DNA of 64,000 nucleotides from an uncultured Planctomycetota bacterium (GTDB lineage: Bacteria; Planctomycetota; Planctomycetia; Isosphaerales; Isosphaeraceae): contig CAWGMQ010000010.1 of the NCBI GenBank assembly GCA_963823665.1, positions 608,001-672,000 on the forward strand, given 5' to 3'. The notes below the pieces were generated by a model. It had not been told where the DNA came from and made no database searches. It saw only the letters and a program-made list of their open reading frames with translations. Each line of letters opens with the position of its first letter. Within the stretch, counting starts at the first letter, position 1. The position numbers and the translations under genes were made by a program. Positions 1 through 64,000 of this stretch are shown in pieces.

Positions 1-879
1 CCAATCTGGGCGGCGGTAAGCTCCCGAAGCGCAGCGGCAAGGTTCGCGACGTTTATGACCTGGGTGACCGCCTTCTCCTGGTCGCGACCGATCGCTTGAG
101 CGCGTTTGACTGGGTGCTCCCGAACGGCATCCCCGACAAAGGCCGGGTCCTGACCGGCCTCTCGATTTACTGGTTCGATCTCATCAAGGTTCCCAACCAC
201 TTGATCACGACCGATGTCGACTCGGCTCTGCGCGAGCTGCCTCCCGGCGAGCGCGACGCACTCCGGGGCCGCTCGATGGTTGTCAAGAAGGCCCGGGTCG
301 TTCCTTTCGAATGCGTCGTTCGTGGCTATCTCTCCGGTAGTGCTTGGAAGGAATACCGCGCCTCCGGCGCCGTCTGCGGCATCCCGCTTCCCCCGGGCCT
401 GCTCGAAAGCCAGGCGATCGATCCCATCTTCACGCCCGCTACCAAGGCCCAGACCGGCCATGACGAGAACGTCACGTTCGACTTCATGGCGGCTTCCGTC
501 GGCAAGGAAGTCGCGGAAACGTTACAATCAATGAGCCTGGAGGTGTATCGGGTCGCGTCCGAGCACGCGGCCCGCCACGGGCTCATTCTGGCGGATACCA
601 AGTTCGAATGGGGGTTTGACGACCAGACCGGTGAGCTTCTGCTGGTCGACGAAGTCCTCACGCCAGACAGCTCTCGCTTCTGGCCGGCCCAGGCGTACCA
701 GCCCGGCGGCCCGCAGCCGTCCTTTGACAAGCAGTTTGTTCGCGACTGGCTCGAATCCACGGCCTGGGACAAGGCAAGCCCCCCACCCGCGTTGCCCGAT
801 CCGATCGTCCAGAAGACGCGAGCCAAGTACATCGAAGCCTATCGAGCTCCTGACCGGACGCGCCTTCCAATCGAGCTGA
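1..879 (+). CDS. purC: SAICAR synthase (5' end outside window; frameshift ~843)
   Basis: Motifs [59 protein letters not shown]. The C-terminus [11 protein letters not shown] lies in a shifted frame ending at 879. Confidence 0.93.
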
Positions 880-899
880 ACCGGAGGAAGAGGCCCGGA

Positions 900-2065
900 A
901 TGCTCCGATACCTGACCGCTGGTGAATCGCACGGGCCCGCCCTCACGGCGATCGTCGAAGGTTTTCCCTCGGGCATCACGCTCGACACGGCCTTGATCGA
1001 CCGCGAGCTCGAGCGCCGCCAGGGCGGTTACGGGCGCGGCAAGCGGCAGAAACTCGAGACCGACCGCATCATCGTCGAATCGGGAGTTTACCACGGCGTC
1101 ACGACCGGAAGCCCGCTCACGCTGCGTCTGCTCAACAACGACGCCAAACTCGAGCGCCTCAGCGAGCCGGCTGCGCCGCGAGGCGGCCACATCGACCTGG
1201 CCGGCGCGATCAACTATCAAACCGGCATCCGCCAGGTCCTCGAACGCGCGAGCGCCGCGAAACCGCACTCCGCGTCGCCGCGGGAGCCTTCGCCAAGCTG
1301 CTCCTCGCCCAGCTCGAAATCACCGTCTTCGGCTACGTGCGCGAGCTCGGCGGCATTTCAGCCGAGCCCAAATCCTTCGACCTCACCGTCCGCGATAGAA
1401 GCCCGGTTTACACCCTGAACCCCGAGGTCGATCAGGCGATCGTCGCCGCCATCGACGCCGCCCGCGAAGCCGGCGACACCTTGGGCGGCGTCGTTGAGAC
1501 CATCGTCACCGGCTGCCCGATCGGTTTGGGCAGCCATGCCCAGTGGGACCGCAAGCTCGACGCCCGTCTGGCGTGCGCCGTCATGAGCATTCAGGCAATC
1601 AAGGCCGTCGAAATCGGCCTCGGAGTCGATGCTGCAAAACGCCCGGGGTCAAAAGTCATGGACCCGATCAGCTTCGAGAAAAACCACCTCGACTCCGACC
1701 GCCGCTTTGGATTCCGCAGACCCACGAACAACGCCGGAGGCATCGAGGGCGGCACGTCCAACGGCGAGCCCATCGTCGTTCGCGCTTCAAAAAAGCCCAT
1801 CAGCACCCTCGCCGCCCGTGGGCCTTCGATCAACATGGCGACCAAGCTCCCCCAGCCCGCGGCCTACGAACGATCGGATGTCTGTGCCGTCCCCGCCGCC
1901 AGCGTGATCGTCGAAAACGTGGTCGCCTTCGAGATCGCCGCGGCCGTGGTCGAAAAATACGTCGGCACAAGCCTCGAGGCAATCCAGTCCGCCATGTCCG
2001 CCTTCCACGAGCTGAACCGAACCCGCCTCGCCCACTGGGGTGATTCGCCCGACTCCAAAGTGTAA
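900..2065 (+). CDS. aroC: chorismate synthase (frameshift ~1258)
   Basis: ATG at 900 gives [27 protein letters not shown]. Second frame gives [37 protein letters not shown]. Confidence 0.95.
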
Positions 2066-2155
2066 TTGAGCGAATCCGCCGATTCGTCTATCCTTACCCG
2101 CGGAGGGACCCGTTTCGCCCGCCCCGTCTTTCGCGGAGCCTGCTGGGAGCCAAGG

Positions 2156-3491
2156 ATGTTTCCCCTCACCCGCCCATTGCGCCAATCTGCTTGCACAGTC
2201 CTGCTCCTGGCATTCACCGCGCTCCCCACGCTGGCCATCGCCGCGATCGCCTGGCGGATCAACCAGCCAGGCCACGTGCGCGATGTCGAAGTCGAGCTGG
2301 GACGCAAGGTCGGAATGCACGTGAGCCTCGACGCAACCAGCTACCCCGCCCCCGGAGAAGTCGTCTACCAGGGCCTGGTCCTTCGCGCAAGAACCGCGAG
2401 GCAAACAATTTGCCGAAATCGGCCGCGCGGACATGGTCCGTCTCTCCCGGTCCGATCACGATCTCACCGTCTTGCTCGAAAACCCCCAGCTCCACGCCTC
2501 GAGCCCCGCCCAGGGAATGGCGTTCCTCGACCGCATTATCCAGCGCTCAATCTCCATCCCATTCGAGCGCATCGGCTTGAGCGCCCCCGCGTGCCGGCTC
2601 GACCTGGGCAAGGACGATCTGCAATTCACGTTCATGGACGTGGCGGGTGAGTTCATCTCCGATCCCGCCGCTCCCACGCTGAAGCTCGCTTACCGCGTTC
2701 CCGGCAGCGGAAAAGGCTCGCGGTGCGAGCTGGTTCTCACCCGCGACCGCCGCACCGAGCCGTTCGAGACGTCGCTCGCATTCCGTACCGTGGAAGGCTC
2801 TCCCTTGCCCGCCCGGATGCTCAGCGTCTTGTTCGACGCCGACGACTGGTTCGGCGCCGAAGCCAAGATCTCCGGATCGCTCGAGTTGCGACAGGCAAAC
2901 TCATCCGACTGGAAAGCCCGCTTCGAAGGCGAGATCCTCGACGTCGATCTCGCCCGGCTCGTCAACCAGCGCTTTCCCCGTCACCGGCTCACCGGAAAGG
3001 CCCGCATCACGTTCGAGAAAGCCGTGTGGGGCCAGCGGCCATCGGGCCAGGGCCCGGGTTGGATCGACGTGAAAGGCCAGCTCGTCGCGGGCGCCGGATC
3101 AATCGGCCTCAACCTGTTCGAATCTCTGGCCAGGGAGATGAAATTCCGGCCCGGTGCTCGCAAGCCGTATGTCGACCCTCGCAAGCCCGAAGTGGAGTTC
3201 CGCTCGCTCGGGCTGTCGTTCGCGATGCAGGCAACAGGCGAGATCCAGATCACCGGTGCCTTGGGCGCTGAGTTTCCGCCCGACGCCATCCTCGCCAGCT
3301 CAAGCTCGACCCTGCTCTCCGCGCCCCAAGGCGCCGCCAGCGTGCACAGCCTGATCAAAACGCTCTTCCCAACCGCTGCGAACAACCCCGGCGTCCTGAT
3401 CCCGCTGACGAGTGAGTCTCAGGTCTTGCTGTCGCTTCCCCGCCCCGCCGGAAGCGACTCAACAACCCGCCCCACCCTCGACGCCAACTGA
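2156..3491 (+). CDS. hypothetical membrane-anchored protein (AsmA-like beta-rich; frameshift ~2390-2420)
   Basis: N-terminal hydrophobic helix in ORF 2066-2650 continues into ORF 2433-3491 with genome-like codon usage. Confidence 0.6.
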
Positions 3492-3516
3492 TCGTGCCAC
3501 GCTCTCGCGCTCTCTT

Positions 3517-3546
3517 CCCCCCCTTGAGAAGGGGGGGCCGGGGGGG
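3517..3546. repeat. C7-TT-GAG-AA-G7 palindrome (REP-like / bidirectional terminator)
   Basis: cccccccttgagaaggggggg followed by ccggggggg, lying between convergent genes ending at 3491 and 3575. Confidence 0.55.
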
Positions 3547-3574
3547 TTCTGGCGTCAGACACCGCACCCGTTCG

Positions 3575-4649
3575 TCACTCTTCACTATGGTCCACAACCG
3601 CTCCATTCGCGCTCGCGATCCCGCCCGAAGCCGTCCGGTTGTTCAAAACCTTGGCGGCGATCTCATCCGCCACCTGGGGATTGTCGCGCAGATACTGCTT
3701 GGCATTCTCACGGCCCTGACCGATCCGCAAATCGCCGTAGTTAAACCACGACCCGGATTTATCAATGATCTTGTCGATGATCGCCAGATCGAGCAGATCG
3801 GCTTCGCGGGAAATACCGTGCGTGTACATCATGTCAAACTCGCAGACGCGGAACGGCGGAGCGACTTTGTTCTTCACCACCTTCGCCTTGATCCGCGAGC
3901 CGACGACTTCCTCGCCGTCCTTGACCGGTCCGATCCGCCGGACGTCGATCCGGCACGAGCTGTAAAACTTGAGAGCACGCCCTCCCGGGGTCGTTTCCGG
4001 GCTTCCGAACATCACCCCGATCTTCTCCCGGATCTGGTTGATGAAGATCAGCACGCACTTGGACCGCGCAACTCCTCCCGTCAGCTTGCGCAACGCCTGG
4101 CTCATGAGCCTCGCCTGAATCCCCACAAACGTGTCGCCGATTTCACCCTCCAGCTCGGCCTTCGGCACCAGCGCAGCAACCGAGTCGATCACCACAATGT
4201 CGACAGCGTTCGACAGCACCAACATCTCCGCGATCTGGAGCGCCTCTTCCGCACTCCCGGGCTGGCTGACCAGCAAGGCTTCAATGTCCACCCCCAGCCG
4301 CTTGCACCACGCCGGGTCGAGCGCGTGCTCGGCATCGATGAACGCTGCCACCCCCCCGTTGCGCTGCGCCTGGGCGACGGCATGCAGCGCGATCGTCGTC
4401 TTGCCGCTCGATTCCGGCCCGAACAGCTCGACCATCCGCCCCCGCGGCAACCCCTTGCCCCCAAGCGCCAGATCCAGTGAGAGCGCCCCCGTCGAAACCC
4501 CCTCGACCTCCATGTGCGATCCCTCGCCCAGCTTCATGATCGCGCCGGCACCAAATGTTTTCTCGATCTGGCTGAGCGCGTTGTTCAAGCGCCTTCTGTT
4601 CGGCCGACATCGCCGCCTTGCTCTCGGTCGCTCCCTGTCGCTTGGCCAC
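3575..4649 (-). CDS. recA: recombinase RecA (frameshift ~4590)
   Basis: [73 protein letters not shown]. Confidence 0.97.
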
Positions 4650-4682
4650 GGCTCTCGCTCCTTCCTTGATTCCCCTTGACTA

Positions 4683-4728
4683 TGTACGTAAGAACAGTAA
4701 TATAGCGACGCATCCGCTGATTGGTCAA
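4683..4728 (-). promoter_or_regulatory. recA sigma70-like promoter plus candidate LexA box
   Basis: Minus strand TTGACC(4728-4723)-N18-TATATT(4704-4699), then the near-palindrome TGTTC-TTAC-GTACA (4696-4683). Confidence 0.55.
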
Positions 4729-5324
4729 GGCGAACGCGTCGATTTCTCGCCCTCGAGACGTGCCCGGCCCAGGGGCTCGTAACTCGGCCCTTCCGCTGTC
4801 GGCCGTGAGGCAAACCCGACGACCTCAACAGCCGTGAAGTCACCGCACGACCACGAGCGATATCGTTCCACGACTTTCGTCAAATCGCAAGGCCCTCGCC
4901 GGCCGGGCTTGAATCGGCCCAACGTCACGTGCGGATGAAAGCGCTCGTCTGACGGATAACCCGCTCTTGCCGCGGCGCCGGTAACGGCGCGCTGGATCTC
5001 GTCAAGAAGTGCGGGTTTCCGTGCCGGAAGCCCGGCCCAGACGACTCTCGGCCGCCCCGGCGAGGGAAACGCGCCCACGCCCTCGAAATGCAGCTCGCAA
5101 GGTGGGAAGCGGCCGACGCTCGAGCCAACGACCTCGAGCAGGCGGCTCAGATCACCGTTTCGCACGTCGCCCAGGAACGCAAGTGTCATGTGGAATGCGG
5201 TCTTCTCGCTCGTCCAGCGGCATCCGGTAAGCTCCGGCGCAAGCGTTCTTTGCACCTCTCTGAGCGCCTCTCCCATCGGCTCCGGAATCTCGATCGCAAA
5301 GAATGTTCGCGTGGTCTGGCTCAT
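4725..5324 (-). CDS. thpR: RNA 2',3'-cyclic phosphodiesterase (2H family)
   Basis: RTFFAI start, two HxT motifs ([16 protein letters not shown]), GAFP..PRVVWAG. Adjacent to recA as is common. Confidence 0.9.
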
Positions 5325-5370
5325 CGATTGCAAACGCCCAGAGGCGCCTCCGAGCCGTCCTCCCCGTCCG

Positions 5371-5817
5371 CTAATGCAGTTGGTCTCTGATCCAGTCCAG
5401 CAGGCGATCGAGCATGCGCGGAGGCGACTTCACACTGTCGTCCTCTTCAACGAAGCGCTCGAAATGGTCGCCCTTGACCACGAGGACCAGCCGCGTCACG
5501 TCACGGCGATGCTCATCCGGATCGAAATCCTCGACCTTGAACCCCTTGAGCGGGTTCCCTTTCTGCGTGAAATCGACTTTGAGCTGCCCCCGGCCCGCCG
5601 AACTGAACCACACCTTGCTCTTTCCGCCCGGGGCGATCGCACCCACGTCCACTCGCGTATCCGCATAGCTCGCGGACACGCCCTGCATCGGCTCATCCCC
5701 TTCGTTCACGATCATCGCCGAAGCCGTCGACGTGCCCCAGTACCGCATCGCACACTCGAGCCCGACCGCGATCGCGACGACCAGCACGCCCACCAGGATG
5801 ACCCAGCGTCGAGACAT
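5371..5817 (-). CDS. hypothetical membrane-anchored protein
   Basis: N-terminal TM helix and beta-rich domain; sits in the gltX-PfkB-thpR-recA run. Confidence 0.65.
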   Translation of the reverse strand: MSRRWVILVGVLVVAIAVGLECAMRYWGTSTASAMIVNEGDEPMQGVSASYADTRVDVGAIAPGGKSKVWFSSAGRGQLKVDFTQKGNPLKGFKVEDFDPDEHRRDVTRLVLVVKGDHFERFVEEDDSVKSPPRMLDRLLDWIRDQLH

Positions 5818-5852
5818 TGCAGGAGCCTGGAGTGACGAAGTAGAGACCCAGA

Positions 5853-6831
5853 TCAAGACGCCGCAGCGTGATGGCTTACCAGATCGTTGATCTCCGCCGA
5901 CGCGCCGAAATTCTCGCGGTACCGCGCCGCGAACTCTTGTAGCGTGTACGCATGTTGCTGCGGACCATGCTGCTCGACGGCATACACCCCCGCCAGCGCC
6001 GCCAGCCGGCCCACCACAGGCCAGGGCAGCTTGCGCTTGTAACCCAGAACCAAGCCCGACCGGAATGCATCGCCAGCCCCCGTCGGATCAACCACCTTCT
6101 TGCATTTGGCAGCCGGTATCTCGAAGGTTTCTTCGCCCACGGTGATCACCGAGCCTGCCTCCCCGCGCGTCATGACCGTGATCGGCACCCTCCGGCGCAG
6201 CTCAGCCTCCGTGATGCCCAGCTTCTCGGCGAGCATCCCGAATTCGTAATCGTTCCCCGCCAGAATCCGTGCACCGGCGCATCCTTTCTCCAGGTCGTCG
6301 CGTGAAAGCCTCGGCAACTGCATCGACGGATCGTAGAGATAGGGAACCCCCGCCTCGGTGCATTCCGCCACCGCCCGGTTCATCGCTCCGGGATCGTTGG
6401 GCGCGATCAGCACCAGGTCGTCCGGTGCCGACCCCCGCTTCCGGCAGCGAGATCGTCCGCGCGTGCGACATCGCCCCCGGATAGAACGCCGTGATCTGGT
6501 TATCTTGCAAGTCCGTGTTGATGAAACACGAGGCGGTGTGCTCCCCGCCAATCACCTTCACCGCGTGGCAGTCGACCCCGATCGACTCCAGAAACGACCG
6601 GTAATCCGCGAAATCGTCCCCGACCGCCCCGACCAGCACCGGGCGCTGTCCCAGCAGCCCCAGGTTGTAAGCGATGTTCGCCCCCGTGCCGCCCCGCCGT
6701 CGTGTCAGCGAGTCGACCAGGAACGAAACCGACAGCACGTGCATCTTGTCCGGCAGGATGTGGTCCTGAAAACGCCCGGGAAACACCATGATATAGTCAT
6801 AGGCGATCGAGCCCGTCACAAAGATCCGCAT
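5853..6831 (-). CDS. PfkB-family carbohydrate/nucleoside (adenosine) kinase (frameshift ~6430)
   Basis: GSIAYD, GGTGANIAY, NDYE, TRGEAG, VDPTGAGDAF. Confidence 0.9.
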
Positions 6832-6856
6832 GCGTTCGACCTCGTTCGTTGTGTAT

Positions 6857-8350
6857 TCAAGACTCATCCTGCTTTCCTAGCATCGCCAGCGTCTGTTCAA
6901 TCCGGCTACGGCAGACGTCGCGCCCCAGGATGGCGAGGCAGTCGTAAAGCCCCGGCCCAACCCCTTGCCCTGTGACCGCCACCCGTAGCGGGTTCACGAC
7001 CTCACCCATCTTCCGGCCGCTCCGCTCCCCGTAGTCGTGCACTGCCTTCTCTAGCGTGGATACATCGAATGGCTCCGTCTCCGCGAGCACCCGGTCGAGT
7101 TCCAGAAGCATCGCGTCAACGCCCTCCTTTCGCAGCCGTTTCTTCACGGCGTCGGGGTCAAAGGTGAGCTCCCGGGTGAAGAAATACCGGCCCAGCTTCA
7201 GGACATCGGAAAAGACCTTCAGCCGGTCGCCCAGCGCTACGATGACCGCTTCGACCCGCGCACGCTTCCCCGCCGCGAGCGGCTCGCCGACCAATCCCTC
7301 GCGCTTCAGAAACGGAACCACTCCCTCCACTTTCTCCTCGAGTGGCAGCTTCCGCATCCACTCCCCCTCGATCCAGAACAGCTTGTCCTGGTCGTGGCTC
7401 GCCGGCGAGCTGTTCACCTTCTCGAGCGTGAATTTCTCGATCAGCTCCTGCCGGCCAAACACCTCCTGCGAGGCGTCGTAGCTCCAGCCCAGCCGCGCCA
7501 GATAATTCACGAGGGCGTCCGGAAGATAGCCGCGCTCGACGTACTGATGCAGATAAACCAGAATGCCACTCTTCTCATACTCCGCAAGCTTCCGCTTCGA
7601 CATCTTCGCTCGCGACCCTGGCTCCGCAACATAAGGAATATGGGCGAACTGCGGCAACTTGTCGCCCAATGCCTCGAAGACCAGGAGCTGCGGAAAAGTA
7701 TTCGAGAGGTGTTCGTCGGCACGAACCACATGCGTGATCTCCATGTCGACGTCGTCCACGACGCTGGCGAAGTTATAGAGCGGGCTACCGTCGGGTCGCA
7801 CGATCACGAAATCGCCGATCTCATCGGTCGCAAACTCGACGTCCCCCTTGATCAGGTCATGGAGCACGAGCATGCGTCCGGCGGGAACTTGGAACCGCAG
7901 CGCGAACGGGCGGCCTTCCGCCTCATACTGTGCCGCGGTCTGCTCCGAAAGCTCCTTGCGGCGAAACCGATAGGCCCGCTTGTCGCGTTCCGCGGCTGCC
8001 TTGTCCGCGGCTCGCTCTCCCTCGGTGCTGTAGTCGCGGTAGACGTGCCCCGAGCTCGCGAGTCGTGCCGCCGCCTGGCGATAGCGCTCAGCCCGCTGCG
8101 ATTGGTAATACGGCCCTTTTGATCCGCCGACTTCCGGCCCCTCGTCCCAGTCGATCCCGATCCACCGGAACCCGTCGAGGATCCTTGCCACTGCGCTTTC
8201 GACGTGCCGCTGCTGGTCGGTGTCGTCAATTCGTAAAATAAACTGCCCACCCTGGTGACGCGCCAGCAGCCAGTTGAAGAGCGCTGTTCGCACTCCGCCA
8301 ATGTGCAAATAACCGGTCGGGCTGGGCGCGAATCGGGTTCGAATGCTCAT
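6857..8350 (-). CDS. gltX: glutamate--tRNA ligase
   Basis: RFAPSPTGYLHIGG (HIGH), RIDDTD, KMSKR, C-terminal PLRVAVTG anticodon domain. Confidence 0.96.
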   Translation of the reverse strand: MSIRTRFAPSPTGYLHIGGVRTALFNWLLARHQGGQFILRIDDTDQQRHVESAVARILDGFRWIGIDWDEGPEVGGSKGPYYQSQRAERYRQAAARLASSGHVYRDYSTEGERAADKAAAERDKRAYRFRRKELSEQTAAQYEAEGRPFALRFQVPAGRMLVLHDLIKGDVEFATDEIGDFVIVRPDGSPLYNFASVVDDVDMEITHVVRADEHLSNTFPQLLVFEALGDKLPQFAHIPYVAEPGSRAKMSKRKLAEYEKSGILVYLHQYVERGYLPDALVNYLARLGWSYDASQEVFGRQELIEKFTLEKVNSSPASHDQDKLFWIEGEWMRKLPLEEKVEGVVPFLKREGLVGEPLAAGKRARVEAVIVALGDRLKVFSDVLKLGRYFFTRELTFDPDAVKKRLRKEGVDAMLLELDRVLAETEPFDVSTLEKAVHDYGERSGRKMGEVVNPLRVAVTGQGVGPGLYDCLAILGRDVCRSRIEQTLAMLGKQDES

Positions 8351-8507
8351 GTCACTGATTCGCAGCCGGCTCGCCTGGCTTGGGAGGGTGAAATCGGCGC
8401 ACGCATGCCGCGCGACGCCAAGCTCACGATAGGGTCTAGCGCGCCAACTGTCAACCATCGCAAGGTCGCGACGGGCCATCGCCAGTCGCGCGATCGTGCA
8501 CGGCGGT

Positions 8508-8831
8508 CTAGACTTCCGTCAATTCCGCGGCGTCCAGCTTCTTGTACCCCAATCCCTGCAGCACCTCGAGCACTTCGCTCCAGGTAGGAAACATCCTGCC
8601 GCTGCGTCGTTTGTACTCGTTCATTGCCAGCATGAACTCCATCTCGGCGTCCGAGTAATCGCGCTCGCTGGTCGTCGGATCGACAAATCGCCGCCGGCCG
8701 CTAGCCTGGCGGGCGTTTGCCGCTCGCGTGGCTTGCTCGGAAGCGCGTCGATTCGTCCAGGCCTCGTCGGCCTGGTCTCTACTGGAATTCGCGACAGAAG
8801 CCTCTCTGTCGTCACATAGTGGTCTGCTCAT
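8508..8831 (-). CDS. small conserved planctomycete-type protein of unknown function
   Basis: RBS-like GAGGAG upstream of ATG 8831. Motif [51 protein letters not shown]. Confidence 0.75.
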
Positions 8832-9003
8832 CCGCTCCAAGCTCCTCTCGGTGCCCACCTTGGTGACTACAGAACTCTTGACCAGGCAGCACGTTGGAAG
8901 AAGTTGTCCGGCGACAGGCCTCCTGCGCTTGATGATCCGTCCCCTTCCGTCGGGCGGTGACAACGATTGTCGTTCCCTGAAGCATCCCACTGGTCAGGAT
9001 AGA

Positions 9004-9044
9004 ATGTTGGGGTGACATCAGTGTGTCACCCCGACGTTTTTTTT
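9004..9044 (+). terminator. intrinsic terminator-like hairpin plus T-tract
   Basis: atgttggggtgaca-tcagtg-tgtcaccccgacgt followed by a run of T. Confidence 0.55.
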
Positions 9045-9093
9045 GGCCGAATGAACGTGCCGAATACTCCGATTTTGCGCGCTGAGGTCGAAT

Positions 9094-9145
9094 CTCGTTC
9101 CCACGCTCCCGCATGGGAACGGCCATCGTGCCGCTCTGCGGCGTG
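9094..9145. repeat. REP-like palindrome (TCGTTCCCACGCT..C(G/A)TGGGAA type)
   Basis: ctcgttcccacgctcccgcatgggaacg hairpin plus a gccgctctgcggc second hairpin, intergenic. Confidence 0.6.
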
Positions 9146-9421
9146 CATGCGTCCGGTCTCGAACGCGGTTCCCGACCGATTCCCACAGACCGACAGATTG
9201 ATGAGCGTCCGCTCCGGCGTGAAGAGCCGTAATTTAATGCGGATGCCCGGCCCGGCGATTTCCCATCGTCCTCGAATCCGCCGCGAGGTAGGGGGTTGCG
9301 AAACGCGACAAACTGATACAATGGTTGGTTATCCGTTCCGCATCGGGTCGCGCAGTCTTACTTGAAAACCGGTGATCTTGGTCGCCCGTTCCAACTCAAA
9401 TCGGAGCGAGGGCACTCATAC

Positions 9422-10945
9422 ATGGCCGAACTCGACGCTGATATGCTGCTCGACCAGGTGACCATGCTCGGCTTGGTCTCGCGCGAGCAGCTCCAGGACG
9501 CCAGGACCGCCGCCGACTCAGCCGCTCCCGACGCGGTCGTCCGCATGCTGCTGCGAAAAGGCTTGCTCACAAGCTGGCAGATCGATCGTCTCAAGAAGGG
9601 TGATCCCAGCGGATTCTTCTTCGGCGACGCCAAGATCCTCTTCCATCTCGCCGAAGGCACATTCGCCCGCGTCTATCGCGGTGAACACACCACCACCAAG
9701 GCTGCTCTTGCCGTGAAGGTGCTCCGCCAGCGCTTCGCCCAGATTCCCGATGCCGTCGATCGCTTCCACAAGGAAGCCGAGGCCGGCATGAAGCTAAATC
9801 ATCCCAACATCGTGCAGGTCATCGACCAGGGGCGGCAGGAGAAACATCATTACATGATCATGGAATACGTCGAGGGCATGAACCTTCGCGATTTCATGAA
9901 GCTGCGCACCCGGATCCCGACCGACCAGGCGCTGCCGCTCATGCTCGGCATGGCGCGCGGGCTCAAGTTCTCGAACCAGCAAGGCGTCACCCATCGCGAC
10001 ATCAAGGGCACCAACATCCTCATCTCCAACCAGGGAGAAGCCAAGCTCGTCGATTTCGGGCTGGCCACGATGCAGGGAGAAGAAAAGCAGCCGGGCGTCA
10101 AGAGCCAGCGCACGGTCGACTACTCGGCGCTCGAGCGCACCTGCAACAGCCCCAAGGGCGACCCCCGCTCCGACATCTACTTCCTGGGCTGCGTCTTCTA
10201 CCAGATGGTCACCGGCCAGCTCCCCATGGAAGAATCCGAAAGCAAGGACATGCTCCGGAAAATGCTCAAACGGTCCTTCGGAGCGATCAAGCCCATCAAC
10301 GAGCACCGCTACGCTCCCGAGGAAGAGCTCGGCGGCATCATCGAAAAGATGATGAAGATCGACTTGAAGGCCCGGTATCAGACCATGGAAGACGTCGTCA
10401 ACGAGCTCGAGAACTTTCAAAGAGACTACGAGGCCGCCAAGGCCGGCGGAGCCGTCAAGAAGAAATCCGAGGAGGATGAAGAATTCATCGACTCGATCTT
10501 TCTCCGCCACGAGCTCGAAAAGCCGGTCGCAGCTCCCCAGCCCGCGAAGCCGGCCCCCAAGCCCGTCCCTTCCAAGAGCATCCTCTGCGTCGAAACCCAG
10601 GCCGAAATCCAGGACGCCTTCCGCAAAACCCTCTCGGCCATGGGATACAGGGTCTACCTCGTCTCCGACGCCGAGGTTGCCGCGGAGCGCTATCGTGAGA
10701 ACCCGGTCGATGCCGTGATCTTCGACTCCGACGGCCAGGACGCCGATTCGTTCGACGCCTTTCTCGATATGCACGAACGCGCCCACGAAGACGGCCATCA
10801 GCTCGTCGCTCTCGTCTTGCTCGGGGTCAAGCAGCACGATCTCCGCGAGCGCCTGCCGTCGGACGACCGGCTCATCGTCCTCGACAAGCCGATCAGGATG
10901 AAGCAGGTTCAAGACGCACTCCAGAACTTGGTGCCCATCCGCTGA
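9422..10945 (+). CDS. Hanks-type Ser/Thr kinase with C-terminal receiver (REC)-like domain
   Basis: AVKVL, HRDIKGTNIL, DFGLA, SDIYFLG. C-terminal ILCVE...AVIFDSDG...LDKP. Confidence 0.88.
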   Translation: MAELDADMLLDQVTMLGLVSREQLQDARTAADSAAPDAVVRMLLRKGLLTSWQIDRLKKGDPSGFFFGDAKILFHLAEGTFARVYRGEHTTTKAALAVKVLRQRFAQIPDAVDRFHKEAEAGMKLNHPNIVQVIDQGRQEKHHYMIMEYVEGMNLRDFMKLRTRIPTDQALPLMLGMARGLKFSNQQGVTHRDIKGTNILISNQGEAKLVDFGLATMQGEEKQPGVKSQRTVDYSALERTCNSPKGDPRSDIYFLGCVFYQMVTGQLPMEESESKDMLRKMLKRSFGAIKPINEHRYAPEEELGGIIEKMMKIDLKARYQTMEDVVNELENFQRDYEAAKAGGAVKKKSEEDEEFIDSIFLRHELEKPVAAPQPAKPAPKPVPSKSILCVETQAEIQDAFRKTLSAMGYRVYLVSDAEVAAERYRENPVDAVIFDSDGQDADSFDAFLDMHERAHEDGHQLVALVLLGVKQHDLRERLPSDDRLIVLDKPIRMKQVQDALQNLVPIR

Positions 10946-10955
10946 AGCGTATGAA

Positions 10956-11933
10956 ATGAATCCGTTCTCCTCTGGCGGTGCGATGTTCGCAATCAGCGTG
11001 GCGATTCATCTCCTGGGCCAGGTTGCGACCGCCCCCAATCTCCCCGGCGCGCCGACCGCCGAACAGAAGGCCGTGGCATTCCTCGTCCGCGAGGTGCCGC
11101 GCTGGTCTCGCCAGAACCACTGCTTCTCCTGCCACAACAACGGTGACGCCGCCCGGGCTCTCTTCCAGGCATCCAGGGCCGGCATCCGGGTTCCCGACGA
11201 TGCCCTCACCGATACGGTCACTTGGCTCCAGAAGCCGGAAGCCTGGGACCATAATGGCGGGGAAGGCCCGTTCGTCGACAAACGCCTGGCCCGTGTGGCG
11301 TTCACAGGAGCGCTTGCGGCCGCGGTCTCAACGAGCAGGCTCAAGGATCGCAAAGCCCTGTTGAAGGCCGCCGAGCTGCTTGCACGCGACCAGGCCGCTG
11401 ACGGATCGTGGCATCTCGAAGGAGAAGACTCCACGAGCGCACCGGCAAACTACGGCCGCCCGCTGGCCACGCTCCTGGCCAGGGAATGCCTTGCCACCGC
11501 CGAGCCAGCACGCTTTCACACCGCCATCGATCGCGCCGACGCCTGGCTCGGAAATCGCAAAACGCAAAACGTGACGGACGCCTCGGTCGCTCTTCTGTGG
11601 CTGTCCACCGCCCCGCGCCCATCCGACGCCAAGCTCCGCCCCCGCGCACTCGAAGTGCTCGCGCGCGCCCAGTCCCCAGACGGCGGCTGGGGCCCCGACG
11701 CCTTCTCACCCCCCGAACCCTTCGACACCGCGCTCGCTCTGCTCGCCCTCGCGAAATGCGAGCCCTCCGGGGCAGTAAAATCCATGATCACCAGCGGCCG
11801 CAAGTTCCTGATCAAGGATCAGCGCGACGACGGAAGCTGGCCCGAAACCACGCGTCCGCCCGGCATCGTCAGCTACGCCGAGCGAATCTCCACCGCCGGC
11901 TGGGCCACCCTAGCCCTCGTTGCCACCAGATAA
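10956..11933 (+). CDS. prenyltransferase/squalene-cyclase-repeat (QW-motif) protein with N-terminal CxxCH
   Basis: QAADGSW, QSPDGGW and QRDDGSW repeats; CFSCH near the N-terminus. Confidence 0.75.
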   Translation: MNPFSSGGAMFAISVAIHLLGQVATAPNLPGAPTAEQKAVAFLVREVPRWSRQNHCFSCHNNGDAARALFQASRAGIRVPDDALTDTVTWLQKPEAWDHNGGEGPFVDKRLARVAFTGALAAAVSTSRLKDRKALLKAAELLARDQAADGSWHLEGEDSTSAPANYGRPLATLLARECLATAEPARFHTAIDRADAWLGNRKTQNVTDASVALLWLSTAPRPSDAKLRPRALEVLARAQSPDGGWGPDAFSPPEPFDTALALLALAKCEPSGAVKSMITSGRKFLIKDQRDDGSWPETTRPPGIVSYAERISTAGWATLALVATR

Positions 11934-12252
11934 AAGGTGTCAGTCCATGACGACGTGGTTCAGCTCGCGCCTGATACCGACTTGCCAGTCCGCGAGAACG
12001 CGCGGCGAATTCTCCGGCGCATGGCCGAAGGCGCGAAACGAGAGCGCCTCGGTCTAGCCATCAACCGGACAGCAGCCACACCCCACATGCCGCCCGGCCC
12101 AATCGATTGATACAATCATCTGACGGTGGCCTCCGATATCCACGGACTGATCCGCGCGTCAAGCAATCGCGCCGGGCCGCGTTCATGATCTCGGCGGACG
12201 CCAATCATCCCACACGATAGCACCGCATTCGCCTCGTGAGCCGGAGCATTCG

Positions 12253-13974
12253 ATGCCCACCAAATTCGCGGCGATCTGCATCATCCTGCTGTTCCCAGCA
12301 CCGATCCGATCAGACCCTTCGCCACCCGTCGAACCCAACCCCTTCCCCGTCACAATCCGCATCGACGCCTCACGAGAAATCGGCTCCCTGCCCCCCATCT
12401 GGCGATTCTTCGGTGCCGACGAGCCCAACTACGCCTATATGAAAGACGGCCAGAAACTGCTGACACAGCTCGGCCGCCTTCGCCCGGGATCAGTCTGCTT
12501 CCGCACGCACAACCTGCTGACCTCCGGCGATGGCACACCGGCCCTGAAATGGGGATCCACCGGCGCCTATGCCGAAGACCCGCAGGGCCGCCCGGTTTAC
12601 AACTGGTCGATCGTCGACCGGATCTTTGACACCTACCTCGAGCGCGGCGTGCACCCCTACGTGCAGATCGGCTTCATGCCCAGGGAATTCTCGATCAAGC
12701 CCGAGCCCTACCAGCATCGCTGGACACCTTCCGCCAGATATGATGAGATCTACACGGGCTGGTCCTACCCCCCCAAGGACTATGCAAAATGGGCCGAGCT
12801 GGTCTACCAGTGGACGAAGCACTGCATCGAGAAGTACGGCCGCAACGAAGTCGAGTCGTGGTACTGGGAAACATGGAACGAAGCCAACATCGGCTACTGG
12901 CGCGGCACGCCCGAGGAATTCCGCAAGCTGCACGACTATGCCATCGACGCCGTCAAGCGGGCGCTCCCGACGGCGCGGGTCGGCGGCGCCGACTCGGCCG
13001 GCAGCGGCGGCAAGTTCACCCGTGACTTCCTCGAGCACTGCCTGCGCGGGACCAACTTCGCAACCGGCAAGCCCGGCACGCCGATCGATTTCGTCTCGTT
13101 CCACGCCAAGGGCTCGCCGACCTTCTTCGACGGCCACGTCCGCATGGGAATCGCCAACCAGCTTCGGACGATCAATGACGGCTTCCGCATCGTCGCTTCC
13201 TTCCCTGAGCTCAAGGGTAAGCCGATCATCATCGGCGAGTCCGACCCTGACGGCTGCGCCGCCTGCCAGGGCCCGCAGCTCGGTTATCGCAACGGCACGA
13301 TGTACTCGAGCTACACGGCCGCGAGCTTCGCCCGCAAGTATGAACTCGCCCAGCGCCACGGTGTGAACCTCGAAGGCGCCCTGACGTGGGCTTTTGAATT
13401 TGAAGGCCAGCCGTATTTCGCCGGTTTCCGGGTGCTGGCGACGAACGGCATCGACCTACCGGTCATGAACGTGTTCCGCATGTTCAGCCTGATGGGCGGC
13501 CGCCGCCTCGAAGCGCGAAGCTCCGGAGCAATACCGCTCGACGCCATCCTCTCGAGCGGCGTCCGCGGCGATCCCGACGTCTCCGCGCTTGCCGCGCTCG
13601 ATGGCGAAGGAAAAACGCTCTCCGTCCTGATCTGGCATTACCATGACGACGACGTCGCCGGCCCCGACGCGGCGGTCTCGCTCGAGATCAGCGGCCTGCC
13701 CGATGCAGCCGGTCCGTTCCTGCTTCACCACTACCGCGTCGATCGCCTCCACAGCAACGCGTTCGAGGTATGGAAACGCATGGGCTCGCCCCCTCAGCCA
13801 GCGCCCGAGCAATACGCCGAGCTCGCCCGCGCCTCGCAGCTCGCGCTCCTCGACTCGCCGGAATGGCTGCGGGCCCAGCGCGGCGTGCTCAAGCTCGAAT
13901 TGAATCTACCACGCCAGGCGGTATCACTGCTCAGAATCGAGCGCGGCGCCCCTGCCTCGATCTCCAGGCCTTGA
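12253..13974 (+). CDS. GH39 beta-xylosidase, secreted
   Basis: Signal peptide, RTHNLL, WETWNEAN (acid/base), SFHAKG, IIGESDP (nucleophile region). Confidence 0.88.
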   Translation: MPTKFAAICIILLFPAPIRSDPSPPVEPNPFPVTIRIDASREIGSLPPIWRFFGADEPNYAYMKDGQKLLTQLGRLRPGSVCFRTHNLLTSGDGTPALKWGSTGAYAEDPQGRPVYNWSIVDRIFDTYLERGVHPYVQIGFMPREFSIKPEPYQHRWTPSARYDEIYTGWSYPPKDYAKWAELVYQWTKHCIEKYGRNEVESWYWETWNEANIGYWRGTPEEFRKLHDYAIDAVKRALPTARVGGADSAGSGGKFTRDFLEHCLRGTNFATGKPGTPIDFVSFHAKGSPTFFDGHVRMGIANQLRTINDGFRIVASFPELKGKPIIIGESDPDGCAACQGPQLGYRNGTMYSSYTAASFARKYELAQRHGVNLEGALTWAFEFEGQPYFAGFRVLATNGIDLPVMNVFRMFSLMGGRRLEARSSGAIPLDAILSSGVRGDPDVSALAALDGEGKTLSVLIWHYHDDDVAGPDAAVSLEISGLPDAAGPFLLHHYRVDRLHSNAFEVWKRMGSPPQPAPEQYAELARASQLALLDSPEWLRAQRGVLKLELNLPRQAVSLLRIERGAPASISRP

Positions 13975-14029
13975 GAAGAGTACCCCCAAGCACCGAGGGA
14001 ACCCTCGCACTGTCTCTCCCGGCGGAAGC

Positions 14030-14145
14030 CGGCACGGGAATCGAGAAGATCACGCCGGCGTCGAAGATCGTGCCGTCGCCGTCTTTCCCACCGTCGGATG
14101 TCATGCCGTACAAGGTCGAGAGGTCGAGCGTGAGCGAAACCGCGG
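14030..14145 (-). pseudogene. remnant of TIGR03803-type (Gloeo/Verruco) repeat protein
   Basis: SLTLDLSTLYGMTSDGGKDGDGTIF..GVIFSIP, with no intact gene around it. Confidence 0.45.
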
Positions 14146-14821
14146 GCCAATATGTCTTTCGCGCGACCGAGCGAAACCCGCTAGGCCGATCGCGCCTACA
14201 GCAGCCACGGAATGAGTCGGTCACGCTCGTCCTGCGTCGGCGTGAGGCCGACGACCCGGCAGCCATCGAGCGCGGCCATGACCTCACCTTTGAGGATCAA
14301 GGTAAGGAGGTCGTAGTCCGGTATCACGCGGCTCACTTCCCGCTCGATCTCTTCCGGCGAGAGCGATGTGCAGGCGTGATACAGCGAGGCGTAGCCGCAA
14401 ATCGTCCGAGCCGTCCAGCGGCCGACCGCGTCGAGCTCGGTGTCAGCCGCGAAATCCGCGCCGCCGGGCGCCGGCGCAGCCCGGTAGTGAAGCTCACAAA
14501 TACCATCCGCATCGCGATCACCACCGGCAGTTCGCAAGGCTCCATTTCCGCGGCGCTCCTGATTAAGGCGACTCGCATCCCACCAAAGTCTCTTGGCGCA
14601 TCATCTGATTCCGGAGATGTACCCAGGCCACGCATCCACGCGGAAGATCCTCTCGCCGGTCGCGATAAAGTAAGCCCATATCGCCGATCGTATGGCCTTA
14701 TTAAGGAATCGCCAATTTGGCGACGGGAGTTGCGTTTTTTTTGTGCTAAACCGCAGGAATTGGCGAACCACCGTGCTGATACATGGAAAGAGAGCCCATC
14801 CCGCAACCCCCTGCGATGCGC

Positions 14822-15205
14822 TCACGGTATCGTCGCAGGCGCCCCCGGCTTCCGCCTCAGCTCGATTTCGGATCCCTGAGCTCGAAGTTTCAATCCAAAA
14901 GAACGTGCAAGCGCGGGATCAACTTCATCGAGCGCCTTCTTGAGCTTCGCAGCGTCCGGAACAACGAGTGACTCGTCCCCGCCGATTTGCCGGATGAACA
15001 GACGTCCGTCCGCCTTGTAGTCGACCGTGATGGTTGCCCCTTCGGCGAGCTTCACGCCATCAATGGACACGACAACCCACTCCCCGAACAGGTCCTTTGC
15101 CGGCCTAGCCGGGCCACCCGGTCCGGACCACCCTCCGCGCAGCAGCAAGAACCCAACGGCCACGACGGAGCAAAGAGCGAATAGCCTTGACAGTCGCGCC
15201 ACCAC
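14822..15205 (-). CDS. hypothetical secreted small beta-barrel (lipocalin-like) protein
   Basis: Signal-like N-terminus; LFGEWVVVSIDG...TVDYKADG. Confidence 0.5.
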   Translation of the reverse strand: MVARLSRLFALCSVVAVGFLLLRGGWSGPGGPARPAKDLFGEWVVVSIDGVKLAEGATITVDYKADGRLFIRQIGGDESLVVPDAAKLKKALDEVDPALARSFGLKLRAQGSEIELRRKPGAPATIP

Positions 15206-15645
15206 GCTGGAACCACGGGCGAATCCACGAATCACAGCAATCCGCCTCGAAATAGGAGCCGATATGCGGCAGGCAACCTGGAGACCTGGCCATGCCGTTC
15301 TCGTTGAAGCTAACACCCTGATCGGTCGAAAAGCCAGCATATCCAGGCCGCACCTCCCGCTGGAATGGGCGTGCACGCGCGCGATTGTGCGTCCCCCAAT
15401 TCTCGGCCCGTGCAGTCTCTCGCGTGAGCTTCATCGCGCTGGAACGAGAAGCCGCTGAAGCGCACGTGGAGTTCGCGGCCGCGATGTGATAATTTGTGCC
15501 AACCTCGATTGACGCAGCCGCATCGCGATCGAGCTGGCATCCCACGGCAGTGCTCATCATCGCGTTTTCTCCCTTGTTCTTCGCAGGACACGTCGTCATC
15601 GGCGAGTTGCGGAAGAACAGTGAACGGAAGCCAGCAGCGGGCTGA

Positions 15646-15667
15646 GTAGGTCAGGCGTTAGCCTGAC
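15646..15667. repeat. GTAG-type REP hairpin
   Basis: gtag-gtcaggc-gtta-gcctgac; a near-identical copy is at 63280. Confidence 0.65.
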
Positions 15668-15757
15668 GATTTTCTTAAATAGATGGCTAGGCGGCCGCAT
15701 CGAAGGAGCCTCCACCCGTCTCAATAATAGTCAGAATCAAAACACCCACGGTCCACC

Positions 15758-17020
15758 ATGCCAAGAGTCTGCCTTCACCTCAACGCCACCAACGAGTGGT
15801 GGGGCTATGCCAAGTCGTTCAGCGGCTTGGGCACGGAGTACGCCCTGGTCTGTACCGCTTGCTCCGCATTTCCAGAGACAATTGAGGCCAGCCTGCGGTC
15901 AGTCTCAATCGAGCGGTTCGCGCAGATTGAAGAAAATGGCGACTGGGAACCCGGACGCAACGCGATACTCGGCAAACCTCAAGTTCTGGAACGCCCGGAA
16001 CCGCTCTCGTTCCGCCACGCAGAGATCGCCCAGGCTGGCTCGTTGCCGGGAACAATCTCCGACTTGAAGCCCATGGCAACGTCACGCAGCGCCGCATGCT
16101 TGATCTTGACCGACGAGGGCGATGTGCTCGTCATCAGACCGCATGAAAGATCGCTCCGTAGACTCCTGAACGTTCACGAAGTCTCGCCAACGCTCACCCC
16201 GAGATTGTCGCTCGGCGTCTCACCTCTAGGCGACATGGCTGCAATCGTCGAGGCGCGAGGCCGGCGCGGATTCGTGGTCAATCTGGAGAGCGGTCGAAAG
16301 ACCATGGACATGGACCGCGGCGATTACCATCCCGAGCAAACCGAATTCCCCTCGGCCTTCTTCGAGTCCGGCGGCCAACTGCGACTCGTCCATGGAACCG
16401 GCTGGAACCGGCTGGATATCTCCGATCCCAGGACTGGATTGAAATTCACCGATCGGTCACCGACGTCCTATGAGCGGGGCGAAGCGCGGCCCGAACATTA
16501 CCTCGATTACTTCCACGGAGAGCTCTCCGTCTCGCCGGGGGGCGAGCGCATTGTCGACAACGGCTGGGCCTGGCATCCCGTTGGTGGCGTCGCGATCTGG
16601 AGCCTCGGGCGGTGGGCCGAAGAAAACCGCTGGGAGTCTGAAGACGGTCCCTCGAGGCAAGTCCTCTGCTGGCGAGACTATTACTGGGGCGGACCGCTCT
16701 GCTGGGTCGACGATCGCATGTTGGCGGTCTGGGGCTATGGCAATTACGTCGAAAACCTCATCCCCGCCGCGCAGATCTTCGACACCCAAACCGGCCGGCT
16801 CATCCGCTGGTTCGCCGGGCCGGTGGGAACATTCGCCTTCGATCGCTATCTTTTCTCCTCTTCGCCCGAGGCCGGCACTTCTGTTTGGGATATTGCATCA
16901 GGCGAACGCGTGCTGCACGACGCCGCTTTCAATCCGACATGCTTCCATCCCGGAACACGTGAGTTCATCACGCTGACAACCAGCGGTGGACTTCGTCTGA
17001 GCCGGCTCGTTGAAGCTTGA
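15758..17020 (+). CDS. hypothetical protein (beta-propeller-like)
   Basis: 420-aa ORF with Trp-rich conserved-looking motifs (WNRLDISDP, LDYFHG, SPGG..IVDNGWAWHP). Confidence 0.7.
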   Translation: MPRVCLHLNATNEWWGYAKSFSGLGTEYALVCTACSAFPETIEASLRSVSIERFAQIEENGDWEPGRNAILGKPQVLERPEPLSFRHAEIAQAGSLPGTISDLKPMATSRSAACLILTDEGDVLVIRPHERSLRRLLNVHEVSPTLTPRLSLGVSPLGDMAAIVEARGRRGFVVNLESGRKTMDMDRGDYHPEQTEFPSAFFESGGQLRLVHGTGWNRLDISDPRTGLKFTDRSPTSYERGEARPEHYLDYFHGELSVSPGGERIVDNGWAWHPVGGVAIWSLGRWAEENRWESEDGPSRQVLCWRDYYWGGPLCWVDDRMLAVWGYGNYVENLIPAAQIFDTQTGRLIRWFAGPVGTFAFDRYLFSSSPEAGTSVWDIASGERVLHDAAFNPTCFHPGTREFITLTTSGGLRLSRLVEA

Positions 17021-17205
17021 GCAGTGACTCCGTAGAACCACATCCTGCCGATATTCCGGTCAGCGAAGCATGGGATTTACAAATGGATATCCGTGAACAG
17101 TTAGGCCATTCCGCCGGCGGCACGGATTCAACCTCCGCTTGACCTCCGCTACTCCCGTCGTCAGACTTCTTCGAGACACTTGCGGCTGCGAGGAGGACGC
17201 ACGCA

Positions 17206-18331
17206 ATGAATTTCGAACAGTTGCTCAAGTTCGGCGTTGATCAGGGTGCGTCGGCCATTCATCTCCAGGCGGAGTCGTCCCCACAGTTGCGTATCGGGGG
17301 GCTGATGCGCAACGTCGAAGGCTCTCCACTGAAAGCCGATGAGCTGAAGGCGTTCATTACCTCGATCGGCCCGAAGTCCGTCGTCGACGATATCGATCGG
17401 TCACTGGCGTCCGGATCGATCTTCTCGACATCGCTCGCGGCCGGCCGGTTCCGCTGCACCATCTTCAATCAGATCGGCGGGCCAAGCCTCGTGCTGCGGC
17501 TGATTCCCTCGACGATCAAAAGCATCGAGGAGCTGAACCTGCCGCGGGCCGTCCGCGAGATCGCGCTGGCTAGCCGCGGGCTCACCCTCGTCGTCGGCCC
17601 CAATGGAAGCGGCAAGAGCACAACCCTGGCCGCGATGGTCGACGTGATCAACGCGGCCTCCTACCAGAAGATCGTGACAATTGAGAACCCCGTCGAAATC
17701 CTTCACGCGAACAAGAAAGCCATGATGACCCAGATGGAGGTCGGGCGGAACGTCACCTCGTTCGAGCACGGTGTCGGCCTGGCGCTAACGCAGGACGCGG
17801 ACGTGATCGTCGTCGGCGATCTTCGCGAGGAAGCGGTGGCGCGGATGGTACTCGGCGCGGCTGAGGCTGGCCAGAGAGTCCTGGCCGTCATGACCGGCCT
17901 TAACGCCACCCAGGCGATTGCACGGTTCGTCTCGTTGTTCCCGCTCGACCAGAGGGAGACCGCGCTCTCCCAACTGGCCACTGCACTCGGGGGGGTCATC
18001 GCTCAGCAGCTCGCCAAGACGCGCGATGGCAAGTTCCGGCCCGCCGTCGAGGTGTTCCGCGGTGGAGCGGCGGTGTCCCAGTCCATCCTGGATAACCGTC
18101 TCCAGGATCTCAGGCATCAAATCGCGAGCCGCCAGGGCGGGATGCAGTCCCTCGACCAGCACCTGATCGAGTTGAACCGGTCCGGCGTGATCAGTGGCAC
18201 GGAGACGATGCGATTGGCCACCAACCCCGAGGCCGTGGGCACTCGAGCTTCGCGCCGTCCGTCAAGTGAATCCCGCCCCGGCGCCTGCCGACCCGGATCT
18301 TCCTTGGCCCGAAGAGGCTCTCAAAAAATAG
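17206..18331 (+). CDS. PilT/PilU-like protein with degenerate catalytic motifs (frameshift ~18238)
   Basis: Full PilT fold: ASAIHL, GRFRC, GPNGSGKSTT, GMQSLDQHL. The likely C-terminus LELRAVRQ...ALKK* is in a shifted frame. Confidence 0.85.
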
Positions 18332-18366
18332 TTGGCCGGGTAAGAGTCCCTGACATGATGATCAAC

Positions 18367-19408
18367 ATGATGAAGGCCATACGCAGACTACCACTGATCG
18401 CCGCCGCGCTCGTAAGTGCGGCATTTCTCGCAGCAACAATTGTGCAAGCAGCCGACCCGCTCCCCTCGTGGAACGACCGTCCGGCCAAACAATCCATCAT
18501 CACTTTCGTCGAAAAGGTCACAAAACCCGGCTCGGCCGATTTTGTGCCGGTGCCGGAACGCATCGCCACTTTTGACAACGATGGCACGCTCTGGTGCGAG
18601 CAGCCGCTGCCCGTTCAACTCTTCTTCGCGCTCGACCGCGTGAAGGTGCTTGCGCCGCAGCATCCCGAATGGAAGGACAAGGAACCGTTTGCCTCGCTGC
18701 TTAAGGGTGATTTGAAATCGGCGCTCGTCGGCGGCCGCAGCGCGGCGCTGGAGATTTTGTCGGTCACGCACGCGGGCATGACCACGGTGGAATTCGAGCA
18801 GATCGTCAAGGACTGGATCGCGACCGCGAAGACATCCGAAATACAAGAAGCTCTACACCGAGCTGGTCTATCAGCCGATGCTCGAGCTGCTGGCCTATCT
18901 GCGGGCAAATGGCTTCAAGACCTTCATCGTCTCCGGCGGCGGCATCGAGTTCATGCGCCCGTGGGCCGAGCAGGTTTACGGCATCCCGCCGGAACAGGTC
19001 GTCGGCAGCAGCATCAAGACGAAGTTTGAACTGCGCGACGGCAAACCCGTGCTTGTGCGTCTGCCGGAGCTGAACTTCATCGACGACAAGGCGGGCAAGC
19101 CGCTCGGCATCAACCTGCACATCGGCCGCCGGCCGATCGCCGCGTTCGGCAACTCCGATGGCGACCGCGAGATGCTGGAATACACGCAGGGCGGCAGCGG
19201 CGCGCGGTTCATGCTGCTGGTGCTGCACGATGATGCGGAACGCGAATACGCATATGGCCCGGCTCAGGGATTGCCGGACGTCCAGCTTGGTGCCTTCACG
19301 CCGGCGCTTTACGAGCAAGCGAAGAAAGACGGCTGGACGGTTGTCAGCATGAAGGACGATTGGAAGACCGTCTTCGCGTCCCCCGCAGGCTCCGGGCAGG
19401 GCCATTGA
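18367..19408 (+). CDS. secreted HAD-family hydrolase (acid phosphatase-like; frameshift ~18830)
   Basis: Signal peptide, LPSWND, FDNDGTLW, IVSGGG, FGNSDGD, SMKDDW. Confidence 0.88.
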
Positions 19409-19447
19409 TATCCTGCTCGAGCTGGACGCCACGAGGAGACGGTGACG

Positions 19448-20416
19448 ATGACGAGTGAGCGAACCCCGATTAGCCGCGAGACTTTGGACCAGCGGATTCG
19501 TTCCGAGGTGGCGGCGCTAGAAGGCCATGACCTGGATTGGTGGCACGCCCATCGAGTCGAGCCGTTCCTACTCCCGCGCTGGAGTCTTTCACCCTACGCT
19601 GTGGCGCTGAGCGACGGAATCGCTCTTGTCTTCTTCGACGTTCTTGACGAATTCGGCAGCTATAGCCCAGAGCGCTGGAACGACAGCCTCATCCTTTACG
19701 GGAGTCTAGCCGATGCGGTGCGTCGCCTGGCGACAAGAGATTCGATGACGCGCGTATTCGCCGAAACGACCGCGTCCCTGCTGCGACTGGGAATCCTTGA
19801 TCGTGGCGACAGTGATGCTAAGAGCCAGGCGATGGAAGCCCTGGCCGCATTCGGGCCCGCTGCGGCGGTTGCGGTCCCCAAGATAGTCGAGATCATGAGT
19901 CAAGAGGCGCTTGCCGCCGGGTTGCATGAACAGGCGGTAGCGACGCTGGCCAAAATTGGTCCGGGGGCCGCTGACGCTGTTCCGAAGCTGATCATGATGG
20001 CCGAACTCGACACGGCCAACGCCAGGGCTCGGTGCCTGACAGCATTCGAATCGATCGGACCCGCTGCCGTTGCGGCAGTTCCGTTTCTGATCGACTTCCT
20101 GATGCATCGACCACCTTTCGACCCAGACCCGTTCGACATCAAGATGACCGCGGACGCCCTGGGGAACATCATGGCACTGGAAGCGCTTCCGGCTCTCCTC
20201 CAGACCCTTGCCGAGACGGATGATCCGGAAGTCGCGTTCTCCATCATACGAGCCATCGGAAAGCTCGGCCCTGACGCAACCAAAGCTGCGCCGATACTCG
20301 CAGCGTTCGTCGGCAGTCATCCCGAGGACAGCCGGTTCCGGGAGGACGCGTTCGTCCAGAAGGCCGCCAGCGAGGCCCTCCGTCGAGTCGTCAGACCGAG
20401 ACCGGTCAATCCGTAG
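19448..20416 (+). CDS. HEAT-repeat protein
   Basis: Repeated AL/TL.xxGP.A..AVP.L motifs. Confidence 0.75.
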   Translation: MTSERTPISRETLDQRIRSEVAALEGHDLDWWHAHRVEPFLLPRWSLSPYAVALSDGIALVFFDVLDEFGSYSPERWNDSLILYGSLADAVRRLATRDSMTRVFAETTASLLRLGILDRGDSDAKSQAMEALAAFGPAAAVAVPKIVEIMSQEALAAGLHEQAVATLAKIGPGAADAVPKLIMMAELDTANARARCLTAFESIGPAAVAAVPFLIDFLMHRPPFDPDPFDIKMTADALGNIMALEALPALLQTLAETDDPEVAFSIIRAIGKLGPDATKAAPILAAFVGSHPEDSRFREDAFVQKAASEALRRVVRPRPVNP

Positions 20417-20419
20417 TTG

Positions 20420-20491
20420 GCCAGAAGTGCACCTATGTTCGGGCCTGGCTCGACGACGTCCTCGGCGGCTGAACCGCCCTTCGGGTAAGAT
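20420..20491 (+). pseudogene. 3' tip remnant of ECF sigma factor (TIGR02999-like); copy A of 72-bp direct repeat
   Basis: Translates QKCTYVRAWLDDVLGG*; 58/72 nt identical, ungapped, to 31847-31918. Confidence 0.7.
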
Positions 20492-20520
20492 ACACTCGGC
20501 GCGGGACTGGATCAGCAATT

Positions 20521-20541
20521 GTAGGGTGGGTGAAACCCACC
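20521..20541. repeat. GTAG-type REP hairpin
   Basis: gtag-ggtgggt-gaa-acccacc. Confidence 0.6.
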
Positions 20542-20655
20542 ATCGGCCCCGTCGTCATTTTCATGCGAGCCGAATGGGCAAGTGGCTCACCAGAAGGTTC
20601 GCCCTCGCGAGGGATCGCGTTCGCGGAATCGTTCGTTGCTCTTGAGAACCATCTG

Positions 20656-23600
20656 ATGCCACTCGACCCGCAGCGTGTTCAAGCCGTGTTCCTCTCGGCC
20701 GTCGAATGCCACGAGCCGGCGGCCCGCGCCGCGCTCCTGGACCGCGAGTGCGCGACCGACCCGGAGCTGAGGCGGCGAGTCGAGGCGCTCCTGACTGCTC
20801 TCGACCAGCCCGAGAGCCTCCTCGATCAACCGATCGTCGGACTCGCCCCCGACGGCTTCGGGCCCCACACCAGCCCCGCGGACAACGGGGTCGAGGGCGC
20901 GGGGGCCGAGTCGGCCGTCGATGGCTCCAAGGCTTCCGACCCGACGGTCGGTGTGATGCCGGGCGCCGACTACACCAGGGGTGTCGGCACGCTCGTGGAG
21001 AAGTCCGCCCGCGCCGTGCCCGCCATCTCCGGCTACGAGATCCTGGGCGAGCTGGGTCGAGGCGGCATGGGCATCGTGTACCGCGCCAGGCAGGTCCGCC
21101 TGAATCGCCCCTGCGTGCTCAAGATGATCCTGGGCGGGGCCCACGCCTCGTCCGAGGCAGCCACTCGCTTCCTGGCCGAGGCGGAGGCGATCGCCCGGTT
21201 GCATCACCCCAATATCGTGCAGATTCACCATATCGGTGAGGCCGACGGCTTGCCTTTCTTCGAGCTGGAGTACGTCGACGGCGGCAGCCTTGACCGTCGA
21301 CTCGACGGCACGCCGTGGCCGGCAAAGCGTGCGGCCGCGTTGATCGAATCGATGGCGCGCGGCGTTGCCGAGGCACATCGCTTGGGCATCGTCCACCGCG
21401 ACCTTAAGCCAGGCAACATCCTGATCGCCGTCGATGGCACGCCCAAGATCACCGACTTCGGCCTGGCCAAAACTCTGGCCTCGGACAGCGGCCTGACGCG
21501 GACCGACTCGATCATGGGCTCGCCCGGCTACATGTCTCGCGAGCAGGCCGAGGGCAAGACCAAGGCGGTCGGGCCGCTCGCCGACATCTACGCCTTGGGC
21601 GCGATTCTCTATGAGCTACTGACCGGCGGCCCGCCGTTCCGGGGTACGACCGCCCTCGAGATTCTCGATCAGGTGAAGAACACCGAGCCGGTGCCGCCAT
21701 CGCGGCTCGTCCCCGGCCTGCCGCGGGACGTCGAAACGGTCGCGCTGAAATGCTTGCAGAAGGAGCCGGGCAAGCGCTACGACTCGGCCGCCGCGGTGGC
21801 CGAAGACCTGCGGCGATTCCTCGGCGGCGAGTCGATCCTGGCGCGACCTGTCGGTCCGATTGAGCGGGGATGGCGCTGGTGCCGGCGCAACCCCGTCGTG
21901 GCGGGCCTTACCGCCGCTCTGGCTGCGGTCCTGATGCTGGCCACGGCGGCCTCGCTGGCGGCCTATTGGCGCATGAGCACGCTGGCCCGCGGAGAGCACG
22001 CGGCCCGGCTGGCCGCTGTGAAGGAGATGCAGGCCGCCCAGGACGCCCGCGTGCAGGAGGCCGACCAGCGCCGGCGTGCGGAGGCCAACTTCCACAGGGC
22101 ACGCGCCGCCGTGGACGGCTATCTCACCACGGTCAGCGAGAGCCAGCTCCTCAAAGTTCCCGGGCTCCAGCCCCTCCGCGGCGAGCTATTGGAATCGGCC
22201 CTGCGGTTTTATCAGGACTTTCTCAAGGAGCGGGGCGACGACCCCATGCTCCGCGCCGAGCTGGCCGCGACCCAGCTCCGGATCGGCCGAATCCAGACGG
22301 ATCTTGGGAGCGCCAACGAAGCGCGTCGGGTCCTGAAGTCCGCGATCGCCACCTACCAGGCGGAGGTCACCAAGAACTCGCAGGACCTCGCGCTCCGCAC
22401 CGCCTTGGCCGCCGCCTGGCTGGCCCTGGGCGACCTGGCTTACAACTTCAGCGGGCAGAACTCGAGTCAGGAGCAGCTCGAAGCGTGGGAAAAGAACGCC
22501 GAGATTCGCGAGGGCCTGGCACGCGTCCGACCGGATGATCCCGGCTACCAGGCGGACCTCGCCGAAGCCTTCGAACGCCTCGGGACTGCTCGGGACGGGG
22601 CCGGCCGGGATGGGCTGCCGGCCCGCCTTCGCGGCGCCGAACTCAGCCTCGCTCTCTTCCTCAAGTCCCCGGATGACCCGAAGATCAATTTCGGCCTGGG
22701 AGAGTCGTTGAACAACATCGCCGTCGCCCTGTCGAACTGGGGGCGTCACGGGGACGCCCTGGCGATGTACCTGCGCGGCCTGGAGTATAACCGTTTCGCC
22801 TACGACAAGCTGCCGCACATGATCGAGTACGGCTGCGACCTGGGCACGGCCTACATGAATGCCGTCAGGGAGTGCAGGAAGCTGGGGCGGAGCGACGAGA
22901 CAGTCATCGAGGCACGAAAGGCGGTGGAACACTGCCGGAGCATGGTCCGGGATCACCCGGCCGTAACGATCGTGAAGCGCCATTTCGTCTGGGCCCTGGA
23001 GGCGCTCGTCCAGAGCCAGCGCGACGCAGGCTAGGCGGCCGAGGCGGCACGGACGGGCCGCGAGTTGGGGCAATGGCTCGACATCGTCGTCGATGCGCCC
23101 CAATGGATGTTCGACGGTGCCTGCTGGCACGCCCGGTTGTCCCTGTGGGCGGACGAGAGGAAGAGTTCCCTCACGAACCAGGACCAAGATGAGGCGCATC
23201 GTGAAGCCGCTCGGGCCGTCGAGCAGCTCCAGCGGGCCATCGAGTCCGGCTTCGCCGACCTCGAAGCGATTCGGAGGAACAAGGCCCTGGACCCGCTCCG
23301 GGGCCGGGCCGACTTCCAGAAGTTGGTCGCGAACCTGGAAAAGCGGCTCAGGCCGCGTTCCCAGGGAGCCCCTGCCGTGGCGGGGCCAGAGAGCGGCCCG
23401 GCGCCCAGCCCGGTCTCCGCGGCCGAGCGGGTCTGCCGGGCGCGAGCTGACCGGGCGGCGGTCCTGCATGCCGTCGGCGTGGTCAAGTGGGTCCGCAGGC
23501 ATCACGACGAGGCTCGGGACACGCTCGACGAGGCCCGCGTGCTCTGCGAGCAGCTACTCGGGGAGCGCCCGACCGACGCCCCTCTTCGGACGATCCTGGC

Positions 23601-24484
23601 CGATACTCACAGGACCCTGGGTAGCATGGATTGGGACGCACGTCGGCTCGATCACGCCGAGGCCCACCTGGACGCCGCCCTCGCGGCCGCCCCGGACGAC
23701 ATCGAGGTTCGCCTGGCCCGTGACCGCATCCTCGCCGAGTTTGGACGCGACATCGAGGCCCGCGACGACATCGCCAAGGTCCTCGCCTCGGCCCCGCTCA
23801 GCCCCGCGGCATACCGCATGGCCGCCGCCGTCCATGCCCGGCTGGGCGCCTCGGGACACGGCCGCGGAGACGCTGGCCACGCTCCTCGAACGAGATCCCG
23901 GCGACCACGGGAACTGGTGCGTCTCGGCGGCCCTCCGTGCGCGGGCTGGCGACACGGACCGCTTTCGGCGTTTGTGCCGCCGGATGCTCGATCGCTTCCG
24001 GGGAAGCCAAGACCCCGTGGTCGCGGCGCGGACGGCAAAGTACTGCCTCCTCCTCCCCATGCCCGGACCCGAGCAGGAAGACGCCGGCCGACTCGCGGAA
24101 CAGGCGGTCGCGGGTGCCACCGGGCCGCTCCGGCGCCAGGCCGGTGCGGCCGAAGGGCTGGCCGACTACCGAAGAGGGAGATTCGCCGACGCGCTCGCCG
24201 CCATCGACAAGGCCCAGGCGCTGGACGGTGACGGCGATTGGAATCTCCAGGTATTCGCCGGCTGCGTGCGATCCATGGCCTTGATGCGCCTGGGGAGCCG
24301 CGACGAGGCACGCGCGGCCCTGATGAAGGCATCGGGGCTTTACCGTTCGAACGTGCAGCAGGCTACCGCGCTCGATCCCGGAACGTTCTGGGCCGACCTG
24401 TTGATCTGTGAAGTCCTGCACCGTGAGGCCGAAGCCCTGGTCGTTTACGATCCGGCTTTCCCGGCCAACCCGTTCGCTCGATAG
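20656..24484 (+). CDS. ECF-associated-type Ser/Thr kinase with TM and TPR region (in-frame TAG 23032-23034; frameshift ~23850; possible pseudogene)
   Basis: LGRGGMG, LKMI, HRDLKPGN, DFGLAK, GSPGYM, TM after RRNP, C-terminal DPAFPANPFAR. The frame continues after the TAG. Confidence 0.85.
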
Positions 24485-25005
24485 GTCTCTTGATCGGCTT
24501 CAAAAGTCGATCGATCTACGGCGCGCGATAAATGAGAACAATATTTTCGGGCTTTCGCTTCGTTTACAGGGTGCCACTCTTGACGGCGACCTGTTCCGGC
24601 TCTGGGCGTTTCGCGATCGTGACCTGCGCAGTGTTCACCTGGAGCTTGCTGTAAAGGCCGCCCTCTCAAGCCGCCCCATCGCGCTATCGTTCGATGGGAA
24701 GCATGATGCTTTTTAGTCCGTCCGCCGGTTATAATTGCTCGGTCGGAAATCGTCGGAGGACCAGATGAAGGGCAACCCGGCCCGCCCGGGAGGCTCGATG
24801 CAGGGTAAGCCGACGTGGTCGAATACCTCAGGGAATTCCACCACGTCGGCTTTTTTATTGCGCCGCAAACTCAATTGGACGAGGTGTCGCCGCTAAGCGC
24901 TGAGACGCAAGTTCTGTTTTTTTCGATTCCTTTCGACAGCCATGGCCGGAAATGGCGCGTTCAGGAGTGGAACCGAATGATCTCACCCGGTCGGAGCAAC
25001 ATTCC

Positions 25006-25257
25006 ATGCCACTGGACGCGCAGCGCGTGCAGGCCATTTTCCTGGAGGCTGTAGACTATTGTGACCCCACTGAGCGCGCCTCAATCCTGGATCGCGAATG
25101 CCCGGGCGATTCCGAGCTGCGGCAGCGGGTCGAGGCGCTCCTTGATGCCCACGACCGATTCAACGATTTCGTCAACCAGCCGTCGGCCGGGCCAGACGGC
25201 CGGGCTGTGTCGTCTTACCTGGGGTCCAACTCGTGGCGATCGGGTATGATTGAGTGA
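25006..25257 (+). CDS. stand-alone copy of the kinase N-terminal helical domain (83 aa)
   Basis: MPLDAQRVQAIFLEAVDYCDPTERASILDRECPGDSELRQRVEALLDAH versus kinase MPLDPQRVQAVFLSAVECHEPAARAALLDRECATDPELRRRVEALLTAL. Confidence 0.7.
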   Translation: MPLDAQRVQAIFLEAVDYCDPTERASILDRECPGDSELRQRVEALLDAHDRFNDFVNQPSAGPDGRAVSSYLGSNSWRSGMIE

Positions 25258-25408
25258 TCGCCGTTGTGATGCGCTCTCGCGAAAGTTCCCCCGACCCATT
25301 GCAGATCCACGCCGGTTGCGGCTCGATCACTGCCGCCTTCCCGATTTGCGCCTCCTGGCCCATCCTCTCGCCGACCATCGTTCACTAGCCACCGGAAAGA
25401 GAAGCGAC

Positions 25409-26593
25409 ATGCCATCCGATAGCATCCGTGCGGTCCATCGGCCGGGAAAACGGCCCGCGCTGTCTGATGCCGCACTGCTCTGCTCTCTGGAAGCGATCCG
25501 TGCACGGCTGCCGGAGGGGATGACCGTCGTGACCTCGACCCAGGCTGTGGGCTGGGCAAACATCCACGGCGTGATCACGGCGGGGCGACTGGAAGACTTC
25601 TTCGACTACTGCGCACCATTTCACGTCGTCGCGTTTTGCCTCAAGGGCGCGACGACGGTCGAGTGGAAGCGCGGGACACGCTTCACGCGATTCCAGGCCC
25701 AGCCCGGGGAACTGCTCGTCACAGCGGCGGGCGAGGCCAACTCCATCCGTCAGCACCAGCCGAACGAGGCGTTCAGTTGCAGTCTCAGCCCGGACCGATT
25801 GCAGTCCCTCGCCGAGCAAGAATTGGACCCGCACGGACAGACGATCGAGATCGTGCCCGGCTTTAACCGCGACGCGGAGTTATGGAGACTGGGCGAGCGC
25901 CTGGCCGCACGGCTCCGGTCGCCCATCCCTGGTTCGCGGCTCTTCGCGGATGCTCTTCTCACTCAGATCGCGATCAAGCTCTTGTGGGACTATTCATCTC
26001 TGCCGCGCCGGAGCCATACGCCCGAGGTAGAGAAGCTCGCCGATCCCCGGCTCCGCCGGGTGATCGATTACCTCCACGGCTCATTCGGGGAAGAGATCTC
26101 GCTCGACGGACTCGCGGCGATTGCCGGCCTCAGCCCTAACTATTTCCTCCACGCCTTCAAGCAGACCACAGGGCGAACGCCTCACCGCTACCTGACCGAG
26201 CTGCGGATCGCCAAGGCCTGTGAGCTCCTCAAAAACCCTCACGCGTCGATCGTGGACATCAGCCTGGCCGTCGGCTTCTCGTCGCAGAGCCACCTGACGA
26301 CGGTCTTCGGCCGATTCATGAAGACGACCCCAGCCGCCTATCGCGAAGAAGTCCTCGGACTGCGTCACTCCCCGGATCCAGCGCCCAGGCTCGTCGAAGC
26401 CCCCGATCGGATTCGCCACGATATTCTGAGCGTGAGGCGTGCTGGAGAAAAAGCGAATCCGCCGCCTGAACTTGAATTACCTCCTGATCTTCATTCCGAT
26501 CGCGCTCGGGCTCTACTGGTCCGCGGCGAACCCGCTTCTGGTTTTCGCCACGGCGGCGATGACGATCGCGCCGCTCTCGAAAATCGTCGGTAG
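25409..26593 (+). CDS. AraC-family transcriptional regulator (3' end runs into the antiporter remnant)
   Basis: LRRVIDYL..ISLDGLAAIAGLSPNYFLHAFKQTTG..RIAKACELL..ISLAVGFSSQSHLTTVFGR...TPAAYR. Confidence 0.9.
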   Translation: MPSDSIRAVHRPGKRPALSDAALLCSLEAIRARLPEGMTVVTSTQAVGWANIHGVITAGRLEDFFDYCAPFHVVAFCLKGATTVEWKRGTRFTRFQAQPGELLVTAAGEANSIRQHQPNEAFSCSLSPDRLQSLAEQELDPHGQTIEIVPGFNRDAELWRLGERLAARLRSPIPGSRLFADALLTQIAIKLLWDYSSLPRRSHTPEVEKLADPRLRRVIDYLHGSFGEEISLDGLAAIAGLSPNYFLHAFKQTTGRTPHRYLTELRIAKACELLKNPHASIVDISLAVGFSSQSHLTTVFGRFMKTTPAAYREEVLGLRHSPDPAPRLVEAPDRIRHDILSVRRAGEKANPPPELELPPDLHSDRARALLVRGEPASGFRHGGDDDRAALENRR

Positions 26594-26640
26594 TACCACC
26601 GAGACGCTGGGCTTCTACCTCGGGCCCACGCTCGGGGGCT
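26439..26640 (+). pseudogene. N-terminal fragment of Ca2+/H+ antiporter (Cax/ChaA family)
   Basis: YLLIFIPIAL..NPLLVF..IAPLSKIVGSTTETLGFYLGPTLGG, then abrupt loss of similarity. Confidence 0.65.
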
Positions 26641-26813
26641 CATCTCGTGATGCTCGCGATCGGGTTTTACTACGCCAGGTAACCCTTGATCGTAAGAACA
26701 GAGAGCGTGGTTCAGTGATTTCTTGAAAGACCGGCGGCGCAGACCGGGTACTATCGATCGGTCCGTGAAACCGCAGTGGCCAACCCCGAACTCCTTCGCG
26801 TGGAGGTAGCCAG

Positions 26814-27134
26814 ATGGCAAAGCGCCGCGTCAGTAAAGCTCGAGTCCCAGTCAAATCCTCGACCCGCGCCGTGGATTTCGTAGCGAATGCCGCTCGAGAC
26901 GGCGCCGTCGACGCCCGTACGGCGGCGATCCGGACGTGGGACGCGACCAGCCAATTCGCCTCCAAGTGCGTCTACACCACCTGCTTCACGGCCTCTTACG
27001 GGGTGGTGTTTCCCGTGGTGCTACTGGCCCGCGTGATCCCGCGGAACAACGAAGCCGTTCGGGCCATGATCGATGGGGCGCAGGCTGCGATTCGGAAAGT
27101 CGATGACGTGGCGCCCGCCCTCTCACCGGCCTGA
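26814..27134 (+). CDS. small membrane protein, first gene of the P1B-ATPase operon
   Basis: GGAGG RBS; 106 aa with a central hydrophobic segment (CVYTTCFTASYGVVFPVVLLA). Confidence 0.75.
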   Translation: MAKRRVSKARVPVKSSTRAVDFVANAARDGAVDARTAAIRTWDATSQFASKCVYTTCFTASYGVVFPVVLLARVIPRNNEAVRAMIDGAQAAIRKVDDVAPALSPA

Positions 27135-27177
27135 GCTGTCTTCGAGAGAACTCTCCCCTTGGAAGGAGATCATCGGC

Positions 27178-28055
27178 ATGGAATCAGTCACGATCACCGA
27201 GACCCGTTCGCCCGGCGGAATCGAACCCGCGAACGGCGGCGGAGCTTTCCCCTCCCTTGACATCGAGTTTGATGAGACCGCGGGATCGCTGCGGATTTAC
27301 GACCCAAGGCTGTTCCAGGCCGGACGACGCGGCTTCTGCAAGCGGCTCCTCACGTTGGCGTCCCGTCAGCCGGGGATCATCAAGGCAGAAGTTGAGCTCG
27401 CGTCGGCTTCATGTCAGATCGAGTTCGGTCCTGGCCCGCAGACCGCTCTCTGCATGGCCGACTCGTTTGTGCGTGTGGTTCAAGAGGCTTCCTCGGGTAC
27501 CTCGCTGCTTGACAGAATCTGGTGGTGGCGCCGCCGCCGGGGATGGTCCGGCATGACGTCCTTTCATCTTCCGGAGGGAGTCTCGCTCTGGGAGACCTTC
27601 GAGGTTGACCCCGCCCGGATCCGGCTCCGCCGTTCAGGGGTCGCCGGTAACCGGGCGCGGCTCTCCCGCCTGGCAGACGCCCTTGCCAGCCTCGAGTGCG
27701 TCGAGGCGTGCCGCGTGTCTGCCTGGTCGGACCGTATCACGATCGGTGTGTGGCGGGATGGTCCCCTCTCGGACCGATTCATGGATACGGTCGAGCAAGC
27801 ACTGGCGTGTCTCGAGGCAGCCGAGCTGTTCTGGCCGGAACGTCCCGCTCTGGCCGCGCCGTTTGTCGAAGCAAGCCGGCAGGGCGCCGTCGCCAAGGCG
27901 ACCTGGGGGAGACATATCATCAACATCGCACTGGCGGGCGGCACCTTTTCAATCACGCTGATGGGTCTGGCCTTGCCGGGATTCCGTCCGTCCCGTTCTC
28001 ACCGGCGACCAGGTATCAGCTAGCGCACTGGGTTAATCGATCCCAACCCCCTTGA
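27178..28055 (+). CDS. tandem HMA-like (no CxxC) domain protein with C-terminal DUF454/YbaN-like TM segment (frameshift ~27978)
   Basis: AAGGAG RBS; two domains resembling the ATPase N-terminus (PARIRLRR); tail IALAGGTFSITLMGLALPG+IPSVPF. Confidence 0.65.
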
Positions 28056-28066
28056 GACACTCAAGA

Positions 28067-30907
28067 ATGGCCGACTTCGATCTCGCCGTCACTTTCCCGT
28101 CCGAGGGCGTGATCCGCCTTCGTAGCCGATCGTTGTTCGGCGATGCCGACAACCCGGACTATCGACGTTTCCTCGAACGGGTGTTCCAGGTCGAGGAGAT
28201 CTCCGACGTCACGATCACGGGGGGAAGTGCGCCCCAGGCGGAGTTGCGATTCTGCCCGAAGACCTCGACGTTGCGAGACGTCGCGAAGCGGATCGGCACC
28301 GTTCTGAGGCAGGGCCGGGAAAAGGGGGTCGCCACATCAAACGGCGAGGTTCACAGAAGCTCGGGCGGCCGCGCCGGGCGGAAAGGCGGCGCGCACGAGA
28401 ACGGACGTGCCCTCACGAATGGTCGTGCCCTCACGAATGGACACGCTCTGACGAATGGGTATGCGCGACAAACGGCCAGGTTCTGGCGAACGGACAAGCT
28501 CCGGCGAAAAAACGCGGGCAATCGAACGGCCAAGTCCCATTGAACGGCCGCACGAGCAACGGCGTAGCTGTCGCACCCTACTTCGAGCATCACGCCCCAC
28601 TTGAACCGGTGCGCGAAATGACGGTCGCGAGTGCGGCATCGGCCCGAGATAAGAATGGAGTTGTCAAGTATTTTCGCCACGGCTCGGTCGTGACTGGATG
28701 GGAGATCAAGCGCGATCATCCTGGCCGGCTGCGCCTCAGGAATCCGGTTCTCTACCGCAAGTCGGAGCTGTGTCAGGCCATCGAGCGGGAATTGATGGGC
28801 ATCCTCGGGATCGATCAGTACAAGACCAGCTCGCTCACGTGCTCGGTCCAGGTCGACTACGATCCGCGACAGCTCAGCAAGCTCCAGGTGATCGAGATCC
28901 TCGACTCGGTCCTCGCCAGCGCCGAGCACCCAACCGCTCCCGACAAGTCAGACCTTCACCTGCCAGTCTGCACGGCCTCGCTGCCAATCGCGGCGGCGGC
29001 CCAGTTCGCCTTCCCTCCGCTCCTGCCGGTGGCGGCAGCGGTGTTTGCGTACACGTCGATCCCAACGTTCAAGGAGGCTTACAAAGTCTTGTTCAAGGAG
29101 AAGCGGCTGGGGGTGGACGTCCTCGACTCGATCGTGGTCGTTGGCTGCCTGGGGACCATGGCGATCTTCCCCGGAGCCGTGCTCTGCTGGTGCCTCGGCT
29201 TCGGTCGTGCACTGGTCAAGAAGACGCAGGATAACTCCAAGAAGCTGCTGCTGAACGCCTTCGGCAAGCAGCCGCGATACGTGTGGCTCTATCGGGACGG
29301 CGTCGAGGTGCAGGTGACGATGGACCGGCTCCAGAAGGGCGACATCATCGTCGTCAGCACCGGCGAGGTGGTGCCGGTCGACGGGCACGTGGTCGAGGGA
29401 ATGGCGATGATCGACCAGCACGCGCTGACCGGCGAGTCGACACCGGCCGAGAAGGGCATCGGCGACCGGGTCTTTGCCTCGACCGTGATGGTGGCCGGCA
29501 AGGTCTTCGTCTCGGTCGAGACGTCGGGCAGCGACACGGCCTCGGCCAAGATCAGCCAGATCCTCAACGACACGGCCGGTTACAAGCTCGCCTCGCAGCA
29601 CAAGGGCGAGCGGCTGGCTGACAAGGCAGTGATCCCGACCTTGACCATCGGCGCCCTTGGGATGGCCACGATGGGCCCCGCCGGCGCGGTCGCGGTGCTT
29701 GAACAGCGACTTCGGCACCGGAATCCGCATGGCCGCGCCGCTGGCCATGCTCAGCTCGCTGGCCTTGTGTGCGAACAAAGGCATCCTGGTCAAGGACGGA
29801 CGGGCACTGGAGCTGATGAACGAGGTCGACACAGTCCTCTTCGACAAGACCGGCACCTTGACCCGCGAGCGGCCCGAGGTCGGTCGGGTCATCGCCGCCC
29901 GCGGGTTCGAAGCGGACCAGATCCTTGGCTTCGCGGCGGCCGCCGAGCGGAAGTTCCATCATCCGATCGCGCAGGCGATCCTCCACAAGGCCGAAGAGCT
30001 CAATCTGGTCCCGCCGCCGACCGACGAGACCCAGTACAAGGTCGGCTATGGCATCACGGTCCACGCCCTGGGGCACACCATCCGCGTGGGCAGCAGGCGG
30101 TTCATGGAGATGGAGGGGATCGAGCTGCCGCCCGAGGTGAGGGCGGCCTTGGAGGAGGCGCACGGCGAGGGTTACACGATGGTCATGGTCGGCGTGGACG
30201 GCCGCCTGGGCGGGGCGATCGAGCTGCGAGCGTCGGTCCGCCCGGAGGTTCGGGAGATCATCGACGGGCTGCGCAAGCGCGGGATCAAGCACATCGCGAT
30301 CATCTCGGGCGACCACGAGGCCCCGACCAGGAAGCTGGCGGAATCTCTGGGAATGGACCGCTACTTCGCCCAGGTCCTGCCCGCGGACAAGGCCGAGTAC
30401 GTCGAGAAACTCCAGAACGAAGGGTGCAAGGTCTGCTTCGTGGGCGACGGTATCAATGATTCGATTGCGCTCAAGAAGGCCAACGTGTCGATCTCGCTCC
30501 GGGGCGCCTCGACGATCGCAACCGACACGGCCCAGATTGTCTTCCTGGAAGAAGGGCTCGCCAAGCTGTGCGAGCTGCGCGACATCGCCCGCGACCTCGA
30601 TCACAACGTGAAACGGAGCTGGTCGATGATCCTGGCTCCCAACATCGCCTGCATCGCGGGCGTCTTCACATTGGGGTTCGGGATCATGGCGTCGGTCGTC
30701 ACCAACAACGTCGCCGCCCTGGCCGCGCTCGCCAACGGCATGCTCCCGCTCCGCAAGGTCGCCCAGATCGAGGCCGAGCGCCGGCACAGGCTGGAGATGA
30801 GCCAGGAAACTTATGGTATTGAGAGAAACGCTGTACCGGCGCCGCCTGCTGCGGCCGCTCGACGAGGCAACAAGAACCGCCGTCCACGGCGAGTTCGCGC
30901 GTCGTAG
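28067..30907 (+). CDS. heavy-metal P1B-type ATPase, non-CPC (FezB/P1B-6-like; frameshifts ~28466, ~29695)
   Basis: TGES, DKTGTLT, HHPIA, GDGIND. TM motif NSDFGTGIRMAAP in place of CPC, late TNNVAA, N-terminal PGRLRLR domain. Confidence 0.9.
28397..28562 (+). repeat. 18-bp tandem repeat / Asn-Gly hexapeptide linker within the ATPase
   Basis: gagaacggacgtgccctc, acgaatggtcgtgccctc, acgaatggacacgctctg, acgaatgggtatgcg; continues TNGQVL ANGQAP SNGQVP LNGRTS NG. Confidence 0.8.
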
Positions 30908-30993
30908 ACATCAAATCCCGGTCGCCACCGAATTTCAATGGCACCATGAGAAACCGCAGTTCACGATCCGCTCGAAAAAGGATTCCAGCGCTG

Positions 30994-31513
30994 ATGCCAG
31001 CCAAAAAAGCGAGGGTTGCCGGTCCCGCTCCGCCGATCGATCTGGACCTGAAGTCTGAGCCCCCGCCTCGGCCTGTGAACGATCAGGTGAAGCGGTTCGA
31101 CATCTTCCTGATCGATACGGGCTGGAATACGGCCATCTCGAAGCTGGTGCGCTCCCACTTGCCGCTATTATACCAATTTCAACAGCAAGAGAGCCTCTAC
31201 CTGCTTACACCCGAGCAGTCGGTCGAGATCCTGAAGCGCGCCCGAGTTCATCGGTCGCGACCCGACCGTCCTCGTGTACGATCTCTGCGCTCCGGTCGGC
31301 CGCAAGCATCGCAACTATCACGGCTTTCACCTGAGTCTCGGCCGATTCAAGCACCCGGAACAGGCGCTGTCGCGGCTGCAGGAGTTCCTCCGTTTTCTGA
31401 TCTCGAACCGGTCCTCCGCCGCTCTGGATACCGAGGTTCGCCGCGAACTGAATCGCGAGGGAGCCAAAGGCATGATCAAGATCCTCCGCGAGGCGACCAC
31501 CGAATTGCTCTGA
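30994..31513 (+). CDS. hypothetical soluble protein in the ATPase operon (frameshift ~31240)
   Basis: RFDIFLIDTGWN..LYLLTPEQS joined to DPTVLVYDL..GFHLSLG..LQEFLRFL..GMIKIL. Confidence 0.7.
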
Positions 31514-31549
31514 CGACCCAACGCACGAGTCTTGCTTGAGGAGAAGCCG

Positions 31550-31753
31550 ATGAACGAAGAAATCTCCATTTTGCCGATTTTGGTCGGCGCGCTGGCTGTG
31601 CTCTACTTCGGTTATGAGATCGAGCGCCGCCGTCACCAACTGCGCGAAACGTTCAATGTCTTCGACAAACGGGAAAGCACGATCGCTCAGGGGCTGGAGC
31701 TCATGGTTGAAAGCGGCGAGCTCAGGCCGTATGTCCCAGGCCAGGTGAGCTGA
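31550..31753 (+). CDS. small single-TM protein, last gene of the ATPase operon
   Basis: GAGGAG RBS; ILPILVGALAVLYFGY TM followed by a charged helix. Confidence 0.7.
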   Translation: MNEEISILPILVGALAVLYFGYEIERRRHQLRETFNVFDKRESTIAQGLELMVESGELRPYVPGQVS

Positions 31754-31785
31754 GCACGGTCCGTGCCGACGGAGCTGTCCGCCAG

Positions 31786-31918
31786 TTCGCAGGCTTGGGT
31801 CACGAGGAGATCGCGGCGTCCCTCGGCATCACAGTCTACCTCGCTCGCCAGAAGTGGACTTACGCCCGTGCCTGGCTCGGCGATGTCTTGGGCGCCTGAT
31901 CCGTTCTTCGGGTAAGAT
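31786..31918 (+). pseudogene. ECF sigma factor region-4 remnant (TIGR02999-like); includes copy B of the 72-bp repeat
   Basis: FAGLGHEEIAASLGITVYLARQKWTYARAWLGDVLGA* (31786-31899), no upstream sigma region 2. Confidence 0.8.
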
Positions 31919-31974
31919 GAACGGGACGACCGTTCACGGCGCAGGGAAGCGCAAATCCGAGCCGGAAGCGAGGT

Positions 31975-32725
31975 AAAAGTGTCAGGAACCGTTTCCCAGT
32001 TTTTTGGGCCGCCCGCGCGGACGGATCGTTGATTCCAGACCCAGTTGCCGCACGGTATGGTCCGTCCACGTCTCGTCGCCAAACGGACTGCATCGCTGCA
32101 TGCTCACGCGTACTGCCTTGAGCTCGGCTTCCGTCTGAGCCGCATTCACATGTTCAACCCAGTTCGACTTGCGCGACAATGGCCACGCGGCGAGCAGCTC
32201 CTTGTCTTCGGCCGAGCCGCGCAGCCAGCGATAGAGGCTGCTCCAGCGCCACTGCTCGGCACGACGCGCGAGGTTCGCACGCACCGCATTCCGCTCCACA
32301 TAGCGTGCGACCATGTAAAAATGCTCGTCCTCCTGAATCGGAAACGACTTGAACCGCCCCTGGTACACGTGCCCCGAACCCGTCGTACCGCGATGCGCGT
32401 GCCAGCGCTGGGTGTGCGTGAGCGTTAGCCAACCGGCGAACTGAGATAACTCCCCATCCTCCTTCGGCCAGACCACGAGGTGCCAGTGGTTCGGCATCAA
32501 GCAATAAGCCAGCAACCGCATGCCCGTCCGCGCAACAGCTTCCCGCAACACCTCCTCGAATGCCTCGTAGTCCCCGCTATCCTCAAAAATCGTCATCCGC
32601 GCATTCGCGCGGTTGAGCACATGATAGACATATCCCCCCTCGGCGGCTCGATGTGGTCTTCCCATGCCGGCCTAGAATACCCGTACCATGCTAAGATGTC
32701 AATTAACGGTTCCTGACACCTTTTT
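31975..32725 (-). mobile_element. RAYT/Y1 (HUH) transposase element with terminal inverted repeats; CDS 31982-32665
   Basis: YHVLNR, YCLMPNHWH (HUH), QGRFKS, RYVERN, WRWSS. Perfect 15-bp IR gtgtcaggaaccgtt (31979-31993) / aacggttcctgacac (32705-32719). Confidence 0.9.
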
Positions 32726-32862
32726 GCGGGGGCTGGATTTCGAGAACGGCGCGGCGTATCGTCTAGGACGATGGATGAAGAATGACTGGACGGGTTCGGG
32801 GTTGATCGGGCTCTCATTCATCCGCGGACCTTGCGACTTCGGCCTCTCACGGGGGGCTTGTC

Positions 32863-35800
32863 ATGGTGTGTCGGGCGTCGATGCGTTGTGGTGCACCGCT
32901 GGCCACTCTGGCCTGGGCGATTCTCGCGCTCACCGTCACTGAAGGCTGCCATCGTGCCGCGGCACCGCTAGGCCAGGAGTGGGTTGGCAAGCGCGTCGTC
33001 GTCAAGATCGGCGCCGCGCTGAGAGTAGCCAACCCCGGCGGCGGCAACGACAATATCGAAAATGCCGCGACGCGAAGCCCGGGCGGCCTCGAGTGCATCC
33101 AGCGCGTCGAGCGGGTCCGCGGTCGCTGGCTCGAACTCAGGGCCGAATTCAGCGGCGCCGCGGGCTGGGCGACCGCCGACTCGGTTGTTCCGCTTGACCA
33201 CGCAATCGATTACTTCACAAACGAGTTGCGAGCCAATCCCAATAACACGGCATGCTATCTTGCCCGGGCCCAGATCTGGCTCGACAGGAACGACCACGAC
33301 AAGTCCATCGCCGACTTCGGCGACGCCATCAGGCTCGACCCCAAGAACGCATCCGCCCACGGTGGCCGCGGTGCGGCCTGGTATACCAGGAAGGAGTACG
33401 ACAAGGCGATCGCCGACTGGAGCGACGCGATCCGGTTCGACGCCCGGGATGCATTTGCCTACGCCGGCCGGGCCGCCGCCAGGGACAAGATTGAAGATCA
33501 CGAGAACGCGATCGCCGACTTCGACGAGGCGCTTCGACTCGCGCCAACGTATGCTCGGGCCTACATCGGCCGCGGATTGGCCTGGTACACCCGAAAAGAT
33601 TACGACAAGGCCATCGCCGACTTTGGCCAGGCCATCCGGCTCGAACCGACAGACGCAATGGCCTTCAACAACCGCGGCAATGCTTGGTGCAAGAAAGAAG
33701 AATTTGATAAAGGCATCGCGGACTACGGCGAAGCCATCCGCCTCAACCCCAACGACGGACCGGCCTACTTCAACCGCGGCAAGGCATGGCACACGAGAAA
33801 CGAATACGACAAGGCAATCGCCGACTTCGGGGAATACATCCGGCTCGACCCCAACAACGCAGTGGCCTTTAACTCCCGCGGCCTGGCCCGGTCCGCCAAA
33901 AAAGAATACGACAAGGCGATCGCCGACTTCGGCCAGGCCATCCGGCTCGAACCCAGCTTTGCACCCGCCTTCCACAACCGCGGCAGTGCTTTGTACATCA
34001 AAGCGGAATACGATAAAGCGATCGCCGATTACGCCGAAGCCATCCGCCTCAACCCCAAAGACGCAGAAGCCTACCTCAACCGCGCCAACGCGTGGCAAAA
34101 GAAAAACGATTTGGACAAGGCGATAGCCGACTTAGGCGAAGCGATCCAGCTCGTACCCAAGTACGCTGCGGCCTTCTGCTCCCGCGGAGTGGCCTGGTAC
34201 TCCAAGAAAGAGTACGACGAGGCACTTGCCGACCTGGGCGAAGCCATCCGGCTCGAACCCCGCTACGCAATGGCCTTCGACAACCGCGCGAATGTTTGGT
34301 TTAGCAAACACGAATACGATAAAGCCATCGCCGACTACAGCGAAGTCATCCGATTCAACCCCGAATACGCACCGGCCTACCTCAACCGCGGCAACGCCTG
34401 GGAAAAGAGGAACGAACACGACAAGGCAATCGCCGACTTCAGCGAAGCCATCCGGCTCGAGCCCAGATACCCAATGGCCGTCAACTCCCGCGGCATGGCC
34501 TGGTACCTCAAGAAAGACTACGACAAGGCCATCGCCGACTTCAGCGCATCCATCCGACTCGAACCCGGCTCCGCATGGGCCTACAACGCCCGTGGCAACA
34601 TCTGGGCCACCAAGGCCGATTACGACAAGGCGATCGCCGACTACGACGAAGCAATCCGGCTCAACCCCGAACACTCACCGGCGTACGGCAACCGCGGCTA
34701 TGCCTGGGCCGCGAAGAAGGTCTACAACAAGGCAATTACCGACTTCGATCACGTCATTCGGCTCAGTCCAAAGGACGAGAAGGCCTACCTCAACCGCGGC
34801 GCCGCCTGGGCCGGGAAGAAGCTCTACGACAAGGCGATCGCCGACTACGATCACGTCATTCGCCTCGATCCAAAGAACGCAAAGGCTTACCAAAACCGCG
34901 GCGACGCTTGGACCGCCAAGAGGCAATATCACTGGGCGATCGCCGACTACGGCCGCGCCATCCGGCTCAAGCCCGACGACGAATTGGCCTACTTCAACCG
35001 TGGCAATGCCTGGGCCGCCTTGCTTGACAACGACAAGGCGATCACCGACTACAACGAGGCCATTCGCCTGGACCCGAAGTACGCATCGGCCTATTCCCGC
35101 CGCGCCACTGCAATGGTTCTCAAGAAAGAGCTCGACAAGGCCATTTCGGACTACACGGAGGCCCTCCGCCTCCGTCCCAATCGCGCGCGGTCCTACTTTG
35201 ACCGTAGCGTGATCTGGCTGGCCAAAGGGGAATATGACAAGGCCATCGCCGACTTCAGCGAAGCCATTCGGCTCGACCCCGAAGACGCCGGGGCCTACGC
35301 CAACCGCGGCAACGCCTGGGCTGCCAAGAAGCAGTACGACAAGGCAATCGCTGACTATGATCACAGCATTCGACTCGATCCAAAGACGACACACGCCCAC
35401 ATCGGCCGCGGCGTCGCTTGGACCTTCACGAAACAGTATGACAAGGCCCTCGCCGACTTCGGCGAAGCTATCCGGATCGACCCCACAAACGCAAATGCCT
35501 TCTCCGATCGCGGCCGGGTGTGGTTCTTGAAGAAGGCATACGATACGGCGATCGCCGACTTCAATGAGGCCATCCGGCTCAACCCCGGAAAGGCAGCCGC
35601 CTACGCCAACCGGGGAGACGCCTACTCGGCCAAGAAACAGTTCGATAAGGCGATCGCCGATTACGATAAGTCGATCCGGCTCGAGCCCGGCCGCCCCCAT
35701 GCCGTTTGCAATCGTGCCGTCACCCAGATGATCCTGCACCGCCGCGAGGCCGTCGCTGGCTTCAAGGCGGTCCTTGTCCTCGAAGGCACCGAAGGTGAAC

Positions 35801-36159
35801 ATTTTGCGCACGCCCTCATCCTCGGCCACTTCGCTGCGCGGCGGGCTGGTAACGATGCGGAAGCCAAGGCATTCCTGGACGTCGCGCCGGCCAGGCTGAA
35901 CGCCAAGACATGGCCTTATCCGCTCGTCAAGCTCCTCCGCGGCGAGCTCGACGAGCAGACGCTTTTGGAATCCGCAGTCGACGACGACCAAAAGTCCGAC
36001 GCCCGGTGCGTTCTCGGACTGAACAACGCGCTCCTGGGTCACAACGACGAGGCACTCCTGCACCTCCGCTGGGTCAGAGACCACGGCAGTCCCGCGCGGG
36101 CCGGATACACCTGCGCCCTCGCTGAGCTCGATCGACTCGAGAAGCCAGTCTCACCGTAA
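32863..36159 (+). CDS. secreted large TPR protein (~24 tandem TPRs, NlpI-like C-terminus)
   Basis: 34-aa periodicity (A..NRG.AW..K.EYDKAIADF.EAIRL.P); C-terminal WPYPLVKLLRG. Confidence 0.9.
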   Translation: MVCRASMRCGAPLATLAWAILALTVTEGCHRAAAPLGQEWVGKRVVVKIGAALRVANPGGGNDNIENAATRSPGGLECIQRVERVRGRWLELRAEFSGAAGWATADSVVPLDHAIDYFTNELRANPNNTACYLARAQIWLDRNDHDKSIADFGDAIRLDPKNASAHGGRGAAWYTRKEYDKAIADWSDAIRFDARDAFAYAGRAAARDKIEDHENAIADFDEALRLAPTYARAYIGRGLAWYTRKDYDKAIADFGQAIRLEPTDAMAFNNRGNAWCKKEEFDKGIADYGEAIRLNPNDGPAYFNRGKAWHTRNEYDKAIADFGEYIRLDPNNAVAFNSRGLARSAKKEYDKAIADFGQAIRLEPSFAPAFHNRGSALYIKAEYDKAIADYAEAIRLNPKDAEAYLNRANAWQKKNDLDKAIADLGEAIQLVPKYAAAFCSRGVAWYSKKEYDEALADLGEAIRLEPRYAMAFDNRANVWFSKHEYDKAIADYSEVIRFNPEYAPAYLNRGNAWEKRNEHDKAIADFSEAIRLEPRYPMAVNSRGMAWYLKKDYDKAIADFSASIRLEPGSAWAYNARGNIWATKADYDKAIADYDEAIRLNPEHSPAYGNRGYAWAAKKVYNKAITDFDHVIRLSPKDEKAYLNRGAAWAGKKLYDKAIADYDHVIRLDPKNAKAYQNRGDAWTAKRQYHWAIADYGRAIRLKPDDELAYFNRGNAWAALLDNDKAITDYNEAIRLDPKYASAYSRRATAMVLKKELDKAISDYTEALRLRPNRARSYFDRSVIWLAKGEYDKAIADFSEAIRLDPEDAGAYANRGNAWAAKKQYDKAIADYDHSIRLDPKTTHAHIGRGVAWTFTKQYDKALADFGEAIRIDPTNANAFSDRGRVWFLKKAYDTAIADFNEAIRLNPGKAAAYANRGDAYSAKKQFDKAIADYDKSIRLEPGRPHAVCNRAVTQMILHRREAVAGFKAVLVLEGTEGEHFAHALILGHFAARRAGNDAEAKAFLDVAPARLNAKTWPYPLVKLLRGELDEQTLLESAVDDDQKSDARCVLGLNNALLGHNDEALLHLRWVRDHGSPARAGYTCALAELDRLEKPVSP

Positions 36160-36176
36160 GAACATGCCTCGATTCG

Positions 36177-36725
36177 TCAATCCCCGCGGTTTGCGTGACG
36201 ATCCGCCGCGTCGCGATGGCGAACGTTCCATGCCCCGGAGCGCTTGCCACCGGTGTGTCCGCGCCAGCCCCGAGCGAGGGCTCGTGAATGCCGATGCATG
36301 CCGCCACGAGCCCCACTACCGAAGATCGATCGCTCCGCCGACACCCGCTGCGCGGCTCGCGCACGAGACGCCGCACGGCCGTGATGCGCGTGACGCCAAT
36401 TTCCGCCGTGCCGTCCCGCAACTGCGAACCGTCCGTGGCCACCGCGCTCGGACACCACGCGATGATGCCCGTGTTCGTGCCGGCCGATACCCGCGTGCCG
36501 TCCGCCTACACCGTGCTTTCTCTCGCCGTGATACCGGCCTCGCGCATGATGATGCCCCTTGCCGTGAAGTTTGCCTCCACCGTGATGTCCTCGTACGCTG
36601 TGATCTCCACTCCCGCTTTGATCGCCGTCCGCTGCATGGGCAACTGTAGTGGGTAAAGCAATCATTGCTAGCACAAAGGCCAAAGCCCGGACCGTCCTGA
36701 ACAGGTTGTGTGTGAACTGGCGCAT
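36177..36725 (-). CDS. secreted His/Gly/Arg-rich low-complexity protein
   Basis: GGAGG RBS, signal peptide ending AHA, more than 20 His in the mature part. Confidence 0.6.
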   Translation of the reverse strand: MRQFTHNLFRTVRALAFVLAMIALPTTVAHAADGDQSGSGDHSVRGHHGGGKLHGKGHHHARGRYHGERKHGVGGRHAGIGRHEHGHHRVVSERGGHGRFAVAGRHGGNWRHAHHGRAASRARAAQRVSAERSIFGSGARGGMHRHSRALARGWRGHTGGKRSGAWNVRHRDAADRHANRGD

Positions 36726-36957
36726 CGCCGGCATCCTCCGAAGATTCGCATCGCCATCGATCTCTCTAGTGGTCCCCCGATATCTTTGATACGTCCGCGG
36801 AAACACGAAGGTTTCGAGCGACCGCACGACTTCGCCAACTCCCCAGCCGCGCAGCGGCGACATCGTGAAGCCCGGCGTGCACGCCGCGGGTGGAACGCGG
36901 CGTCATCATCGAGCCCGGAGAGCCAACCGCGGCAATCCAGCGCCCTCGCCTCGCGCC

Positions 36958-38232
36958 TCAGCGCGCGCGCTTCACGGCCCCCGGCACGAACGGCACCTCA
37001 ATGCGGTCCGGCGTCACTCGCTTCGTGATCGGCGTGGTCAGGTCAACTTCGAACGGTGACGCCACGCTATTGCCGGCGACGTCCTCCAGCTCGCTCCCGA
37101 CCACCAGCCGGTACGATTCGAGTCGCCACGAATCCCGTGGAACGAACCGCCAGACTGTTTCCGCTTCGGCGATCGAAATCGAGCCGGCAACCTCGCGCCC
37201 TTCTCCGTCGAGTACGCGAACGAGCCGCTCGAGCAGCGCCCGATCCAGCGCCTCCGGAAAGCGAGCTTCGAGCGCATCACGGCTGTCGGCCCGCGGAGCC
37301 GAGACCGACCACTTCCTCGGGTCCGGCATCGACTCATCGGGCGGCCCGGCCCGAAACGTCTGGCGAAAGTCGGATTGAAGCGCATTTCCCGCGGCGTCCG
37401 TCCACGCGCGATCAATAACCAGGCAATACGATTTGCCGGCCTCGAGCACCGGGCCGAACATCTCTCGCGGCTTCAGCCCCCGCTTGATCCTTCCCGGGTC
37501 GATGAAAAGCGTGAATCGCTTGCCATCCGGCGACCACAGCTCTTCCTCGAGCTCGAGAAATGGGGCATGCACGGGCTTGCCGGTCGCCGTGTCAATCAGT
37601 TTGAGACGGCGATAAGCCTCGCCTCGGCCCATCGGTGCAGAGAAGTGAATGTAGAACCGCAGCACGTTTTCGGGCAGCGCCGTGCCCGACGGATAAACGG
37701 CTGCCACTTTTGTTGGAGGTGAATCCTCCCCCTTCGGCTGGAAAAAATCCGCGGTGATCGTGCGAGGCGGCCGCCCTGGCTTGGGGATCGACGCACCCGG
37801 ATCAAGCTCCTTGACCGCAGCTTGCATCCGCTCGGAGTCAAAATCCGCGCGATAGCGGATACCCCGCTCGAGCGGGAACCGTGGGATGAACCGAATCACC
37901 GTTCCGCGAACCTCGTACGCCCCACAAGCCCGGGGCTTTCGGGTCGCGCGCTCGGTCGTCGTTCATCACCCGGACGGCGAAAAACGATCGCCAATGATCG
38001 GCCGTCACTCGTTCCGATTTGAGGACTTCAAGCGCACCGACTCCGGCGTACCCGTGACCTTGACCGTCGATTTACCTGTCTTCAATTCGGCGGGGCTTTC
38101 CCAGCATATCGAGATCGGAAGCGGGGGCGAAGTCTTCTCGTCATCGAGTGACCGACCTCGCTCAGAAAGCGCAATTACCTCGCCTGGGGCGGCAACGCGC
38201 CAGGAGCGCCGCCACCCCGCAAGCGAGGACAT
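36958..38232 (-). CDS. hypothetical Ig-like/beta-sandwich protein (frameshifted N-terminus)
   Basis: FIPRFPL, VYPSG..LPENVLRFYIHFSAPM, ELWSPDGKRFTLFIDPGRIKRGL, LEDVAGN. Confidence 0.6.
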
Positions 38233-38256
38233 TCAACCGGTTGAGACGCCCAGCGA

Positions 38257-39380
38257 TCACGGCAACTCGATCGTGTCGAGATTGAGCGACCCGTCAGACG
38301 CCGCCTTCGCCAGAACCACGGCATGCGTCTTGTCGAGCTGGTCCATCTGCTCCACGCCCTTGAGGCTCTCGATCGTCTCGTACCCGAGCCCCTTCTTGCC
38401 GCCGCCGGTGACTGGAGCCGTGATCCCGGCGCTTCTCCCGCGCCGGCCGTCGGGATCTTCATCACGCCCCGCTTGCTGTTGGTCATGAGCAGATAGTCCT
38501 TGCCGTCCTTCTGATACATGATCATGTCGAGCGGCTGATTGCCATTTCCCAGCTCGGCGATCGTGGTCCCCTTCACGTGCGCACCCGCTTTCAGCTCCGA
38601 GACCGGAACTTTCACGAGCGGCGTGCAGGTGTACGCGGCCAGCATATAGGGCTCGTTGCCGATGCGATACGTCACGAACGTGCGGATCGGCGACTTGGTC
38701 TCGAACCGCCCGTGCGCACCGTGATAGATCTCAATCGCCGCCCCGTCGATCCCCTCGCTGCTGAAGGGATACGGAATTGAGATCAATCGCGAAGAGAATT
38801 CTTCGTTCGACAGGCCCGCGACAAACACCCGGCCGTCCGAATAGGCCAGGTCCGTGATCGACTGGCTGCGCGGGCTCGGTCCGCGAGCACTCGTGGCTTT
38901 CGCGTCCGGCGCATTCGGAATCTCGACCTTGGAAAACGGAACGTTCTCGAGCGAAACCTCCTCGATTTTCCCGTCCGCCTTGACCCGAGCCAGCAGCGGA
39001 GATGCATCCGGCCCGCGGCCGCGCGAGACGGCCAGGTACACATTTCCAGAACGCGGGTTCACAGCCAGATCGTTGATCGTGAGCTGCTGCGGTGTGGTAC
39101 CAACGTTCTTGGCGATCGTGCCGGAAACATCTTTCACCTCGACTCGGCCCTTCTCCGCGGCTTCCGTCTTGTCGCCCGTGTCGATCGCGAAAATCGCCGC
39201 ACCCGCCGTGTCACCGATGAACAGGATGCCGTCCGGGCCGAAGGCGAGCTTGTCGATCGACTTCAAATCCGGCTTGCCTTCCTTTAAACCGCCAGCTCGC
39301 TCCGCGCCGGAGGCCACCGGCACCATCATGCATAATCCGAGCAGAGCCAACGCAAATTTGCGAAATCGATTCGCGGGCAT
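38257..39380 (-). CDS. hypothetical secreted beta-propeller-like protein (frameshift ~38420)
   Basis: Signal peptide, LAFGPDGILF, GLSNEEFSS, EIYHGAHG, AAYTCTPLV; ends NLDTIELP*. Confidence 0.7.
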
Positions 39381-39620
39381 GTCCGATGCTCCTTTGATGT
39401 TGAACCACCCGACTCAAATCGCACGACTCGAAACCGCATTATCGCCGGGTAAGGTGAGGAATCAACGCTTCAGTCGCGAAACTTTCGCGAATTCCCCTGG
39501 TAAAACCGTGCACGCGAGCAGGCATCGACCGCTGCGGCCGTACCATCCGCGCAGACGCCATACACTAATAAGCGACAAGGCCGAATCTTGCGCCGCCGCG
39601 CTTGCAGCCCTCACCGCTTT

Positions 39621-40933
39621 CTACGACGCACAAAGCCGATGCCCGCCATCGGTGCGAACGTCCACGCCGTTTTCGAGCAGGAACTCCAGGCACCGCTGTG
39701 GCAGCCGGCACGAGAGCCGCACGCGATCGTCGTCGCTATACACTCTGTCCGCGAATCTGACCGTGCTGGGCAAGATAGGCGAGAACCCGGCCGTTGGCGA
39801 CGCCCGTCTCCACAAACGCATCCAGCGATCGCTCCTCGAGCGCGTTCCGGACCGCCTCTTCCAGCCGATCGAGCCCCTCGCCCCTTGCGGCACTGATGGC
39901 GACCGACCGCGAATGATGCGCTTCGAGTACGTCCAGGTACGACCGATCGGGCACTCGATCGGTCTTGTTCAGCACCAGCAGGGTCGGATGCTCTTCCAGC
40001 CCCAGCTCCGCGAGCACGGACTTGACGGCCTGGATCTGCGACTCGGCCTCGATGCTCGACGCATCAACAACGTGCAAAAGAAGATCGGCCTGCCGCGCCT
40101 CCTCGAGAGTCGCCTTGAACGAAGCAACCAACGCATGCGGCAAGTCACGGATGAACCCGACCGTGTCGGAGAGCAGGGCATAACCCCCTCCGGCAAATCG
40201 CCAGCGACGCGTGCGGCGTGTCGAGAGTCGCGAACAGCTTGTCTTCCACCAGCACGCCCGCCTCGGTGAGCGCATTCATCAGCGTGCTCTTGCCGGCGTT
40301 GGTGTATCCGACCAGCGAAACCGTCGGCACCGCGTCGCGGCTCGCGACCTCGCGCTCCTTCCGCGCCTGGATCTTCTGCAGTTTCGCCTTCAGCTCCTGA
40401 ATCCGGTGCGAGACAATTCGCCGGTCTTCCTCGAGCTGCTTTTCGCCAGGACCGCGCAGACCGATGCCGCCTTTGTACCGTGAAAGGTGCGTCCACATTC
40501 GCTTCAGCCGCGGCATCGCGTATTCAAGCTGAGCGAGCTCGACCTGCAGATGGGCCTCATGGGTTCGCGCGTGCGTCGCGAAGATGTCGAGGATCACCTC
40601 GGTCCGATCGACAACCTTCACCTCGAGCTTTTTCTCGAGGTTGCGAGTCTGCGCCGGCCCGAGGTCGTTGTCGAAAACGACGACATCCGCCTCGTGCGCA
40701 TCGACGAGCAGCTTGAGCTCCTCGACCTTGCCCGAGCCGATGTATGTCGCGATATCAATCTGGTGCCGCTTCTGCAGCATCTCGCCGACCACGTTCAGAT
40801 CGGCTGTCTTGGCCAACCCACGCAACTCTTCGAGCGGATCGTCGGGTGTCGTATCGGTGCGAGGCAGGATCACACCGACGAGAATGGCACGTTCTTGACG
40901 TCCGAGCCGCTCGATGCGTTTTGTATCGATCAA
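39621..40933 (-). CDS. hflX: ribosome-splitting GTPase HflX (frameshifts ~40210, ~39750)
   Basis: ILDIFA, QVELAQL, GPGEKQLE, GYTNAGKS, LFATLD, SDTVGFI, NKTD. Confidence 0.95.
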
Positions 40934-41187
40934 GGGGGAAATTGACCTCGCTGCCATAGACGGATTGAGAATGCCCGACCGGGCCACGTCACACCTGAAT
41001 TCTAAGTCGTCGACGGAATCCCGTCAACGACAGGACCGCAGTTTAAACAACTGTTCGGACAAACGGGTGACACGGGTGACACGGAATCACTTGATTGGGA
41101 CACAATCCTCCGCATCCAGGTTCGCGGGTGCCGATTCGGCAGCGTTCGATTCACGTGCCTCGTCAAATGCTTCGAGCGTACCGCGTC

Positions 41188-42124
41188 TCAACTGATCAAG
41201 ACCTTGCGCGGCTGGAGCCTTTTCTGCTCGAAATCCGGCTCGCCCAGGGCCACCAGCCGCGAGTTTCCATCCACCAGAGCCAACAAAGCTCCCCCCTCAT
41301 CCACCGGGCCGATGTGATCCGGCAACGCGATCGTCTGGCCGTGCGCTGACCGCCTCGATTTGAGCGTCGTCAATGAGCAGCCTTCGCAGATGAGCGACCG
41401 CCTCCAGCGGCGGACGGATCACCGCGGCGATGTTCGCTCGCGATAGCTCTCGCGGGTCGGACGCCTGCTCCTTCGTGAATTGGCCGATCCGCGTGCGGTC
41501 AAGGGCCTCGACCAGGCCTCCGCAGCCGAGCGCCTCTCCCAGGTCGCGCGCGATCGAGCGGATATACGTACCCTTTGAACAGTCAATCTCGAGCTCGAGG
41601 TGCGGCCAGGAATAACCGATCGCCTCGATGCGGTCGATCTGAACCAGTCGCGGGGCGATGTCGACCGATTGGCCCGCGCGGGCCAGATCGTACGCCCGCC
41701 GCCCCTTGATTTTCACCGCCGAATAATCCGGAGGCGTTTGCACGACCCTCCCGACGAGTTTCGACAGCGCTTCCCGCACCTCCGCGAAGGTCGGCACCCG
41801 CGCTGATTCCTCAAGGACGATCGTGCCCAGGGCGTCCTGGGTATCGCTGCGAGCACCGAGCCGGATGACGGTTCTGTACGACTTGCCCAGGTCCTGAATG
41901 ATCTCGATCAGCCTGGTCGCCACGCCGACGCAAACGATCAGGATGCCGCCCGCCAGCGGATCGAGAGTTCCCGCATGCCCCACCTTGACGCGCGGCAGCA
42001 ACTCCGCGACCCGGTCCACCAGCTCACGCGACGTCGGCCCCGTGGGCTTGTCCAGAACGATGATCCCCGCCACCTTCGGCCGTTTTCTACCGGCCTGCAA
42101 TTCATGCTCGGGCTCGACCGCCAT
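41188..42124 (-). CDS. truB: tRNA pseudouridine(55) synthase (frameshift ~41340)
   Basis: LDKP.G.TS, GHAGTLDP, PPDYSAVK, CSKGTYIRSIARDLG. Confidence 0.95.
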
Positions 42125-42260
42125 CGATTGACTCCACCCAAATCGGTGCTTGACGGAAACTCCCGCTCGATTTAGCGTAGCTCCGGTGATCTCTCCGCCG
42201 CCCAAATCGAAACCGCCTTCGCGGCGGGCCGGCCGCCGAATTCTCGACTCTTACAACACG

Positions 42261-42830
42261 ATGCCCATTCTTCCGCCCGAGCCCGACTGCTTTCCCGCTG
42301 ACCTGTGGGATAACGGTGCGTCATCCGGCACAGACGATGGCTCAATCTGGTGGTGTCTGCACACGAAACCCCGCCAGGAAAAGGCCGTCGCCCGCGAGCT
42401 GCGCACCGCGGGGGTCGCCTATTACCTGCCACAGGCTCGGAAGGAAAGCCGCACGCCTCGGGGACGGCGGATCGAGTCGGTTGTTCCTCTCTTTCCCAGC
42501 TATATGTTCCTCAAGGGGCGCCAGCAAGATCGTCTCGTCGCGCTCCGTGGAAACCGGCTCGTGGCCATTCTCGACGTCGCCGATCAGGATGCTTTGGCTC
42601 GAGACCTCAATCAGGTTCACGCGATGATCAAGTCGGGCCTCGTTGTCACGGAAGAGCCCACCGTGCCGATCGGCGCCACCGTGCGAGTCCTGAACGGTCC
42701 GCTCAGAGGCCTCGTCGGCAAGGTGATCAAACGCGCCAACCGGGATCATTTCGCGGCATCCGTGCGATTTCTGGGCCGCAGCGCGACGGTCTTGCTCCAG
42801 CAGTGGCAGGTCGAACGGCTTCCGGAATGA
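42261..42830 (+). CDS. NusG/RfaH/UpxY-like antitermination factor paralog
   Basis: WWCLHTKPRQEK, PLFPSYMF, KOW motif VRVLNGPLRGLVG. Confidence 0.85.
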   Translation: MPILPPEPDCFPADLWDNGASSGTDDGSIWWCLHTKPRQEKAVARELRTAGVAYYLPQARKESRTPRGRRIESVVPLFPSYMFLKGRQQDRLVALRGNRLVAILDVADQDALARDLNQVHAMIKSGLVVTEEPTVPIGATVRVLNGPLRGLVGKVIKRANRDHFAASVRFLGRSATVLLQQWQVERLPE

Positions 42831-42839
42831 CCGCGCATC

Positions 42840-44650
42840 GCGCGTCTCTCGCCCGTTGACTGCGTCCGTTCCCGTTTTCCGTTTCGCGCCACGGCGTCCC
42901 GGATCACCGTCCGATCCCTGCATCCCCCGCTGCGCAGGTTCTTCGGCTTCCAGCCCCGGTATTCCCGCGCGTTCGGGCGCCACGCCGCTCCGGATCCGCC
43001 TGGCCGCCTCGGCATACCGTCGCGCCTTCTCCAGGCGCTCGGTCGGATCGTACCGATACCCGGCCACGCGCCGATAGTGCTCGCTCGTCCGATCGCACAT
43101 CGTCGCCCACTTTTCGGCGTCCATCCCGAAATGACGGGCGGAGTCATCCGCGTCAAAAGGGCTCGCTGCGCGGAACGAGGATCCAAGCACGTTTTTCCGG
43201 GCGAGCTCGCGCAACACCGCCTCTGCGAGGGCTGTCTGGCCCAGCAGGGTCGGGTGGTGCGTGTCCTGGATCACGTGGTCGTCGAGCAAGTGTCGCGGGC
43301 TGGCGGCGGCGAGCTCTACTCGCCCATCGATCAAGACGGACCGCTCATGCCGGGCGGCGACGCGGTCATAAGCGGCCCGCAGCCGCGCCGGGCACCGGAC
43401 CGGCAGCCCGTCGTTCTCGAGCGCGGCCAGGTAATGTTCCGCGGCGGCGGCAGGGCGCCCCGCGGCCTCCTCGAGGCGAGCCAGCCGGAAGTGCGCCTCG
43501 GCAAAGCCCGGATGGCGATCGAGAATCTTCCGGTACCGATCCGCCGTTACCAGGGCGTCGCTTGCCTTGCCCGCGCGGACCGCGCGGCACTCCCGCTCGA
43601 GCATGGTTCGTTCTTCTTGCGATACGTGAGCCGGCAGGCTCGAGCGGCTCGGCTCGTAATCGGCTTCATTCGCCGGCGGGATGATGAGCACCGGCACGGC
43701 GCCGATCTGTTCGCAGTAGGCCGTGATTGCCTCGAGGCGGGCCTCGAAATCGCGGCCGATCTCCTCGGCCTCGGCGGCGCTGCACTGGGGTGAGTCGATG
43801 AGCGTGTGACGCCCGTGCATCGAGGGCCCAACATCCAGCCGGTTCTTGCTGATCGTCTCATACGCAAGCCGGCAGAATGGCGAATTGAGGCTCGCCCTGT
43901 AGACGGGCCGGATCCAGCGATTGCCTGGCTCCTCATCCAGCCACCCTTCGCGCTCCTCTTCAAAACGCGCGGTGAACTCGTTGTGGCCCGAGTAGATGAT
44001 CACCATGTTCGGCCGCTGTTTGATTGCGGCCAGCTTGCGATGCTGGTCCTCGAGCGAGTCGCCCAGCCACGCCAGGATCTCGCACTCGAACCGGCGCCCG
44101 GCATGGCCTCGCCCAGCCGCCAGGCCACGATCTGCCCGACCGAAATCCACGGGCGATACGGCTCACCGAGCGCACTCGAGCCCCCCAGGACCACAATCCG
44201 GAACGTGTCGTCTGGCGCGTACCGGGAAGCTCGCCGGCAGCCTCGGATACCGGTGCATCCAGATCCGCCAGCCCGCTGAGCCCACCTCGAGCACGAAGAG
44301 CGACAGCAAGCACGAGCCCCCGAGCAAAACCGCCCGCGCCAGCGCCGGCCGCCTGCGCTGCGCCGGCGCGACCTGAAGAGAAGAAACGCCATGACCGGTG
44401 CCGCGACAACGGAGACCAGGAAAAGTGCCACATACCCGACCAGCACCGCACGCAGCAACCCCTCCGTCAACCCCCGGCGCACCCCTCGCGGCAAGAGCGG
44501 AACCCACGCCGAAATCACCAGCACGGCCGACGCCAGCAAGACGACCACCGCGATCAGCACGATAAGGCGAATCAACCGCCGATTCTGGAGTCCGCGCGCC
44601 GAAACTGGCTGCGGCGGTGCCCGGTCGATGCCCCTCGATCCAACGTTCAT
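42840..44650 (-). CDS. membrane SGNH-hydrolase-like/TPR protein (several frameshifts; 3' end uncertain)
   Basis: N-terminal TMs, VLGGSSALGEPY, IYSGHNEF, FAEAHFRLA, DTHHPT. Confidence 0.65.
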
Positions 44651-44717
44651 CAGCGAATGGCCCGCGCGGAAAAACTCGACCGTTTCCTGCAGGGTCCGCC
44701 GTTGCGGACCGTCCGTC

Positions 44718-45323
44718 TTAAGCCAGCCCCGCAGAGGTGAACACCGATTCAATCGAAAACGCAAGCCCAGGCAGCAATCGAGTCCGATAGACTGTGGGCG
44801 GCGAAACAGTGGTCTCGGTCCAGCGCCCTCGCGACCTACGCAACACGATCATTGCCCTGCGCTCAGAATCGACGATCCAATACTCCTTCACACCGGCGCG
44901 AAGGTACTCTTCCGGCTTCTCGTTGTAGTCGCGATTTCGCGAGCTCGGTGAGACCACTTCAATCACAATCTCGGGCACCCAGCGCGTCCAGAATTCGTCA
45001 TCCTCGAATTCGGGCGGCGGTGTCAGATACACGGCCAGATCGGGATGCCGTTCAGAGCCCAGAGCGGCGATGGTGAGCTTACACTCGCTTCCCGATGCGA
45101 TCACCTCGATACGACCGAGATTCGCGGACTTGTAAGCCTGAAGCTGATCCCGCGTTGCCGCGACTTGAAGCATGTGCCGCTTCTTCGGTATCTCGACCAC
45201 AGTGATGATCCCCCGGCCCAGCTCGTAAAGGCGCCCTTCCTCCGCTTCCGCCTCGACAAAGTCGTCGAGTTCCATCGGCCGCCCATGGTCCGCCGGTCCG
45301 ATCTTGATGATGGTCTTGCTCAT
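44718..45323 (-). CDS. Uma2 (DUF820) family endonuclease-like protein
   Basis: YELGRG, PDLAV, PEIVIEVVSPS, K..EY..AGVKEYWIVD. Confidence 0.88.
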   Translation of the reverse strand: MSKTIIKIGPADHGRPMELDDFVEAEAEEGRLYELGRGIITVVEIPKKRHMLQVAATRDQLQAYKSANLGRIEVIASGSECKLTIAALGSERHPDLAVYLTPPPEFEDDEFWTRWVPEIVIEVVSPSSRNRDYNEKPEEYLRAGVKEYWIVDSERRAMIVLRRSRGRWTETTVSPPTVYRTRLLPGLAFSIESVFTSAGLA

Positions 45324-45342
45324 GAAGCCCTCAAGATAGCGA

Positions 45343-47784
<2,442 letters not shown>

Positions 47785-47945
47785 GATCCGTTCCCACGAT
47801 CCGATCGAGTCGCCTCGATCCAGAACCCTCGCTCTCGACGCTCCGTCGATTCTACGAACATCCGCGGGGGAGGTCGATCTTTGTCTTCCCGGTGCCAGGC
47901 CGGGTCCGGCACCGTCTCGGCTTCACCGCGCAGAGCATCAGCCGC

Positions 47946-48650
47946 TCACCGGTAAAGTTGAAGACACCGCCATTCCACCACCCACCGCGTTCCTCTCCTG
48001 CTCAGCAGGTACACCCAGTCAGCGCCGTGCATGCCCATCGGCAATCCGAAGACGACGATTGCGGAATTGCCGTCTTTCGAATATCCAGGTGGCCTTGGCC
48101 ACAATGGGCGCGCCGGAGGCGGGTATTTCCTGAAAATCGCTGCTACTCCGGCATCGAGAGGGCTCTCCGATTTCCCAAGCATGGCGTCCAGGTTGTCTAA
48201 GATGATGCTAGATTTGGCGGGCTTGAAATCCGCCAGTGAGATCGCCGCCAGCGCTACGCGACGATCCAGGTCTTCGAGAGCATCCTTGGGAATGATTGGG
48301 ACATCATCGCTGTCGTCAGCCGAGGCTCGCCCGATCGGCTCGGCGATCCTGCTCAAGAACGGACCCGATGGGCTTGTCTTGTGATTGACGATCAATTTCA
48401 CGGGCGAGCCGCTCTTATCGTGGGTGGGATTCCGATCCCCGAAGTCATTGAGCGCGGCCTCGAGCACCGCGAAGTCCCTCCGCTTCACCGCGGCCTCGTC
48501 CTTCGGAAGCTCGGCCTCCGCGAGATATCGGACGGCTGATTGAATCGGTTGCTTGGGTCTGGCCCCTTTGGTCAAAACCGTGACGATCCCGAGCACGCCG
48601 CCCAGCGCGATGACCGACCCCAGAATGCCTCGAAGCACGCGTTTCCACAT
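47946..48650 (-). CDS. hypothetical membrane-anchored protein
   Basis: N-terminal TM; C-terminal PGYSKDG..AIV..HG..YLL..W.V motif. Confidence 0.6.
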   Translation of the reverse strand: MWKRVLRGILGSVIALGGVLGIVTVLTKGARPKQPIQSAVRYLAEAELPKDEAAVKRRDFAVLEAALNDFGDRNPTHDKSGSPVKLIVNHKTSPSGPFLSRIAEPIGRASADDSDDVPIIPKDALEDLDRRVALAAISLADFKPAKSSIILDNLDAMLGKSESPLDAGVAAIFRKYPPPARPLWPRPPGYSKDGNSAIVVFGLPMGMHGADWVYLLSRRGTRWVVEWRCLQLYR

Positions 48651-48677
48651 TCCTGCATCACACTATCGTTCACCAGA

Positions 48678-49085
48678 TCAGGAAGTACCCAGCAAGCCGT
48701 TCCAGTCTTGCACTTTGGGATCGAGAATCCGCCTCGTCACGCGTTCCGGAAGTTCCAGGTCCAGAATCGACTCGACCGAGCGCCGGATCGCCTCGTCCGG
48801 TTCTCCGAACCGCGTTTCCCCCAGCATCAAGAGCAATCGCTGCGCCTCGCTGACGCGGCCCTCGATGAGGCCCTTGTCGAGGCCCTGTTTCAAGATCGCC
48901 TGGTATGTCGTCGATTCCTGCATATTTTGAACTCTTTCAAGCAAATGCATGGCGAACTCGTCGGTGAACCGTAATCCCATAAGCAGGTAGGTGGCTGTCC
49001 ACAGCATCCCCGCCCGCGTCTCGGGTTCTGCGTTGATTCGATCGGCCATTCGCTGCACGAGTTCCGGCAGCGCCGCTCGGTCTGT
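48678..49085 (-). pseudogene. 3' half of an Rpn/DUF4351-like planctomycete repeat-family gene
   Basis: LWTATYLLMGLRF, MQESTTYQAIL..G, RFGEP; 5' half absent. Confidence 0.6.
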
Positions 49086-49415
49086 CGACGCACTGGGTGG
49101 GCGCTCGGCTTAGCCCTTATCATAGCGCGTGGCCCTCGCGGTGACCATCTGCCCCGGACCCCTCCCTTGACCAGCACTCGCGGGATTTTCCCGGCTCATA
49201 TTGAGTCGATGTCGAGCCGGTCCAGCGACCAATGCCTCGCGTGTGTGTTCACCAGCATCGCCACACTCGGCAACTTGGCACCGTTCAACCGGCTTTCGTC
49301 ATAAGGATATGATGGTGCGCGGCCCTCGGACGCCTTAAAGGTCGTTTCGTGGTCGCCTAAGTTATGAAGCGTTCGGCCATTGCGGTTTGGTTCCATGCGG
49401 CTGAAGGGATCTCCG

Positions 49416-50093
49416 ATGAAAGCACCTCGGCTGTGGAAATGTCTGCGAGTGTCATGCCTTATCGGCGGCTGCGTATCGCTCCGCGCGGCGCCCGCACGCG
49501 AAAAGCCTGTCACAGCAGAGCGCGCGCGGCCTGTTGCCGCGCTTCCGGCCGATGGAAAAGACCAGGCTCCCAGCGAGCCCAAACCCGATCAACTCGCAGT
49601 CACGCGCGAGAGGCTGTGGAGATCCTTCCCGGACGACATTCGCGAGATGGTTTACCGGTGGGATCCTCGTGACCCACGAAGTGAGGAGGACCGTCGACGG
49701 GCGCTGTTCGATTTCATGTACGAAGGGTTCGACAGCGCCGCGTGGATTCCGCAGTCCTTGTTCACACGAAAACAGTTATTAGCCCCATTCGGTGATCCTG
49801 ACGCCATCATCACGCGAACGATCGGGCTCGTCGGCTGGCCACAAAACCGCGCTTCGAAGACGTACGGAATGGCCCCTGAGCTCGCGCCGGGTCGGCCGTT
49901 GGCCTGGACCGCGAACTGCGTCACGTGTCACATCGCCGAGATCGATGGCGTTGTCTATCTCGGAGGCGGTGGAAAAGTGCTCGACGAGACCGTGCTCAAG
50001 CTGGCCGTCCAGGGCTTGACCGACAGGCGCTGGAGGGCCCAACTCCTCGACAATAACCGCCGCGCGCTGTTCGAGTATCTTAAGACAATGTGA
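49416..50093 (+). pseudogene. c-type cytochrome (RoxA-like), apparently internally deleted
   Basis: Signal peptide, ANCVTCH haem motif, then a direct jump to the terminal RRALFEYLKTM motif. Confidence 0.5.
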
Positions 50094-50476
50094 TTCATTG
50101 ACCTCCTGGTATGTCGTCCATTCTCGCAACTTCTGCGTTCCTTCGAGCAACGGTGCGGCGAATTCGTTCGTGAGGATCGTTTCACCGGCAGCGGTCCCGC
50201 GCGTGAGGTTCGGCTCGAGCGCGACGCGTAGGGCCGGATCAGCGGCCTGCGCGCCTCGGGGTGGCCGTGTCGTGGGCGTATTGTTCCAAAAGCAGCCGTA
50301 GGAGGCACGTCCGCGTGCCGACTCTTCGGTGATCGACGATCACAGCACACGGGCCCTGAACCCACAAGCGGCCGTCATGCTCGACCAGGCGCTCTTGAAA
50401 TGCGACCGCCGATTCGGATAATTGTGGTTTTCCCCAAAAATCGACGATTCCGGATTGCGATCGGGAGAGCACGTTC

Positions 50477-50692
50477 GTGGCTGTACCAAAACGCCGTAAA
50501 TCACCATCAGCGCAAGGGATGCGGAGGAGCCACGATTTTCTGGTCGCTCCCGCATTGAGCATTTGTCCGCAGTGCAAGCTGGCCGTGCCGCCGCACAAGG
50601 TTTGCGATCTGGTCGAAGAATGTGGAAACATCCAGCGATCCAAGACGCACAGGCCGCTGGCGAAGAAAGAAAAAGAAAAGACCAAGAAGTGA
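50477..50692 (+). CDS. rpmF: 50S ribosomal protein L32
   Basis: MAVPKRRKS..MRRSH..CPQC..PHKVC. Confidence 0.93.
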   Translation: MAVPKRRKSPSAQGMRRSHDFLVAPALSICPQCKLAVPPHKVCDLVEECGNIQRSKTHRPLAKKEKEKTKK

Positions 50693-50716
50693 AGTGAATG
50701 AAAAGGAGAGGCTTCG

Positions 50717-51037
50717 ATGGGTCGCGAGTGTCCAGTCAGCGGTAAGAAGACCACGTTCGGCAATCACAAGACCGATCGCGGTAAGGCGAAGTACTTGGGC
50801 GGCGTCGGCAAGAAGACGACCGGCATCAGCCGCCGCACCTTCAAGCCGAATCTCCAGCGTATTCACATCTGGCTGCCCAACGGCAAGACAACCCACGTCC
50901 GTGTGGCCACTTCGGTGATTCGCAGCGGCGTGTTGACCCTCGAGGTCGACGGCAAGCTTCAGACGTTTCCGCTCATCAAGGCGGCGACGGGCAGCGCCGC
51001 GGCGCGTGAGAGGCTGAAAAACTTGTACCCCATCTGA
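50717..51037 (+). CDS. rpmB: 50S ribosomal protein L28
   Basis: MGRECPVSGK..GN..RGKAKYLGGVG..RRTFKPNLQ. Confidence 0.93.
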   Translation: MGRECPVSGKKTTFGNHKTDRGKAKYLGGVGKKTTGISRRTFKPNLQRIHIWLPNGKTTHVRVATSVIRSGVLTLEVDGKLQTFPLIKAATGSAAARERLKNLYPI

Positions 51038-51134
51038 GCCCGGTCGCGCGTCCTTTCGGCAAGCGACTGAGTGGACGGTTGCTCCGATACCCGCGGCGCG
51101 AAACGGCTGCGCACCATTTCCGGCCGCGGCCGAG

Positions 51135-51150
51135 TTGACAGTCATTGTCA
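51135..51150 (+). promoter_or_regulatory. TTGACA -35 overlapped by a TGACA-N5-TGTCA palindrome (candidate TA operator)
   Basis: gagTTGACAgtcatTGTCAtt just upstream of the toxin ATG at 51163. Confidence 0.5.
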
Positions 51151-51162
51151 TTCGACCCAGAG

Positions 51163-51480
51163 ATGGCTCATAGCCTTACAATAACTCGCGAAGCGAAAGC
51201 GCAGTTCTCGCAACTTACCGCACGCGAGCGGCGCATCCTCGACGATGGAATCGCGTCCCGGCTCATCGATCAGCCCACACTGCCGTCCAACGCGATCAAA
51301 CAACTCAGACCAAACCCATTCGCGGGTTACGAGCTCAGACTGGGTGATCTCCGAGTGCTGTATAATGTGAACGAGGAAGATCGCGAAGTTGTCGTGGTGC
51401 TCGTTGGCCGCAAGCTAGGTGCGAAGCTCGAAGCGGGAGGCGAGGAATTTCATGGACACCAAGATCATCCAACTGAGTGA
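51163..51480 (+). CDS. RelE/ParE-family toxin
   Basis: IKQLRP..YELRLGDLRVLYNV..VVVVLVGRK. Confidence 0.8.
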   Translation: MAHSLTITREAKAQFSQLTARERRILDDGIASRLIDQPTLPSNAIKQLRPNPFAGYELRLGDLRVLYNVNEEDREVVVVLVGRKLGAKLEAGGEEFHGHQDHPTE

Positions 51481-51733
51481 ATTCCAGACGGACCCGGAAG
51501 GCGTCTTGAATCGATGCTACGACTCCGGTCAACCGCTGGTCGTTGAGTTACCGAACCGCGGGCTGGTGTCGATTCAGCCGGTGGATGCGAACGATGATCT
51601 CGTCGACGACTTGATCGAACACAATCCCGCATTTCGAGCCCTGCTGGCGAAGTCATTGGCCAGCCCGCGCGAGCCGTATCCGTTCGCAGCCGCGACCCGG
51701 GCCGACGCGGCGGCAGATCACTCCTCATCCTGA
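51452..51733 (+). CDS. putative antitoxin (Phd/YefM-like N-terminus), downstream of the toxin
   Basis: Overlaps the toxin 3' end; [21 protein letters not shown]; acidic C-terminal half. Confidence 0.65.
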
Positions 51734-53688
51734 TCCGTCTGCCGTAGCCGTGCCAGTACGCTCATGTCTTCAAGGGTCGTTGTATCGCCCGTGCTGTCGA
51801 CGCCGGCGGCGATGTCACGCAGCAGCCGCCGCATGATCTTGCCGCTGCGGGTCTTGGGAAGGGAGTCGGTGAACCGGATCTCATCTGGACGCGCCAGGGC
51901 CCCGATCTCCTTGGCAACGTGCGCCCGAAGCTCCTGCCGCAGCGGCTCGCTGGGTTCGCTGCCGGACTCCAGCGTGACGAACGCGGCGATTCCCTGGCCT
52001 TTCAAATCGTCGGGTTTGCCCACAACCGCCGCCTCGGCGACCAGGGGATGGCTGACGAGCGCGCTTTCGACCTCCATCGTCGAGAGCCGATGTCCCGCGA
52101 CGTTGATCACATCGTCGACCCGGCCCAGCACCCAGTAGTTCCCGTTCTCGTCGCGCCGGGCGCCGTCACCGGTGAAGTAGCACCCCGGGATGTCGCTCCA
52201 GTACTGCGCTCTTGTACCGCTCGTCGTCACCGTAAAGGGTGCGCAGCATCGACGGCCAGGGCTGTTTGATCACCAGAAACCCTCCGTGATTCGGTGGGCA
52301 GGAGCGGCCATCCCTGGTGACGATATCGGGGACGATGCCCGGGAACGGGCGGGTGGCCGAGCCGGGCACCGCCGGAATCGCACCGGGCAGCGGCGAGATC
52401 ATGATCGCGCCTGTCTCGGTTTGCCACCAGGTGTCGACGACCGGGCAGCGGCCGCCGCCGATGACGCGGTAATACCACATCCAGGCCTCAGGGTTGATCG
52501 GCTCACCAACGGTGCCCAGCAGCCGCAAGCTGGAGAGGTCGTGCCGGCGCGGGAATTGCTCGCCCCATTTCATGAACGCACGGATCGCCGTCGGTGCCGT
52601 GTAGAGAATCGACACCTGGAAGTCCTCGATGATCTTCCAGAAACGCCCCTCGTCCGGCCAGTTCGGCGCCCCCTCATACATCACGCAGGTGGCGCCATTC
52701 GAGAGTGGTCCGTACACGATGTAGGAATGCCCGGTCACCCATCCCACGTCGGCCGTGCACCAGAACGTGTCGTCGTCCTTGAGGTCGAAGACCCACTTGC
52801 TCGTGAGTGTGGTGCCCAGCAAGTACCCGCCTGTTGTGTGCAAGATCCCTTTTGGTTTGCCCGTGGATCCTGACGTATAGAGGATGAACAGCGGATGCTC
52901 GCTGTCGAGCGGCTCCGCGGGGCACACGGCGTGCGCATTGGATGCGAGCTCGTGCCACCAGTGATCTCGGCCGGCCGTCCAGTTCACCGGCGTGCCTGTT
53001 CGGCGGAAGACCACCACGTCCTTGAGAGAGGGAGAGGCTGCCGCCGCCGCGTCGGCGCTTTCCTTGAGCGGCACCAGCTTGCCGCGGCGATAGCCCGCGT
53101 CGGCCGTGACCAGCACCTTTGCCTTGCAGTCATTGATTCGCCCGGCCAGCGACTCCGCGCTGAAACCGCCGAAGATCACCGTGTGCGGCGCTCCGATCCG
53201 GCGCAAGCCAGAAGCGCGATGACCAGCTCCGGAACGAGCGGCATGTAAACGGCGACGACGTCCCCTTTGCGCACGCCCAACGACTTGAGTACGTTCGCAA
53301 ATTTGGATACTTCCCGCAACAAGTCCTGATACCGCAGCACCCGGCGCTCGCCCGGCTCGCCCTCCCAGATGATGGCTGCTTTGTTGCGGTTAGGCCCGTG
53401 GCAGTGCCGATCCACGCAGTTATAAGACGCGTTGAGCTTCCCGCCCACAAACCATCGCGCAAACGGCGGCTTCCATTCCAGCACATCGCTCCACGGCGTG
53501 CTCCAGTCCAGGAGCTTCGCCTGGTCGCCCCAGAACCCCGCTGGATCGTCCTTCGCTCGATTCCACAGTGCCTCGTATTGCGCGAGGCTGCCGATGTGGG
53601 CCTTCCTGGCGAACTCGTCCGGCGGAGGAAAGACGCGAGTCTCCTGCAGCACGCTGGTGATCGAACCGCCACCCTGGTTGCTCGACAT
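51718..53688 (-). CDS. acs: acetate--CoA ligase (frameshifts ~53200, ~52210)
   Basis: [53 protein letters not shown]. Confidence 0.96.
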
Positions 53689-53729
53689 GTTCGCTGTCCC
53701 CCGCCAGTTGCATTCGAGAATGAAGTTGG

Positions 53730-53757
53730 ATCGTATGGCCCTGCCCGCACCAGTCAA
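53730..53757 (-). promoter_or_regulatory. sigma70-like promoter for acs
   Basis: Minus strand TTGACT-N16-TACGAT, about 40 nt upstream of ATG 53688. Confidence 0.45.
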
Positions 53758-54180
53758 TCCTCGACGACACCAAGGGGTTGCGATGAATGACCCGCCGATG
53801 GCCCGCCGACACTCGCGACCACGAGGCATTCGGGAGGAGCCAGAGACCCAATCTCTGGAGTGAGTTCCGGAGGAAGCCAGCCGCACGCGACCCGCACCGG
53901 TTCGTGTCCCGCAATTCCTGGAGCCTAGCGGCCGACGCCGCGCACAGTAGGCGCTGTACCAAGGTTGGTCAGCAATCGTGTGCGCTTGGGTAGGTCGCCG
54001 GCGCTCGCACGCGTCCGTTGCTGCGAACCGCTCGATGTACACGGCGGTGCTTCGGCCGTCTGCGCGCCAACTCGGCGACGCTGGTGCCGACACTTGGATG
54101 ATGGATGCGATCTCCACATCCAAGTGGTGGGAGTCTGCATGCCTTCCACTCGCTGAAGACGCGCGGCCGCGTGCGGCGCC

Positions 54181-54879
54181 TCACATCGCCGCAAAACTCG
54201 CCTCGAGCAAGAGCCACATCTCCAGCCGCTGAATTCGTCGCGCCAGCCGTTCCTGGGGCGTCCCCGGTTTTGCCGTCGTGCAGAGATCCGTCATGGCGGA
54301 AGCGCTCCACGCGTCCTTCAGGATGAGCTGCGCGGCGAGCGATGCGAGACCCTCCGCCTCGAACAGCGGCTTCGCCGCTTCGGCCAGCGGAATGAAAACC
54401 GGATGTCGCCCGACGCGCCGGAACCAGTACGCGGCATTGCCGGCATCGGGCTCACGCCGGTGACCAATTCCATGCCAGTATGCCGAAGTACCGCGCTCCC
54501 CTCGGTCGTCGGCCTGCTGGGCAGCGTGGTGGCTTCCTTCCCAGAAGTCGTGCACCTGCAACAGGCCTGCCGCCAGCGCCAGCCGCAGCGGATGAGGAAC
54601 ACTGGGAAACATCACCGCCAGCGCGGGCTCGGAAAGCGCCCGTAAGAGCTTGGGACGGCGCGGCTTGGCCTGCACAACCGCCGGGCCGAGCGAACTATCG
54701 TCGCCGAGTGCCTCCGCCGCGAGCGCTGCGATCAGGTCGGCAGGGCCAATCGTCCCACCTTTCGCCGCGCCCGCCCCGCCGCCTTCGACCCAGGCAACAA
54801 TCTCGGAGATCGGCGTCGCGCCCGCGCTCAAGCAGAGTTGTCCGTCACCGCTGGAAAGGCGATCTCGCAGGATTCCCAT
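54181..54879 (-). CDS. conserved hypothetical protein
   Basis: SHHAAQ..AYWHGIGHRREPD.GNA.YWFRRVG.HP..EMWLL motif set. Confidence 0.75.
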   Translation of the reverse strand: MGILRDRLSSGDGQLCLSAGATPISEIVAWVEGGGAGAAKGGTIGPADLIAALAAEALGDDSSLGPAVVQAKPRRPKLLRALSEPALAVMFPSVPHPLRLALAAGLLQVHDFWEGSHHAAQQADDRGERGTSAYWHGIGHRREPDAGNAAYWFRRVGRHPVFIPLAEAAKPLFEAEGLASLAAQLILKDAWSASAMTDLCTTAKPGTPQERLARRIQRLEMWLLLEASFAAM

Positions 54880-54953
54880 GGGGCCCTCACACCGTGTACC
54901 GGCCGGCTCGACTCACGAGCGGGACACAACAGCCGGTCGCCCTCGCCGGCTCG

Positions 54954-56981
54954 TTACAGCCAGCCTTTGAACCATTTGTAGATATCCTGAGACGTGACGA
55001 ACAGCATCAAGCACGCCACAAGGATCAACCCGACCCATTGGCCGGCGATGAGCGCCGAGTCAGGCAACGGCCGGCCGCGCACCTTCTCGGCGATCAGGAA
55101 CACCATCTGCCCGCCGTCCAGCGGCGGGATGGGCAGGAAGTTCAGCACCGCCAGGTTCACGCTCAAGATGCCCAGAAAAAACACCAGCACGGAGAGGCTC
55201 GTGCCGGCGGCGCTGTATCCCATCCTGAAGATCATGATGGGCCCGCCCAGGTGCTTGATGCTCACTCGCCGCTGGAACAAGCTTCGGAAGGTTGAATACA
55301 CGATCATGACTGTTCGGATCGTGCGGTGGAACCCGCTGTTCATCGCCTGGGTAAAGCCTTCGGCAGGCATCATCCGCCGCTGGCTCTGGAATTCCACCCC
55401 GCGAACCGGGTAGAACCACTCCGGTTCGGGCCTGGGCATGATGCGCATCGATCTGGTGCTGCCGTTCACGGTGAATTCGACATCCTGGTACTTACGATCT
55501 TGAACGCGGATGAACGCACCCCACCACGAGTCAGCCGATTCCTTCGCCGTGAACCACGTCGCCGGTGTCTCCTTGAAGTGGAACTCGACCTCGGCCGTCT
55601 TGGGCTTCTCGCCTTTCTTCGCGGGCTCGACCACTCGGAGCAAAAGCGCATCGATCACGTCCCCCGCCTTGAGTCCAGCCCAGGCCGCGGGCGAATTGGG
55701 CCGCACTGCGAGGATCTTGGGCTCGACTGGATAACAAAAGCCCAGGCCGGGCACGTCGACCGGCTCGTCTTCCTGCACAAAGTTCCGGTATGGCACACTG
55801 TCATCCGGCGTCGCGGTCAACGTCAGCGTGGCCGGCGCGCCGCCGGGGACTGGCCGTTCGACGAGAAACGTCATCGGCTTTCCGGCCTTCTCGCAGCAGA
55901 GATCGGGCAGGCGCAGCGGGTCGATGTCGTCGTTCCCGTCCACCTTCTTGATCCGGTCTCCCGGCCGAAATCCGGCAACATCCGCCGGCGAGCCCCTGCG
56001 TACGCCGCTGATCGGCTCGAGGGCGAACCGCAGGCCGAAGTCGACGAAATGGGCCGGGGGCAATGTCAAGTCCGTGGAAGACACCACGGCGCCGTGTTCG
56101 CCCTCTTCGGTGAGTTTGGTGCGCTCGATGTGCACCGTGAGCGGGCGCTTGCGGTACTTCGTGTTCAGCCGATCGTATTCGAGCGGCCCGCTGACGGGCT
56201 CCAGCTTCTCTCCCGCGGGTCCGGCCGAGACGACCACGTCGGCCCTCGTCTGTAGCTCCTTTTCGGGAATCTCTTCGTAAACCGCCGGTTTGTCGATGCC
56301 AGGGACCGGCCTGATTCCCCCGAGCTCCAGGCTATGGGCCGCCACCACGCCGATCGTCGGCCGGTCTGAAGTTTCGCCGGCGGACGGTTCCAGGTTGACT
56401 TCGACCGGGCTACTGCTCCCAGGCCGGTTGATCTCGAAATGCAACACCTGCCCCGTCGAGCTCAGCACCACCGTCTCCAGCAGATCGGCATACGCCAGGT
56501 TGCGTCTGCCGTCGATCGCCATGATCTCGTCTCCGGGACGAAGTCCCGCCTGGTAGGCCGGCGAGCCCGCCGTCACCCCGCCCAGCACCGGCGGCTGCTC
56601 CATTCGCGGGTTCGAGTAATAAAAGGCGAAGCAGCCGTACGCAAGGATCACGTTCATGATCACGCCCGCCGAGATGATCGCCATCCGCGCGCTTACCGAC
56701 TTGTTCGGGTAGGCGCGAGGATCGGTCGACCTGCTCGCTTCGCCGTCCGGCTCTTCACCCAGCATCTTGACGAAGCCGCCCAGGGGCAGCGCGGCGATCA
56801 CGTACTCGGTCTCGCCGCGGCGAAAGCCGAAGATCGTCGGGCCGAAGCCGATCGAGAATTTCTCGACCTTGACGCCGTTCCACTTGGCCATCAAGAAATG
56901 GCCCAGCTCGTGAATGAAGATCACGAGGCCCAATCCCAAGGCGATCTTCGCCCAGTTCATCGCCTGTATCAAGATCTCCAA
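54954..56981 (-). CDS. rseP: RIP metalloprotease RseP (M50, multiple PDZ)
   Basis: HELGH, PLGGFVKM, PDZ motifs (GSPA..AG.RPGD), NFLPIPPLDGG; follows dxr. Confidence 0.93.
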   Translation of the reverse strand: MEILIQAMNWAKIALGLGLVIFIHELGHFLMAKWNGVKVEKFSIGFGPTIFGFRRGETEYVIAALPLGGFVKMLGEEPDGEASRSTDPRAYPNKSVSARMAIISAGVIMNVILAYGCFAFYYSNPRMEQPPVLGGVTAGSPAYQAGLRPGDEIMAIDGRRNLAYADLLETVVLSSTGQVLHFEINRPGSSSPVEVNLEPSAGETSDRPTIGVVAAHSLELGGIRPVPGIDKPAVYEEIPEKELQTRADVVVSAGPAGEKLEPVSGPLEYDRLNTKYRKRPLTVHIERTKLTEEGEHGAVVSSTDLTLPPAHFVDFGLRFALEPISGVRRGSPADVAGFRPGDRIKKVDGNDDIDPLRLPDLCCEKAGKPMTFLVERPVPGGAPATLTLTATPDDSVPYRNFVQEDEPVDVPGLGFCYPVEPKILAVRPNSPAAWAGLKAGDVIDALLLRVVEPAKKGEKPKTAEVEFHFKETPATWFTAKESADSWWGAFIRVQDRKYQDVEFTVNGSTRSMRIMPRPEPEWFYPVRGVEFQSQRRMMPAEGFTQAMNSGFHRTIRTVMIVYSTFRSLFQRRVSIKHLGGPIMIFRMGYSAAGTSLSVLVFFLGILSVNLAVLNFLPIPPLDGGQMVFLIAEKVRGRPLPDSALIAGQWVGLILVACLMLFVTSQDIYKWFKGWL

Positions 56982-58183
56982 CTCTCAACCTCCCGTCGAG
57001 CCCACGCGTCGGTCTCCCAGAGGAAATCGAGTGTGGGCGTCGGATCAAACGTGTGGTTTTCAAGCACGGCGCGGCAGGCCCGCGCGATGTCGAGAAACCG
57101 GATCTCTCCTCGCAAGAACCGGGCCACAGCCGCTTCGTTGGCTGCATTGAGCACGGCCCCCGAGCTTCCTCCGTTGCGCATCACTTCGAAACCGAGCTCC
57201 AGGCTCGGAAACGTCTCGTAGTCCGGCGGCTCGAACCGCAGGTTGAACGCGTGTGTCAGATCGAGCCGGGGGCAGGGGGCTGGAACTCGGTCGGGGTAGG
57301 TCAGTGCGTACTGAATGGGCAATCGCATATCGGGCGGAGAGAGCTGTGCAATCACACTTCCGTCAACAAACTCGACCATCGAATGTACCACGCTTTCCGG
57401 ATGGACCACAACCTCCACTTGGTCGGGCTCCAGATCGAACAGCCAGCGGGCCTCGATCACTTCGAGCGCCTTGTTCATGAGCGTCGCCGAGTCGATCGTG
57501 ATCTTCGGGCCCATGCGCCATGTCGGGTGCTTCGACGCTTCCTCCGGCGTGACGTTCTCGAGCTGTTTGCGGGTCCGGCCCCGGAACGGGCCTCCCGACG
57601 AAGTGAGGATCACCCGGCGCACCTCCGCGGCGGCACCGCACTGCTTCGCCTGAAAAATCGCCGAGTGCTCACTATCAACCGGCAAGATTCGGGTGCCGCG
57701 TGCCTTCGCCAGGTTCATCACGAGCTCACCGGCGACCACCAGCGTTTCCTTGTTCGCGAGCGCCACGATCTTGCCCGCCTCGAGCGCCGCCCACGTTCCG
57801 CGCAGGCCGGCCGCGCCCACGATCGCGCTCAAAACCCGATCGGTCTCGGGGTCCTGCACCATCCGGATCAGGCCGTCCATTCCGCCCAGCACCCGGACTC
57901 CCGTTCCACGCAGGGCTCGCTCGAGCTCGGGCGCGGCGCTTTGATCGGCCGCGACGACATAGCGCGGGCGCAGCGCCCGAGCTTGCTCCGCCAGCGCCTG
58001 CCAGCGGCAGTGCGCGGAAAACCCCCAAGCTGCAAGTCGTTTGCGGCCGTCGTGCTCGATCACATCCAGGGCGCTTCGGCCGATCGAGCCGGTCGAGCCC
58101 AGCACCACCACGTGCGTGAGGCGATCACCGCACGCGAGGCCCTCCTCGGCCGCGACCCTTTCTTGACCGAACAGCTCTTCCAT
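56969..58183 (-). CDS. dxr: 1-deoxy-D-xylulose-5-phosphate reductoisomerase
   Basis: LGSTGSIG, ANKETLV, PVDSEH, HPTWRMGPKITIDSATLMNK, PDMRLPI. Confidence 0.97.
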   Translation of the reverse strand: MEELFGQERVAAEEGLACGDRLTHVVVLGSTGSIGRSALDVIEHDGRKRLAAWGFSAHCRWQALAEQARALRPRYVVAADQSAAPELERALRGTGVRVLGGMDGLIRMVQDPETDRVLSAIVGAAGLRGTWAALEAGKIVALANKETLVVAGELVMNLAKARGTRILPVDSEHSAIFQAKQCGAAAEVRRVILTSSGGPFRGRTRKQLENVTPEEASKHPTWRMGPKITIDSATLMNKALEVIEARWLFDLEPDQVEVVVHPESVVHSMVEFVDGSVIAQLSPPDMRLPIQYALTYPDRVPAPCPRLDLTHAFNLRFEPPDYETFPSLELGFEVMRNGGSSGAVLNAANEAAVARFLRGEIRFLDIARACRAVLENHTFDPTPTLDFLWETDAWARREVESWRS

Positions 58184-58524
58184 GTTCGAGTGAACTCGCT
58201 GGCCACGATTGCGCGGGCGAGGCGATCGACCCCCCGGTTTGTTGGCCCCACGCAGTTCCTGAGACTATAGGGATTCGGCGCCTTGCAAACAAGCGAAGGC
58301 GTTCCTTCGAGATGTGCTCGTCGCGACACTCATCCCCGTTTGCTCCCGCGCCATCGTGGCTCCGCTCGAGCGTGCTCGAATAAAATGCCTGTGCGCCGGC
58401 GGGCGAACATGTTCAATTGGAGCAGGCCCCGTTGCTCCAGCACGGCGAGGCCCACGTGAAATCGGCGCGGGACCAACCAGAGCCCGCGGGCTTCGGCTGT
58501 TCCTTCAACCAACCGGAGAGACTC

Positions 58525-59817
58525 ATGCGCGTTCGTCCTTCCCGCGGATACCGGCTCTTTGTGTGTGCGGCCGTTCTCTGCGCCGGAACGATCACGGGGT
58601 GTTCCAAGGACAAGGACGAGGAAGCCATACCCGCTCCGGGTGCCTATGCGCTTGATCCCAACGCGCAGGCTCAGGCATCTGCAGATGGGAAAAAGTCGGT
58701 CGTGGGAGACCTCGACCTGAAGCTTCCCGACGAGCCTCGGGCGCGACGGGCCAAGTCGGACGATCCGCGCGAGAGTCTCGCGGTGCCCGGCCCCGGTGCG
58801 CTCGACACACGCTTCGGCGCCAATGATGTCGAGAAGACGCTGCGCACCGCGATGCGCACCGCCCGCAACGGCGAATCGGCAAAAGCCGCAGTTCTCCTGG
58901 ACCAGGTTCTCGCCGCCGAGCCTGCAAACCGCGAGGCCCTGATGATGCGGGCGGCAATCGCGCTCGAACAGTGGCAGAAAGAGAAATCGCCCGAGGCTCG
59001 CGCCGCGGCCATCGAGCGGGCGGTTGCCGGCGCGCGGGCGCTGCGCACAACCTATGAATCGCTCAAGCCCCAGGAAGCCGCCATGTTGAGTGCGGTCTTT
59101 TACGGCTACGGGCAATACCTCTGCGAGCTGGGCCGATTCGATGATGCGATCAAGGCGATCGAAGAGTCGGCCGGGCCGGGTTTTGAACCTTATTTCTTGG
59201 TTCAAAAAGATGAAAAGATGGCCGCGCTGCGCAAGGCGCCGCAGTTCCTCTCGGCCGTCAAAGCCCATGACGCCGCGCGCCTGGCTGCGGCGCGAGAACG
59301 CGTGAAGGCCAAGCTAGCCGAACCGATCAACTTGCCGTTTCAATTCACTCATCGCGACCTGGATTCCAAACCGGTCTCGCTCTCGGACTTCAAGGGAAAG
59401 GTTGTGCTGGTCGACTTCTGGGGCACCTGGTGCGGTCCCTGCAAGCAGACGATCCCCCATCTGATCGACCTGTATCACAATCGCAAAGCCAAGGGCCTCC
59501 AGGTCATCGGCCTGGACTACGAAAAAGAGATCAAGGATGAATCCAAAGCTCGCGAGCTTGTCAAACCCTTCGCCAAGCAGGTGGGGATGGACTATCCCTG
59601 CGTGATCACCGACGACGCGACCATCCAGCAGATCCCCGGCTTCAAGGGGTTCCCCACGTTCGTGATTGTTGACCGCGCCGGAAAGGTGCGCCTGGCCATC
59701 ACCGAGCCCGATGACAACTCCCTGGAATTGATGCGCGACGTCATCGAGGTGCTGCTCGACGAACCGCCGCCCGCCGCCGAACCCTCCAAGAAGCCGGCGG
59801 AGGAGTCCAAGAAGTAG
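58525..59817 (+). CDS. lipoprotein with TPR region and TlpA-like thioredoxin domain
   Basis: ITGC lipobox; LSDFKGKVVLVDFWGTWCGPC; GFPTFVIVDR. Confidence 0.88.
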   Translation: MRVRPSRGYRLFVCAAVLCAGTITGCSKDKDEEAIPAPGAYALDPNAQAQASADGKKSVVGDLDLKLPDEPRARRAKSDDPRESLAVPGPGALDTRFGANDVEKTLRTAMRTARNGESAKAAVLLDQVLAAEPANREALMMRAAIALEQWQKEKSPEARAAAIERAVAGARALRTTYESLKPQEAAMLSAVFYGYGQYLCELGRFDDAIKAIEESAGPGFEPYFLVQKDEKMAALRKAPQFLSAVKAHDAARLAAARERVKAKLAEPINLPFQFTHRDLDSKPVSLSDFKGKVVLVDFWGTWCGPCKQTIPHLIDLYHNRKAKGLQVIGLDYEKEIKDESKARELVKPFAKQVGMDYPCVITDDATIQQIPGFKGFPTFVIVDRAGKVRLAITEPDDNSLELMRDVIEVLLDEPPPAAEPSKKPAEESKK

Positions 59818-59869
59818 GCACACGGAGTGTGCCGTTCACCAGTTCCGGCACACGGAGTGTGCCTACTAC
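59811..59869. repeat. REPIN-like inverted pair of GTAG REPs
   Basis: gtaggcacacggagtgtgccg ... cggcacacggagtgtgcctactac, between convergent genes. Confidence 0.75.
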
Positions 59870-59917
59870 GAAGACTCGACCACAATGTCAAACCGCGAGC
59901 TTGTTTCCGGCCTGCTC

Positions 59918-60959
59918 CTAAGGCTCGCCTCGAGCAAACGAATTTGCCAATTCTCCGCTGGCAGTCCCTGACAATACCTTCAAATGCACCGCCCGCCGTT
60001 CGTAGGCGATGAATCCTGCCGTCTCGTACAGCCGCTGCGCCGGCGTGTTGCGCACATCGACGGTGAGCTCGAGCCAGGGCGCATGCTCACGCGCAGCTCG
60101 AGCGCGCGCGCGACCACGGCACGCCCCAGCCCCCGGCCCCGCGCGGCCGGGGTCAAGCCGAGGTAGAGCACTTCCCAGATCTTGCGGGCCTGGTTCTCCG
60201 CGAGCAAGAGCACGGCTCTGCGCCGGGCTCATCGCGAATTTGCCCCAGCATCCACCGCTCGGGCGCGAACGAGCCCACGGCCTTGTATCCTTCGAGGATC
60301 TCCTCGAACGAACGAGCACCTTCGAGCTCCGGCATATCCAGACTGCCAGCGTACGTTTCTGCCAACGTTCGCCGAAATTCGCGCTCGGGAATCTCGTCGA
60401 ACGCGTGCCAGATAAACTCGCCGCGAGAAGAGTCTGCATCGATGGAACTCGCACCCGCCCGCAATCCAGTTCGGCTCTCAAGACCCGTCGGCATCGAAGT
60501 GAGGTCCAGCGAGTCCGCGGTCGCCCGCTCGAGATAGAGCATCTCGGTGATGCGCGGCATTCCTCCTTTCTCGAGGGCGCGACTCGCCTGTGGTCCGGCC
60601 GATTCGTCGACGACCGATTGCACGACCTTGAATCCTCGCGCGGCGAAATCCGCTAAAGCCTCCTGCACCATCGTCGCGGCGAGGCGATCGGCACGCCACG
60701 CACGACGAATTTCCGGCGGCCATATCGCGGCGATCCTGCCCGCCAGCGGCTGCGTGAGCATCGCACCGGCGATCCGCCGCGGGCCGGTCAGCGCGATCCA
60801 CAACCCGGAAAGATCCGTCTCACCGCGCTCTGCCTCGGCAAGCACCCGCACGATCAGCGGCTCTCGTAACCCCGATGGCACATTGCGGTACAGCAGCTCG
60901 AGCGCGCCGCCCCTCGAGTGCTCGGGACACTTCATCACGCCCGGGGCGAGCTGTTCCAT
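59918..60959 (-). CDS. tandem-GNAT acetyltransferase (frameshifts ~60210, ~60090)
   Basis: TYAGSLDMPEL, YLGLTPAARGRGLG, LTVDVRNTPAQRLYETAGF. Confidence 0.82.
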
Positions 60960-60998
60960 CAAACCGATCCCTTTCGCCGGTTGCGCTCCGAATTGCCC

Positions 60999-61703
60999 TC
61001 AGCGCTTCGCGCCACCCCCTGCTGCCGGACGTTTCGCCAAGCTAACGGTCAACGGGTTCGATTGAAGCGAATCACGGCAGAATGGAAGGCTGCGATGCCC
61101 TTCGCCAAGCGAACGCTCAGCCGCCTGCATTGCCGCCCACTGAATCGAGTATTCCCAACTGACTGTGCCTCGCTTGCATCGGTCGAACACGCTGAATTTC
61201 GAGACTTCTTCGTAATAGGTAGCATTCGTGACGCAACCGAGCGCGCCATTCGATAGACGCCGGCTCGCTCGCATGCTGCCGATTCTGAACATTTGCACGC
61301 GATCTTTCAGTTCAATTTCCTTCGAGATCGATTCACCTGGTTTGAGAATGACGAAGCGGCCCCACGATTGGGGCGGTTCTGCTGACTTGAAGCGCTCTCT
61401 GACAAGCGGCAAGCCATCGTCATCGACGACCGACCAGCGGACATGGGCTGCAAACTCGCGATCCCAGGCCACTGGATTCGCGGAAGTGTTCTTGACGGTC
61501 GCGCGCACGACGATTCGATCTTGCGTCTGTTCGCCGACGGCTGAAAGCCCTAGCTCGAGTACGGCGTTACGCGCTCGCGCCACAGACATGTCGGCAATCG
61601 TTGCCCTGACGAGGTTCGGCAACTGCACGTCCGGGTCATCGACGCCGCACGCGTTAAGCACGAAACAAACGGTCAGCGCGGAAAGCGGTACCACTCTTCG
61701 CAT
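60999..61703 (-). CDS. hypothetical lipoprotein
   Basis: LNAC lipobox; VKNTSANP..W..F..LKPGES. Confidence 0.65.
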   Translation of the reverse strand: MRRVVPLSALTVCFVLNACGVDDPDVQLPNLVRATIADMSVARARNAVLELGLSAVGEQTQDRIVVRATVKNTSANPVAWDREFAAHVRWSVVDDDGLPLVRERFKSAEPPQSWGRFVILKPGESISKEIELKDRVQMFRIGSMRASRRLSNGALGCVTNATYYEEVSKFSVFDRCKRGTVSWEYSIQWAAMQAAERSLGEGHRSLPFCRDSLQSNPLTVSLAKRPAAGGGAKR

Positions 61704-61945
61704 GGCGTCACCTCATCAACAAATGGTGACGTAAAACGACGCACCATTTTGCCGGCAGCCGTCGCGAGAAGCCCGGGGCTCACCAGCATTCTATCGGGAC
61801 AACTGATCACTTGTGAAGTGAGCCGGGTCGTGATCGTCGCCGGAGTGCCGGCGCCCGCCTTCGGGAATATTGCCAGGGAAGCCGTCCCTGTTCTAAGGGA
61901 GCACACGGACGGAACGCAAGTCTCGACACGGACGGAGAGTCAATC

Positions 61946-63283
61946 ATGCAAACGGCTTGGAGCATCCTGGCCCTGGCCTTGTTCCTCACGGACGGCTCGC
62001 CAAAAAATCAACAAGAGCCGCCGGGCCCCCAGTTCAAGATCACATTCAAATTCTGCAGCTTGTCCGAGCCGGCTGAGCCCAAGACCACCGTCGAGACACC
62101 CGAGCCGGACACATGCTCGAAGCCCGCCGACGAGGCCGTCGCGTATCGCGAGCCGTGGCAGTTGAGTCTTCCCGAAGCCATTCGTATCGCCCTGGAAAAC
62201 TCTGACTACATTCGCGTCGTGGGCGACGCAAAAGACGAATGCCTGTGCTTGCGCCCCATGACCGGCTGCTTGGATGCGGAAAACCCGTCCGTAGCGATCG
62301 ACAGTGACGAGGCTGACGACGTTTCCGGTCCATTCAAAGCAGACGCCACCGCGCTCGTTCGCTCCGTTGAGCTGCTGTACTGGAATGTTTACGTGGCACG
62401 AGTGCATCTCGCCACGGCCGAGGCCGCGCTCAGGCTGGCCGAGCAAGTCGTCACCGAGCGCACAGTCGATCTCGGGAGCAGTGCGTCTGCCCTCGAGATC
62501 TGCGATGCCATTGACCGCCTGGAACAGCTCGTCGCTGACGTGGACCGAGGCCGATCCTCTACGATGGACGCGGAGCATCGATTGCGAACGATCATGGGAT
62601 TGCCGAGCTCAGACACTCGGGCGATCACACCGACCAGCGATCCGGTTACCCGGTTGATCGTAGCTGGCCCGAAGTCTTTGGTGAGGAAAGCGAGTCGCGC
62701 GAAGCGGCAACATCACGAAAACGACGAGCTCCGGCTAACCGTCCCAGACCAGGCGGATTCATTCGTGCAATTGGCTCGCGAAGTCAGCGCGGATTTTAGT
62801 CGCTACTCGAAGGCCAGACGGGTAACGACCGCCGACGCCAAGCGGCTAGCTCACCAGAGCCGTGCGTTCCAGAAAGGCCGGATCACGGTCGGCCGTTTCC
62901 TGGACTTCGTCCGCCAGTACACAGCCTCGGTGACGGCAGAAGCCGCGTCTGTGGCGGCTTACAACACCACGCTCGCCGCCCTCGGCGAGGCATCCGGAAC
63001 GCTACTCGAAATGCGGGACATCATCATCGCCGACGAGCCCGATCGACCGGAATCGTCGCACGCTGCGACGGCCAAGAAAGACGAGCAGGCAAAAACAACC
63101 GCGTTTGAGACCGCTCGGCTCGCTGCGACTGCGGTGCCCCCGATCCCGGTGCTTCCCGAGCTTGAGCCAAACTCCGAGGACCAAACCACCGGCACGAATC
63201 CCGTCGATCAAGATGACACGGAGGTCGTCTTCTCATTCTCCCTCGGCGGTTTCAAGTGCGAGCTCAGCGTCGCGAAGCCGTAG
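61946..63283 (+). CDS. TolC/outer-membrane efflux-like protein (shortened)
   Basis: LSLPEAIRIALEN, VELLYWN, LRTIMGL, YNTTLAAL..ASGTLL. Confidence 0.6.
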   Translation: MQTAWSILALALFLTDGSPKNQQEPPGPQFKITFKFCSLSEPAEPKTTVETPEPDTCSKPADEAVAYREPWQLSLPEAIRIALENSDYIRVVGDAKDECLCLRPMTGCLDAENPSVAIDSDEADDVSGPFKADATALVRSVELLYWNVYVARVHLATAEAALRLAEQVVTERTVDLGSSASALEICDAIDRLEQLVADVDRGRSSTMDAEHRLRTIMGLPSSDTRAITPTSDPVTRLIVAGPKSLVRKASRAKRQHHENDELRLTVPDQADSFVQLAREVSADFSRYSKARRVTTADAKRLAHQSRAFQKGRITVGRFLDFVRQYTASVTAEAASVAAYNTTLAALGEASGTLLEMRDIIIADEPDRPESSHAATAKKDEQAKTTAFETARLAATAVPPIPVLPELEPNSEDQTTGTNPVDQDDTEVVFSFSLGGFKCELSVAKP

Positions 63284-63302
63284 GTTAGGCTTTCAGCCTG
63301 AC
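63280..63302. repeat. GTAG-type REP hairpin
   Basis: gtag-gttaggc-tttca-gcctgac; overlaps the stop codon; same family as 15646. Confidence 0.65.
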
Positions 63303-63474
63303 TTCCCCCAGAGCATACCCCTGGGCTTCGCAGCGTTTCTGTGCCGTTTCCGCAAGCGGGTAACTTCGTCTCCACGCTTGATTCCGTTCTTCTGTAGAGT
63401 CCGCCCTTGCGGACCGTTCCTTTTCAAATTCCGCGCGATGACGAGCTCCGCGCCGCCACGCATCAGCGCACCCC

Positions 63475-63660
63475 TCACTTGATCGACAGGGTCAACTGGT
63501 TCGACTCGGCCCGGCCGTCCCAGAAAGGAAGTTTCCGGCGCGCTTCGCCGAACCAGTCAATGAACGCGCCGTACGCTTGGGGATGCGGCTGGTATCTCAG
63601 TTGCACGTTGATCTGTTGGCATGTTTTCGGAACGTGGAACCTTGAAGTGCTCTCGTTCCG
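63475..63660 (-). pseudogene. C-terminal remnant of a paralog of the 60999-61703 lipoprotein
   Basis: SRFHVPKTC..V...Y..GEARRKLPFWDGRAESNQLTLSIK* versus SKFSVFDRC..V...Y..GEGHRSLPFCRDSLQSNPLTVSLAK. Confidence 0.6.
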
Positions 63661-63990
63661 GCTGCCAGGGCTATCGCGGCGATCATCAGGTCATTCGGGC
63701 CGATCAAATAACCGGCACTAGCCAGGTGTGCGCAGTCTGCCATATTCCTCGGCCGCGGCATCGTCGAACGGCATTGTCGAGAATACGGCCCTGAGTTCGG
63801 CAATCTTCGCTCGATTCACTTTCTCATGAAGCGGCCCGCTTCGGACGGCGCCGAAGATCAACTCGCCGAGGACCACCGAGCACAGGTACACACTGCCCGG
63901 CGGGGAGGCGAGCAACTTAGCGGTGACTTTTGACTGCGGCCCGTGCCGCATGTGGTCGACGAATGCGTTTGTGTCGAGCAGATGGCTCAC
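63658..63990 (-). pseudogene. VapC PIN-domain toxin, frameshifted and 3'-truncated
   Basis: LLDTN, VVLGEL..G, PFDDAAAEEYG, IGPNDLMIAAIAL; the final LVT-N..F segment is missing. Confidence 0.8.
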
Positions 63991-64000
63991 GTAAGCGGGT

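Follow-up and report, generated by a model that had tools for sequence, protein, structure and literature searches.

P1B-type ATPases are known as transition-metal pumps. The closest described system to the one reported here is the fez gene cluster of ferrosomes, whose P1B-6 pump, FezB, bears the signatures D[Y/F]SCA in TM4 and HNxxT in TM6 together with an arginine-rich motif described as non-specific to FezB; larger fez clusters carry a second P1B pump, FezH (Grant and Komeili, bioRxiv 10.1101/2020.01.10.902569). In mycobacteria, PacL acts as a plasma-membrane scaffold for pumps (PMC13460109). In Microcystis, the neighbours of the calcyanin gene (ccyA) include an HMA_2+DUF454 protein, DUF5132 and cax, and the cax, DUF5132 and DUF454 genes are co-expressed with calcyanin (bioRxiv 10.1101/2024.07.07.602159). 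The literature on intracellular amorphous calcium carbonate (iACC) leaves open how Ca2+ enters the inclusions, on the grounds that Cax is regarded as an exporter. Our literature search found no description of a conserved catalytically dead P-type partner, or of calcyanin homologues in planctomycete loci.

In this study, we analyzed a 64,000-nucleotide stretch of DNA (the window), in which the original prediction had placed a five-gene operon forming a divergent fez-type or related metal system. We find that the window genes are genuine and occur together elsewhere; as judged from their sequences, however, they do not form a fez operon. The relatives of the pump constitute a widespread, unstudied bacterial gene cluster, of which the window holds a trimmed-down copy. 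The pump is the closest relative we found of the ferrosome pump, and its predicted ligands and its neighbours suggest calcium over iron.

The pump and its neighbours in the window

All five co-directional genes were recovered (Table 1), the end of the second being approximate (~28055), and the planctomycete origin was confirmed, the nearest relatives being Planctomycetota, mostly Isosphaeraceae/Isosphaerales.

Table 1. Features of the cluster, with window coordinates; fractions are occurrences at well-flanked related loci
Feature	Position	Strand	Basis
AraC-family regulator	25409..26593	+	HTH_18, AraC_binding; 7/37
cax 5' remnant (Ca2+/H+ exchanger), ~67 codons	26439..26640	+	TIGR00846, E 1.5e-6
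g1, 106 aa	26814..27134	+	33/37; alignment; hydropathy
g2, two Cys-free HMA-like domains and start of DUF454 (YbaN-like) membrane tail	27178..28055	+	53% identity to L014:4464-5603; 9/37
P1B-type ATPase (pump), DxGTG clade	28067..30907	+	PF00122, PF00702, PF19991 (Pfam); trees; motif counts
Sixth gene	30813..30980	+	overlaps pump end/stop; 26/37
g4, soluble, ~175 aa	30994..31513	+	30/37; frameshift ~31241 in C run
g5, 67 aa	31550..31753	+	30/37; consensus; hydropathy

The motifs of the pump were also as predicted. The catalytic motifs TGES, DKTGT, HP and GDGIND are intact, and the pump has the general P1B-type features (TGE, DKTGT, HP, GDGxND and the P1B fold), and its best structural match was ATP7B (Foldseek E 2e-41), with CopA and ZntA entries ranking next. 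The N-terminus has two HMA-like domains without Cys or CxxC and an arginine-rich PGRLRLR motif. The ion-site residues are NSDFGTGIR in TM4, with DFGTGIR at the CPC position, PN in TM5 and TNN (TNNVAA) in TM6; among 120 close homologues, NSDFGTGIR was found in 119, and PN and xNN in all 120. Where FezB has its Cys and His ligands, the pump has Thr (D-x-G-T-G against D-x-S-C-A) and Asn (N-N against H-N), so that oxygen-donor residues alone are left in TM4-6. The two single-base frameshifts in the pump gene (~28466 and ~29697) are probably assembly errors: near-identical contigs have neither indel (weak evidence, at depths of 2.4 and 2.9), and the same assembly breaks mfd across three frames. The pump core is under purifying selection, as estimated from pairwise comparisons that are not lineage-specific (dN/dS 0.03-0.19). 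A complex prediction for the intact pump and g1 scored 0.00, which is informative neither way.

The second gene had been predicted to join tandem HMA-like domains to a DUF454-like tail. The tandem domains were found, but the tail is truncated in the window, with a frameshift at ~27969, ~790 bases missing relative to locus L069 and non-conservative changes; the full tail exists in relatives alone (PF04304, E 7e-19 in L014), and the window g2 pieces gave no Pfam match. The sixth gene, overlooked in the original prediction, aligns with the N-terminal half alone (residues 1-56; E 7e-9) of a conserved protein of 103 aa; the likeness of this family to PHA_gran_rgn is weak (PF09650, E 0.05-0.08 in two of seven members) and serves as a lead only. 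The g1 product has an Ala-rich helix followed by one hydrophobic stretch (S-x3-Y-x3-Y-x4-G-V core), with neither GxxxG nor a Pfam family, and in g5 a single N-terminal TM helix is accompanied by a basic juxtamembrane stretch, again without GxxxG. Their dN/dS values were 0.67 (g1, one comparison) and 0.13-0.17 (g5, pairwise). The g4 model (pLDDT 84.5) had a best Z of 6.8 (rmsd 2.6, 88 aligned), the matches listed being mostly weak ones to thioredoxin folds, and Foldseek gave nothing with E ≤ 0.001; g4 probably adopts a thioredoxin-like fold without CxxC. Atlas searches with g1 and g4 returned unnamed clusters only, except for DUF4317 over 12% of one, and NCBIfam assigned the accessory proteins to no informative family. 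Scans for promoters and terminators did not rise above chance.

Upstream, the open frame of the AraC-family regulator, which may control the cluster, extends across the cax remnant. Over 65 aa, this remnant shares 71% identity with a complete cax carried by a different contig of the genome; two full cax genes, and the gene of a GxxxG protein with a catalytically dead pump paralog, lie on other contigs. With remnants of cax, of the g2 tail and of the sixth gene, and four frameshifts in the region, the window locus reads as a reduced, visibly eroded copy of a conserved module.

Conservation of the cluster and position of the pump

Neighbours were counted by seeded tblastn at 65 close loci, of which 37 were well-flanked; several loci share a genome or genus, and the figures are raw counts. 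Most relatives encode the pump with g1, g4, g5, the dead paralog (29/37) and small membrane proteins that resemble DUF454, and often add a FezA/PacL-like GxxxG protein (14/37) and cax (16/37, thus missing from 21). The dead paralog has neither DKTG nor GDGxND in any of 32 long ORFs. The polar set N-S-D, N and N-N is nearly invariant in the pump subclade and is partly retained in the dead paralog. Among all 65 loci, cax occurs in 24 (17 planctomycete, three alphaproteobacterial and four gammaproteobacterial); it lies on either side, and its strand varies. Genes that recur nearby are cax, DUF1345, an Nramp-family gene, calcyanin-neighbourhood genes and the dead paralog. The pump was found in 69 of 121 genomes of the host's family, Isosphaeraceae, and the DxGTG clade also occurs in alpha- and gammaproteobacteria and in cyanobacteria. 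An island on a Nostoc plasmid combines DxGTG-clade pumps, a dead pump, two annotated cax genes, DUF454, DUF5132, DUF1345, a P2-type ATPase and a manganese efflux gene.

Other transporter genes near the pump were an Nramp-family gene (5/65), PHO4 (3/65) and a Mn-efflux gene in locus L132, which leave room for Mn2+, Mg2+ or Fe2+. Carbonic anhydrase was rejected as a regular neighbour, one beta-CA probe matching one of 65 loci and none of the 37 well-flanked ones; a beta-CA does lie near a g1 paralog elsewhere in the window genome.

In the trees, the DxGTG superclade had a UFBoot support of 100 and the FezB-type clade 99, the latter represented by six proteins chosen by signature and gene context rather than by the three experimentally studied FezB; both were joined at 95, and two further trees grouped alike. 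The pump, placed without a P1B-5 (PCP) reference, sits in the DxGTG clade, sister to the FezB-type clade and not nested within it, and apart from the CPC/SPC/CSC (Cu/Zn/Co) exporters, none of whose motifs occurs in its TM4. In a neighbouring branch, the TM4 motif varies: of the nearest 150 representatives of 50% clusters, 118 have no conserved one, which suggests that this lineage is able to lose the ion site.

Given that both P1B-6 signatures are absent (DFGTG in place of D[YF]SCA, TNNVAA in place of HNxxT), the pump falls outside the fez family; the P1B-6/FezB feature that it does have, the arginine-rich motif without CxxC, is the non-specific one. Profiles of g1, g4, g5 and the 103-aa protein found no match among the accessory proteins of the fez-type loci tested. 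FeoA, DUF2202 and YtxH-type probes had no match in L009-L077, and no FeoA, FeoB transporter, Fur or ferritin was found in the 134 scanned of 272 unassigned neighbour ORFs. On the other hand, FezC/FezD-like probes matched the pump N-terminus (E down to 4e-8), and the GxxxG-family profile had a weak match (E 5e-4) to one protein of a Vibrio locus of the fez type. The divergent fez-type assignment is therefore dropped, whereas the alternative wording of the original prediction, that of a related metal system bringing accessory genes of its own, is upheld by the sister position and by the co-occurrence of the accessory genes with the pump across three classes of bacteria.

Calcyanin homologues and the candidate ion

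The HMA-like+DUF454 architecture of g2 is that found beside cyanobacterial calcyanin (we took CoBaHMA as PF19991, following its use in bioRxiv 10.1101/2024.07.07.602159), so that a CoBaHMA+DUF454 gene and a cax, both eroded, are present in the window neighbourhood. In three planctomycete-type loci (L017, L143 and L146/L147), a calcyanin homologue lies directly 3' of the pump; it has a triple glycine-zipper and 47% identity (103/221) to a 349-aa protein in calcyanin gene order. Using queries that included no published calcyanin sequence, we found calcyanin in only three of the 121 Isosphaeraceae genomes, and none in the window genome (one-protein query; 21-row profile with a positive control; genome 91.9% complete). 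Microcystis-type calcyanin loci had no pump in the fetched flanks (10/10). Conversely, no calcyanin was found in five of five small Methylococcaceae-type assemblies holding the pump (two rechecked by profile), and the report of iACC in Methylococcaceae could therefore not be linked to the pump cluster. An ad hoc glycine-zipper DNA pattern matched nothing in five genomes and stood at chance level in the window genome (4 matches, 2 for the control); it was discarded as an invalid calcyanin test.

The candidate ion was read from motifs and neighbour genes only. We propose, with a probability of roughly 0.5, that the cluster is a Ca2+-type P1B module of ferrosome-like build around the DxGTG pump, both ion and compartment being putative; the frequency of cax near the pump and the cax remnant in the window support Ca2+. 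Powered by ATP, the pump would clear the cytosol of a hard divalent cation, Ca2+ being the likeliest. It would send the ion over the cell membrane, or else into a vesicle or membrane patch that the small proteins and dead paralog organise, and would act alongside cax. In the window genome, the GxxxG protein, the dead paralog and the products of both complete cax genes, all encoded on other contigs, could serve in trans. Such a module would operate like a ferrosome or effluxosome, outside the fez family. A widespread clade with oxygen donors in place of Cys/His, beside calcium genes, would constitute a new specificity class, and would point to a reuse of the ferrosome design for another ion.

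A further step, which we offer tentatively and consider somewhat doubtful, is that DxGTG pumps, together with their dead partner, do for calcium what the ferrosome machinery does for iron, loading Ca2+ into membrane-bound compartments and, where calcyanin is present, feeding iACC. If this is true, iACC biomineralisation extends to Planctomycetota and the missing inward Ca2+ transporter is supplied. The DxGTG clade is a testable candidate for Ca2+ entry to iACC inclusions, in cultured Aquisphaera insulae and Tautonia sociabilis.

Ligands such as Asp, Asn, Ser and Thr suit Mn2+ and Mg2+ too, and the same module might export either of these, or several hard cations, from an effluxosome-like platform that sits in the cell membrane and involves no internal compartment. 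The Nramp-family genes, the manganese efflux gene of the Nostoc island and the PacL/DUF1490-like layout of the GxxxG protein, PacL being a scaffold of plasma-membrane pumps (PMC13460109), favour such a platform; however, cax is found far more often than Nramp (24 versus 5 of 65 loci) and calcyanin-neighbourhood genes recur, which makes it unlikely. Oxygen-donor sites are also usable by Fe2+. A divergent true ferrosome, its pump loading Fe2+ into lipid-bound granules, would fit the sister position, the shared arginine-rich, Cys-free HMA domains and the weak GxxxG match to Vibrio, but the two missing signatures, the lack of iron genes among the neighbours scanned and the unrelated g1, g4, g5 and 103-aa families make it quite unlikely.

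We also considered whether the substrate is a metal at all. TM4-6 lack any Cys, His or Met ligand and the neighbouring branch varies in TM4, as would be expected if an organic molecule or lipid were moved and the small proteins and dead paralog shaped membranes; this seems improbable, given the near-invariant polar set, partly kept even in the dead paralog, and the cation transporters that recur as neighbours. Finally, the window copy could be a decaying, non-functional relic, whatever the role of its relatives. The remnants and frameshifts, the separation of the dead paralog and GxxxG gene from the cluster and the g1 dN/dS point that way, but the contigs lacking the pump indels, the split mfd and the low pairwise dN/dS of the pump core and g5 argue otherwise, and we regard this as improbable. 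We therefore retain the Ca2+-type module as the preferred reading.

Comparison with known systems

Canonical P1B-1/-2/-4/-7 exporters (CopA, ZntA/CadA, SPC and CSC types) have the fold and catalytic motifs in common with the pump, but core identity is 23-29%, and the pump lacks xPC and CxxC and belongs to a separate clade. The PacL-CtpC/G/V effluxosomes (PMC13460109) likewise pair a pump that is Cys-free at the N-terminus with a small single-TM Ala/Glu-rich protein, and the GxxxG protein is laid out like PacL/DUF1490. However, CtpC-type pumps retain CPC and HN and fall outside the FezB+DxGTG group, a dead paralog is not described for them, and the PacL-like gene lies outside the window operon; DUF1490 matched neither the window genes nor the GxxxG family, apart from one marginal opposite-strand match (E 0.044).

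The fez clusters differ in pump signatures (D[YF]SCA/HNxxT against DxGTG/NN), in accessory proteins and in neighbours, which are Feo, Fur and ferritin-like genes in fez and cax and DUF1345 here, and the second pump of our cluster has lost its catalytic motifs. They resemble the cluster in their sister pump clade, in arginine-rich Cys-free N-terminal domains, in small membrane and HMA-like proteins within the operon, in a GxxxG protein, possibly FezA-like, at 14 of 37 related loci (outside the window operon) and in the second P1B, FezH, of larger fez clusters. The ccyA neighbourhood of iACC cyanobacteria, in turn, differs in that g1, g4 and g5 were not seen at ccyA loci, and pump and calcyanin were not found together in the window genome or in the fetched Microcystis-type loci. 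That neighbourhood (PMC8890360; bioRxiv 10.1101/2024.07.07.602159) shares with the cluster the HMA_2/CoBaHMA+DUF454 fusion (g2), cax and single-TM amphipathic DUF5132-type proteins, and the three related loci add a calcyanin homologue beside the pump itself.

Genes of the cluster and state of the window copy

We confirmed that the five co-directional genes of the original prediction, which had described a ferrosome (fez)-like five-gene operon around a non-CPC P1B-ATPase, exist in the window in shared orientation, and every pump motif that it listed was present on re-inspection. It had overlooked a remnant of a Ca2+/H+ exchanger gene (cax), a sixth gene overlapping the pump's stop and the state of g2, which is present with its DUF454 tail cut short. 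Compared with the related locus L069, the window lacks approximately 790 bases encompassing this tail and a second copy of g1, and the surviving piece of the tail carries non-conservative substitutions.

Features of the window and of related contigs
Sequence	Positions	Strand	Feature
Window	20530-24484		Ser/Thr kinase-TPR gene split among several reading frames; fits a high indel error rate of the assembly
Window	26439-26640		cax, 5' remnant
Window	26814-27134		g1
Window	start 27178		g2
Window	28067-30907		pump; PF00122, PF00702, PF19991 (HMA_2)
Window	28400-28460		NGxALT/NGHA repeats, short and in tandem, within the linker joining the pump's two N-terminal domains; length differs among relatives
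Window	start 30813		sixth gene; matches a conserved 103-residue protein over residues 1-56 only
Window	30994-31513		g4
Window	31550-31753		g5
Window	~31780-31900		122-nt stretch repeated elsewhere in the window's genome and in related genomes
Window	31982-32665	-	IS200-like (Y1_Tnp) transposase immediately 3' of g5
L017 (Isosphaeraceae MAG)	1687-2541		calcyanin-like triple glycine-zipper protein; 28 homologues
L084 (window's genome, contig C3)	9906-12547		GxxxG protein and dead pump, apart from the active pump
L099 (window's genome, contig C6)	9290-12200		g1 paralog, small DUF454-like gene, cluster-associated secreted protein family and beta-carbonic anhydrase
L132 (Nostoc flagelliforme plasmid)	8632-39595		island with two DxGTG-clade pumps, one dead pump, cax genes, ArsA, DUF454, DUF5132, two DUF1345, Mn-efflux gene, HMA_2+glycine-zipper protein and P2-type ATPase
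L150	5746-6798		calcyanin-like protein, contig without cyanobacterial gene context
L162	4971-6275		calcyanin-like protein, contig without cyanobacterial gene context

Single-base indels occur at ~27969, ~28466, ~29697 and ~31241. The two in the pump are absent from two near-identical environmental contigs (159 nt with no other difference and 216 nt with one), whose depths of 2.4 and 2.9 make them weak evidence taken alone, and mfd is split over three frames in the same assembly. In our reading, the indels within the pump stem from assembly error. Genuine loss probably explains the missing blocks, because L009 and L069 likewise have no intact 103-aa gene; no contig spanned either loss junction under a 31-letter rule.

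The pump, its ion site and a dead paralog

The window pump carries NSDFGTGIR and TNN; among close homologues, NSDFGTGIR was found in 119 of 120 and xNN in all 120. In an IQ-TREE analysis of 38 sequences, without any P1B-5 reference, the pump fell inside a DxGTG superclade (UFBoot 100) that was sister to six proteins of the type of FezB, the ferrosome pump (UFBoot 99; joint 95). These references do not come from the three organisms studied; we selected them in plasmid and genome records for their signature and gene neighbourhood. The CPC, SPC and CSC pump types lay outside, and FastTree gave the same grouping on 79 and on 40 sequences. Alignment to FezB showed Cys replaced by Thr and His by Asn, leaving oxygen donors only; from general coordination chemistry, such a site would favour Ca2+, Mn2+ or Mg2+. 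The TM4 motif should not be over-read: of the 150 nearest 50%-cluster representatives, 118 lack a conserved TM4 motif, 22 carry DxG[TS]G and 10 are of insufficient length for scoring. Active-looking pumps in which no TM4 ligand is conserved form a large branch (P0137-P0274) beside the window pump's subclade. In the literature, the pump's motif was not found among the matches listed.

Relatives encode a second pump which, judging by its motifs, is catalytically dead: among 32 long ORFs, DKTG and GDGxND were found in none and a TGE string in five, with the TM4 Asp and TM5/TM6 Asn mostly retained. The dead pumps formed their own clade adjoining the active pumps in the IQ-TREE analysis. Those of the cyanobacterial islands clustered with cyanobacterial pumps with modest support, which suggests a second origin. 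In the window's genome, a GxxxG gene and a dead pump lie together on contig C3, C5 and C6 hold two full-length cax genes, and extra g1 copies occur elsewhere. DUF697-GTPase and EcsC genes adjoin the C3 pair, and one or the other also occurs in L012, L024 and L074. A dead P1B partner was not found among the literature matches listed; CoBaHMA work may already include the pumps of this cluster.

Gene neighbourhood and candidate substrates

Of 75 loci fetched, 65 held a close pump and 37 were flanked by 5 kb or more on either side. Among these 37, some of which come from a common genome or genus and hence are not independent, we found g1 in 33, small DUF454/PGPGW-like membrane proteins in 32, g4 and g5 in 30 each, the second pump in 29, the 103-aa gene in 26, cax in 16, a GxxxG single-helix protein in 14, g2 in 9, AraC in 7, DUF1345 in 6 and an Nramp-family gene in 2. 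Hosts include Planctomycetota, Rhodopila-type alphaproteobacteria and Methylococcaceae, among others, and the pump was detected in 69 of 121 genomes of the window's family. In sequence, the P1B pump keeps its full set of catalytic motifs and has an oxygen-donor site; conserved partners and a dead paralog go with it, and calcium genes recur around it.

We give a probability of about 0.5 to the cluster being a Ca2+ module. The pump would clear cytosolic Ca2+, either to the outside or into a domain of the membrane for which the small proteins, together with the dead paralog, might serve as scaffold; that it loads Ca2+ into a membrane compartment is a tentative and less likely proposal. g4 is weakly predicted as a probable Cys-free thioredoxin-fold adaptor. 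Across the 65 loci, cax occurs in 24, in three classes and varied positions, and a Nostoc plasmid island combines DxGTG-clade pumps with cax, DUF454, DUF5132, DUF1345, a Mn-efflux gene and a P2-type ATPase. A platform exporting Mn or Mg would suit the same oxygen donors, and we regard it as unlikely.

A divergent ferrosome, one option of the original prediction, would agree with the sister position of the FezB-type proteins. However, fez-type probes (FeoA, DUF2202, YtxH-type and others) against L009-L077 gave only HMA-domain matches on the pump itself, and neither FeoA, the FeoB transporter, Fur nor ferritin turned up when 134 of the 272 neighbour ORFs without an assignment (those nearest the pump, after removal of 14 opposite-strand shadows) were scanned with Pfam. 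Conversely, profiles of g1, g4, g5 and the 103-aa family had no match in fez-type loci, and the GxxxG profile had a single weak one (E 5e-4). We consider a ferrosome improbable. A non-metal substrate, to be weighed with the many related pumps lacking a conserved TM4 motif, is about as improbable. Slightly less probable again is that the window copy, with its lost blocks, is a dead relic: pairwise dN/dS was 0.03-0.19 for the pump core, 0.13-0.17 for g5, 0.14-0.68 for g4, 0.32-0.33 for g2 and 0.67 for g1 (a single comparison).

Calcyanin-like proteins and known calcium systems

At L017, a 285-aa protein begins at the pump's end; it contains three glycine zippers, of which two have Gly-Pro at the centre. 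The island also holds AraC, g1, TerC-like, g2 and cax genes. A metagenome scan with this family gave 23 loci, of which 10 have a DUF5132 gene nearby; of these, eight also have an HMA_2 match and seven also cax. L158 has the published Microcystis calcyanin gene order and a 349-aa protein, the length listed for PCC 7806 calcyanin by Benzerara et al. (PMC8890360); over 221 residues, the L017 and L158 proteins share 47% identity. We call these proteins calcyanin-like, as putative homologues recognized by gene order, length and pattern, not by comparison with a published sequence.

The pump 3' end lies directly upstream of the calcyanin-like gene in four of 16 loci tested (L017, L143 and L146/L147, the last two identical in sequence), as a remnant only in L017 and L146/L147; no pump was found in the fetched flanks of 10 Microcystis-type calcyanin loci. 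The protein occurs in three of 121 family genomes and was not found in the window's genome or in five Methylococcaceae-type assemblies. Intracellular amorphous calcium carbonate formation is reported in Methylococcaceae in a preprint (bioRxiv 10.64898/2025.12.07.689555), and in those five assemblies we found no tie between it and the pump cluster. Judging by the L017 protein, some planctomycetes may form CaCO3 inside the cell; our literature search found no paper naming both calcyanin and planctomycetes.

The proposed scaffolding would resemble that by FezA-type or PacL-type proteins for their own pumps, the latter described in PMC13460109. Benzerara et al. (PMC8890360) place the calcyanin gene ccyA of a Fischerella plasmid close to cax, a carbonic anhydrase and two ATPases for cations. 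The Microcystis neighbourhood, as set out by Bruley et al. (bioRxiv 10.1101/2024.07.07.602159), comprises DUF5132, an HMA_2+DUF454 fusion, another HMA_2 protein, DUF5132, ccyA and cax, and its fusion shares its domain types with g2.
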